In this document: in pieces, positions 1 through 64,000 of the stretch
How positions within the stretch are numbered: position 1 is the first letter of the stretch
Layout: each line of letters opens with the position of its first letter
DNA from: Eledone cirrhosa
Taxonomy: Eukaryota
DNA: 64,000 nucleotides
NCBI GenBank assembly: GCA_964016885.1
Contig: OZ024746.1
Span: 68,014,001-68,078,000, forward strand
Reading direction: 5' to 3'
The notes under the pieces: generated by a model
Database searches by the model: none
Seen by the model: only the letters and a program-made list of their open reading frames with translations
Told to the model about the DNA's origin: nothing
Made by a program: the position numbers and the translations under genes

Positions 1-386
1 GTTGGAGAAGCATTTATGAGGCAGTATTCTAGGGTCAGATACTCATCCTGGCATCAACATTTTAAGTTCAAACTTTTAGTCCACTGATTTTCACTCATTA
101 AACAGCTGAACTGTAGAATATAAATAACCATTACTACCAACACAGATGGTGCCAGCTATGAAGAGACAAACACCCACACACATATGAGGATCAGCTGAAA
201 TGTTTATAGGCTGACTATAAAGAAGTGATGGTGTGAAATCTCGCATGCATTAATTTCAACTCTATTAACAACTGCATTGTTTCTTTCCAGGGACTATGTT
301 GAAAAATAAACCTCATTTGGTCATTCCATGAGAGTATCTTGGTCAGCCTAAAAGTTTTTCAGCCGAGCCTCATAAATACATGTGTG

Positions 387-433
<47 letters not shown>

Positions 434-454
434 TGTGATGATGATGACATACAA

Positions 455-605
455 TGGGCTTCTATACGATTTCTGGCTTCCAAATTTACTCACACATCAT
501 TAAGTAGACTTAATGTTATAGTAGAAGACACTTGCCCAATGTGACACACAAGTGGGATAGAACTATATGCTCATGCGGAAAACTTCTTAACCACACACTC
601 CTACA
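455..605 (-). mobile_element. Old tRNA/CORE-type SINE (family S3)
   Basis: TAGTAGAAGACACTTGCCCAA...AGTGGGA..GAAC...CTTCTTAACCACAC; further copies ~6095-6190, 42145-42300, 52260-52400, 56740-56880. Confidence 0.7.
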
Positions 606-802
606 TGTGCCTACAGCTATGCCAGGTATTTTGTTTCTTCCATTTATGTCCTAAATTTGAATCGTAACTAGGTCAAATTTACCTTTCCTCGTCCCAAAAT
701 TGATAAAATAATTATGACGAATTACAGAGGTCGATACAATTGAGTAAAACATTTGAAGTGCACCAGCATAGCCACAGCCAGGTGAATGAAATCATAAAAA
801 AA

Positions 803-1122
803 AATGACGAGTTGAGAAAGAAACTGGGTATAAGTGGGATAAGTTGTGGTGTGCAGGAGAGAAGGCTGAGGTGGTATGGACATGTGATGCGCATCGAGGA
901 TGACCACTGGGTAAAGAAGTGCCAAGAAATCTCAGTAGAAGGAAGACGCAGTAGAGGTAGATCACGTAAAACACGGGTGGAGGTGGTGAGAGCAGACCTC
1001 AGATCGCTGAAACTCACCGAGGAGATGACGAAGGACCGTGACAAGTGGAGAGATGCTGTGCTGAATAGGACCCGTTCAACCCTTGCAAGCGGGGAAAAGC
1101 GGGCGTAAAATGATGATGATGA
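803..1122 (+). mobile_element. RTE-clade LINE family A, 3' fragment
   Basis: ELRKKLGISGISCGVQERRLRWYGHVMRIEDDHWVKKCQEISVEGRRSRGR...WRDAV; ends GGGCGTAAAA(TGA)n tail. Confidence 0.9.
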
Positions 1123-4100
1123 ATGGTAACACATTGCTCCAGCAAACCAAAGGTGTGGGTTCATGTCCCATGTACGTCAATACTCATCCTTTTTTCCATT
1201 CAGAGGGTTTTTTAAAATCTCAACTAACAGACTAATTCTATTTAGTCAAATACAGCGTAATCACATGTTACTATCTAATTTTCAGCTTTAGATATATTTG
1301 TGAAGGTGTGTGTCTTGGTGGTTAGAGAATTGGTTTCACAATTGCAAGTTTGATTTCTGGGCCAAGCAATGTTATGTCCTTGAGCAAGACACTTTATTTC
1401 ATGTTACTCTTTCTGCTAGGAGTTGTAACTGGTAGATAGTATCAGCAATAGAAAGACCAATGAAAACATTGTTTCCTTGATCCAATTTGACAACTTGGTT
1501 CCACCCAACCAAGTTCCACCCAACTTGGTAAGCAATTGAGATCTGGGATCTTGTTTTTTTTTCTTCTTCAGATCATGTAATTGAATGAAGAGAATTGTAT
1601 TTCAAGAAACCTGATGAAGATGAAACATTCTGAAACACTGCAATGAAAACTAGTTGAAAATGAATCAATTATATAGCATTGAATTGAGAGAATTTCTTAT
1701 CTCACCATATAAGACATGAGTTTTCCAGTAGTATTAAATGATGATGTTTTATACAGTAAATTCAATAACCTTCTATCTACCTTACCAGTTTTATAAAAAG
1801 TATGAGTAATTAACAAATTTAGAATGTAGAAAACGTTTGTAAACTGAGAAATAGTATCATTGGTAATCAATTTTATTCAAACATGTTTTTTTGTTACAAA
1901 TTGTTAAAACTGATATTTTTTTATAATTGAATTTAGAGTACTGGTGCAGAAATACCTGGAATTAAAATTTGAACTTTAACCAAAACATAAAAATAAACAA
2001 AAGTGTTTTGAATTCAAATTGAAATTCGTGTTTTTAGTTGAATTGTGTTTTAAGTTTTGATTCCAATTTCAGTTTTTAAATATCTCTGTAATGTATCATG
2101 CATGTGAGGAATCAATATTCTTACTCCATTTGCCTTTCAATAGCTGTTTTTATTTTTAATTATTTATTACAGTTTAATCAGGAAAAGAAAGGAAATGATC
2201 ATGACTGATCCCTTTTCAGGACCTTCAAGACTGAGGAGATGGGAGAAAAGTATCCTGAAACTGGAGACCTGGCCTGAATGCTTGCAGCAGAATAGACTTT
2301 ACAAAAGGCATCCAAGGGTTTTATAGTGATGGTGAACTGTGTAACAGACTATATCTGCCACCAAAATAGGCTAAAGCAGAATTTGAGCTTATAATGAAGA
2401 AATATCACAAAGCAGACACTAACAATTTCACCAATTCTAAAGTACCTTAAACTGGTAAAATGATAAAAGGCAAAGTTGTCCTAGTTAGGATTTAAATTCA
2501 GGCCACAGGGAGCCAGAGCAAATACTGTGAAATATAGTCTGGCGACTCTACCAATGCATTACTATACCAATTTACTGACCGTTGTATCAGCTATTTTTCT
2601 CCAAAGTATCCAAAATATAGGATCTTTCCATCCTCATGAATAATCAACTCACTATAATTTTTTTCTACCATCTTGCATATATTTTCACTACATATTCTTT
2701 CATTGGGTAGTATATATTTAATTGTTGCAATTGTCATCTTCAAAAGTAATTTGATTTGTGAAAATGGAAGCCACACATTTATAGAATTAGAATCTGTTGA
2801 GACTTCAAAAGCCTCTGTAATAACTATTTTTATTAATTATATCTAAAGACATGTCGCAATAAATTTGTATTATTCCAAGAGCTTCTACTTCTTTTATAGA
2901 CAATCACGTTAACACTAATTTTATTTTCTCTTCAGAAGTTCGTATAACTTTTATCTATTAATGCTTTCAGCTGAAATACCTTCTGCTATCTTTAGTAACA
3001 CACAAGAAATTCCCATTGGACATAGAAATTAATTATTCATGCTCAAGCCTGGAAGGATAACATGTCTTTAAAACATCATCTAAATAACAAGGAAAACTCT
3101 CATAAAATTACTAGTCTGAGGATAACTCATACAAACTTAGTTTAAGTCTTTCCTCAGTAAGAAGAACAACTGCTTTCATGTTTCAATTTAATTTTTATAA
3201 CCAACACATTTATCACACAAATTAAATTTCAGAATATTTTCTTTTTAAGTAAGAAAGACACTTCGAATATAAACAAGCAGCAAACACAGCACTAAATATA
3301 AGAAAATAAAGGTGCAGTTAATCTGAATGGTGGAATTCTTAACCAAAATAAATTAATACAAGTATATCATGAATAGCAAAACTGATATCAGAAGTTTGAA
3401 ATAAAATTTACAGGCATAGCTGTGTGATTAAGATGTTTGCTTTACAACATGGTTCCAAGTGCAATCTTTGGACATGTGTCTTCTACCATAGTCTTCAGTT
3501 GGCCAATAGCTTCTGATTGTAATTTTGGAGACAGAAATTGTGTAGAAGTCCATCATATAAATATTGTGTGCATGTGTATGGTTTGCCAATATGCATTGGT
3601 AAAGGGTATACATATTGGTGAGGAGATCAAAGAAGTGGTGCCTTTTTAACAAAGTCTTTTACTATATTTATTTTACACTGAGTTCTAAATACTCCCTCAT
3701 CACTCTCACCACAGCAAGAAAGTAAACGAGATTGGTCAATCAAAAACTCACATACAATGAGGCTAGTGTAATATAATTTAGTTTTTCAATTATTAATTAG
3801 TAGGAGAGAGGACAGTGCCATAACTTTTATATTCCTTGCCATACTAGTGATACTGCTATTGTTGTTGTTGGACAACTTCATATCAATCAGGAGTTGGGAC
3901 ATTTTTAGGATACTGTTTAAAATGTTTGGCTGTGCAACAGCAACACCGTTTTGAGTTGATAAACTTTTTGATAAAATGTAACTTTACGATTCAATAAATA
4001 AAGATCAATAAAATATGTCCGTCAATGAAATATACATTGGAGTTGATACCATTGGGAAAAACACTTGAAAGTGGCTGCAGTCAAATTACTGAAACCAGTA

Positions 4101-5679
4101 AAAGAATATGAATAATGCATGGATCTTACTACAAAAAATCTTAACATATTAGTCTAAGTTATATTTATTAACAGAGGAAGCAACATTTTAGGTTAAACTT
4201 TAGATATCCATGCTACAGAGATATATGATTGGTTGAGAAGATACATATTTAGGACTTCATTACAACTTTGAGATGACTACATAATTTAACTTGCTCCAGT
4301 TTGTCTGAGTGAGATTTTAAACTTCAGAGTTGACTGGTGAACTGCATTGAAGTCAGTCAGCTATAAATTTTGAAATGCACAAGTTTGCAAAACCCATTCC
4401 CACATGTGCGTGGGAAGGTTTTTTGCAAACATTTGCATTAACAAGGGAATATGGATTATGAATATAAAACAAAAAAAGTTTTAAAATTGCAGTAAAGTAT
4501 CTATGTCACATATTTTTGTTAGTTTTGTAAAGAAAGATTTTATTTTATATGGTTGCTCTTATAATCGGTGAAAAAAACCAATGAGCATTCATAAAGCTCT
4601 GCCTTTGACAGTTAGATAAAGTAATTAAAAGAAGAATCATGATGTCTGACATATGGAACAACTTTATTGATTTAACATAATGCAATGATAATTAGAAGGC
4701 AATATAGGTTAGAGGTACAGATTCATAAATGTAACTAACAATGATTGCAAGGAGAAAGTAATGGAGGACGAGGAGAAGGAAAAAGAGATAGAAAGTAGAG
4801 AAAGAAAACAATTTTAAATAAAAAATAAAAAAGTCTTCATCACCCTCACTAACAACAATAATAACAAAAGAAATATTAAGAGATTAAAACAGGCAGCTTG
4901 GCTTTAAATAAAAGCTGTAATGAAAACTGATTTGAGAAATGTTTTGAAGAGAAGGAAAAAAGGAATACTGGTGGGAGGCTATATATTTATATATATAAAT
5001 ATGTATATATATATATAGAGAGAGATAGAGAGAGAGACAGAGAGGGAGTGTGTGTGACCCAATGACAGAGAGAGGAAATAATTACTGAATAGAATTTAAG
5101 GGTTAATGGTATTTATTTTTTAAAAAAATGAGATTAAAAAATCGTTAGATTCTAAACAAATTTCTTGAGATTATGCAGAAAGATAAGACTTCTGTTTCAA
5201 AATATGAAATTTAAAAAAATGTTTTGGAAAAAAAAAATATCTAAAAAAAAAAATGCAATGCTGCAAAAGAAATACTAAAAAAATAAACAAGAAAATTATT
5301 TCCTGAAAATTTTGTTTTCCCAGCAAATATGTTTATTTTATTTTTCCAAAGATAATTCTTTGTAACGTATTTTTGGAGTCTAGTTCTAATTGTTTTTATT
5401 TCCTATATAAAATATACAGCAAATTCACGTCAATGTGTATGTATGTATCCATCCATCCAGCCGCAGCCTCTGCCACAACCACCACCATCATCATCATCAT
5501 CCTCATCATCATTTAACATCTATCTTCCACGCTAGCATGGGTTAGCCCACTTAAGGCAAGAGTGATTGGGTGACCATGTCTCGCTCATATAGGACTATCA
5601 GACAGGTTTTCTATGGCTGGATGCCCTTCTAACACCAACCACATTTACAGTGTGAACTGGGAGCCTTTTTACCCTGTTT

Positions 5680-5681
<2 letters not shown>

Positions 5682-5760
<79 letters not shown>
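5682..5760. repeat. Compound (TA)n(GT)n microsatellite
   Basis: Direct inspection. Confidence 0.95.
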
Positions 5761-5762
<2 letters not shown>

Positions 5763-7517
5763 ATGTAATACAAGCAAAATATATAAGTTATTATTATCAT
5801 TATTTTCTGTTAATCTATAATAGCTTCAGCTAGACAGAACATTTTCTAGGCAGAAATGTACATCTGGACACCAGCCTTCACTTTTTTTAAAGTAAGTTAT
5901 TTCATACATCAAATGGTTGAGCTGAAGGACTTCTTTTTATACAATACATAACAAAATGTTACTTTCTGTGCAAGCTATGTCAAATGTGAATATACAGAGA
6001 TATGTGCACATAGGTACAGACCTATGTATATATGTCAGGTTTACTTAAAATTTCTATTTACTTCATTCATTGATAATGCATCAATCAACCTACGCCTATA
6101 GTAGAAGACACTTGCACAAGAAGTGATGCAGTGGGATAGAACCAGGAAGCATGCATTAGGAAGCAAACTTCTTAACAACACAGTTATTTCTGCATCTCAT
6201 TTAGTGAAAAATCATCAAAATTAGTCAATAGCTAATTTTCAATTTTCCAGCAAGCAATGACACAAGTCTAAACATTTTCCTGTTATAGTCTTATACTGAC
6301 CTCATCAGTGAAACATAGCATTCACAATACTAGCTGAAGTAGTGATGAATGGATCACTATGTAAGGATACAAAATGTATATATAATTTATTGTTTCATTT
6401 CTTTGCAACGTTAATATAATGGAAATGGTGGTAATTTTTGTAGGAAAAGGTTAAACTTTATGTATTTGTTTAATTTAACATTCAAGTTTTGTAAGAATTT
6501 TAAAGATTTTTTGGCAGCATTTATATAACTATCTTTATATGAGAATCTTGTCATATTTTCTCCTTGTCAATCTTTAAGTTTCAGTATTTTTTTATCAGTA
6601 CACCCAATAAAGAAGTAATAGATGGGAATTATTTGATAGTAATTTTTCCACTTTTGAATCATATTTTCAAACAATTGAAAGTTACTACACTAATTACCAA
6701 TACTACAAACTTAAAATATGATTATTTAAGAACATTTTTTTGTCTCCTTATCTCCAACAAAAGTAATAATGTAAAAAAAAACCAAAAAAACCCCAGAAAA
6801 GCTGGTTGTGTAATATTTTTATTTATTTATTTAGTAGAAATAATGTTGAACAGGTATTCATAAAAAAATTAATTTAAAATGAAACAACATTTTTATATTT
6901 TTTGTGAAAATATCAATCATGAGGCACTGAACATTAAGTAACACATTGTCTAATCATTAGAGACAGGAAATTGGACTGTAAAGTAGCAATTATGATCATT
7001 TAAATAGCCATTATGTACTGTTCACACATCTTTTTCTTCACGTTAAGCTTGTAGCAATTTTGTTTGTAATTGTAATTACCAATTATGTTAATATAGTATT
7101 TAAACTTTAATAGCATGATTCTGAATGTTTAAAGAAATAACAAAGGCAAAAGAACCTTCAGGTGTTTGGAACTGAAGATGCAGTAAATTACTATCATTAA
7201 CAGGTACAGATTTGGCTATGGAATGGAAAATTTCACTTTACAACCATAGGCATTTTAGGTTCATTCCATTGCATAACCCCTTAGACAGACGGATGACTTC
7301 CATTATAAACTTAAGTAAGCAGCACCATTTGTTTGTGTTCCATAAACAGTATGCCTCATATTTTAGTGATTTGATGAAAATCAATGGAATATGGAATACT
7401 TAAAAATAAAGTATGAGTTAGCATCAAGGAGGTTATCTGGCCATATACTACTGTCTCAAAAATCTCTCATCCAACCCATGCCAGCATGAAAATATGAACA
7501 TAAAAACAATGATCACA

Positions 7518-7750
7518 GCAAAAAGCACCCAGCCCACACTGTAAAGTGGACATGTAAAAGACATGCCAAAAAGCACCCAGCACACACTGTCAATGTGGTT
7601 GGCATTAGGAAGGGCATCCAGCCATAGAAAACCCGCCAGAAACACTCCTATATGAGCGAGACATGGTCTCCCGACCCAACTTGCCTCTAAATGGGACAAA
7701 CCCGTCTAACCCATGTAAGTGTGGAAGATAGACGTTAATCGATGATGAGG
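7518..7750 (+). mobile_element. S2/RTE-B 3' body fragment
   Basis: Two AAAAGCACCCAG units, GGAAGGGCATCCAGC, ACCCGTCTAACCCATG, GAT tail; related fragments at ~5490-5670 (-), 46765-46960 (-). Confidence 0.8.
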
Positions 7751-10356
7751 ATCAATATAGAAATTACTATCCACATGTTATTAGTACATGATGGGTTCAT
7801 TGCTACTGAGATAAAGTTGCTTTCTGAAAACTTGTCACGTTTAGACCAATCAATATCACTGTTAAACTTTTCTTTACAATATTTCTAATTAAAGAAAGAT
7901 ACATTTTGAAAATATTCGACAATTTTGATGGATTAAGTAATAAAACTAATTTTCTCATTATTAAGCTGATGTTTACAACTTAATCTAACAAAGTTTCTAA
8001 TACAAAATTAAGATGCAAAGTTTTTAGAGAGAAATAAAAACTTTAAAACAAACAGTTGTTTTTTCTTTTATCATGGTACTAGGAGCAGTGTCAGGTATTG
8101 AAAGCATTAAGCTGTCTTAGGTCACTGCTGATGTCAAAGAGTTTATTTTTTGCCTGTCTCTGGGGGAAATGCCATCTGCCTGTAAGACTCTACAATAATA
8201 AAGGAAAATACTGCAGGTATCCAAACCCAGTTTCAGCAATTCTACCATACTTTACTTTGTTATCATTCAATCATATTCTAATTCATTATTTTGTAATGAA
8301 TGCAGGCATTGCAGGAAACTTTGAGTTCAATTATATTTCGTAACATCTTGAGCAAGTTTCTTTACTTAAGCCTCAGGTCAACCTGTACCTTGTGTGTAAA
8401 ATTAGGTAGATAGAAAATGTGTGGGAGCCCATCAGGTTGATTGTAGCTTTAATCTAAATGTCTATACTCGAATATAAGCCTTTCCAAACCAAAGTTACCC
8501 CCCCACATCACCTCACCCTATTTCATGTTTGAGAAATGGGAAAACATCCAAACCTCATTTATAAGCCAAGACAGCTAAACAACTATATGCTGAGCCCCCA
8601 TTTTATCATCAATTTTTTGGTCATACATTCCTCGGCTTATATTCAAGTATATACAGTAATTATTTTAAAAAGTATCATGAAAGGTAATTACTTGCCAAAA
8701 TTAATTGCAATGGGAAAAGGTTGTGAACAATTGATATGTAGGGTAAAATCTCGAATCTGAGAAACTTGGTGAATCATCGGAAACAAGTATTTCATAGGAG
8801 AGTTTCTAGAAATGTTAGCAACTCTGCTATGAATATGTGTTTGTGCATGTGCATGCATTGATGTATGTCCTTAATGTAATATGAATTTTCTTTGCTCACA
8901 TGATAAACCCAGTTTAATACCACCACCTGTGTCTTGGATGCTTTTAATAAAATCTGTTCTGTTACAAGTATTCAAACCAGGTCTCTGATCCGGGAAGAAC
9001 TTTCTCCTAACAACATTTGTCTAAGAAGCCCTAAAACATATTAAGGGTGTTACTCATTATCTGCTGAAAGACAACTCCCTCCACATACTTGAAATTTGTT
9101 AAATTTTAGTTCTAAAATTATAAACTAGTGATTTCATGAAATTGTTTTGTTAGAGTGCTAGTGTTGTTTGGAGAACTTTACTGAAAATACGACAGACGAG
9201 AGTTTGGTTTTGGCTTCAGAGAAAATAGATAGAATAGTGAAAATATCAGATGGTAGAGAAAAATATACACCTTTTACTAATCCGATGTAGGATGATGATA
9301 TAGATGGTTACAAAATCTGATCATTAGATATAGTAAAGGCTAAACTAAACCAGGACTGAAAAACAGTCAATCATGAAAACAAGTATGATGGTGATTATGT
9401 TTATATTTTCAGCATACAAAAGTTGGAGAATAATGAAGGAAATAATGGTGTAAAATAAAGAAGCCAGGAAAGAACAGAAATCCAGCAAAGAATGAAAAGA
9501 TAATATAGGAAATCAATATTGAATAAGTTATTATTTCTCTTCTCTCCCCACAATCTGATCTTGTTCAGCTGTTGTTGAAGAGAATGGTGCTTGTAATTCA
9601 AACATGATAATGTTGTTTAAACTTTGTGGCATACAATAAGTTTCCACCTGTATTAGATTCTGACAATCTAAAAAGCTATAAACAATATGTTTTTATGTAG
9701 CCATTGTAAGTACAACAAAATTATACATAACTTACAAATGTATGCATTCTATAGAAGCAAACTTCATTAAATCTCTATGTCAAAATTTGGAAATTGCTTT
9801 CCAATATATAAAGATTCTATTTCCAACTAAGAAGTATTGTTGTTACTGAATCTAAAATATCCGTATGATATTCAAGAAAAAAAAAATGTCCCCTTTAAAT
9901 GTACTATCTATTCAAAACTCTCATGACTGGGTTATGATAGAATCAGAGATTAATTTGTTTTTTATTTAATACTAAATAGCCCCCTGAGCTGAAAAGCCAA
10001 TATCTGCTTAGTTTAAAACAGAATTGTACCAAAAATAATCTTCTAGGCTCTCGTGCGTTTAAAAAATATAAAAGTATGATAAATAAATGTATGATAAATA
10101 TAAATATAAACTACTGTAAGAAAATATAAATATAAAAATGTATTGTAAGGAAAATTAATAAAATAAATATTTATCGGAGGCACTTTATGTTTCAGTCAAA
10201 GCAGAAATGGTTGGTTGCATTAATTTACAGTAAGAATTATTTAAGAAAACATTTACACAAAAAAAAGAATTCAAAGAATAATATATATATATACATACAT
10301 ATATACACATGTACACACACACACGCATATATATATATATATATATATAGAATATA

Positions 10357-11413
10357 CACAAATGCAAACAATGGGTACACAAGAGATGTAGCGGGATCTC
10401 AGGAAGCTTAATTAAGAATGTAGGCTTCACATGTAGCAGCTGTGCTGGGACAGCAAACAGCAAACAGCCACAGGAAACAAGTACCACCAATCTCTGGGAG
10501 GGCTCTGTAGAAACAGTAGACAGCTTCTGCTACCTAGGTGACCAAATTAGCAGCGGAGGTGGGTGTTCAGAAAGTACAATAACTAGGGTAAGAACGGGAT
10601 GGAAGAAGTTCAGGGAACTAATGCCACTGCTAGCTGCAAAAGGCTTCTCCCTCAAAATGAAAGGCAGACTGTATGATGCGTGTATCCGAACAGCAATGTT
10701 ACATGGTAGTGAGACCTGGGCGCTGAAGGTGGAAGACTTACGTAGATTAGAAAGAAACGAAGCCTGCATTCTCCGATGGATGTGTAATAGTAATATACGC
10801 GAACGGCAAAGCATAAATGAATTGAGAGAGAGACTGAGCATAAGAGGAATCAAATGCTGTGTGCAGGAGAGGCGGTTGTGTTGGTATGGACATGTGATGT
10901 GTATGAAGGATGACAGCTGCATAAAAAGGTGCAGAGCACTAGAAGTCAATGGAAACCGCAGAGTGGGGAGACCCAAGAAGACCTGGGATGAGGTGATAAA
11001 GGCCGACCTTACCAAATTACACCTCTCAAAGGCAATGACACACGACCGTGACCTCTGGCGTCACGCAGTAATACAGAGTACCCGACCTCCCATGGGTACA
11101 AGCTGAAGCATATAGACAATATGCCCCCACACCCACCCACTGCGAAGTGGTCGTGGAGGTGCCACGGCAAAAAAGCACCCAGCCCACACTGTAAAGTGGA
11201 CATGTAGGCGCCACAAAAAAAAAAGCACCCAGCAGTCACTGTAAATGAGGTTGGTTAGGAAGGGCATCCAGCTGTAGAAATCAAGCCAAAATCAGTTCCT
11301 GTATGAGCAAGGCATGGTTAGCCGACCAGACACTGCCCACAGCAGGACAACCCGTCTAACCCATGCTAGCATGAAAGAACGGACGTAAAACGGTGATGAT
11401 GATGATGATGATG
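10357..11413 (+). mobile_element. RTE-clade LINE family B, 5'-truncated, with ~300-bp SINE-like 3' UTR
   Basis: ORF to 11106 (LHGSETWAL, RRLCWYGHV, GRPKKTW); 3' UTR with AAGCACCCAG units and GGAAGGGCATCCAGC; (GAT)n tail; starts next to a TA tract; near-identical to the 3' part of 13133-15316. Confidence 0.92.
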
Positions 11414-12614
11414 ACACACATGTACATACACACACACATATATAAAGTGTTTCCAACTCCTACTCCATGACCATACAGAAAATAAATGAAAACAAAACAA
11501 CATGATGAGTTAGAATTTCAGCAGTTAGTCAATAACTTTGGAACCAGAATCAATGATGAGAAGAACTAATGACATGAAAAGCAATTGTTTTTATTAGTGC
11601 CTTTTGAATCAAATGACTGGAAGGTATTTCTAATGTTATTACACACATTATACTTGTAAAGAATGACTTGTATGGTCATTTGTTATCTTTATGGTTACGT
11701 TTATTGACTAATTCAGCAGGGAACTGAACATTTTTTTGGCTATAGTATTTCTTCCCATTTTCCATAAATATACTTGGCACATTTCCGTCGATAGCAAAGA
11801 ATATGACTGTCACTGAAGCCAATCAAGTGAAACTATACTTAGGATGTGGACTGAGAAAGAAAAAAAAAAAAAAACTATTATAGCAGAGAAAATTACATCT
11901 CAGGGAATAAAGAAAATTTCATATGGTTATTGGCAGCAATTTTTCTAGAGATGGATAGTGTTAAAGTTGTTGTTAATCATAGCGAGTGACTTGATTGTAA
12001 ATAATAATAAGAATTCAACAGAAATAAATGAATTTATAAGAATCTAAGAACATTTTCGTAAAACAACATTAATTTTTAATGAGATGTTATGATAGTTACA
12101 AAAAGTGTTTTCGTGTGGAAATAATGACTGATATTTAATTTGGGAGTATTTAGATGCATTTTTGGTAGATTGCAAAGTAATTACTCTCAATATTACCAGA
12201 TAATAACGTAAATTAAGATGGTTTGTAAACCCTTCCTTTGTCAGTCTTTTTTCTTCCTCAGTTCTCAATATCTTTGAATATCTAACCCATTCTAGCATGG
12301 AAAATGGACGTTAAACGAAGATGATGATGATGTTGATGATCTGAATGTTACCTATTAGCAAGCTAAAATTTCTCTAGCCTTAGTAGTTAAAGAAATAATG
12401 GCTAGGGCAGTGGATTTATGGAATCGTTAGTATATCAAATAAAATGCATTGCAGTATTTTGTTACAGCCTTCTACATTTTGTGTTTAAATCCTTTCATGG
12501 TCATCTTTGCTTTTCATCCTTCTGGGATCACTAAAATAAAGAAATTGAATTTTCCCATTCTCCACAAATTTCTGAACTTGTGCCTAAATTAACAATCATT
12601 ATACTGAATAGGTA

Positions 12615-12801
12615 GGGCGATGGATTGGCAGTATCGGTAGAGGGTCGGACGCCATGCTTTGATGCGTAGAGTTACGGCCCTTGCCATTCTGAGTTCAAAT
12701 CCCGCCGAGGTTAACTTTGCCTTTCATCCTTACGAGGTCGATAAAATAAAGTACCAGTAATACACTGGGTAATTGCTGGCCTTGTGCCAAAAGTAGAAAC
12801 A
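12615..12801 (+). mobile_element. tRNA-derived SINE (family S1), young copy with 17-bp TSD
   Basis: TGGCAGTATCGG A-box-like, GAGTTCAAATCC B box; TSD ATTATACTGAATAGGTA at 12598-12614 and 12802-12818; an older copy lies immediately upstream (~12405-12597). Confidence 0.9.
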
Positions 12802-13132
12802 ATTATACTGAATAGGTAACGTATTTTTACTTCTCCTGTGTATCAGTTATTCTGTCTCTTCAAAAACCTACATATATGACTGACTCTTTCCTCTGCTGTA
12901 TGTGAAAAGTGAATAGAAAGCGATATCAAAGTCTCTTGTGGTTTTGCTTATTCTATCCTCTTTTGTCTCTCTTATTCTGTCTCTCACTACTTGATTTAGA
13001 ACAAATGACTTGAATATAAGAAAATGATTATTTATCATTCTGTTAAATTGCTCAGATGAAGCATAATGAATCAGAAACAAGATCGTTTGCAAATACAAGT
13101 TTCTAAACATATTAAGTCAAATTGAATTTGAC

Positions 13133-15316
13133 TCATCATCATCATCATCATCACCGTTTTACGTCCGTTCTTCCACGCTAGCATGGGTTAGACGGGTTGT
13201 CCTGTTGTGGGCAGTGTCTGGTCGGCTGACCATGCCTTGCTCATACAGGAACTGATCTGGCTTGATTTCTACAGCTGGATGCCCTTCCTAACACCAACCT
13301 CATTTACAGTGAGTGCTGGGTGCTTTTTCGTGGCGCCTACACGTCCACTTTACAGTGTGGGCTGGGTGCTTTTTTGCCGTGGCACCTCCACGACCACCTT
13401 GCGGTGGGGGGGGGGGGGGGCATATTGTTTATATGCTTCAGCATGTACCCATGGGAGGTCGGGTACCCTGTATTACTGCGTGACGCCAGAAGTCACGGTC
13501 GTGTGTCATTGACTTTGAGAGGTGTAGTTGGGTAAGGTCGGCTTTTATCACCTCATCCCAAGTCATCTTGGGTCTCCCCACTCCGCGGTTTCCATCAACT
13601 TCTAGTGCTCTGCACCTTTTTATGCAGCTGTCATCCTTCATACGCATCACATGTCCATACCAGCGTAACCGCCTCTCCTGCACGCAGCATTTGATTCCTC
13701 TTATGCTCAGTCTCTCTCTCAATTCATTTATGCTTTGTCGTTCACGTATATTACTGTTACACATCCATCGGAGCATGCAGGCTTCGTTTCTCTCTAATCT
13801 ACGTAAGTCTTCCACCTTCAGCGCCCAGGTCTCACTACCATGCAACATCGCTGTTCGGATACACGCATCATACAGTCTGCCTTTCATTCTGAGGGAGAAG
13901 CCTTTTGCAGCTAGCAGTGGTAGTAGTTCCCTAAACTTCTTCCATCCCGTTCTTACCCTAGTTATTGTACTTTCTGAGCACCCACCTCCGTTGCTAATTC
14001 GGTCACCTAGGTAGCAGAAGCTGTCTACTGTTTCTACAGGGCCCTCCCAGAGATTGGTGGTACTTGTTTCCTGTGGCTGTTTGCTTGCTGTTTCAGCACA
14101 GCTGCTGCATGTGAATCCTACATTCTTAATTAAGCTTCCTGAGATCCCGCTACATCTCTTGTGTACCCATTGTTTGCATTTGGGGCAAAGAATGGAGTTC
14201 CTACCTACACCTTTCCTACATACTGAGCAAGGCCATTTCCCTGAGGGGATCTGGGTTCTGTTTTCTCGTCTACTTATAAGGACCTTAGTCTTTGTCATGT
14301 TGACTTTGAGGCCCTTTCTCTCTAGTCCCTGCTTCCAGGTTTGGAATTTATTCTCTAGTTCTACCATAGATTCAGCTATGAGTGCGAGGTCATCAGCATA
14401 CAGGAGTTCCCATGGGCATCCGGTCTTAAACTCCTCCGTTATTGCCTGCAGGACTATGATGGACAGGAGAGGGCTAAGAACAGAGCCCTGGTGGACCCCA
14501 ACCTGTACGCTAAATTCCTCGCTATACTCATTGCCAATCCTAACTTTGCTGACTGCTCCCCTATACATGGCTTGTACCGCTTTCACAAGCCATTCATCTA
14601 CTCCTAGTTTTCTAAGAGCCCACCAGATTACTGCACGTGGAACTCTGTCAAAGGCTTTCTCAAGGTCGACAAATGCCAAGTAGAGTGGCTTACTTTTAGC
14701 TAGGTACTTTTCCTGTAATTGCCTCACAAGGAAGAGCGCATCAGTGGTGCCTTTCCCTGGAACAAACCCAAATTGCATCTCGTCTATATTCACCCGGTCC
14801 CTAATCAGCTGTGCTATAACTCTTTCTGTTACTTTCATGACCTGGTCCATCAACTTTATACCTCTATAGTTTCCTCTATCTAGTGCATCGCCTTTACCTT
14901 TGTAGCAGTTGACAATGATGCTACTGCACCAATCTTTTGGTATGGCCCCCTCTAGTATTACCTGGTTAACGATACGTGTGGTTATAGTGTGACCTACAGA
15001 CCCAGATGCCTTCAGCATCTCGGCAGCTATACCCGATGGACCGGTTGCCTTCCCTATCTTCATATCTCTGATTGCCTTACTTACTACGCTGCCGCTGACT
15101 TGTACTGCTGGTCCCTCTATAGGGTCTACGTGGGGTAGGGTCTCTTCTTCCCATGCATTCTCCTCATTTAGTAATCTATCATAATGACTCTTCCATGCAT
15201 CTTTCTTCTCAGCACTTGTGAGGGCAAGCTCACCTTTATCATTCCGGATACACTTCTCTCCAATGACATCACAACTATCTCTGACACACTGCCTCGCAAT
15301 CTTGAATACCTCCTGT
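13133..15316 (-). mobile_element. RTE-clade LINE family B, 5'-truncated, uninterrupted RT + PHD-finger + C-terminal ORF
   Basis: ORF 13438-15417 (element part from ~15316): NYRGIKL, QFGF, FVDLEKAFDRV, GVHQGSVLSP, LLYADD, C4HC3 finger, FCYLG, RRLRWYGHV; (GAT)n tail at 13133-13152. Confidence 0.95.
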
Positions 15317-16009
15317 ATAAATATATTTTGAGTTACTTGAAAAAAAAGGAGAAATAATGTACTTTCCACACCTTCACCTGTTACTCTCTTTAACAAGAGA
15401 AATAACTTGATATCCAATCAGTGACTCAGTGCTAATAGAAAAAAAGACTTCTGCTCAAAGTAAGATAGTAAGAATAAATACACTAGCCATTCCAGTTGTA
15501 AAAGACAGCTCCAACATAATAAATTGAAAGTTAATCCAAGAAACTACTGAGGGCAGTCCAAAACGAGCATCCCAAGTTGTTATACATGAAATACATCTAT
15601 TTCATACATAAGGAGAATGAGGTATGAAAGAAAGAGAAAATTACTGGAAAATAACAATAGAATGTCTAAAGCGATATTTGAAAACAAACAAATGGAAGCT
15701 GATAAGTGTAATAAGTAACAAAGAAAACAAATTAAATGTGTAGTGCAAATTCACTTTTATACAACCAAATTTCTTTCAAATCACACCCCACTCTCTTAAA
15801 AAGAGGAAGGACACACTAGATAATGTTGTCTCACATATACTATGCCTGAACATAATATAAAGTGGCTACAACTGAAACACAATTGAACATAGGTTTGCTT
15901 TAACAGGCTGACCTGGGGTTAAATAACAATGACAACTGTTATACATCAGTGAAGTTTAGAAATTACCAAATTTTGGAACTAATCAAGAGGAAGAGTGTCA
16001 GTGAGAAAA

Positions 16010-16258
16010 AAAGCAGCAACACTTCATTGGATGTGCAATGTAAATGTGAGAGAAAGACAGAGCTTGGGTAAACTGGGAGAGAAACTGCGTTTAAGAGGAA
16101 TCCGAGGTGGTGTGCAAGAGAGAATGTGTGGCTAAGGACATATGATGCGCATGGATGATGATTGCTGGGTGAAAAAAATGCAGAGTCAATCCCAGTAGAA
16201 GGAAGCCACAGTAGAGGTAAACAAAGAAAGATTTGAGCAGAATGGATGAGAGCTGATG
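16010..16258 (+). mobile_element. Decayed RTE LINE 3' fragment
   Basis: Frameshifted homology to WMCNVNVRERQS...EKL...RGI...VQER...GHMMRMDDDCWVKK...PVEG. Confidence 0.75.
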
Positions 16259-16799
16259 GCCCATCTGAGGAGGGAGCCCCATGAGGTTGGGTGGCTGTTG
16301 CAGTGGGTGACACTGGCCATCATCCACGGGGTGCAGCACTTCTGCCCCCTTGCCCTAGGCTCAAAGCCCAATCACCCCCCCCCCCCCTCCATCCCCACTC
16401 TTCTGCGACACCAGAGCTCTTGCCATCCCCTCCCCTTCCTGTTCTTTTCCTTCTCTTTTTTCTCTATATTTCCCTATTCTTTCTTTCCTTTTGGTTCCTT
16501 CTTTTTAATTATTGCTGTTATAGTTGTCATTATCATTATTATTATTGTTACATTACGACTTGTTTATAGTTCTTACAGAGTGAGGGTATTTTATAAATGA
16601 AATACTTCACAGCTTGATCATGAATTTATGCTACTCACAAATTTAATAAAGAGATCAAATCAAATTAAAATAAGGGATAAGATCTCAGCTAGTTATTAAA
16701 AAGTTAAGTTGTGAATACATAAAAGTTAATAGTATAAAGAAGAATTTAAATTAAGCAATCAAAACATAAAATGAAGGCTAATTAAGATTATTTTATGGT

Positions 16800-17420
16800 C
16801 AGTACTGGTACAACCATTACCAACTATCCAATACCCAGTGTCACTGCTTCCATAGCAGTCATTGTCTTAATTATAATGACTACCACCATCACAATGATCA
16901 CCACACACCCAAATACACAACCATCCACACCTCACCACCAAACTATCACCATCATCCATACTCTCAGTACGACAACCATCACCACCATCATTACCTTCAC
17001 TGTCACTATCACAAGAAGCACATCACCATAACTAACACCGCCATCACCACCAAACCACTCTCACCAGCACTATCATCACCATGGTCTAGTGAGATAGAGG
17101 AAATTGAAAGAGAATGTGTTGTATGTAATGATATAGAGTGAGGGAGAGAGAGTTTGTTGATTTAGTGAGAGGGGAATTGTGAGAGAGAGTGAGATATGTA
17201 GTGAGATATAGAGAAGGGGAGAGAATGTGATGGTATAGTGAGAGAGGAGAAGTTGTAAGAGAGAGTTGGGTATATAGTGGGAGAGAATTTATTGGTTTAG
17301 AGAGAGAGGGGGAATTAAGTGCATGGAAGAGTGTGAGTTATGTAGTCGAATATGGAGAGGGAGAGAGAATTTGGTGGTTTAGTGACAGAAGGGGAATTGT
17401 GAGAGACAGTGATGATGGTG
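16800..17420. repeat. Low-complexity block: (ACC/ATC)-rich then GA-rich degenerate repeat
   Basis: ACC-rich 16800-17080, GAGAGA/TAGTGAGA motifs 17085-17420. Confidence 0.8.
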
Positions 17421-17431
17421 AGGATGTATAT

Positions 17432-17776
17432 ATAAGGTGGTCATGTTAGTGACATGACAAAAAGCACCCAGTCCACCCTTTAAAGTGGTCATGTTGGTGA
17501 CACAACAAAAACACACAGTCCACCCTTTAAAGGACTCTTGCTAGTGACACAATGAAAAAGTACCCAGTCCAGCCTGTCACTTCGTCAATTTGATGCCACG
17601 ATAACATTCTCTAAATGTGGTTGGCATTAGGAAGGGCATCCAGCCATAGAAACCAAACCAGAAACAGTTCAGTAAGCACAAGACACTGTCACCTGAGCTG
17701 ACTTGTCTCACAATGAGACAACTAGTTTAACCCATGCTAGCATGGAAAATAGATATTAAACAGTGATGATGATGAT
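17432..17776 (+). mobile_element. S2/RTE-B 3' body with ~48-bp unit repeated three times
   Basis: TAAAGTGGTCATGTTGGTGACAC..AAAAAGCACCCAGTCCACCCTT x3, then GGAAGGGCATCCAGC and (GAT)n tail. Confidence 0.8.
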
Positions 17777-17803
17777 ATATATATATATATATATAGTAAT
17801 AAT

Positions 17804-17988
17804 TGTTTCTACTTTAGGCACAAGGCCAGCAATTACCCAGTGCATTACTGGTACTTTATTTTATCGACCCCGTAAGGATGAAAGGCAAAGTCAACCTCGG
17901 CAGGATTTGAACTCAGACCGTAAAGGCATGTAACTATGCTGGAAAGCATGGCGTCCGACCCTCTACTGATACTGCCAATTCACCGCCC
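17804..17988 (-). mobile_element. SINE S1 with 12-bp TSD, followed by a short duplicate
   Basis: Reverse complement of 12615-12801; TATAGTAATAAT at 17792-17803, 17989-18000 and 18038-18049. Confidence 0.9.
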
Positions 17989-18216
17989 TATAGTAATAAT
18001 TGTTTCTACTTTAGGCACAAGGCCAGCAATTACTCCCTATAGTAATAATAAACTTTAATCTGTTATTTTAATAAATATATATATATATATATGGAAAGTT
18101 ATATTTAAATTGTTGTGTTACAACAAGTAAATATTTATAACTGATATAAAAGCACTCGACAAATATTTGGAGTATATTTACAATATTAAATAAATGGAAA
18201 CTATATTTATAAAACC

Positions 18217-18293
18217 ATATTTATTTCATTATATATATTTCAGGGATAACATATTAACAATATGCTATGCCTTCCTCAGACAAAATACAATAT
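18217..18293 (-). ncRNA. Type I minimal hammerhead ribozyme (mirror copy in left arm)
   Basis: Exact reverse complement of 20281-20357; predicted cleavage between 18230 and 18229 on the minus (host-gene sense) strand. Confidence 0.8.
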
Positions 18294-20280
18294 AAACAGT
18301 TTTATAGATAAATAGATTCGACATACCGTACCAACATCTACTTGCATTTGAGAAGGTTGATTTGGTTGTGACAAAATTGTACACAGAGAGAAAGAAAGAG
18401 AGAGAGAAAGAGAGAAAAAGAGAGAAAAAAGAAAGAAAACGAAGAAAAAGAAAAAGAAGAAATGCATGGAACAAAATAGAGAGATGGAAAGATAGATAAA
18501 GAGAAGAACTTCATGTAAAGAAACAGAAAGAGATATATATATATATAGAGAGAGGAAATAGAGATAGATACATATATAGAAAGCTAGGTAGTGGAACGAC
18601 TGTTGAATAACGTATCAATGATACATTCATTTGTTTATTTATTTATTTAGCTCTAGTATTAATGTAAGGGAGATATATGGAGGGAAAACCAGCTGTTAAA
18701 TAGGGAGAGAAAAAATATAGAGAGAGAAAAAAGAGAGAGAGAAAATTCAAAAACATCCAGACACAAGCGAGGCGTACAAACCTCTGTTTTAATGTAGAGG
18801 TATTAGTAATTACAAAACCAGCCTCTGCATTGTAAATATCAGTATTCCTGAATGAGATATGTATCCACAATGTGTGAAAATTAATGATCTTATGTTTAGT
18901 TTTTTAAAAAATTCATATGTTTATGTGATAATTACAAACATCTATGTGAATGTACATGATCAATTCTGCAAACCCTAAGTTCACGGAAAGTATTCTCAAT
19001 GCGGTATAAAAATTTAAGTATACATATATGTGTATATAGAGTCAATATTACTATTTCTGTCTCTACTCTACAAGATTATCTATCAAGCAAAGATAGAGCA
19101 GATTTCAATATACTAATAAAAATAAAAATAAATAAAAATATATCGGAAACAAAACTAAACTAAAATAACAATAATAATAATAAGTAATAATAAAATAGAA
19201 AACTAAGAAATATTACGAAAGAGTATTACATATTAAAAATATTACATATTAAAAATTTACATATTAAAAATATTAAAAATAAAAAATTAGGAAATACTAC
19301 AGTAATAAAAATAAAATAAACCACAAAGATCAACCCTTCAAATAATATTTCTTAGTTTTCTATTTTATTACTTATTATTATTATTGTTATTTTAGTTTAG
19401 TTTTGTTTCCGATATATTTTTATTTATTTTTATTTTTATTAGTATATTGAAATCTGCTCTATCTTTGCTTGATAGATAATCTTGTAGAGTAGAGACAGAA
19501 ATAGTAATATTGACTCTATATACACATATATGTATACTTAAATTTTTATACCGCATTGAGAATACTTTCCGTGAACTTAGGGTTTGCAGAATTGATCATG
19601 TACATTCACATAGATGTTTGTAATTATCACATAAACATATGAATTTTTTAAAAAACTAAACATAAGATCATTAATTTTCACACATTGTGGATACATATCT
19701 CATTCAGGAATACTGATATTTACAATGCAGAGGCTGGTTTTGTAATTACTAATACCTCTACATTAAAACAGAGGTTTGTACGCCTCGCTTGTGTCTGGAT
19801 GTTTTTGAATTTTCTCTCTCTCTTTTTTCTCTCTCTATATTTTTTCTCTCCCTATTTAACAGCTGGTTTTCCCTCCATATATCTCCCTTACATTAATACT
19901 AGAGCTAAATAAATAAATAAACAAATAAATGTATCATTGATACGTTATTCAACAGTCGTTCCACTACCTAGCTTTCTATATATGTATCTATCTCTATTTC
20001 CTCTCTCTATATATATATATATCTCTTTCTGTTTCTTTACATGAAGTTCTTCTCTTTATCTATCTTTCCATCTCTCTATTTTGTTCCATGCATTTCTTCT
20101 TTTTCTTTTTCTTCGTTTTCTTTCTTTTTTTCTCTTTTTTTCTCTCTTTTTCTCTCTTTCTCTCTCTCTTTCTTTCTCTCTGTGTACAATTTTGTCACAA
20201 CCAAATCAACCTTCTCAAATGCAAGTAGATGTTGGTACGGTATGTCGAATCTATTTATCTATTTATCTATAAAACTGTTT

Positions 20281-20357
20281 ATATTGTATTTTGTCTGAGG
20301 AAGGCATAGCATATTGTTAATATGTTATCCCTGAAATATATATAATGAAATAAATAT
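20281..20357 (+). ncRNA. Type I minimal hammerhead ribozyme (intact core)
   Basis: Stem I TATTTTGT/ATGAAATA (extends ATATT/AATAT past a bulged G); core CTGAGGA 20295-20301; stem II AGG-C-ATAGCATATT-GTT-AATATGTTAT-C-CCT; GAAA 20333-20336; short palindromic stem III A-T-ATAT-A-T; NUH = AUA, predicted cleavage 20344/20345; AATAAA immediately downstream. Confidence 0.8.
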
Positions 20358-20414
20358 GGTTTTATAAATATAGTTTCCATTTATTTAATATTGTATATAT
20401 ATATATATATATAT

Positions 20415-20560
20415 TTATGTCAAATAGTATATCTAATGGTTTGAACGAAAGTGAAAGCTCTCACTTTTCGTAAAGATGGCTGTATTGTTGTATATTTATA
20501 TATCTGTGTTAACTGTGTTAAAATTCTATGTATCAGCCATTACGGTTCTCACTTGATGAT
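20415..20560 (+). mobile_element. Possible Penelope-like element 3' fragment
   Basis: Short frame SNSISNGLNESESSHFS* resembles the NGLN C-terminus of Penelope GIY-YIG proteins; lies between TA tracts next to the fold-back element. Confidence 0.3.
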
Positions 20561-20585
20561 GATGGTGTATATATATATATATATA

Positions 20586-20843
20586 TCATCATCATCATCA
20601 TTTTACGTCTGCTTTTCCCTGCTTGCAAGGGTTGGACGGGTCCTATTCAGCACAGCATCTCTCCACTTGTCACGGTCATTCGTCATCTCCTCGGTGAGTT
20701 TCAGCAATCTGAGGTCTGCTCTCACCACCTCCGCCCATGTTTTTTGAGGTCTTCCTCTACTGCGTCTTCCTTCTACTGGGATTTCTTGGCACTTCTTTAC
20801 CCAGCGGTCATCCTCCATGTGCATCACATGTCCATACCATCTC
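20586..20843 (-). mobile_element. RTE family A 3' fragment inserted in (TA)n
   Basis: RWYGHVMHMEDDRWVKKCQEIPVEGRRSRGRPQKTW...WRDAV; (GAT)n tail; TA tracts both sides. Confidence 0.9.
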
Positions 20844-20937
20844 ATATATATATATATATAACAAAGAGACTATGGTAAGAAATGAGGTGGACCATAATGC
20901 ACCAGAGTACTTGATACGTAGGATGGTAGAGTGGGTA

Positions 20938-21039
20938 ATAGGAAAAGAGCCAGGACCCCAGCAGCTGAGCTCCGACAGTTCGGATCTAGCAGTTGAAACG
21001 GCTGGAGCTCAGCTGTTGGGGTCCTGACTCTTTTCCTAT
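20938..21039. repeat. Short GC-rich hairpin element (~36-bp arms) between TA tracts
   Basis: ATAGGAAAAGAGCCAGGACCCCAGCAGCTGAGCTCC (20938-20973) vs GGAGCTCAGCTGTTGGGGTCCTGACTCTTTTCCTAT (21004-21039), 2 mismatches; 30-nt loop. Confidence 0.8.
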
Positions 21040-21198
21040 ATATATATATATATATTCATTTAGGTTTGTTGGTTCACCACTGGATAGAACTGGTCATTCC
21101 ATATAGTCAACCTTGATGTAATATTAGGGAGAGCACTCGATGTAATGCAACTCACCCATCTTCGTTTGTGTTGTTGGTGGTGCGAGTATGGAGTTAAT

Positions 21199-22228
21199 TA
21201 TTATAAAATAACAGGAGGCTGGACTGGTGTAATTCCTTAAAGGTTTATTATACTATGAACATTTCAATGACCGGGTTCAGTATGAATCCGGTGAGATCAT
21301 CCGGTATTCGAAATTTAACAAAGGAATATAATAGACACAATCCATGGGGCCGAAAAGGCAGAGAGAACAAGAAGGTGGCCAAACATTTAGTAGTTTCTAG
21401 TCCGGTCAGCCACCCTCAAGTGAGAACTACTACCACCCCATCATGGACAGAGGCTAGTGGTGGGATCAGGTTACATTCAAGTTGGTCAGAAGTGCTAAGA
21501 AATATATATTTTTTTAAAACATGTATCTTTAACAAAGCTATATATATAGTGGGCGCCTGTACAGTATATTTTTTTCATTGTAAGGTCAGAAATTACGATT
21601 AACGATTAGAAAAGTAAAATTTATGTTTAGAATTAAAAGATTTCATTTAAGATGAGATGGTTTAAAGTTGGGAGATTTAGTTAAAGAATTTACAGAAGGA
21701 GGCGTTTATGAAAAGGTTAAGTGTATTATTGATAGTCACGATGAAGTTTCAGGGTAGAATATAAAGTTAAGATTAAAAGTAAGATTAGAAAGTAAGAATA
21801 TAAAGTTAAGATTAAAAAGCAATATTAAGCCCATGTTTGGCGGTCAGTAACCAGTGACGTTGCAGACTCCCAGCCCACCCGGGGTCCCAATGGCGTGTCA
21901 ACCGTTCCAACTTCAATGTAACCTGATCCCACTGCTAGCCTCTGTCCATGATGGGGTGGTAGTAGTACACAATAAGCTTACGCCTCTTCACCAGAAAGAC
22001 ATAACAAGACTTAATAGTCCTCACTTGAGGGCGGCCAACTGGACTAGAAACTATTAAATATTTGACCGCCTTCTTGTCCCCATGGATTGTGTCTATTATA
22101 TTCCTTTGTTAAATTTCAAATACCTGATGATGTCACTGGATTCATACTAAACCCGGTCATTGAAATGTTCATAGTATAATAAATGTTTAAGGAATTACAC
22201 CAGTCCAGCCTCCTGTTATTTCATAATA
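21199..22228. mobile_element. ~1-kb fold-back element with ~290-320-bp diverged inverted arms carrying decayed hammerhead motifs (Penelope-like pLTR remnant)
   Basis: Arms 21199-21485 and 21907-22228 are reverse complements with substitutions and indels; right arm has ATTTCAA-ATAC-CTGATGA...TAAACCCGGTC-ATTGAAAT (22113-22166) then AATAAA; mirror copy 21261-21314 reads CGGATGA...TGAACCCGGTC; right end abuts (TA)n. Confidence 0.7.
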
Positions 22229-22252
22229 TATATATATATATACAGATAGATA

Positions 22253-23180
22253 TATTTCTTTATTAGCCACAGGGGCACAAAAGAAGGGGACAAATACAAA
22301 GGGGGAAGTTTACATACAATAAAAACGTGTAAAATGTTATCACAAATGGAATTTAAAAAGTTAGTCGATTTTCCCCAATAGAGGGAGACAGTTTATATGG
22401 GTAACACATACCCCCGAAAAAAAATGTGCAACCCTCATCTCCAGGAGTACGAAGAGTTTGTACTCCTTTCCTCTCCTCCTCCTTTTCCTCAACCTACAGG
22501 CTGATATAGAGAGAAGGCCCATTCACTCGGGCCATTCTCGCCACTTTCACCCACCTTTCATAAAAGTTGCTGGGGTACAGCACCTCTCTCTCCATCCTGA
22601 TTCTTCTTCCAAAGTGGTATTTGAAAAAAAGAATCAGTTGTTGGCCGGAGAGAAAGGTGTCTGACCTTAGCCCTTTCAACCTTGTCCACCATACAACCTC
22701 TTTCGTCATAGCTATCACACAAAGGAAAACCGCCTCTCCTTCGTTTTTGAAAGAGGGTGGCGGTTTGATCATGACAATGGACTCGGTGGTCAACTGGATT
22801 GGTCCCACCCGCGACAATAGTCGTTCTACATAGCCCCACAGGTCAGTGACGCCCGGGCAGTGTATGAATGCGTGCGCGACGGTTTCTTCGTCTCGCACGC
22901 ACCTCGGACAGATCTTTTTTGCAGGGTCCCTGCCCGGGCACCCATGTCTGTAGAGCTTGTCTCGAACTGGTAGAGCTCCTCGGTAGCACTGCCAGGCCAG
23001 GGACTTTTGGAAGTTGTCCATCGGTCCCGGGCGGAAGGTCCTACCGAACAGACTGGCCAGTTCATCTTCCTCTACGCCTAGAGTTTCACCGAGCGCGTTG
23101 TCGCACTTGCTGCGGACCAACCCTCTATAGAATGACGAAGTGGAGTCTCAACTGATCGCCGGGTCCGCCTGCCAGAGGGC
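22253..23180 (-). mobile_element. L1/Tx1-type non-LTR retrotransposon 3' fragment (zf-RVT CCHC domain + 3' UTR)
   Basis: ORF 22494-23120: LAWQCYRGALPVRDKL...CPRCVRDEETVAHAFIHCP...W; AATAAA (minus) at 22259-22264 followed by TATC/TA microsatellite. Confidence 0.8.
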
Positions 23181-23181
23181 T

Positions 23182-23395
23182 ACAAAGTAATTATTGCTAT
23201 TTTATGTCTTTTGTAGCAAGTTAGTTATATAGTAATTTAACATTTATGGTATAGCCTAACCTATTATAACTATATTTATTTACACACACATGTGCATAGC
23301 TATCTATCTATCTATCTATCTGTATATATATACAGATAGATAGATAGATAGATAGCTATGCTACAAAAGACATAAAATAGCAATAATTACTTTGT
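23182..23395. repeat. Nested perfect inverted repeats at the LINE 5' junction
   Basis: 37-bp perfect IR 23182-23218 / 23359-23395 enclosing a perfect 68-bp palindrome 23294-23361 (GCATAGC(TATC)5TG(TA)5CA(GATA)5GCTATGC). Confidence 0.9.
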
Positions 23396-24078
23396 GTGAT
23401 TATGTCTGAAGGTGTGATTGTGTGTGAGTGTAAAGATAGGATTGTAGGTGTATGTATGTGAGATTGCGCGCGTGTGAGTGTGTGCGGGGGGTGGGATTCT
23501 GGTGTATGTATGTGGGAGTGTGCGACTGTGTGCGTGTGAGGGTTGGATTGTGGTGTATGTGTGTATGAGGGGAGGATTGTGTGTGTATGTGTATGTGAGG
23601 GTAGTATTGTGGTGTATGTGTGTGTGAGAGTGGGATTGTGGATGTATGTGTGTATGAGAGTGGGATTGTGGATGTATGTGTGTGTGAGAGTGGGATTGTG
23701 GATGAATGTGTGTGTGTGAGTCTGATTGTGGTGCATGTGTGTGTGAGAGTGGGATTGTGTGTGAGGGTGTGGGATTGTGAGTGTATGTGTGTGTGAGAGT
23801 GTGTGTGTGTGTGTGTGTGAGGGTGTGGGATTGTGTGTGTATGAGTGTGTGAGAGTGTGTGTGTATGTGAGGGTAGGATTGTGGGTGTATGTGTGTGAGG
23901 GTGTGGGATTGTGTGTGTATGAGTGCGTGAGAGTGTGTGTGTATGTGAGGGTAGGATTGTGGGTGTATGAGTGTGAGGGTGTGGGATTGTGTGTGTATGA
24001 GTGTGTGTGAGAGTGGTATTGTAGATGGATGTGTGTGAGGGTGGGGGATTGTGTGTGTATGTGCGTGTATCTGTGTGT
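23396..24078. repeat. GT-rich degenerate minisatellite
   Basis: Recurrent GAGAGTGGGATTGTG / GAGGGTGTGGGATTGTG motifs in a (GT)n matrix, ~30-bp units with longer higher-order copies near 23810-24010. Confidence 0.9.
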
Positions 24079-24367
24079 CACTGGAAATCAATAACTATTA
24101 ATACTAAATTTCCAAATTGTATTAGAATTATCACTAGAATGTAACTGTGACAGAGAAATAAAATAGTTATATATTCATTGAAATCAAATGCATAAAGAGA
24201 GGTGGGGGGGCATAAAGAGAAACAGACAAAAACAGAGCAAAAAATTGGAACAGGGTGAGAGAGGGAATAAGATAATATGGTGATACACTTGATTCTTAAG
24301 ATTGTCTTGAAGACTTGTGTCTTAATGTTGTGTGTCTTGCATAAATCATCATAGTAAATAATTGATA

Positions 24368-24545
24368 CTACTTTTGGCACAAGGCCAGCAATTATCCCAG
24401 TTCATTACTGGTACTTTATTTTATCGACCATTGTAAGGATGAAAGGCAAAGTTAACCTTGGCGGTATTTGAACTCAGACCATAAAGGGTTGTAACTCTAT
24501 GCTGCAAAGCATGGCATCCGACCCTCTACTGATACTGCCAATCCT
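24368..24545 (-). mobile_element. SINE S1
   Basis: GGCACAAGGCCAGCAATT...GGATGAAAGGCAAAG...TTTGAACTC...ACTGCCAATCC. Confidence 0.88.
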
Positions 24546-24607
24546 AGTAAATAATGAGATCATACTCCAAATTATGACTGCAGAAGAAATAGAACTCAGT
24601 ACTCCAT

Positions 24608-24790
24608 GTTAGCTAACCATCTGTCACAGGAAGTTAGCTAACGTTTTCTCACAGGAAGTTAACTAACCATTTGTCACTGGTAGTTAGCAAACCATTTGTC
24701 AGAGGAAGTTAGCAAACCATTTGTCAGAAGAAGTTAACTAACCATTTGTCAGGGGTAACATAACCATTTGTTTCAGGAAGTTAGCTAACC
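24608..24790. repeat. 25-bp tandem repeat, ~7 copies
   Basis: Consensus GTTAGCTAACCATTTGTCACAGGAA repeated head-to-tail without spacers. Confidence 0.9.
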
Positions 24791-27734
24791 CTATTTTCTC
24801 ATATCATTGCTACATTTATATGTTAAAATGTTTATTAAATTCTCAACTAAGATGCTTTACAGAGAAAAAGTAATTATATTATGAGATATTTCTAGTATGA
24901 CTATATAATTTGATTTGTTATAGTTCTAAAGCTATACCAATGACTTGATGGCCAGAAGTTTCATGGTTATTGCAGCTTCCAAACTAGTTTCACAGCTATA
25001 ACAAATTACATTATACATCATTCTACCTAAGTATTTAGTTTTACTTCTTCCGTTTGCACTGCAAAACCTATTGTGTGTGTGTGGGGGGGGGGGGTGTGTG
25101 TGTGTGTGTGTGTGTGTGCCATTGCCACAATAAACACACCTTTTACACTCTGTAAAATGATTGTGAGTAGTAAATGTGAATGAGAACTGGATTAGACTCT
25201 GTAGAACCATCCAATTCATGCTGGCACAGATGTAAAATGAGAATGAAGATTATGGTTACACACACGATAAAATAAAGTACCAGTAATGCACTGGGTATTT
25301 GCTGGCCTTGTGCCAAAAGTAGAAACAATTATATATATATATATATATAATATAATTATTGAAAGAGAGAGAGAGGTGTCACAAAATAAGATGTGGAATT
25401 ATAGACAGACATTTTGTGTGTTTATTCGCCCATATAAAATCAAATTTTAATTAACTTGTATGAAAGAAGGCTCCATACAGATTAATAATTATAAAATATA
25501 TGTAAATATTCTATAAAATATGCGTTAAATGACCATCACCTTCAATAGAATAACTTTAATGACTTTCATTAATTCAATATTAGTGTCAATTCACTGAGAC
25601 ATACAGACAGAGAGAAAAGTATGAGACTGCTGAGTTGTTATAGGTCCTAAATGATCAGCGATGGATAGTATCAATCTTCGTTTGAATATTTAGAATTGAA
25701 TATTTAGAATTTCATTTAGAATTTCAAGCCTTTTTGAGACATTTTATTTAGATATGAGATCAGCATTATTATTAGAATTCTTAGCAAGACTAGCAGTTGT
25801 TAAATGAATAGTTAAGTAGACACTAGAATACTTGATGTAATAAGCCAAGAGATTTTAATGACAATCTTAATGTTGAGAACTATAATTATCTAAATCAGGC
25901 ATATCAAACTGAGGGCCCCCCGAGGGCCACATTGGTCATGTGTTGTCCGAGGGCCACACACAACAACTAATTACAACTTAGAAATTGCAGACAAATTTCC
26001 TTTACATCACACAATATTGTCTTTTTAAAATACATTGTATAGTGTAGTACTGGATTACATTATATCTGAACAAAAGATGGTTGGAATGGTTTTGATAATA
26101 AGTCTGCTCAATTAAGGCTAGATCTAAGCACCAACAACACATGTAAACTTCAACAGACAAACAGGAATTCAGGCAGAAAAAAATTCAGCAAATATAGTCA
26201 AGTGTGGACTAAATGATTACAGTATTTAATGTCATCTAGACAGACTCAGTTTGTGTAACAACAATATCACAATCAATTTAGTTGAAAACATTGTATCTAT
26301 GTGTGGTTGAAAGAAATCACTATTAAATAAGTTGATGAGGAAATTAGAGATTTTCAACTTTTGTTGATCTACATTGAAAGAAAAGAAAGAAGTCAATAAT
26401 AAAATCAGACTAAAGAAACTATGTTTTAATTAATCATTCCATTTTAGTGGCTTTATTGCCTTGCTTGGAGTGAGTAAATTAAAGAAAAACAATGATAGAA
26501 ACAGTTCTGAATGAGCAAAACATGGTCATCTAACCTGATTTGTCTCACAATGGGACAACTCGTCTAACCCATGCTAAGCACGGAAAAATAGATGTTAAAC
26601 AATGATGATGAATGTATTAGATCTGACACTTTCATAGTTTTGCCAATCCACTACCACTTGACCAGTATTTTATTTATCAAACTTGAGAGGATAAAAGGTA
26701 AAGTTAAACTTAGTGGAATTTAAACTCATATCAAAGAGAGCCAGAAAAAATACCAAGGCAATTAAACTTATGTTTTAACAATTCCGCCAATTTGCTAAAT
26801 ACACTGAATATGACACTAGTGTTGTGACATAATATTAGTATTTTGAAATTTTTATCATATTAAAGAATTAAATTTGAAATGTTTTAAATCAGAGCTGAGT
26901 GGATGCAGAATACATGTATACTAATGCACTGCATTAAAAACACTCAAGGTTTCTAAATACTCTGGCATTTTCTGACTTGTCTCAAAGCCCACAGTGAGCC
27001 TGTAGATCAAACATGGAACAAAAGCATGGCATAGCAAAGGAGTGAAAATAGACTGTTCTACACTGTCATTCAATTTACTGGAAGTAACAGTCAAATCTCC
27101 CTCAAATCAAAGCTTATTGTCTTATAAAAAGAATGACACATTGAAAGATGTAGCCCTTGAGGTATGTTGTTTAAAATAAAAAAAAGATGAGATGGTCCTG
27201 GTTGGAACACCTTTCATCATAAACCAGTTCCATAATAACCTATCATGGGTGAAAATTAACAGTAACAAATAAGTATATATTCAACAATGAAAATAAAAAA
27301 ATTAAGTTTAATGCTCAGAATTCTAATGTTCTGATGCTTACAAAGACAACCAATTCACCTCTGGATGATTAAAACAACCTCTTCAGAAGGTCAAGCATTG
27401 ATATGAATGAAATATGAGAGCCATTAATTAAGAAAGAAAGAATATTAAGTCTAAGACTGTAAACAATACAGTTTAAATCTTCTAATTTCCATCACAATTT
27501 TTCTATTGTCTACAAGACAATAGAATAGTCAATATAAACATTGGTTAAGTGTAAAATTGTTTTACTTTTGAAATTGTTATTGTTTTATTCAGCAAATTTA
27601 ATTGGGTTATATAATGTTTCTATTAACAAAAGAAAAAGAAAAAATGAAATAGCAAAAGTAGGGTAAGGGGCAGAGGGAACAGTAGATTCCACACCACAGT
27701 CTAAGCAGTATATTTCAGCTGTACCCTGTGAACA

Positions 27735-27900
27735 AACAGCGAAGCCCCAGAGAATAGTCAGAGACACCTGTTGCATCAGCAACATCACCTCAAAAGGCTT
27801 CTTCCTCTGGTGAGATGGACTCCTTCCAATTTTGTGAAGGAAAAACAACAGTTTGTGAACTGAAGGTACTAGAGGTCTTGACAAGGACTGGCATGAAAAG
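27735..27900 (-). mobile_element. Decayed CRE-clade retrotransposon endonuclease C-terminus
   Basis: Frameshifted VLVKTSSTFS...FLHKIG...RKKPFEVMLLMQQVSLTILWG, parallel to the clearer copy at 43745-44005. Confidence 0.45.
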
Positions 27901-28329
27901 GAAGTGATGAGTAAGTATGGCACAATCTATGTAAGGGACTCCAGGCATAAAGATCAACAACAATCTACCACCATAGTTTGTATAAAGAGATCAGTTTGAC
28001 ATTATGCAAATAAATGCTGAATGTGATAAAGCACCTAAAGAAGATTGGACTTTAGTCTGAATAAATCAGAGTATCATAATAGTGATGCCCCATCTCAGAA
28101 ATTCAAGTAAGATTAAAATGAAGTTTGAAATGATTCCTTAGCCAATTATTAAACAGTCATCAGAATGGAGGTGGGTGTAAAAGCCAAATTTGCTATCTTC
28201 AATTTGGTGTTTGTTCCTACCCTTAGCTATAGTCATGAATTTTTGGTAATAACTGAAAAGAATGCAATCATGAATACAAGCAGCTGAAATGAGGTTCCTA
28301 TGAAGGGTCTTTGGAATAATGTTACTCAA

Positions 28330-28610
28330 AAGGGGTGCATAGCTCGGCGATCAGGGAGTTATTCCTTCTCTGAATCAAGAGCTCACAGCTCCAATACAAC
28401 AGACATGTAATGAGAATGTCTAAGGAAAGAATCACTGGACAGATTTAATGGGTAAAGCCAATTGGCAGGAGACCCAGGGGGTAGATCATGAGCAAGATAG
28501 TTGGGTAACATCCATAAGCTTGGTTGGTCTCGCCAGTCCAACTGGAGCTGGTTGCTTCCAATAGGACACTGTGGAAGGTGTGCCTGAGGACTGCCCCAAT
28601 GGCCCTCCCA
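28330..28610 (+). mobile_element. Decayed RTE LINE 3' fragment
   Basis: SQLQYNRHVMRMSKERITGQI*WVKPIGRRPRGRS with stops; just intronic to the exon donor. Confidence 0.7.
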
Positions 28611-28693
28611 AGAGGGCCATTGAAGAAGAAGAAATGATTGGTTTAAAGTGGATGGAATTATTTCTAAAATAAAAACAAACAAAACATATTTAC

Positions 28694-28854
28694 CTTCAGT
28701 AACAAATCTGACAACAACTGGTTTTTCACTACCAGCAACAAATCCAAATCCTCTATGTGGGTCCCTTGACAAAGTGACATCTCTGGGTTGAGGAGGTTCA
28801 ATATAGTCAACATCTTCTCTTGGATCAGATCTTGTTGTATAACGTTCGATGTGG
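28694..28854 (-). CDS. FRMPD4: Internal coding exon of an FRMPD4/Preso-like gene (WW domain C-terminus + N-terminal half of PDZ domain)
   Basis: Minus strand tttcag|C CAC ATC ... ACT GAA G|gtaaat; 161 bp, phase 2 to phase 1; translates HIERYTTRSDPREDVDYIEPPQPRDVTLSRDPHRGFGFVAGSEKPVVVRFVTE, and RDPxxGFGFVAGSEKPVVVR matches the FRMPD4-family PDZ as I recall it; HxxRxTxxxDPR is a WW-domain end. Neighbouring exons not found in the window. Confidence 0.85.
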
Positions 28855-28924
28855 CTGAAAGGTAAAATCAAAAATAATAGTTATGAGTTATAAGTCTTGA
28901 AATTATCATTCTGTTAATTAGCCA

Positions 28925-29235
28925 TCTTCATCATACCATCTTGCCTTTGGCCACCCTATAATTCTTCTCCTCTACCTTGGTGGCCACGTTGAAATTCTAA
29001 TAGCCCTCCTGCTGTCTCTGTTATGAGAGACATGGCTAATCCATCTATGTTTGCCCTTCTTGATGGTCTCGATTATGTCCTTCACTCCAGTCTGCTGGAA
29101 TTGCTCTTCTGTCACATAAGTAATTCTAAGCATGGTTCATTCCATTTTACATTTGGCCCCTGCAAGAATCTCTGCAGTGGTGATGTTGAGTGCCCAGGTC
29201 TCACTTGCATAAATCATCACCCCCAAGATGACATG
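28925..29235 (-). mobile_element. Decayed RTE LINE 3' fragment (different family)
   Basis: VMIYASETWALN...KME*TMLRIT / QQTGVKDIIETIKKGKHRWISHVSHNRDSRRAIRISTWPPR*RRRIIGWPKARWYDE. Confidence 0.75.
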
Positions 29236-29719
29236 ATGAACTGACCCAATACCTCAGCCCCACGTGGCCTAGTATGGCCAGAGATAGAAATTGGTGGAGG
29301 TCAACCAAGGAAGGGTTCCTCCAACAGAAGGCCCTAGATTTGGATTTGGAATTAACCTTCTTATTCTTACTTTCTTTAAGCAGTAACTCTTGGAGAAGCT
29401 GTAAAGGTGCTGTAGAGACATACAGTGTTTATTGGGAATTTTTTTAACCTGGCAGAGCCCATCTCCTCTCCAGGTCTGCACAGAGCTAATTTCTTCCAGA
29501 GAAGGAGAGAACGTAAGAAAGAGATATAGATCTGTCTTATTACCATATTTCTAATGGAACACAAATGTTTATGATTTTCAACAAATTTTGAAAATAATCA
29601 AGAATTTGGAGAGATTTAATAATATAACAAACCTTCTCATTATTATGTTAATGTTGAGAACATAACCAAGGTTCTTATATAAAACTATGATGGAAGGCTT
29701 TTTAATATATATATACACA

Positions 29720-29947
29720 TTAACCCTTTAATGTTCAAACCGGCCAAAACTGGCCAGAAATCTCTACCTCTTTCTGTTGAAACTGGCTGCAACTGGTCGC
29801 TCAAACTGATGTTAAGGTATTGTTCTCAAAATAAATACTTTCAAAATCTCATAGATTCGATATTATGTGAGATAATTATGCAAGGTAAAGCCTTTACCAT
29901 GAAAATATAATAGTATATATAGAGTAATGTGAATGCTAAAGGATTAA
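29720..29947 (+). mobile_element. piggyBac-type MITE, same family
   Basis: TTAACCCTTTAATGTTC ... GAATGCTAAAGGATTAA; internal sequence matches 47658-47885. Confidence 0.82.
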
Positions 29948-30224
29948 CACAAATAGTTTTATATTGTAGTTTCAGGCAGTATTAAAATTGTTAAAAATAT
30001 TTTAATGCATTATTCAAACAATATATTCCTGATAAATGAGAAAATCATACTTCATTACAGAAAACACATTTCAAAAACAATAAATCTTTTAGCTGTGTGG
30101 TTAAGAGGTTCACTTTGAAATTATATAGATTCTGGTACAATCCCACGGTGTGACATTTTAAGCTGAGTCTTCTCAGTTTGAACTATGCTTATAAGTGAAA
30201 TTTGGTTGATAGAAAGTGTCGAGA

Positions 30225-30600
30225 ATGATGGTCCACTTTCCATGCTTGCATGGGTTAGACGGGTTGTCACATTATGAGACAAGTCAGGTTAGGCAACAAC
30301 AACTTCTTATGGATCTGTTTATTGGCCTGGTTTCTATGGCTAGATGGCTTTCCTAGTGCTAACCATGTTACAGTGTGGACTGGGTGCTTTTTATCATGGC
30401 ATCAAAATGATTATCACACAGGGTGAACTGGGCACGTTTGGTCATGTCATCAGCATGATCACTTTACAGGGTGGACAAGGTCTCTTGTCATATCACCAGC
30501 ACAACTACTTTACAGGGTGGATGGGGTGTCTCTTGTATCATATTACAGGTTTCACCAGTCTTATCACCATACAGTGTGGATTAAGTGCTTTACATACAGC
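30225..30600 (-). mobile_element. S2/RTE-B 3' body with ~5 decayed units
   Basis: CATGGGTTAGACGGGTTGTC terminus and repeated ACAG(T/G)GTGGA units. Confidence 0.7.
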
Positions 30601-30894
30601 TTCAACTGTGAGATACTCTCTTCATCAACAGACAACAGATCACAATTTTTTGTCACTTTCCAGTATAAATGGGTGTAACTCAACACACTAGTTCATACTG
30701 ATTGACATAAACATAGACATACATGTGTATGAAAAAAACCCAGTCCTTTTGGTAAAGTGGTAATGCTAGGGCCATAAATGTGGTAGTGTCAGGCATGATA
30801 AAATGCTCCAAGTAAATGTTATATAGCAGATAGCATTTGGAAGGGCATATTGCTATATTGTCATTAAACAGTGATGATGACTATATATATATAT

Positions 30895-31660
30895 ATTACT
30901 TCCATGTAACATTACACTTTGCACAGTTTTGATACAACCTGCCTTTTGTTATAGCTCCCTGAAATTTGTCCATTCTGTTCTTATTCTAACTACTGTGCTC
31001 TCAGAGCAGCCTCCCCTACTACTATGTAGATCCCAGTAGATACCAATCACTTCTATGGAACCTTGCTAGGATTGTAAAAAAATTATTTCACTGGGCCCTT
31101 ATTACTAACGCTCCCTGTGCATCTCCCACATACAAATTCTATCTATTCAGTTAGTCTGCCAACAATCTTGCTACACCAAGTTTTACATTCTGTGCATCGT
31201 ATAGAGTTCCTACCAATTCCTTTTCTACAAATCAAGCATAGCCACTTCTCTGATGGAACCTACTTACTGAAACATTTTGCTAATTTTTCTCTGAGTCCTT
31301 TTGATTCTAAGTTTTGTTTCCGCAATAGGAATTTCTTCTGTAGCCCTTCTACTGATTCAACTATAAGAACTAGGTTGTCAGCATACAGAAGTTTCTCTGG
31401 GAAGCCAGTCTTAAACTCCTCTATTATTGCCTGGATAACTATAATAAACAGAAGCGAGCTAAGAATTAAACACTGAATAACAACTACTTACATACTGAAT
31501 TCCTCACTAAGCTCATTACCTACTCTCACATTACAAACAGCAACCTTAGTACATGACTTGCTCTGCTCTCTTATATCACTAACCTACACCCAGTTTCCTT
31601 AACAACCACACAATAACAGATTGTTGTACTCTGTCAAAGGCCTTTTCCAAATCATTGAGC
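30895..31660 (-). mobile_element. Decayed RTE LINE RT-region fragment
   Basis: Minus-strand homology to DLEKAFDRV...IQAIIEEFKTG.P..LLYADNL..CRKGIGRNSIRC with many indels. Confidence 0.8.
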
Positions 31661-32309
31661 TTTTTATACAGTTGCCATCTACCCAATTTCCATTACACAG
31701 GATGAATCATCTTGAGGATTTAGCAGCCACTTACCCAAAGTTTCAAACAGTTGGATCAAACCTGGGACCTCATGATTAAAAAGCAAACTTCTTAACCACT
31801 TGGTCATGACCATGTTATGTAAATTGATACATAAATTATTGTTACTGGCTTCCTCAACAAAATATATTTTATTGTTTTATTGAAAACCAATCTATTTCCT
31901 TTGTAATGGCCCTTCATTTGCAATTTTATGTATTTGTCTGAAACAATAATTTGTAGTTTTGTGCTAAGTATTCAGACCATAAATACATTATTTGTTTGTA
32001 TCAATTACAATGCAAAATCACTTTTAGCATTTCTTTAGTGTCTATAGACAGTTATTCTCTTGTTTTTCTATCATGTAAAACCTACAGTACTGTTCATGTC
32101 AATGGCAAACAGTAAGTAATTATAGCAAATTTATGTAACATTTGTTCTAAATTTATGATAACAGTATAAAAAAGTACACATTAGCATAAAAGATTGTATG
32201 CTAACAGCATATATTAGCAGTAAAGGTTTATCCTAGAAATAGACTACAAAAGCATGAGACATCCCTCAGAAGAAGTCCATTGAACTGATCAGCGTGAACA
32301 TTAAAATTG

Positions 32310-32440
32310 CTTTTGAACACACTGCAGCCTCTGACCCACAGACAAGCTATTTCTTCACTCTGCTTTCCTTATCATTACTGCAGTATCCTCTGCTTATCAG
32401 AGGTTAATGGACTTGTGCCTCTTCCACTCAAGCCTTTCTA
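32310..32440 (+). mobile_element. CR1/L2-group LINE 3' fragment
   Basis: LQPLTHRQAISSLC...LVP resembles the LxxLxxRR..SL..FY C-terminus of CR1-group ORF2. Confidence 0.45.
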
Positions 32441-33768
32441 CCTCATCCATATTTCCTTTTCTCATTACTCATATAAAGATACCAGCACTCAATTCTGCTT
32501 TAAGATCATACAGACTATGTTAGTTTGAATATGTGAACTGTAGTAGTGGATGTATACACTGATGTACCAAGATTGTAGCCCCTGCTAGACAGGAAAGGGG
32601 CACCCACATAAGAACTGGGAAGAGTGTAATTGGGGTTGATCTGAAAGTCTGGAACCTTGACAAAAACCTTTCCCTCGAATTAACACTTCGGAGACATGCT
32701 TTGAAAGAGTCTACAAAACGTCCAAGATGTTAAAGCAGATGATGATGGTGATGATCTTGCTCCTCCCAAGTGAAAGAAACCTGTTCATATTTCTTCTCAG
32801 AGTTATATTTACATCAAATGTATTATGTATTTTCCAATATTTGCTGTATTGTGCATTCATATTTATTATTTAGAATTACATAATGTTGAAAAAAAATTAC
32901 AGATTTATTCTTACTTAGTAAATGACAAAAGGAGGAATCCAACATATACAAGTAAAAGATAAAACCCATCTAACGAAAATATGCAACATAAATAGATAAA
33001 AATGAAACTTTGGATGGATAAGAAAAGCTTAAACAATGCATAGCAGCAAAAAAGAAAATGCAAAATAAAACACTTTGAAAACTATGAATGCCTATTCCAA
33101 AGGATATAGTATTGATTAAGAATTGAATAAGAACACTGTAGGTAGGAAATTAATCTGATCTTTACTAAGTATGGTGACATTAATCAATATTAGACACTAA
33201 AGAAGGAAGAAGCTGAATCCTTAATAAGAACTGAATTCAAGTTTGAATATAGAATTTTAACATTGTTAGAGACAAATGTTACCAGGTTATCAAAATAGAG
33301 GCAAAATTGGTGGATTGTTGTTGTTGTTTAACCACAGATCAGTCTAGATTGATTGAACCTGTTGGCAAATGCATTCCAGACATAATTATCATGGTATTTA
33401 GGATGTTTCTACATCAATGTGCTGAATTGGCAGAATCATTAAAATGTTGGATAGAATGATTTGTGTTATTCATCCCTGCTCTCTGAACTTTTCTCACATC
33501 ATGTAAATATAGGTTGAAGGATTCCAGCTATATCTGAACATATTGGAAAATATTTGTTATAAATAATTGGGTCAGTGCTAAGATACTTAAAGTACTAAGC
33601 TGATAAATTTTAATTAATTAAAATTACATCTGTTTGGAGAAGAAAACGTTAGCTTACTGATTAATTCTAGTAAAAAAAAGATGTGAAACAATTCCAAAAG
33701 TTAGTTAATTAAAATTAATCAAATAGTATAGTAGAGAGCAACTCTAACCGTTGACTAGTTCCAAGACA

Positions 33769-33811
33769 ACTTTGGACATATTTTGGTCTTATTAGACCTT
33801 CTCAGCAAAGT
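33769..33811 (-). ncRNA. Decayed minimal hammerhead ribozyme motif (solo)
   Basis: Minus strand ACTTTG-CTGAGAA-GGTCT-AATA-AGACC-AAAA-TATG-TC-CAAAGT: perfect stem I (6 bp) and stem II (5 bp), two core changes (G8>A; G12>A in a CpG context). Confidence 0.55.
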
Positions 33812-35819
33812 ATAATCTTTACCCATACTTGCCAGACCTAAGATAAGTGAGAGATATATAAATAGATTTTAGTATATAAACAGTGATAGGTACAGCAATA
33901 TAAAAGAATTAATGCAGAAGTGGTACCCAGTGATACCTTCCAGATTAGAAACAAATGGTAAAGTCTGCATACTAATGTAATAAGCCAAACAAATTTTAAT
34001 TCAATAAAATTAAGCTTTTATGAAGGAAAATGAAAACATTAGCTTCATAATTTAATCATGGAAAATAATATTTAGTCTTTGTAAACTAACAAAAATATTA
34101 ATTTTAAACCTTTTTTCTAACAATCATAATTTTGTTTAGTCTGTTTATTTCTTTCTCACTGCCTCTGAATGTGTGTGTGTGTGAATGTTAGTATAAGTTG
34201 GTATGTTTATATCCATAAACATATGTCAACTGATTCGCTTGAATTATATAGATAAATTCAGTGCATTCATCTACATAATTTTGTATATTTATACATATTT
34301 TAGAAGCAGAATAATAGTATAAAATTATATAACAATCTATAATTGAATTTCAGAATTTATGTGAAGAAAGTCAAATGTTTAAGAGTTTCATGATGCTTTC
34401 ATATATCTTAAATATTTTTTTCCACAAAAAAAAAAAATTAAATAGAATTAGTTAAATTTGGTACAATGCCAAAAGTACATCACATAAAATATAATTTCAG
34501 CCACTCAGCAAATATCTAAATATATTGCCTTAATCTGTAATAAATATTTTCACCTGTTATATATTCCTGATAATTTGTTTTCTAAAAAGTAAATCTTTAC
34601 GGAAAGTAAATGCTCCATATGATTTTGTTTATTTTAAAACATCCCACAAACTTAAAGAAAATTATGCCTAAAGAAAAGTTATTACAAATTAAATTAATAA
34701 GAGAATTTTCACAGAAATGAGGAAATAAATTATCTCTGTAATTGCTTCTACTGATCACATTTCAGAACTTAACAAATCTCTTTGCGGATAAACTATCGTG
34801 CAATTTACAGAACATTGGCACAATATTTATTGGGTTGGGCATGTAAACCAAGTTTCTGTAATATTCTCTATTTTCATGCCAGTCGGTTTATGCCACTATT
34901 CTGTTATATTTATTTCTATTCCATTTTAGTCTCAGCTTTCTAATTTAAGCCCACACAATATTTTTTCAATCAATTTAAAATTTGCAATAAATCATTCAAA
35001 AATACCAGTTCACAACGATTCCAACAAAGATCTTGCTATTGTATAAATAGTAGTTTAATGGTACACAGGACCATTTGTCAACTGAAAGGCTGATTGTAAA
35101 TCTCTGATATATAAACATCAATCAATTAATATTCCTTTGTACTTTGAAAAGTTTCCTCCATTCACTTCAACACTGATATCACTCTAAAATAAATAAATGG
35201 CAGTTTCTTTTCTAAAACTGATAGTTTGCTTTTTAGCATGATTATACAACATTTATCAACTTAAATTTCATTTTCCTTTCATTCTTTTCTCTAAAAGTTG
35301 TATCTTATATGCCAAACTCTTTCAAAATACGTTATCCATTTTATCAAGTATAAAATAAAATGAAAATTAATAAAAAATAATATAAAACATCATCTGTTAT
35401 ACTTGTATACCAGTAGGACTTATCTATAAGATATATTAACTGATTAGTAAGTTCCACATTCTTCTATGTCTCCCTCCATTTATTAAATTTAACTCAACTG
35501 ACATGGATAGGATATAATTGAAGGAAGTTTCAAACAAACTTGCATAGAAAGAGAAACCAAAATGGTGATGTGAGTCCTGTTCTTTTATATCTTTTTCAAA
35601 TGGAGAACTATATACAAAGGACAATTATCCAAATTTGCATTGGAGTTACTTCCCTTATATTAAGTTACTTGTCAACACATGACATACCCTTAGGGAAAAG
35701 GCATAAAATAATACATGTAAAATCACATACGGATTTTACATAATATATCTTCCTTACAGTTCATATGATCTAGAAAGATATTAATTTCTTCTACATCTAA
35801 ATATTTCTTCATACAATGA

Positions 35820-36215
35820 AGGCACATGGCTTAGTGGTTAGAGCATTGGGCTTGCAATCGAAAGGTTGTGAGTTCAATCTCAGACCGGGGTGATGTGTTG
35901 TTTCCTTGAGCAAGACACTTTATTTCACATTGCTCCAGTTTACTCAGCTGTAGAAATGAGATGATAGGGACTGGGGTCCATATCATTCCACTGCAAAGTG
36001 GTCGTGGAGGTGCCACGGTAAAAAGCACCCAGCACTCACTGTAAATGAGGTTGGTGTTAGGAAGGGCATCCAGCTCTAGAAATCAAGCCAGAATCAGTTC
36101 GCAAGAGAAGGTCAGCTGACCGGACACTGCCCACAACAGGACAACCCGTCTAACCCATGCTACAAGACGTAAAAGGAACAGACGTAAAAAGGTGATGATG
36201 ATGATGATGATGATG
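35820..36215 (+). mobile_element. tRNA-head CORE-type SINE (family S2) with RTE-type tail
   Basis: A box TGGCTTAGTGG, B box GAGTTCAATC, CORE-like TCCTTGAGCAAGACACTT, body shared with RTE-B 3' UTR, (GAT)n tail. Confidence 0.88.
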
Positions 36216-36299
36216 ACATCATTATTTATTTTATATCCTGTACTAATCATGTTGCATTGGTATTTATTATTAAAATAGTATTACACATTCAAATATGAC

Positions 36300-36490
36300 C
36301 CAAATGCAGTGGAAGGAAGATGCAGTAGAAGACCAAGAAAGACCTGGGTGGAGATGGTGACATCTGATCTCAAATCACTGAAACTCACAGAGGGGAAGAT
36401 GAAGGAATGTGTCGAGTGGAGAGATGTTGTGCTGAAAAAGACCTGTTCAACCCATGCAACCATGGAACAGTTGACATGAAATGATGATGC
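36300..36490 (+). mobile_element. RTE family A 3' end fragment
   Basis: VEGRCSRRPRKTWVEMVTSDLKSLKLTE..WRDVVL; GAT tail. Confidence 0.8.
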
Positions 36491-36597
36491 CGATGAAGGG
36501 AAAAAGCAGTAAAATAAATAGTCATAGTCAGTGATAATGTAATTTGAAATCTGGCAGGTTGATAGAGGACAGGAACATATATTATATCTCTATTTCT

Positions 36598-36955
36598 TTA
36601 ACCCTTTAGCATTCACATTACTCAATATTTACTATTATATTTTCACAGTAAAGACTTTACCTCATATAATTATTTTATGCGATCGAATCTCTGAAATTTT
36701 TATATTATTTTGGCAGTATCGGTAGAGGGTTGGACGCCATGCTTTCTAGCATAGTTACGTCCCTTTACAGTCTGAGTTCAAATCCCATCGAGGTTAACTT
36801 TGCCTTTCATCCTTATGGGGTCGATAAAATAAAGTACCAGTAATGTACTGGGTAATTGCTGGCCTTGTGCCTAAAGTAGAAACAATTATTTATTTTGAGA
36901 ACAATACATTAGTATGAGCGGCCAGTTACAACCGGTTTGAATGCTAAAGTGTTAG
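36598..36955 (-). mobile_element. piggyBac-type MITE interrupted by SINE S1
   Basis: TTAACCCTTTAGCATTC ... GAATGCTAAAGTGTTAG, opposite orientation to 47658-47885. Confidence 0.8.
36710..36885 (+). mobile_element. SINE S1 nested in a TTAA MITE
   Basis: S1 sequence interrupts the MITE at its ATTATTT motif. Confidence 0.85.
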
Positions 36956-37996
36956 ATGATCCCCTAAAAGGGTAAAGACCTTTTTGGGGTCACAAATGAC
37001 ATTGGGTTTTGCACCTAGTAAGTTCCTCTCTGAGGTACAAGCCTAGGCAAAGTGTTTTTGTGGAGACCAGCAGTTGCCCATGCATAATATGCATACCTTT
37101 CCATGCCACTGATGTTGTCCAAGGTAATTCAGCTTGGCACCAGTTACATCACAACTCATTTCTACAGTTGAGTGAACTGAAGCAACATGATATAGAGTGT
37201 GCTGCTCAAGGAAACAATACATCTCCTGGTCCGGGAATCAAACTCACAATCCCATGGGTTCACAGAGAATGCAATTTGATATCCGGCAGGTTGACAGAGA
37301 ACCAGAACATGTGTTATATCACTATTTCTATAAATGATCCACTATTACAAGAAATACGTGATATGTTGGGATTGTTTAATATATCAATTGCAATAGCTTC
37401 TCTGTCAAAGCTATTCATTTAACATCAGATTATCTAAGATGGCTGAACATTTCTTGTGTATTCAAGGCTTGTAATGTCAATGCAACACTTAGTTCTGTGT
37501 TGCTGCTGCTACTACTACCACCACAACCACTACTACTATTATTACTGCCTCTACCACCACTTTTACAACTATTACTACCTCTACTATTACTACTACTACT
37601 AGCAACTGTTATGATTTTTCTACTACAGTTTACATAAAGCTAAAATTTAATCAATAAACCTAAAACAAAACCAAGAACACATATCCATACATGTATAGTT
37701 GTCGTAGTTGTAGTTTTCACACAGTTCAGAGTAGTTTTATGTAAGGAGGGAGAAGAGTGTGGTGAGAAGGATAGATGTGAGGTAAAAAGAGTGGACTAAA
37801 AGAAGCTGAATGAAGGAAATCAGACCATAATAAACAAAATAAAATTTGGTATACATTTTGTTTAATTTTTTATCTATAATGCCTCTACTAGTTTTGCAGC
37901 TTTAAATATCCATTTTGCAGTTTGATGAGTCTTTCACTTGATGTCATAAAAAATTTAAAACTATAAACTTTTCACTTTGGATTAAAGAATACTGTT

Positions 37997-38201
37997 ATTG
38001 TTTCTACTTCTAGCAAAAGGCCAGCAATTTGAAGAAAAAAGAGAAAGTCGATTAAATTGAACCACAGTGCATCACTCGTACTTTATTTTATCAACCATGT
38101 AAGGATGAAATGCAAAGCTAACCTTGGCGGGATTTAAGCTCAGGATTTAAAGGGCTGTAGCTATATGCCACAAAGCACTGATACTGCCAATCCACCATCC
38201 T
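37997..38201 (-). mobile_element. SINE S1 (longer subfamily)
   Basis: Same ends plus internal GTCGATTAAAT segment; similar copies at ~40400-40605, 44364-44468, 47200-47345. Confidence 0.8.
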
Positions 38202-41128
38202 CAAGAAATAATATTAGAAACAGCATTTATTCCTTTTACAGAAATAATCCTCCCAATTCCTATAAAAATTGTAGTAAAGTGTTTTAATTAATATTCTTTT
38301 AAATCAAATTATTCGGCTTAACATGGATAAAGTCATTGAATTGTCTGGAAAGGAAGTTGGGAAACTAAATTCAAGACCTCTCTCAGATTCTTTGACTGAC
38401 AATGAATACAATTCTAAATGGTTTCAACTGATATTGATAAATGACTGACCTTTGAGAACTAAAATGATAATCAGTTTGGGAATTCTATCAAAATTCCAAA
38501 CACTAACCAATGTATTTTAATTTTAGAATAACTAAAGGAATTTTTCAAAAACCTTTACTGTCTAAATTAATTTAATTTATTTCAATTCATTCTTTCTTCA
38601 TTATTCCAAAAAGACTGGTAAAGTAAATATATTTCTCACCTACGAAAAACTATTCATTATATTTTTGTAAAAAAACTTCTACTTAAATATTGTTCGTCAA
38701 ATCTATGGAAACAAGTAATCAAAAAATATCATTTATTCCAAAAATATCAATTTTATAAAAAATAGTTCTCGACGAGATTTCTTTTCATTGAAATATATTC
38801 TTTCTTTTACAAATAATGATAGCAACATTCTTTTATTCTTTTACTTATTTCAGTCATTAAAATGCAGTCATACAAGGATACTAAGCTTTTATTCACTTTT
38901 AGATTTTGCAACTATGTAACTTTGCATTTGATTCCACAGTGTGGTACATTGGGCAAGCAAAGTCATGAATGAAATTTGATAGAGTGAAACTGTGTGCAAG
39001 TCTATCAGAAGCATCGCTTCTTTCTTGGGTGGTAAAATTAATTCATTGACTAATTTTAAAAACACTATCAGGTTCTTGGGTGCCTTTAGCAATGCTGTCT
39101 GTTTTGCTAGCATTCTACCTGATCTTCAATCTGAGGATAATTTTCTATCTTCTTTTCATTAGTATCAGATCTCAAAATAAACATGGACATTGTCTTTTCA
39201 CATCTGACTCAGCAATTAAAAATGAAAAACCCACAGCTATCACATTTTTTATTGATTTTGGTATAGCCTCAGATTTAGATATTAAAGTTTGTAAAAATAT
39301 TATCACTTCAATGAAAACCAATGACAACAATGATGCTAACACTGTTATCTTACTTAAAGGGTTTTCTCATTTCTTTAAACTTCAGCTGAAGGTCAAAGTC
39401 AAGATCAACTAGCTTGTTAATTATTCTAGAAAAATCTTCCACTTTCATTGAATATTACTGTGCTATGAAATATTTAGCTCTATGCTATTACAATTTCAGC
39501 TAATGTCCAATAACTTATTAGCCTACAGAAATAAAAAATTAATGATTGTTTATTTCTCTATTTATCTGCAACAAAATCAATAGGTTAACAAGCAATTATG
39601 AAATAGATTTATTACCTATTTGATATTATTGCTAATATTAATGACTATGTCAATAGATGTCATTAACCTAAAACATTGTTATAATTTGGGGTGTGTCTTT
39701 AGGTGTGAGGAGAGATATCAGGATGGAATGGTAAACAATATATTTGCTAATATATGATTTACATAGGTTATCATAATATTCTTGTGATGCTCAGATGTTT
39801 TTCTGAAAGATATCCCCTTCTCCAACAATTTATATATGTTTTAATGTTTCTGATGATAGAAAAGAAATGTAAAGTTGTGTTAAGGTGATTTATTCGTTTT
39901 TATGCTCAAATCTTAGTCTGTGGTTTTACTCCTATATATTAAAATGCAGATTAATCTTTTTTTATTTACCATTTTTTTCATATTTCATTTATTGAAGCAG
40001 GTGTAAGAGTAATAAAAATGTCTTAAATTCCTTCATAATTCCTGTATTTATTATTTAAGTACTTTCTGTACTTACACTTATACAATACTTTCGATTTGTT
40101 TATCCAAAGTTTTAAGTCCTGATTCCATGTCGATTATACTGTGAATGAATACATTTGTTCTATTTACTGATTGTAGAATAATATTGAGCTTGAAAGTTTC
40201 TTGACATAACTTTACCATCTTCCTTTTTCAACAGTTTACTATTGTTTTATCATTATTATCCTAATTCAAGATTACCAATACCTATTTCTACATAATCACA
40301 GATAAAAAGTTTGATTCAAGTTCATCTTACATTTTCCAATAATTTAACCAGACAGGGTTAACATTTTTTTTCTTAAAACTAAAATCTGCACATGTTAGTA
40401 TGGGAAAAGTACTGTAATTTGAAGGAGAGGGGATAGTCGATTAAATCGACCCAGTGCATTACTGGTACTTTATTTTATCGACCCTGTAAAGATGAAAGGC
40501 AAAGCTAACCTTGGTGGGATTTGAACTCAGAACGTAAAGATCTGTAACTCTATGCTGCAAAGCATGTTGTTTGGTGCTCTACTGATTCTGCCAATCGACC
40601 ACCCTAGAAATACCTATTAATAAAAGGCATTCTAACTTTGATTGACCATCCCACCTGTTTAGGAGAATCTAACAGAACTACACTATCTTGTGTGTCCTTT
40701 TAAGAGATTGGAGTGTAATTTGAGACAATTTGGTTGTTATGTCTAGCATGTAGAGTGATCACAAAGAGGCATCATGGCAGCTGATAACAATTTGATTGAT
40801 TGCATATTTGTTGACATAATTTCATTGTAATATAACGTGGATAACAGCTAATGAATCTTCTGCAATTCATTCTGTCTTTTATTAGCCTTTTTATCTTTTT
40901 ATCTGTTCCTTTTTTTGTTTCTTTTTCTTTCTACTTCTCCCATGTGGACTAAGGAGAATGGTTAAATATGATAGTGGAAGACACATTAATAAAGCGAGAG
41001 TTTAGAAAAGACAGATTACTAGAAGCTGACAAGGAAAGATAAACACTGAAATCTAATTAGCAAGAATCTCCTCTTCACTGAGACATTTGCAATTCTAAAT
41101 AGAATTTTTTAGAGTTATTTTTTTAGAT

Positions 41129-41144
41129 TATATATATATATAAC

Positions 41145-41212
<68 letters not shown>
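41129..41212. repeat. (TA)n microsatellite
   Basis: Direct inspection. Confidence 0.95.
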
Positions 41213-41215
<3 letters not shown>

Positions 41216-41829
41216 GTGTTTTCTTCTTTACTATTATTATTATTTAACAAACTAGCTGTCCATTAAATGATATTCCCATTCAACACAGGGAGATACAATC
41301 CTAGAAAATTTGATTTAAAATAAAGCAGAAACAATATAATGGATTGCAATAGAATTAAATAAAATAAAGAGACAAGACATTAAAATAATATAAATGAAAA
41401 TGTCTGCCGGCCTGAATATCATAAATATTTAAAGATTTAATGAGAATAATAAAAATAAAAGACAACATACTAAGTGCCTAACAGATGCTTAAAGGCAACC
41501 ACAAATGATACTAGAAACTCCATAACAACCTAATAAAAAATAATAAACCAAGATCTATCAAAACAAAAGAAAATGTATTATAACAATAGCTGTTTTTTTT
41601 TTTTATTTCTAATAGTAGAATTAAATATGCATATTAAACACACATATGTATGCATAAACATATACACATTCATTTTTTTTTGTGAGTTCTAAAGGAAGGG
41701 GCAGTGTTCATAGCCATTACAGACCCTCCAGCACTGGTAAGACTGGTGCCACTAATATTCTGCATCATGATCATTATGGTCCCCTAACCCTTTTCGGGGT
41801 CGTTGGGGCACTGTTGGGCGTTGCAACAA

Positions 41830-42125
41830 CTGTTTCCATCTCTGACAGTCATGGGCGAGTACTTAGGTTGTGGCAAAGTTCTTCCCTGTCCACTCAACTA
41901 TGTTATCTGTCCACCGTTTCCTCTGCCTGCCTCGCTTTCTCTTCCCCTGCACTGTTCCCTTGAGAATCATCTTTGCGAGTCTGTCTGATCCTGTTACATG
42001 TCCATACCACCTCAGCTTCCTCCTCTTCACCATGGTCAGCAGATCTTCAAAGTCACTCACATGCTGAGTCATTCTTCTGTGGACTTCCTCATTCAAGATA
42101 TGCTCTGTGTAGGAGATTCACAGGA
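41830..42125 (-). mobile_element. RTE (BovB-like) LINE 3' fragment
   Basis: NEEV...EDLLTMVKRRKLRWYGHVTGSDRLAKMILKGTVQGKRKRGRQRKRWTDNIVEWTG. Confidence 0.85.
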
Positions 42126-43744
42126 TTATGAACAAACACACACGATAGGATTCTATACAGTTCCATCAACCAATTTTCATTCACAAAGTACTGAGACAAC
42201 CTGAGACTATAGTAGAAGAGACTTGTTCCAGATTCCACACAGTGGGCTTAAATCCCAAACCATATGGTTGCAAAGTAAACTTTTAACAACACATTCATGT
42301 TTGTCCTCAAACAAGGAAATTAGTTTTGGAAGCAAGACAATATGTATCTAACTATGCAATAAACATATGTTAACATATATCCACAACGTTTCAGCTGTGG
42401 TATCAAAGCTTCTGTATTTGTTCACTCTAAAGAGGTGTAAGTATCTGAATTACTGAATTTTTCACACCTCCCAGCAACTCATTTTTTTCTCTACAAGCTT
42501 TTATGTATTCATTTCAACATGAAAATGTATGATGCTCCTGTCTGTAACAAGTAAGCTATGTGAGCAAACTACAAATTTCTATGCTGCAAAGCTGGATCAC
42601 CTAGATGGTAGCCTGAATTTAAAGGAGCCTCTACATAATAATTTGATCTGCTTGAAATGGCAGCCTAATTTTCCTCAAACCACTTCTGCCGTCTTAAAAA
42701 AAGGATAGATGTATTGGACATCTATGTGTGGGGTGAAGTAAGATTTAAAGTCCAATATCTGATAAATTCATAAAATGGTAAAATATGAGAAAACTAAAGA
42801 TATTGCAAAGATTAAGATATCTTCTGTTCTCATAAAAACAGTGGCCTACCAGAGATACAAGACTTACAAATAACAAACCATATTGAGCTAACAAAAATAA
42901 TATTTATAGGTAAAATGTTAACTTTCTGTCAGCATTTTCTGAAAACACTTTTCTATTTATTAACACTCTTGGTACCAAACCACCTGAAACTGCCCATTGT
43001 TTTATATATACTGCCTATATCAAAACATTCATATTTATGTTAAAATTTCTATTAATTGTATATTATGTAAGAAACTTAGTTAATTCTCAGACATCAGCTT
43101 CATAATGATAAAGTTTGTTTATTTTACTAAACCCTTCCAAACTCTTTATTCTTTACAACATTAACTGAAAAACATTGCTTGTATATTTCCTTAGATATAT
43201 TCGAACAAAATGGTTGAATAGTTAAAAAATAGAATAGAAATCTTTGCCATTATTATTCTGTCAATGACTCTTTCAAATATTTTTTATTCACTCTTAAAAA
43301 AAAACAAAAAAACTTATTCTTTCAAGAATTCCTTTGCGATCTCTTTCAAATGTTATTTATTTACTTAACTTGCAGTATTAAACTGAATTGAAGGCAAAAT
43401 CTTTGAAACGGAATCTGTATGTGTTTATAGGGGAAATAAAAGTTAAATTAAATGACATAAGTAAAATAAGAAAAACAAATATTATGTACAATATTTTACC
43501 AAAAGAATAGAAAACAATACAACTGATATTCTCTGCCCTGCAACATAAAGCCAATAAGAAGTGACTTTACATAGTTAAGTTCTGCATCAGCAAAAACTAA
43601 CACAATTTTACAAAAGCATAAAATGAAAGGAGCCAGTAATCAGATCAGTCAAATAAAACTGTTTCCATTTGTCTTTCCATTGCTGATACAATTTGTTAGT
43701 CCACATATATAATATAGAATGTTACACGATGCCCCCCCCCCCCT

Positions 43745-44005
43745 ACAGCCCCGGCTGACAGGATGGAGAAGGCGTTTCCCCAGAGGACGGCAAGGGAGAC
43801 ATGTTGGAAAAGCCACTCCAACTCATGGGGTTCACACCTGCAGCTGGCCAGCTCAGCGCCTATGGTGGTGAGTAGGGAGGTAGCCCTAGGGCTGAGGACA
43901 CCAGAAGTCTCCACTGCCAGGGGTACAACCACAAGCCTGTTGGAGAGCGACCGGTATTTGAGGAGTTTGGCCTCCTCAGCCCGACGTGCAGTCACAACTC
44001 CAGGC
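43745..44005 (-). mobile_element. CRE-clade non-LTR retrotransposon, restriction-like endonuclease C-terminal fragment
   Basis: AEEAKLLKY...VVVPLAVETSG...WLFQHVSLAVLWGNA matches the AE..K..KY / P.AVET.G / Q..S.A..RGNA pattern of CRE RLE domains. Confidence 0.75.
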
Positions 44006-47000
44006 ATCATCATGTATCTGGTGCCAGCAAGTGTGATTTGAATTCAAAATACACAGTGCCAGAACAGGTGTCTGACTCTTTAAAAATGCTGCCACTCCTC
44101 CACTTTGAATTGGTAATTTCTTTATAACCCATGCTAGCGTGGAAGAACGGACATAAAACGGTGATGATGATGATGATCATCATGATGATCATGATGACCT
44201 CAGAAGGATGAAAGCCAAAGTTGACTGATGTCTTTAATCCAATGCTCTAATGAATGTCAATTCAACAATAATTCAAGAAGTAGATTCAAGCTGCAGAAAA
44301 TATGTTTATGTTGCAAAGAAGAAGAGAGGTCTGATGAATTAGTTGGGTAAGAAATAATTGTTTCTACTTTTGGCACAAGGCCAGCAATTATACCAGTGTG
44401 TTACTGGTACTTTATTTTATCGACCCTGTAAGGATGAAAGGCAAAGTTAACCTCGACGGGGTTTGAACAAGAAATAATATCTACAAGATAGAGTCAAAAA
44501 TACAACTATGGAAGAAAAGCCAGGAATGTTGTGATATTTGACTATAGGAAAACTACTTTGGGATTGCTAGCATTGAAAATGAGAAATTTACATGATTATT
44601 ATCAGTATAGTTTGAAGATCTGAGAATTTGATAGCAAAAGAGAAAACATAATTTTAATTTGCAGTAAAATAGTTATCTAAGAATATCAATTTCTCAATCA
44701 AGTTAAAATTGAAAAGATGAAACAGACTCAGTTATATATAAAGAAGAAGAAAAATGGAAAATAGGAGATTATATAAAAATAAAAATTGAAGAAGACACTC
44801 TTGCAAGATGATTGGCTTCGGGGAATGTAGAATTGAATATATTAATAGTTTTGGAGAAATAGAAGAATATGCTGAAAGAAATGTGAACAAATAAAATACG
44901 AAAATTTGCTTATTTATCATAAGCTTCCTCATCAGAAATAAAAACTATAGAATGTTGAGATAATGTATTAAAACAGTTGAAGACATTGCTCTTTATCAAG
45001 AATTCCAGCTAGATCAAAGTTTCCATCTAAAGATATTTTTCATTACTCTTTATTCAATTATTTATCTATCATGTAGTGTGTTTATGAACATAAATATTTA
45101 TCTATCATCTAGTAGTGTTTATGAACATAAATATGGATATGTATAACACAGAAACAAATGTACATAATTTCATATCCATCTTATGAGCTAAAGTAATTCT
45201 GGTCATAGATCATTTATTCTCCTCACTGTCCTCTATCTTTCATTTCTTCTTTCATTCCTCATTCTATTTTCTGATGAAGGACTAGTGTTAAGATTCTTTC
45301 CCTGTTATATCAAGCATTAAATGTATCTTCATCTAATATTTATACATAGATATATTTTACAGATTGACAGATGGCATGGTTGTTAAAGTTGATTTATCTA
45401 CTATGACTATATTTGTTTATAGGTACAGTTTTATGGTTTGGTAGAATTGAAACAGAAATGAAGCGTTGGGTGATAACTCAAAAAAAGAAGAAAAAAAACA
45501 AAACAATATATATATATATATTGAAATGAGTTGTTGCACAAGAGTCCCAATTTATACAAATTGAAAATAGGTAATGAAATAGGAAAAAAGATAGAATCGT
45601 CTTTAGTAGACATGATTGGATGTGTAATATATGTTGAATTAATAAATGTCACATGCTGGTAGTAAAGTGAGGTTAAAGTTTAGGAAAATTTAGCGGATGT
45701 TATTTTCATTAGATCTACATTTCGCCTTAGCAAATAAAATGTTCTATGCTTGCAATGGCAAATTGACTCTCAAAGTCCAAACCTTCTCATCATAGAATGG
45801 ATGTTAAATGATAATGATGATGATAACACTGTAATAGTTGAGTTCATTACTAATATAAATGAATAAATGTCAAGAATTGTCCCCACTAAATCTATTCTTT
45901 ATTTGCATTAACCAGTGTGTTTAATATCTTTCCAGAACCACAGGTATTTCATTCAATGGCATTCTATGTATCTCAAAGATATAATTTTTACCTGTATTCA
46001 ATTTATCAAACATTATGGTATATTCAATAAAACGTTTATCATAATATAATTATAATTCCTTCATAATTCTCTCAATGGTGACAGCTCATTCATATACTTG
46101 ATTTTGTTTGTGTTTAAAGCTGAAATATATTAATAATTTAAGGGTTAGAGCAGGAGCTGTAGAGTAGCAAGTTTCAGTTTTCAATTGATATAGTTTCAAT
46201 ACACTTATATCATTATTGCCATTGTAAAAGGCATGAACATCACAACATTCCATTTCATTACACTATATGAAGAGGTATCTAACAAAAAGAAAGTATACAT
46301 TTATAAGATACTTGTTTCTCTAGTCTTTTCATACTTTCTTTTGCCACTCTTTAATATTGACAATGTCTCACATCCGAGGAAATAATTCTAACTTTAAAGC
46401 ACAGAAATCATAGTGATCACCAGTAGTTAGCTGAGAAGTAAGGGATATATCCATGTTTTTCCATTGTCTATCCTTGTCGTATGTGCTCATATCTTGAAAT
46501 ATATTTATGGCTTTCACCAACATAGGCCTCTTGTGTCCTCTCTAAAACCAGACTACACACCACCTGTGACCCTTCATATTTCTTCCTCTAACCTAATCTT
46601 TCACCCCTCACAATTTCTTCTGTCTATCTATTTCTCTCCCTTTTACATTCTTGAACTCACCTTCATGTGCCTCTGTCTCTGCTAGATTCTTACTATCAAC
46701 ATTGTTATGCTGTTTTATCTGCAGAATAATGTCCAAGTTTATTTAATCTTTCTTCCCCATTACCATCATCATCATTTTACATTTGCTTTCCATGCTGCTA
46801 TGGGTTGAACAAGTTGTCACAGTTTGTGACTAGATGGGTCAGAAAACCACATCTCACGCATACATTCAATTTTTTGTCATAATTTCTATGGTTTGGTACC
46901 TTACCAAACACCAATCCCTTCACAACATGTGTTGAATGCATTATATCATGGCACCAGCTCTATAGACGTTATTATCTCTTCAGCAGGACTAAAGAGTGCT

Positions 47001-47657
47001 CTTTCTGTTTGATGTATGAAAATATTGTCAGTGGTACAACACTATCATCATAACAATTGTATTAATAATTGAATATTAACCTGTAGTCATTACAAAAGTG
47101 TAGTATATACCAATGAGTGAGCTGCAACATTGTAATTTGATCTGTCAGAAATAAAAGTCAGATCTCCCTCAAATGCCACTCTATGGCCTTAAATAATTTT
47201 TCTACTTTTTGCAGAAGGCCAGCAATTTGAAAGGAAAGGGAAATTCGATTAAATCAAACCCAGAGTATACTGGAACTTTATTTTATTGACCTAGTAAGGA
47301 TGAAAGACAAAACTAACTTCAGCAGGATTTGAACTCAGAACATGTGATTGCAGATACGGTATGTATACATATGTATATCTATTTGATAGTTTGTGTGGTT
47401 TCTTTAGTAAGGAATGTCAGTCTCCATGACATTTCTTAGGGCCTCCATGAACATGTCTTGCAGAAAAAAGATGGGAATTTATACAAAGACAGGAGACCTA
47501 GTCTAAGTGCTTACAGCAAGTCTTATTAAAAACACACAAAGAGCTAGGTAGTGGGGTTCAACTGGGTGATAAATTCACCATTTTGATACCAAACCATTTT
47601 AAAAGTCTTTATGCTTATAATAAAACCTTCATCATAATGGTATTTTAGAAATGTGTG

Positions 47658-47885
47658 TTAACCCTTTAGCATTTAAAGCAGCCATATCCAGCCAGAATTC
47701 TCTCACCTCTTTCTGTTCAAACTGGCTTTAACTAGCCCCTCGTACTGATGTCAAGTTATTGTTCTCAAAATAAATAATATCAAAATGTCATAGATTTGAT
47801 ATTATGTGGGATAATTATGGGCAAGCCTTTATCATGAAAATACAATACTACTATATATAGAGTAATGTAAATGCTAAAGGGTTAA
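47658..47885 (+). mobile_element. piggyBac-type MITE (TTAA TSD, 14-bp TIR)
   Basis: TTAA-CCCTTTAGCATTTA ... TAAATGCTAAAGGG-TTAA. Confidence 0.88.
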
Positions 47886-48109
47886 GTAATGTTCTAATAT
47901 TAGTTTTTATATTATAAAGTTTTGTTCATTTTCAAAATCAATTGATATACGTAAGCTGCATATTTCAATGGTAACAAGAATATCAACAGAATATCAACAG
48001 TAAACGACACTTGCTACTTGGGGGGATTGAACTTCACATCATGTATCAATGAAGCAAACTTATTAACCACACATCATTTCCCACAAATACATGTTTCTGC
48101 ATAAGTATG

Positions 48110-48700
48110 TATATGTGCATGCAGATAATATGTATGCATGTATAAATTCATTTGATCTTTGTTTGTGTTTGTATATGCCTTTGTATGGATATTGGATATA
48201 AATATAATGAGCATATATTCAATTGATGTTTGTACACACACAGATACACACATTTATATATATATATATATGTATAATGTATGGATATGTATATATACAT
48301 TTGATGTTTTTCTTTGTGTGTATGTGTATGTGATGTGCCTGGAGTTGATAATGTGCATATTTTATGGGCATTCATTTGAGGTTTGTGTGTGTATGTATGT
48401 GCATGCAGATAACGTGTGTATGCATGAGACTATCTATTTCATGTTTGTTTGTGTGAATATTTGTGTAGATATGCATGAGTATATTCATTTGATGTTTATT
48501 TGTCCATGCGTGTGTGAGTGTGTGTGAATGCATGTGTGTGAGTATGTGTGTGTGAGTATATGTGTGTGTGTGTGTATGTGTGTGTGTGAGTATATGTATG
48601 AGAATGCAAATATGTGTATGCCTGTGTATATCTATTTGATGTCTGTCTGTATGAATGTAAGTGTATATTGATGTGATGTTTGTGTGTGTGTGTGTGTGTG
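48110..48700. repeat. Degenerate GT/AT-rich simple repeat
   Basis: TGTGTATG-type motifs throughout. Confidence 0.85.
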
Positions 48701-49145
48701 AATGATAATAAGGTCAAAGAGTAACTGATGTAATATTTGGAAACAGTAATCTATGAAGACAAGTTAATTAAATATTAAATGTGAAAAAAAAATTAAGAGA
48801 TTACATGAAAACAGTGAGATAAAGAAGAGGAAGATACAAGAGGGGGAAGGATTTAGTGCTGTTTCAAGTGCAAGATGGAAAGATGGAAAAAAGTGTCAGA
48901 AAATTCAGATGAAACATAAAAGAACTCATCAATTATATGAAGTAAGGACCAGGGTTGCCAGATTAATTTAATAAAAAGTAACAAAGTTTTCAGAAAGTAG
49001 TGGATTGTATTAGAAAGTGTCACAATATTTCTGAGTAAATTATACACACACACATATATATATATATGTAAACACACACACACGCACACCCATATAAATA
49101 TATGTAAATACACATACACTCCTGTTTTTACCAAAACAATCTCTT

Positions 49146-49536
<391 letters not shown>

Positions 49537-49677
49537 GGTAGGTGCGTAATGATAGTTACAGGGGGTTTGCCAGTGAGATCATTCAATGGAGTTCCAAAGG
49601 ACCATCACATGTAAGGTTAATGCTTCTGTACAGCTAAGAGGAGTTAAAGGCAGCTGTAACCTGCAGAGTGTGAATAA

Positions 49678-49918
49678 AAGTAAGTAGGAACAAAGTCTCA
49701 AAGTTGCATCATATAGAAACCTTATTCACATATGACAATTGTTTCAGTATCGATCAGCTGAAGATGCAGTCATGATGACCTGAGCCTGACTCTGCATCAA
49801 CAGCTCATCAGTTATGTAGTTTTATATGTGGAGAATACTTGATGGATAACGAAATAATTGTCATATATGAATAAAGTTTATATATGATGCAGCCTTGACA
49901 CTTTGTTCTCGCTTACTT
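49678..49918. mobile_element. Small fold-back element (~80-bp diverged arms) with decayed hammerhead motifs
   Basis: 49678-49757 and 49839-49918 are imperfect reverse complements; minus strand reads ACATAA-CTGATGA-GCTG..GATGCAG...CTGCATC..CAGC-(11 nt)-GAAAC-AATT-GTC-ATATGT; plus arm reads TTGATGG..GAAATAATTGTC..AATAAA. Confidence 0.6.
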
Positions 49919-50607
49919 ATATATTTATATTAGCGACCTCCCAACCTTCACCTCATTCTGTACTGTGCTGAAATCTATTCATAAGGCATCTATTGTCATC
50001 TGTCATAATGTTCATTTTCCTTAGAATAAAATATGTTAAAAAGTATTTAAATATTGCATAACATAATCTTAAACATTTATTTAGAATAACTAACTACAGA
50101 CAGTATTGTTAGAATGTTGGATAAAATACTTTGTGGAATTCATTTTGAACTCTGCATTCAAATCCTATCAGAATCAACTTTACCTTTTATCATTTTGATG
50201 TTGATAAAGAAAATGTACCAACCTAGTACTAGGGTTGATTCTTCCTCTATATCTCTTTCTCACTCCCTCTCTCTTCTTCTCTAGAAGATATTGGCTATGT
50301 TCCACCCTGAAGAAGAGATGGGCTCCACCAGGTTTAAAAACACACATCAGGCATAATAGATCCATATATACATACCATTAAAACAATAACTAACTTGTTA
50401 TGTTTACAGTTCAGAATGTTTTCAAGACTTCTATTCAGGGAAGCAGTGCAAGTCTAGCATAAGCTTCCTTAGTTATGAGTAGATAATGCCTATACAGAAT
50501 ATAAAGGGATATTGAAGAGTAGTGATATTATCTTGAAACTGGATTACCTATCATCAAAACTAATGGAACACATTCATAAGTGTGCAACATAACAATACTT
50601 GAACTGA

Positions 50608-51200
50608 TATCTCTGCTGGAAACAAAGGAACTCTCTCTTCAAAGCTTGTATATGAAATGTGATACTGCATGGTAACATGAGATGGACAGTAAATGCAGAA
50701 GATGTGTTAAGGCTGAAAAGAAATGCAGTGAGTATGCTCTGTTGGGAGTGTACTGTTAGTGCACATTAGCAGTGAGGCACAAGTGAGTTGAGTGAAAAAC
50801 TGAGTATAAGAGGAATCAGATGTAGTTTGGAAAAGAGATTACAATCTTCTCTCTAGTAGAGACATTTAGTAGAGACATTTAATTGTTTCTACTGTTGGCA
50901 CAAGGCCAGCAATTATCCCAGTGCATTACTGGTACTTCATTTTATCGACCCCGTCAGGATGAAAAAGGCAAAATTAACATTAGCAGGATTTGAACTCAGA
51001 TCGTAGAGGGCTCAATGCTGCAAACCCTTTACCAATACTGCCAATCCCCCACCCTAATAGAGACATTTAATGCATATGAATGATAGCAGTTGGAGAAAGA
51101 ATTGCCAGGAGATCCATGTAAAACGGAGCTGTGGAACAGGATGACACGGGTAGAAATGGTGGAAGCTAATTTCAGAATACTGAACATTACAAATGAGATA
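50608..51200 (+). mobile_element. Old RTE 3' fragment split by a younger SINE
   Basis: Homology to LLxTKG...LHG...EKLSIRGIRC before, and HLMHMNDS.W.K.CQEI after, the SINE at 50884-51057 (TSD TAGAGACATTTAAT at 50870-50883 and 51058-51071). Confidence 0.7.
50884..51057 (-). mobile_element. SINE S1 with 14-bp TSD
   Basis: TSD TAGAGACATTTAAT on both sides. Confidence 0.88.
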
Positions 51201-52499
51201 AAAATAAAAAAGTAATACAATAAATGGTGTTGTGTTGGACTGCAAAACAGATGTAGAATGTTGAGAATAATCATTATTCATGTTTTAGACATATATCTAG
51301 GTAGATTTATATAATTTGCTTCAATGTATATCAGTGTTTTGCTCAACAAAAATCTATGATGCTGATAAAAATAACTGATGTCTCCAATTTACCATGATTG
51401 GCTTTGCTTTTTATATCTTACAAATCACATTCCTTTGATATATGTTATCATATAGAGACATGTTTGGTTTCAGTTTGACTAATTTTGTTCCAAGCTAGCA
51501 TTAAAAAAATATATTTCTCTATTTTGTTGTTTAGGTGTTGAAATTCTTCAAAAGCCTTTGATCTAATTTTGCTAATTTATTTATGGTATAATAGGAATAA
51601 AATATTCTTCTTTTCTGATGTCATTAGGATATACGAATATAACTAGTTAACATGATGGTTTGTAAAGAAACGCATGTTATTATCTATATTTTGCTCAAAT
51701 TAAAGGAAACCTTAATTCATACTTTGATCTTTATCCAGGATCTTTAATAATCCATTCGTATTTAAAATGTATTTAAAGTGGTGTGTTACTATAAGTTCCC
51801 ATGAAAAGGCTAGGTCAATCTAAAATCTTAATGATATATTTATAGCATGTTAGTTAGAAATGAAAATAATCCAAATCAACACTGTAGTATATTAAGTTAT
51901 GCCAGCAGACATATTTTCTGATATTTATTAGATCAACATTTTGTTCTTTCAAATTCATTGAATCAATAATTTGTTCTTTCATATTTTTGGTGGTAGACTT
52001 AATCCATTTCCCAATTTAACACCATTCCTCTGATGTCTCTAGCAAAATCCAATCTGTTGCAAGAATTCAGACCAGATCTCCAATTTGAAGATACCATTTT
52101 GCCTACCACCGGTCTAGGAGGTCCTAGAAAGGGTCGGGTCACAAACACTGACCCAATATTATCTAATGTATCATTTACTTCTTTAAGAGAGTAGTAATGC
52201 AATTTTGGAAATATTTAGCTCCTATTTCCAACATGTCAAGCAACCACACAGAGGCTTCCTGCACTGCTTCTGTAAACCAAATTTTACTGAAAGGCTATTG
52301 ATAAACCTAAGGTTATAGTAGAAGTCACATGGGTATGGTGTAACACAGTGGGATTGAACCAGTAACCACATAGCAGCAAACCACACCGCCATGTCTGAAC
52401 CTATATATTATAAATGAATGATGATGTAAGTTTGATAGATTTAATAGAGAAGAATGAAATGTAAGGGATTATGAAGGGAAAATATTTAGAGTACTCTAT

Positions 52500-55400
52500 C
52501 TATCTAGAGCGGGTAAAATTCCCGAGATCAATGGACGAGTTCTCTCCAGCAGTCTCTGTCCTTCATTATCACTGCCATGTCCTGCGTCTCCAACAGACCA
52601 GTCTCTGTCCTTAGGGCATCAACATATGTTAACCTTGGTCTTCCTCTTCCAGTGTGTCCATGCACAAGAGCACTGAGTGGAGTGTCAACTCTGGATGTCG
52701 GTGAGCATGTCCAGCTAACCTCAGTCTCCTCTGTCACTTTTCAGCTGACTTTTGGGTGGCTCCCGTACAGCTCTGAGTTTTTCATCCTCAGTGTATACCG
52801 ATTAATGTTCAGAGCCATCCTCAGCATTCTCATGTAGCACCCATCCACCATCTGCGTGAGTTTCTTGGTCAGTGTCCAAGTCTCAGACCCGTACAGCAGC
52901 ACAGACTCCACTACAGCAATGAAGGTCTTTACGAAGGTCTGACTTCCACACCAATCTCAAGCTATGGTATGCCGCCCAGGCTTTGCTCTACCTCTCGAAC
53001 ACATCATCTTCTATATTCCCAATCTTTGCTCCCAAATACAGGAAGTCCTCAAACAATTCTAGCGGCTTCCCACCTACATTAGTAATCTCCTCTGGCTTCT
53101 CAACATTCTCTACCAGATATTTTGTCTTAATCTCATTCATTCTCAGCCCTATAATCATCGACACAGTCTCAACCTCCTGCATCAAATCCTCTGCCTCCTA
53201 CACTGTGTTTGTCACCAAAACTATGTCATCAGTAAATTCAGCATCTGATATCTTTTTCGCCTTAACTCTCCTGCTCTGCTCTGGTGTTATAGTAAAGCCA
53301 GAGTCCTTGTGTTTCTCCAGTGCAAGATGCATACAATAGTCCACTACGATGATAAAAAGGTAGGGAGACAATGTATCTCCCTGGAGCACTCCAGCCAGTA
53401 TCTCAAAGAACTCTGTCATCCCATCAGGTGTAATGACTTGGGCTTTGGTGTTGGTGTAGAGCAGTGATATCAGGTCCACTATCTGCTTGGAGATTCCATA
53501 AGCCTGTAAGATCTTCATCAAAGGCCTTCCTAAAGTCAATGAAAACCATGACCGTAGGAAGGCACTTTGCTCTAGCTCCCTCTAATATCCTCCTCAGCAT
53601 CAGGATGTGACTGATGGTTGATCTTCCCTCTCTGAAGCCATTCTGGTTGTCCCTGAGCTTCTTCTCCATCTCGGGCTGGATCCTGTTAAGAATCATCTTG
53701 TTGAGGGTCTTTGCCACAAGTGACGTCAGTGAGATCCCCCTGCAGTTGTTGGTGTTAGAGAGATCTCCCTTCTTTGGCACTGGGACGATGTTACTGATCC
53801 TCCACTGATTCGGGGCAACTCCTTTCTCCAGTGCCTGGTTACAGAACCCCAGGATGATATCATCAAAATCACACCTCTTCATCACCTCTGATGCCACTCC
53901 ATCTTCTCCATGAGCCTTGCCCTCCTTGATCTTCTTGGCCCTCTGAAGCTCCTCTCTGGTGAAGGGCTCTGTCTTAATATCCAGTTCTTCAAACAGCCAC
54001 CTGATCTCCCCAGTGTTCTGGGCTGTGGAGGGCGGCTCCCCTAGTAGGTTCCTAAAATGGTCTAGCCATTTCCCCTTCCTATCCTCGGGCCCTGTTTCCT
54101 GGATCTGACTCAAACACCTTCTCTTCCTCCCTGTGATCTCGTTGTTGATCATCCAGCTCTCCTTACATCCAGACCTGCCAACCACTCTCTCCACACTTCT
54201 GATCTTCTCTATCAGTGCTTCCTCTCTGGCCTCAGTGTAAGTGGTACAGAGTACTTTCTTCATCACTTCCACATTCTCCTTCCTCTCCACCGTAGGATCA
54301 GCATACAATTGGTCTTTGGCAGCTTTCAGGTGTTCTCTGGCTGCACACACTTTTGGGTCTGCAGAGCTGATGTGCTTCCTTTTGTTCTTTCTTCTTGGCA
54401 CCAGGGTCTCACTTGCTTCCGCCACTACATTGGTGAAGTACCCGTACCTCCTCGTCACACTCTCCTCAGTCCATCCAATCTCTCTCTCCTCTGTGTCTCC
54501 CCACAGAGCACTGAACCTGTTCCTCACTTCCACTGTGAACCTCTCCTGTAGCTTATCATCTTGCTTGAAAGCTCCCCAGTCATAGATTGCTCTCCAGGTC
54601 GGAGCCTTGCTCTTTCTTAAGCTCACCCGGATCTCACTCATAACAAGCCGGTGGTCTCTACCCAGTGTACTGAAATAGTTGTATGGTTCTGTGTTCAGAA
54701 CACTATTCCACCACTTTTTCCTCACAAGAATGAAATCAATCTGGGACTTGGACAGGTGCATATCTGAGATGTAGGTCCACATCTTCCCCGGATTCTTCCT
54801 AAACCTTAGGCTGGTCGCTATCAAGTTCGCCTCCAGCAGGGTGTCTCTCAGTAGTCTTCCATTTCGGCTGGTGTTGTTATGGAAGTACCAGCAAGGATCT
54901 TCACTGCCCTCCTTACTCAGATGTGCATTGAAGTCCCCCAGAACAAGCAGGATGTTGTGTGCTTGTGTGGTGTTGACAGCTCTACACACCTCCTCATAGA
55001 ACTCTTCCGCACTCACATCACTGTCTCTCTCGGTTGGAGTATAGGCTGAGATGACTGTCAGTCTTGGGTTTCCATTGAAGGCCACCCTCAACACTTGCGG
55101 GGAGACGGGCATTATTTCCCTCACCAATAGACTGGTTTTTGTGTTGAAAACAAAACCCTCTCCTCCTACTGTAACATTGGTCATGTTCTTCACTGACGAT
55201 GTGGTGATGAGCTGGTTCATCTTCCCAATCATTACACTCCTCACGGGCTTATCGTGTAGGATCCTGTGTTCTTGGATCGCAAGTATCTGTATGCCACTCT
55301 CCTCGAACAGGTGACCCAACTCCTCTCTCTTCTCCAGTGTCCGAATAGTCCTCACATTCAAAGTGCCCATTTTGATGGCTCTTCTGCAGGACTGCATTCT

Positions 55401-55760
55401 TTATATTTGTCTCAGAGACAGCTGATCCATCATCCACTGGCCCTCCCTGTGGCTCTAAGCCAGCAGAGTCATAACGACCAGACTGCTCAATGACAGTGTA
55501 GTTAGGGGCTCTAACCTTAGTGCTGTTAGATCGACTCTCCATATTTCTTTTCAATGGCTGACAATACCTTACCGGCGCCACTCGAATAAGGTAATTATTT
55601 TACCCATAAATGGGGCCTTAACAGGTACTACTACTCCGGGCCAGAGCAGACCTGGGAGTTATAACCACTAAGGGGTAACTCCACATTCCCCACAGCTCTG
55701 AACTACTGAACTGGAGCCTTGCCATTAGATGTAGTTTAATGTCATACCCAGGACACTCTT
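52500..55760 (-). mobile_element. Near-full-length, inactivated APE-RT LINE (RTE group) including 5' UTR
   Basis: APE motifs GTLNVRT, IQEHR, LGDFNAH, SQIDFIL, DHRLV; RT motifs RGISL, QNGFR, FIDFRKAFD, GVLQGDTLSPYLF, FTDD (for FADD), FLYLG, LLYGSETW, GRGRP; several frameshifts/deletions; ~200-bp candidate leader at 55560-55760. Confidence 0.88.
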
Positions 55761-56884
55761 TATAATTCTATAGTGTGACAGTATTGTATTCTATAAAAAC
55801 TATTCTCTTCTAATTGACATTCTAAAATAGCTTCATAAGATAAATTAAAATATTTACTTGTAAATCTTTTATATTTTCCACTTCATAATTTTCTCTCCTC
55901 GATCTTTAGCTGTCTCTCATTCTTTTTTTTCAACAACTTTTTATTCAATATAATTTTATTTTCTAGATCTCTTATTGCTAGTTCTTCCACTCCATTCTGT
56001 ATCTTTATTTTTAATACAAGGTGACAGAATATACATGATGGATTATTCATAGCAAAAGCAACAGTTTATTTTAACAAGATCTCTTCCTAAGCACACAGGC
56101 ACATATGCTGTAGACAATCTGGTGCCATGCTTAGATATTTAAGCTGCAGTCCAAAAATATACAGTTATTCAGCCTAACACTTGTGTGTCTATTAATAAAG
56201 TTATTTTAAGCAAATCAATTGATTTATCCTTCTTCACTACTTGCAAGCAATTCAAGAAGCTGAAAGAACCATCATTAAAGATGGGACTATTGATAAGGAC
56301 TTAACAATGATAAAACAGTAACTCTACTGCAAAATATTGTTAACAAACAAACATAGATGGGCCACTTCCATTGATAAGTAATTGCAAATAGACAATTTAT
56401 TTAATCTAATGGAGTTGCTCTCCTTTTCCAATAATATTGATATGCTCTTTTCTAATTAATTAATTGATACTACTTCTAGTGGCTCAATCATATTCTTGCT
56501 GTTGGAAAAATCTAGCTATTACTACTATTCTCTCTCTCAGCTGCAGAGAAAGAGATGATGTGGTTATATTCTATCAATGAATAAAGAGGGAATGATAGAA
56601 TAATTGTTCCCATTGTTGTTTAGTTCTAGGCCAACACAGCTGAACTATGATCAAAAGTATTCCAGCTGTGACCATCTCTTCTATGGTGGTTCTATGTGAG
56701 TGCTATTATGCTAAGCCTACTACTCCAATAGTGAAGGCATCTACACTGCTTCTATCTACAAAATTTCATTGACAAACCAATGATTAGCCCAAGGCTATAG
56801 AAGACATTTATACTTTATCTGGTTCCATATAGTGGGATTAAACCTGAAACCACATAGTTGTGAACCACATATCCATATTTGCAC

Positions 56885-57195
56885 CAAATGGTTAAGCTTT
56901 TTGGCTCATAGTTGTGAGGTAGTGATTTCAATTCTCAGATCAGGCAGCACATAGTGTCCTTGAGCAAGATACTTTATTTCATATTGCCCCAGTCGACTTA
57001 GCTGGCAAAAATGAGTTGCACTTGTAATTCAAGGGGCCAGCCTTGTGACACACTGTGTCATGTTGAATCTCTCTGAGAACTACATTAAGAGTGCACATGT
57101 CTGAGGAATGCTCAGCCACTTACACAATTCCATGACCAGGCAGTTCCATTGAGTGAATCAAATAGAGCGCTCATCATCAGAAATGATGGAGGTCC
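56885..57195 (+). mobile_element. tRNA/CORE-type SINE, different 3' body
   Basis: Decayed A/B boxes, TCCTTGAGCAAGATACTTTATTTCA core; head-only relatives at ~1300-1410 (+) and ~37150-37250 (-). Confidence 0.7.
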
Positions 57196-58213
57196 TCTGT
57201 TACTATGACATATGTATAGATGTACAAACCTTTGGCTATTTCTGTACATAATACATCTTCAATGTGACTTCATCTTTGTTTCTGGCTCTGTATTATTAGA
57301 TTATTAGATTGGAAACAGATTATTTTGGGAGACTGCAAAAACAGAATTATTACAAATAAAATTTGCTATGAGCTTCATAGAGAATGTAGTAAAACTTAGA
57401 TGCAGAAAAAAACTGTAAATACAGCTGGTTGCTATAAATATTTTAGGAAATCAGATAAAAACCCCTTATAGACAAGAAAACAATGCCAGCAGCATTGTTT
57501 TAAGAGAGTAGAATGTAATTTGAGAGCAATTTGGCTGCTATTTTTTGTGAAGCAATCAATTACTTATTAGCTAGACGTTCCTCAATAAATTGAAATTAAT
57601 GATATCAAGATTTCACAACACTAACATCAATCCTCCATAGTACAGCCTATGAACCTTTTATGTAAGAAAATTTGTTAAGTTTTGTTTCAAACACCAGATA
57701 ATAATGACAAAGTTAGTTATATAACTAAATCTCTCAAAATTCCTTATTGTTTTCAAAATGACTTCAACATTTTAGGCAGTGTGTTTCATTAAAAATATGG
57801 TAATGAAATGGTTAAATCTTAAAGATCAACTGCAAATTGTTGATTTTTCAGCTTGCTATAATGTAAATCAATAGTGTAGCTATTTTATCAAATATATTAT
57901 TATCTCATTTATTTAACTATTTTTATCTTATTATCTATTCTATGTTGCCTATATTTTTCGCAGTATTTCATCGAATGAGCATATCTGACAGATTTTATTT
58001 TTTATTTTAAAGACAAACAAATAACAAGGCTTGGTCAGCCACTTTTTCTTTGCACCAGTTGCCATCAAGACCTCAGGCTCTGACCTAGGTGTAGAGTCTG
58101 TAACCCTCTCCACTTTCCCTTTTCTTTCTTCCTTTGTCTAATAGTCCTTGCACTTTACCTTCTTTTCCACTCATTTAGGGCATTTATAGTCCATGTGTGT
58201 GTTCATGTCTGTA

Positions 58214-58430
58214 TTAACCCTTTAGCATTTACATTAATCTATATTTACTATTATATTTTCATGTAAAGGCTTTATCTCACATGATATCAAATCTATGAGA
58301 TTTTGATATTATTTATTTTGAGAACAATACTTTAACATAAGTCTGAGCAGCCGGTTACAGCCAGTTTGAACAGAAAGAGGTGAGAGAATCGTGGCTGGAT
58401 ACAGCTGGTTTCAATGCTGAAGGGTCTTAA
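58214..58430 (-). mobile_element. piggyBac-type MITE, same family
   Basis: TTAACCCTTTAGCATTTA ... CAATGCTGAAGGGTCTTAA. Confidence 0.8.
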
Positions 58431-58879
58431 CAATTTTTTTACCTCTACCACCACTGCCACCCCCACCACCATCATCATAATCCTCACTACTATTTAATGT
58501 CTACTATCGATGATGATAATTGTGTCACTTCAATCTTCAGTAATGATTTAGAATTTCCTTCAAAGACTTACAAAGAGCTTTAAAAGTAAAATTGCAAATA
58601 ACTAAATACAAATCTTAGTGATCAGTGGAAACACGAAACTTGAAGTAAGACTGTTAGAGTTTTTTCAGATTCTAATAGTAAAATAATATTTATACTATAC
58701 TGAATGTACTAAGTTCTTTTTCTCTCATTTCTAAACTGAACGCTATACCCACACCACTCTCTCTATATGTATGTATGTATGTATGTATATGCTGACATAT
58801 ACATGTACATATATATTTGTAGATACATACATATACATACACACACAGAAACAACACACATATATATGTCCTTATATAT

Positions 58880-60525
58880 ATCATCATCCTCATCATCATT
58901 TTACGTTTGCTTTTCCCTGCTTGCAAGGGTGGGAGGGTCCTATTCAGCACAGCATCTCTCCACTTGTCACGGTCCTTCGTCATCTCCTCGGTGAGTTTCA
59001 GCGATCTGAGGTCTGCTCTCACCACCTCCACCCATATTTTTCGTGGTCTACCTCTACTGCATCTTCCTTCTACTGGGATTTCTTGGCACTTCTTTACCCA
59101 GCTGTCATCCTTCACGCGCATCACATGTCCATACCATCTCAGTCTTCTCTCCTACACTCCACAACTTATCTCTCTTATACCCAGTTTCTTTCTCAACTCG
59201 TCTATGCTTGGTCGTTCATGCACATTGACATTGCACATCCAACGGAGCATGCTTGCTTCATTTCTCTCCAGCCGTTGCATATCTTCTGCAGTTGCTGCCT
59301 ATGTCTCACTACCATGCAACATCGTGCATGTCACACAGGCATCATATAACCGTCCTTTTGTATGCAGGGAGCAACCCTTCTTTGTCAACAGAGGAAGCAG
59401 CTCCCTAAATTTTTTCTAGTCCGTCCTTATTCTAGATACTATGGCCTCAGAACACCCCCCTCCCATGCTAATCTGATCACCTAGGTACCGGAAGATAACA
59501 ACCACTTCTAATGAACCCACCTGCATTAGAAAAATGTGTCTATCACTACGATTACTACTTCCAACTTTCCCTGTACATCTACTGCATACATAGTTTTCCC
59601 TACCTGTTAGTTTGCCTGCTATCCCACTACATTTCTTGTGTACCCAAGGTCTGCATTGCGTACATTTTATGGAATTTATGCCAGTTCCTTTCCTACATAT
59701 TGAACATGGCCATTTCCCTGATGGAATCAGAGTATTGTTCACTCTTCTACTTATCAAAACTTTGTCTTAGCTATGTTCACTCCTCTTGCTTCCAACTGCT
59801 GTTTCCATAGCCAGAGTTTGTTCTCTAGCTCCTCTACTGATTCTGCTATAAGAACCAGATCATCAGCATAGAGAAGTTCCCATGGGCATCCAGTCTTAAA
59901 CTCCTCTGTTATGGCTTGGAGGATTATAATGACAAGAGCGAGCTGAGGACCGAACCCTGATGTACACCTACTTGTATCTGGAATTCCTCACTAAACTCTA
60001 TTCCTACTCTCACTTTACTGTCCTCACAAGCCATTCCTCTACACCTAGTTTCCTTAGGGACCACCAGATGACAGATCGGGGTACCCTATCAAAGGCCTTC
60101 TCTAGGTCAACAAAAGCTAAGTATAGTGGCTATTCTTTTCTAAGAACCTCTATTGTAGTTGCTTCACTAAGGAGAGGGCATCTTTTGTACTTTTCCGAGG
60201 CACAAAACCAAACTGCATCTCATTTAATTTGACCCATTCTCTAATTAGTTGTGCTAATATTCTCTCTGCCACTTTCATAACCTGATCCATCAGTTTTATG
60301 CCCCTATAATTGTTCCTCTCCAGAGCATCCCCTTTACCTTTGTAGCAATTTATGAGAATACTGCTGCACTAGTCTTTGGGTAAGACATGACCATATATAG
60401 CCTGATTGATGATGCGGGCAACCAGTTTAGTACCTACTTCTCCTGATGACTTCAGCATCTCAGCAACTATCCCCGATTGTCCAGCAGCCTTACCATTCTT
60501 CATTTCCTTAATTGCCTCTTGTACC
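58880..60525 (-). mobile_element. RTE family A, 5'-truncated and decayed (RT to 3' tail)
   Basis: Frameshifted RT, KWPCSICRKG..CTQC..WVHKKC PHD finger, GRPRKIW, (GAT)n tail; flanked by TA tracts. Confidence 0.92.
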
Positions 60526-60540
60526 TATATATATATATAT

Positions 60541-63082
60541 ACCTTGGGGTACATGGTGGGCACGGTTACGGTTCAAGAAATGAAGAAGGAGTGAGACTTC
60601 TTGAATTTTGGTGAGCACATAAGCCAGATTGACTTCCTACTAGTTAGGCAGCGGGACAGGCAGATAGTGTCTAATACCAACGCATACCCTAGGGAAGAAT
60701 GTACCCCACAGCATAGGTTAGTTGTTAGTGATATCTCAGTAAGCAAGAGATGGAATGAGACATATAGGAAGGTGTGGAGAAGAAAGGTCTGGAAGCTAAA
60801 AGACCTTTCACTAAAAACCAAATTTAGGAAAGCCCTTCAAGATGTATATGACGAAAAAGAAGATGATTTAGAGACGTATGACATAGATAATAACTGGAAT
60901 TTCTTATGTGACAACTTGCTGCAGGCTACCGATGAAACTTGTGGCTGGAGCAGAGCTCCAACCAGACAGAGAGTGACCTGGTGGTGGAACAGCACAGTAG
61001 ATAAGGCTATTAGAGACAAAAGACTAGCATGGAAGGCTTGGAAAAAGGGTGGGAGTAGGGAAAAATATACAGCCACTAAGAGAGAAGTTAGACGTCAGGT
61101 GTACTTAGCACGCAGGGAGGCAGAGAGTAGGAGGTTTGCCAATGTTCTGCGACGGGAAGATCAGAGGCGTACAGTGTTCCACATTGCAAGACAGTGTGTC
61201 AATGCAAATCAGGATGTTGTTGGAGATCAATGTGTCCGGGATGATGCCGGTGTACTTAGTGTCATGAATGATCAGAAAAAAGGAGGCCTGGAAATGTCAT
61301 TGTGAGAGACTGATGAATGTGGAAAACGAATGGGAGAGAGAGAATTACCCTTGGTAGATCCGACAGAGGGACCAGCTATTGAGATTGACGAATATAGGGT
61401 CCAAGAGGCGATTAGGGAAATGAAAAATGGTAAGGCTGCCGAACCATCGGGAATAGCTGCTGAGATGCTGAAGGCATCAGGGGACGTAGGCACTAAACTG
61501 GTTGCACACATCATCAATCAGGCTATATATGGTGGTGTCATACCCAAAGACTGGTGCAGCAGTATTCTCATAAATTGCTACAAGGGTAAAGGGGATGCTT
61601 TGGAGAGGATCAATTATAGGGGTATAAAACTGATAGATCAGGTTATGAAAGTGGCAGAAAGGATTTTAGCACAACTAATTAGAGAAAGGGTCAAACTAGA
61701 TGAGATGCAGTTTGGTTTTGTGCCTGGGAAGAGTACAACAGATGCCCTCTTCTTGGTGAGACAATTGCAAGAGAGGTTCTTAGAGAAGAATAAGCCACTA
61801 TACTTAGCCTTTGTTGACCTAGAGAAGGCCTTTGATAGGGTACCCCGATCTGTCATCTGGTGGTCCCTAAGGAAGCTAGGTGTTGAGGAATGGCTTGTGA
61901 GGACAGTGCAAACTTTGTACAGAGGTACTCTCAGTAAAGTCAGGGTAGGAATGGAGTTTAGTGAGGAATTCCAGATACAAGTAGGAGTACATCAGGGTTC
62001 GGTTCTCAGCCCGCTCTTGTTCATTATAGTCCTCCAAGCCATAACAGAGGAGTTTAAGACTGGCTGTCCATGGGAACTTCTCTATGCTGACGATCTGGTT
62101 CTTATAGCAGAATCAGTAGAGGAGCTAGAGAATGAATTCTGGCTATGGAAACAGCAGTTGGAAGCAAGAGGACTGAGAGTGAATCTAGCTAAGACAAAAG
62201 TGTTGATGAGTAGAAAAGAGGACAAAACCCTGATTCCGTCAGGGAAATGGCCATGTGTGATATGCAGAAAAGGAACTGGCATAAATTCTATAAAATGCAC
62301 ACAATGCAGATCCTGGGTACACAAGAGATGTAGCGGGATAGCAGGCAAATTAACAGGTAGGGAGAAATATGTATGCAGTAGATGTATAGGGAAATTAGAG
62401 AGTAGAAGTCGCATAGATAGACACATTTTTCAAATGCAGGAGGGCGCTATAGAAGTGGTGGATAGCTTCCGGTACCTAGATCAGATTAGCATGGGAGGAG
62501 GGTGTTCCGAGGCCATAGTATCTAGAATAAGGACGGGTTGGAAGAAGTTTAGGGAGCTGCTTCCTCTGTTGACGAAGAAGGGTTTCTCCCTGCGTACGAA
62601 AGGCCGGTTGTTTGATGCCTGTGTGAGGAGCGCGATGCTGCATGGTAGTGAGTTATGGGCAGCAACTGCAGAGGATATGTGACGGCTGGAGAGAAATGAG
62701 GCAAGCATGCTCCGTTGGATGTGCAGTGTAAATGTGCGTGAACGACCCAGCATAAATGTGTTGAGAGAGAAACTGTGTCTGAGAGGGATAGAATGTAGGG
62801 TACGGGAGAGGAGACTGAGGTGGTATGGACATGTGATGTGCATGGAGGATGACCGATGGGTGAAGAAGTGCCAGGAATTGCCTGTTGAAGGAAGACGTGG
62901 TAGAGGTAGACCACGAAAAACATGGGCGGAGGTGGTGAGAACAGACCTCAGATCATTGAAGCTCATGGTGGAGATGACGAGGGACCGTGACGAGTGGAGA
63001 GATGCTGTGCTGAATAAGACCTGTCCCACCCTTGCAAGCAGGGAAAAGCGGACGTAAAAGGATGATGATGATGATGATGATG
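60541..63082 (+). mobile_element. RTE family A, 5'-truncated ORF2 pseudogene (partial APE, RT, PHD finger)
   Basis: GVHGGHGYGSRNEEG..LLEF / SQIDFLL (internal APE deletion), frameshift near 61280, RT motifs FVDLEKAFD, GVHQG, YADD, premature TGA 62680-62682; (GAT)n tail then (TA)n. Confidence 0.95.
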
Positions 63083-63440
63083 ATATATATATATATATAT
63101 ATATATATGAGGGCAGAGAGAGATGAGGAGAGGAAGGAATTTTTTAATCAAGATATCAAAGGAAAGAAATACCTAACTCTTGCTGAAGTAAATTTGTTAC
63201 AATTGTTCAGTTTTACTGCTATCATTCTTATGAACTAATACTAATTATCCATAAATTTTGCCACCATAATAACTAGACACAGACATTATGATTAATATAT
63301 TTTTATGTTTTTTTTGTTTCAAATGCGTTTTTTATTTTATTTTTTCAGCTTGATGGAAGATTATATCAACAAAATATATTGCAGCTAGGTTTATTTTCTT
63401 TGCTTATAAATACAAATTGTTAAAAGTTAAGATATATAAT

Positions 63441-63628
63441 TCTTCCTATGTTAGGCACAAGGCCAGCAATTACCCTGTGCATTACTGGTACTTTATTTTA
63501 TCGACGCCATAAGGATGAAAGGCAAAGTTAACCTCGGCGGGATTTGAACTCAGAATGGCAAGGGCCGTAACTCTATACGTCAAAGCATGGCGTCCGACCC
63601 TCTACCGATACTGCCAATCCACCACCCC
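63441..63628 (-). mobile_element. SINE S1 with 16-bp TSD
   Basis: TSD AGTTAAGATATATAAT at 63425-63440 and 63629-63644. Confidence 0.9.
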
Positions 63629-64000
63629 AGTTAAGATATATAATAAAGAATAATATATCTTGCTGTGTTGCTAATTTTTATCAGGTTTACTCTTTAGCTG
63701 TCCACTTTTTGTTAAATCTATTTACTTCAAGAAAATACATGGCATTTATTATCATACTGTTTAAGGTTTCAATTTAAAATTAAGCATAAAATGTCAGTTA
63801 AATTTGTTTTTAAAATATATATGTCAATATATAATATTGCTCTTAATGACGTGTCAAGATTAGTCTTTACTACTCCCTTCTACACTTAATTTAGTTGACA
63901 TAATCATCATTTTTGTTTATTTTTTCATGTTTGAATGGCTAGACCACTCAAATACACCATCTCCCTACTTGTTACATTCCTTTGTTTTCTCTATAACGAT

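Follow-up and report, generated by a model that had tools for sequence, protein, structure and literature searches.

Positions 18093-20414 of the window, by which we mean the whole 64,000-nt stretch of Eledone cirrhosa DNA analysed here, hold a palindrome with a hammerhead ribozyme motif in each arm, and the question that this locus raises is what kind of element leaves such a structure behind, and by what route. A preliminary description saw in it a non-autonomous, ribozyme-capped fold-back retroelement. Our analysis leads to another answer: judged by its sequence, the window copy is a single insertion, 5′-truncated and 5′-inverted, that derives from the 3′ UTR (1.6 kb) of a young Penelope-like element (PLE) of the Hydra clade, that is, a routine truncation product and ordinary transposon debris. 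For its origin we favor, with a probability of roughly 0.7, a single insertion in which both (TA)n ends of the target would have primed on one RNA, leaving two 5′-truncated copies of the 3′ UTR head to head.

When the window is compared with itself, the arms at 18173-19215 and 19343-20401 pair at 1038 of 1040 aligned positions, differing by 2 substitutions and by three indels (8, 11, and 3 nt) that lie within simple repeats, and a spacer of 127 nt separates them. No ORF of at least 120 aa is present within 18093-20414, and the earlier picture of near-perfect inverted arms of ~1.04 kb without a credible ORF is thus upheld. The ends of the palindrome are unequal: the left arm extends 88 nt more (18180-18093) before reaching a (TA)n target microsatellite (18075-18092), the counterpart of which on the right is at 20394-20414. 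In the family, outer ends sit in (TA)n, and apart from the TA repeat the sequences outside the palindrome are unrelated to each other. The spacer (19216-19342, minus strand) is itself element sequence and part of the left arm, being additional 3′ UTR that, by comparison with a full-length copy, was copied on that arm only. With the spacer included, the left arm is a 5′-truncated PLE 3′ UTR with the long 3′ end (18093-19342, minus strand; unit positions 2585-3855), 97% identical to a natural full-length copy at locus L034, and the right arm is a 5′-truncated copy with the short 3′ end (19343-20395, plus strand; unit positions 2715-3769).

The 88-nt tail found on the left arm only (18093-18180, minus strand) runs on, in full-length copies, into the 5′ UTR and the ATG. 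It contains hairpin 1 (18151-18173, minus strand), of the form ACUC-stem-loop-UC-GAGU-GCU, a predicted start signal for the reverse transcriptase (RT) that is conserved as a twin in related elements; the short start site lies 5-7 nt upstream of it. The arms meet head to head at 19342/19343 (19329-19355), a junction that is unique in the genome (1 match with at most one mismatch allowed). Lacking both an ORF and hairpin 2 (described below), and with a single hammerhead on each strand, the window copy is likely dead; it is possible that double-stranded RNA is made from it.

The two hammerhead motifs, at 20281-20357 on the plus strand and 18293-18217 on the minus strand, are identical, with CUGAGGA, GAAA, and an AUA triplet, and their predicted cuts fall at 20344/20345 and 18230/18229, respectively. 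The preliminary claim of two complete type I hammerheads holds in that both motifs were found with the core intact, and the folding and Rfam checks gave a divided result: core and pairs are in place (all 27 drawn pairs are canonical or G-U), but stem I consists exclusively of A-U and G-U pairs with a pair probability of 0.03-0.04 in its inner part, the hammerhead fold (−6.7 kcal/mol) departs from the MFE structure (−12.7 kcal/mol; folding z of −0.84), and within 16000-23000 of the window there was no Rfam hammerhead match at E ≤ 1, nor any other real match. The AAUAAA that had been placed after the cleavage triplet is present, but inside stem I. The self-complementary 8-mer at stem III and the weak fold agree with the earlier reading of a dimer-type hammerhead; by analogy, the motif is in keeping with what is described for animal PLEs, whose hammerheads are of the dimer type and of low activity (PMC4209133), and minimal PLE hammerheads and non-LTR retrozymes are likewise of type I with a palindromic short helix III (PMC4209133; bioRxiv 10.64898/2026.07.22.740005). 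A read-through RNA of the palindrome would have its whole ribozyme paired inside the arm duplex, in line with the suggestion that arm pairing could silence it. The notion of ribozyme-capped ends, on the other hand, is not supported: the predicted cut is ~50 and ~137 nt upstream of the genomic 3′ ends, no insertion ends at the cut site, and none of the 70 upstream repeats considered below begins there.

That other genomic copies exist, a point which the preliminary description had left as a question, is evident from the 5,356 exact matches of a hammerhead-core 20-mer in the 3.0-Gb genome. The first 100 of these matches form 64 clusters, namely 30 head-to-head pairs, 3 head-to-head triples, and 31 clusters showing a single 20-mer (only some of these singles were examined), with no tail-to-tail cluster among the 64. 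The PLE unit from which the arms derive is ~3,860 nt (3.86 kb) long, and at L034 an intact ORF of 737 aa lies upstream of the arm sequence, which supplies the autonomous partner, with RT and GIY-YIG domains and the same ends, that had been envisaged. ORFs of 737-741 aa were found at 9 of 27 loci bearing a junction between the pseudo-LTR (pLTR) and the 5′ UTR. The idea of a conserved frameshift close to the PPF motif was set aside, since intact ORFs exist.

The 737-aa protein (P0001) has a predicted structure with a pLDDT of 87.7 and TERT as its best Foldseek match (E 1.2e-9), a fold that points to a telomerase-related RT in a single ORF, as in PLEs with an endonuclease (EN+); Pfam left the protein unrecognised, with no RT match. 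An endonuclease of the GIY-YIG type appears to be present at the C terminus, at the level of motifs: the protein has IVY...YVG, and Y630, G632, R641, and H645 are invariant in 40 of 40 aligned homologues, 3 of which match the Pfam GIY-YIG model weakly (best E 0.0011). The Hydra clade of C-terminal EN+ PLEs (Craig et al. 2021) is characterized by RW[K/R], DKT, CxCX5C, CxxC, and CxH (PMC8557442), and the protein has RWR at 37, DKT at 118, CxCX5C at 596, CxxC at 694, and CxH at 721, with no DKG; by inspection, the CCHH motif of the EN is absent, there being no CxxC between IVY and YVG. GVKF occupies 84-87, the clade definition stating that an N-terminal GxKF/Y is not conserved. Insertion into (TA)n, a trait of the clade, holds for the outer ends of the family, and the EN+ PLE layout is seen in a pLTR with partial tandem, an inverted truncated 5′ copy, a one-sided tail, and a hammerhead motif in the pLTR, recognised by its core and stems without an Rfam match. 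Placed by these motifs, with published proteins compared by eye, the element is a new family of the known Hydra clade, and the Penelope-type ORFs intact in family copies, with their Hydra motifs, agree with the words "young" and "Penelope-related" of the preliminary description.

Compared with what is published on the clade, the family shares its protein motifs, pLTR hammerhead, and (TA)n target with members that include Hydra-1_Obim and Penelope-13_HM (PMC8557442). It differs in the length of its unit, which exceeds the <3 kb given as general for the clade (a typical, not a diagnostic, value), and in its 1.6-kb 3′ UTR; in its tail of 88 nt, compared with 30-40; and, compared by eye, in its hammerhead and UTR, which are unlike those of Hydra-1_Obim (PMC8557442). 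A 5′ inverted truncated copy together with a one-sided tail is the usual PLE layout (PMC8557442; PMC3846280), and the supplement of PMC8557442 includes a 966-nt 5′-truncated inverted copy of Penelope-13_HM with hammerheads on both strands. The layout of the palindrome is therefore a published form of PLE insertion and no new type of element.

Several observations stand beside this assignment. Homologues of the family protein include ones named for Argonauta hians, and another, P0112, carries the label of a Gammaproteobacteria metagenome bin, probably owing to animal DNA in the bin. Residues 485-512 of P0001 are asparagine-rich and of low confidence, which recalls the N-rich inserts of rotifer Penelope ORFs (PMC3846280). 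At locus L043 (2524-3635), pieces of an ORF that is more distant and has comparable motifs probably represent a third PLE family. Within the window, 21038-22243 holds a second head-to-head element with hammerheads, which is older and belongs to a sister family; its left arm has a ~144-nt tail and a mutated hammerhead core, and its hairpin 1 has a long insert. The sister family has 2,411 first-look candidates in the genome, and in all 7 distinct pairs among 12 loci, one of them rearranged, the ~144-nt tail was confined to a single arm. Kilobase inverted repeats of LINE-like RT elements with a PHD finger are found at 10359-11414/13133-14182 and at 58860-63100, with ORFs at 13438-15417 (minus strand) and 61306-62682 (plus strand).

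How the two arms came to be joined can be approached through the outer ends of many copies, which were classified in 61 sources, i.e., the window and loci L031-L090, mostly selected for hammerheads on both strands. Of the 49 head-to-head pairs among them, 48 combine a long end with a short one, in (TA)n; with the 13 insertions described next, exactly one end carries the 88-nt tail in 61 of 62 two-ended insertions. The exception, at L057, has a variant tail that begins and, after 20 nt, is interrupted. Both ends could be classified at 13 of 20 further junction-bearing loci, all 13 of which obey the rule (the other 7 comprise 4 without an inverted hammerhead, 2 with incomplete sequence, and 1 without a downstream hammerhead). 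Locus L278 (4501-4704), which was reached by a different route, breaks it: there the inverted arm starts ~125 nt inside the ORF, at neither start site, and still needs a template extending beyond the long end. No description of this one-long, one-short rule was found in the literature searched.

The two 3′ end positions are fixed, 88 nt apart, and in the full element each is followed 2-9 nt downstream by a copy of the same bulged hairpin, of the pattern RCUC-stem-loop-UN-GAGY-RCU. Hairpin 1 lies in the tail, and hairpin 2, GCUC...UU-GAGC-GCU, lies in the 5′ UTR, as seen at L034. The pattern matches only twice in the unit, with ~0.1 matches expected per shuffled 64-kb window; hairpin 2 does not fold as drawn in the MFE structure. 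In the sister family, where a hairpin was predicted after the long end, it was found in 6 of 8 pattern matches, at tandem junctions, two with mutations.

The hairpins extend beyond Eledone. An alignment-based scan of metagenomes gave 77 related loci of 30-38% identity (a scan of contigs with a single protein as query gave no match), in which the motif occurs 104 times in sense and 5 times in antisense. The twin arrangement is present as 34 pairs in 33 of the 77 loci, spaced by 55-83 nt, and a hammerhead lies just upstream of 26 of the 34. At inner-stem positions 1-3, pairing that the search did not demand, Watson-Crick pairs number 78/83, 51/77, and 38/49, compared with shuffled means of 42.6, 21.5, and 12.8, these being counts over distinct sequences uncorrected for relatedness. 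A second copy of the repeat could be compared 19 times in related loci. In 8 of these comparisons it stops 2-7 nt short of hairpin 1 or 2 (five times giving way to TA-rich simple repeats, twice at the end of a contig, and once giving way to other sequence), and the remaining 11 end elsewhere, at contig ends, tandems, or other truncations. By eye, the hairpin can also be recognized in published consensus sequences, twice in Hydra-1_Ajap and once each in Hydra-2_Amil and Hydra-2_Ajap. Rfam gave no real match for 17 twin-hairpin loci, only miRNA models on TA repeats. The twin hairpin is undescribed in the literature searched, chiefly open-access, and unmentioned in the available text of PMC8557442; Repbase notes and Arkhipova 2006, outside that scope, may bear on it. 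The hairpins likely tell the RT where copying starts from each side of the cut; the G-U pairs in their stems favor an RNA over a DNA signal only mildly.

The position of hairpin 2 also bears on the template. It lies beyond the long end, and no ordinary genomic 3′ end encodes it; since hairpin 2 is past every genomic 3′ end, ORF-bearing copies need a 3′ UTR that runs into a 5′ UTR. The genome holds 145 copies with the pLTR-5′ UTR junction, of which 70 were examined (L091-L120 and L133-L172), and 56 of these 70 retain an intact upstream hammerhead. No upstream repeat begins inside the stretch that the ribozyme occupies (123-208 nt upstream of the junction), compared with 14 and 13 starts in similar neighbouring stretches; three begin at 119-122, just past stem I. 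A ceiling of ~1.05 kb on the length of the upstream repeat, which in the first 30 loci had suggested a promoter, disappeared with 70 loci. In 18 of 23 cases, the 3′ UTR of the same copy is nearer to the 5′ repeat than any other copy is; in 3 there is a tie, and in 2 another copy is nearer. At L279 (G000:C2:316654500-316661500, ~1946-2410), a unit of 169 nt, which contains both hairpins but lacks a hammerhead, is present 2.1 times, with one long and one short end; this single case looks like a rolled mini-circle. From sequence comparisons of this kind, the template would be tandem or circular, and we put the chances of a circle for the ORF-bearing copies at about even. The upstream hammerheads, the kinship of the repeats, and L279 fit the model of cleavage, ligation, and circle formation that Cervera and de la Pena proposed in 2014 (PMC4209133). 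The circle step is weakened because hammerhead mutants of the lizard PLE Poseidon PAc (Anolis carolinensis) insert normally in vitro, unprocessed RNA being its main substrate (Frangieh et al. 2024, PMC11167929).

The same element could have produced its palindromes differently, with the arms coming from two separate RNAs, one brought by each subunit of a dimer that is asymmetric, or with linear tandem transcripts in place of circles, an alternative that we consider unlikely. Arm lengths are mostly independent, a multi-copy linear mRNA has been proposed for the lizard PLE (PMC11167929), and at three loci partial tandems of 1.8-2.3 kb were seen on the upstream side. Against this, 11 of the 49 pairs stop at the same 5′ point, when permutation gave a mean of 2.2 and a maximum of 8 in 20,000, and the paired arms belong to the same subfamily, with a mean of 2.2 differences per 170 nt between arms of one pair, and 7.8 to the median other copy, though 1.6 to the nearest. 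No same-strand junctions one unit apart, as a full tandem source would have, were seen among the first 100 of the 145 junctions listed; such a source could be among the other 45 or absent from the assembly.

A quite improbable account is that of self-priming, or snap-back, in which the cDNA folds back, or an antisense RNA primes itself (Arkhipova et al. 2013), and the endonuclease resolves the product to leave a one-sided tail. Proposals of this type have been published (PMC3846280; PMC8557442 section 15), 11 of the 49 pairs are near-perfect palindromes at their centre, and the hairpin could act as a DNA signal for a nuclease. The tail, however, is placed equally, on the longer arm in 17 pairs and on the shorter in 16 (apart from these and the pairs with a common stop, 4 are tandem and 1 is without a tail), and the same sense-strand hairpin is found at the same small distance from both end types; because of this equal placement and shared hairpin, two equivalent priming events fit better than snap-back.

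The fold-back retroelement of the preliminary description, moving as a unit, has very little probability left. Near-perfect arms, intact hammerhead cores, and an existing autonomous partner speak for it, but a self-propagating family with shared internal structure and symmetric ends is not supported: the inversion junction occurs once, arm lengths vary freely between copies, and the ends are asymmetric and away from the cut site. In addition, the window copy is without hairpin 2, and a fold-back RNA would pair its entire ribozyme. Lastly, although assembly can generate long near-perfect palindromes, an artefact is highly improbable here given the 2 substitutions and 3 indels between the arms, the flanks that have nothing but the TA repeat in common, and the unequal ends that obey a rule seen at 60 other loci.

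We return, therefore, to priming by both target ends on one RNA, for which a chain of steps from cutting to head-to-head joining is, in our judgment, probable. The endonuclease would cut both (TA)n strands, and each cut 3′ end, as a TA primer, would pair with a short UA stretch just upstream of one hairpin of the same RNA, the hairpins binding RT, probably as two molecules. The rear polymerase would have its long-site cDNA displace the short-site cDNA; each of the two cDNAs would then stall on its own, or both would run off a single broken 5′ end, and the truncated products would be joined head to head. Upstream of these events, the two hammerheads of a pLTR-ORF-UTR transcript may cleave as a dimer and the RNA be ligated to a circle, allowing rolling-circle copying. 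The complete model, in which the duplicated hairpin docks two RTs on a ribozyme-made circular RNA and both cut ends are extended simultaneously from two fixed starts, is offered tentatively, with odds that we set somewhat below even.

In the twin priming of L1, a single RNA is likewise primed by the two strands of the target, and a 5′ inversion results, without duplication and at a variable internal site. Here, in contrast, the two primers would begin at fixed sites close to the 3′ end, and the outcome is an inverted duplication.

Another likeness is with PAc, which has two internal RT starts and both strands of which are extended in vitro (PMC11167929). As in the Eledone family, the spacing of the two starts equals the tail, the target is AT-rich, both strands are cut and extended, and the ends lie away from the hammerhead cut (PMC11167929). 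The PAc starts are served by one AC-rich stem-loop inside the ORF, and its strands are alike (PMC11167929), whereas in the Eledone family each start has its own copy of a repeated UTR hairpin and is used once per insertion. Retrozymes, for their part, are direct tandem units with same-strand ribozymes (bioRxiv 10.64898/2026.07.22.740005), unlike the Eledone palindrome, an inverted pair with one hammerhead per strand and a unique junction.

Section 15 of PMC8557442 lists as open questions how PLEs transpose, where the tail comes from, and what the hammerhead does, and it is to these that the findings speak. If the mechanism is as proposed, then the tail, the pseudo-LTR, the head-to-head palindromes, and a hammerhead active only as a dimer would be aspects of one mechanism, and any RNA could be mobilised by no more than a short cassette carrying both hairpins. 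The twin starts, if they hold, would mean that target-primed reverse transcription has a two-ended form among telomerase's closest relatives, and would explain the kilobase palindromes, able to make double-stranded RNA, that fill such genomes. A covarying hairpin found clade-wide downstream of both starts offers exact mutations, and a family with intact ORFs offers the reagents; with the twin hairpin and the end rule in hand, the open mechanism of PLEs becomes directly testable.
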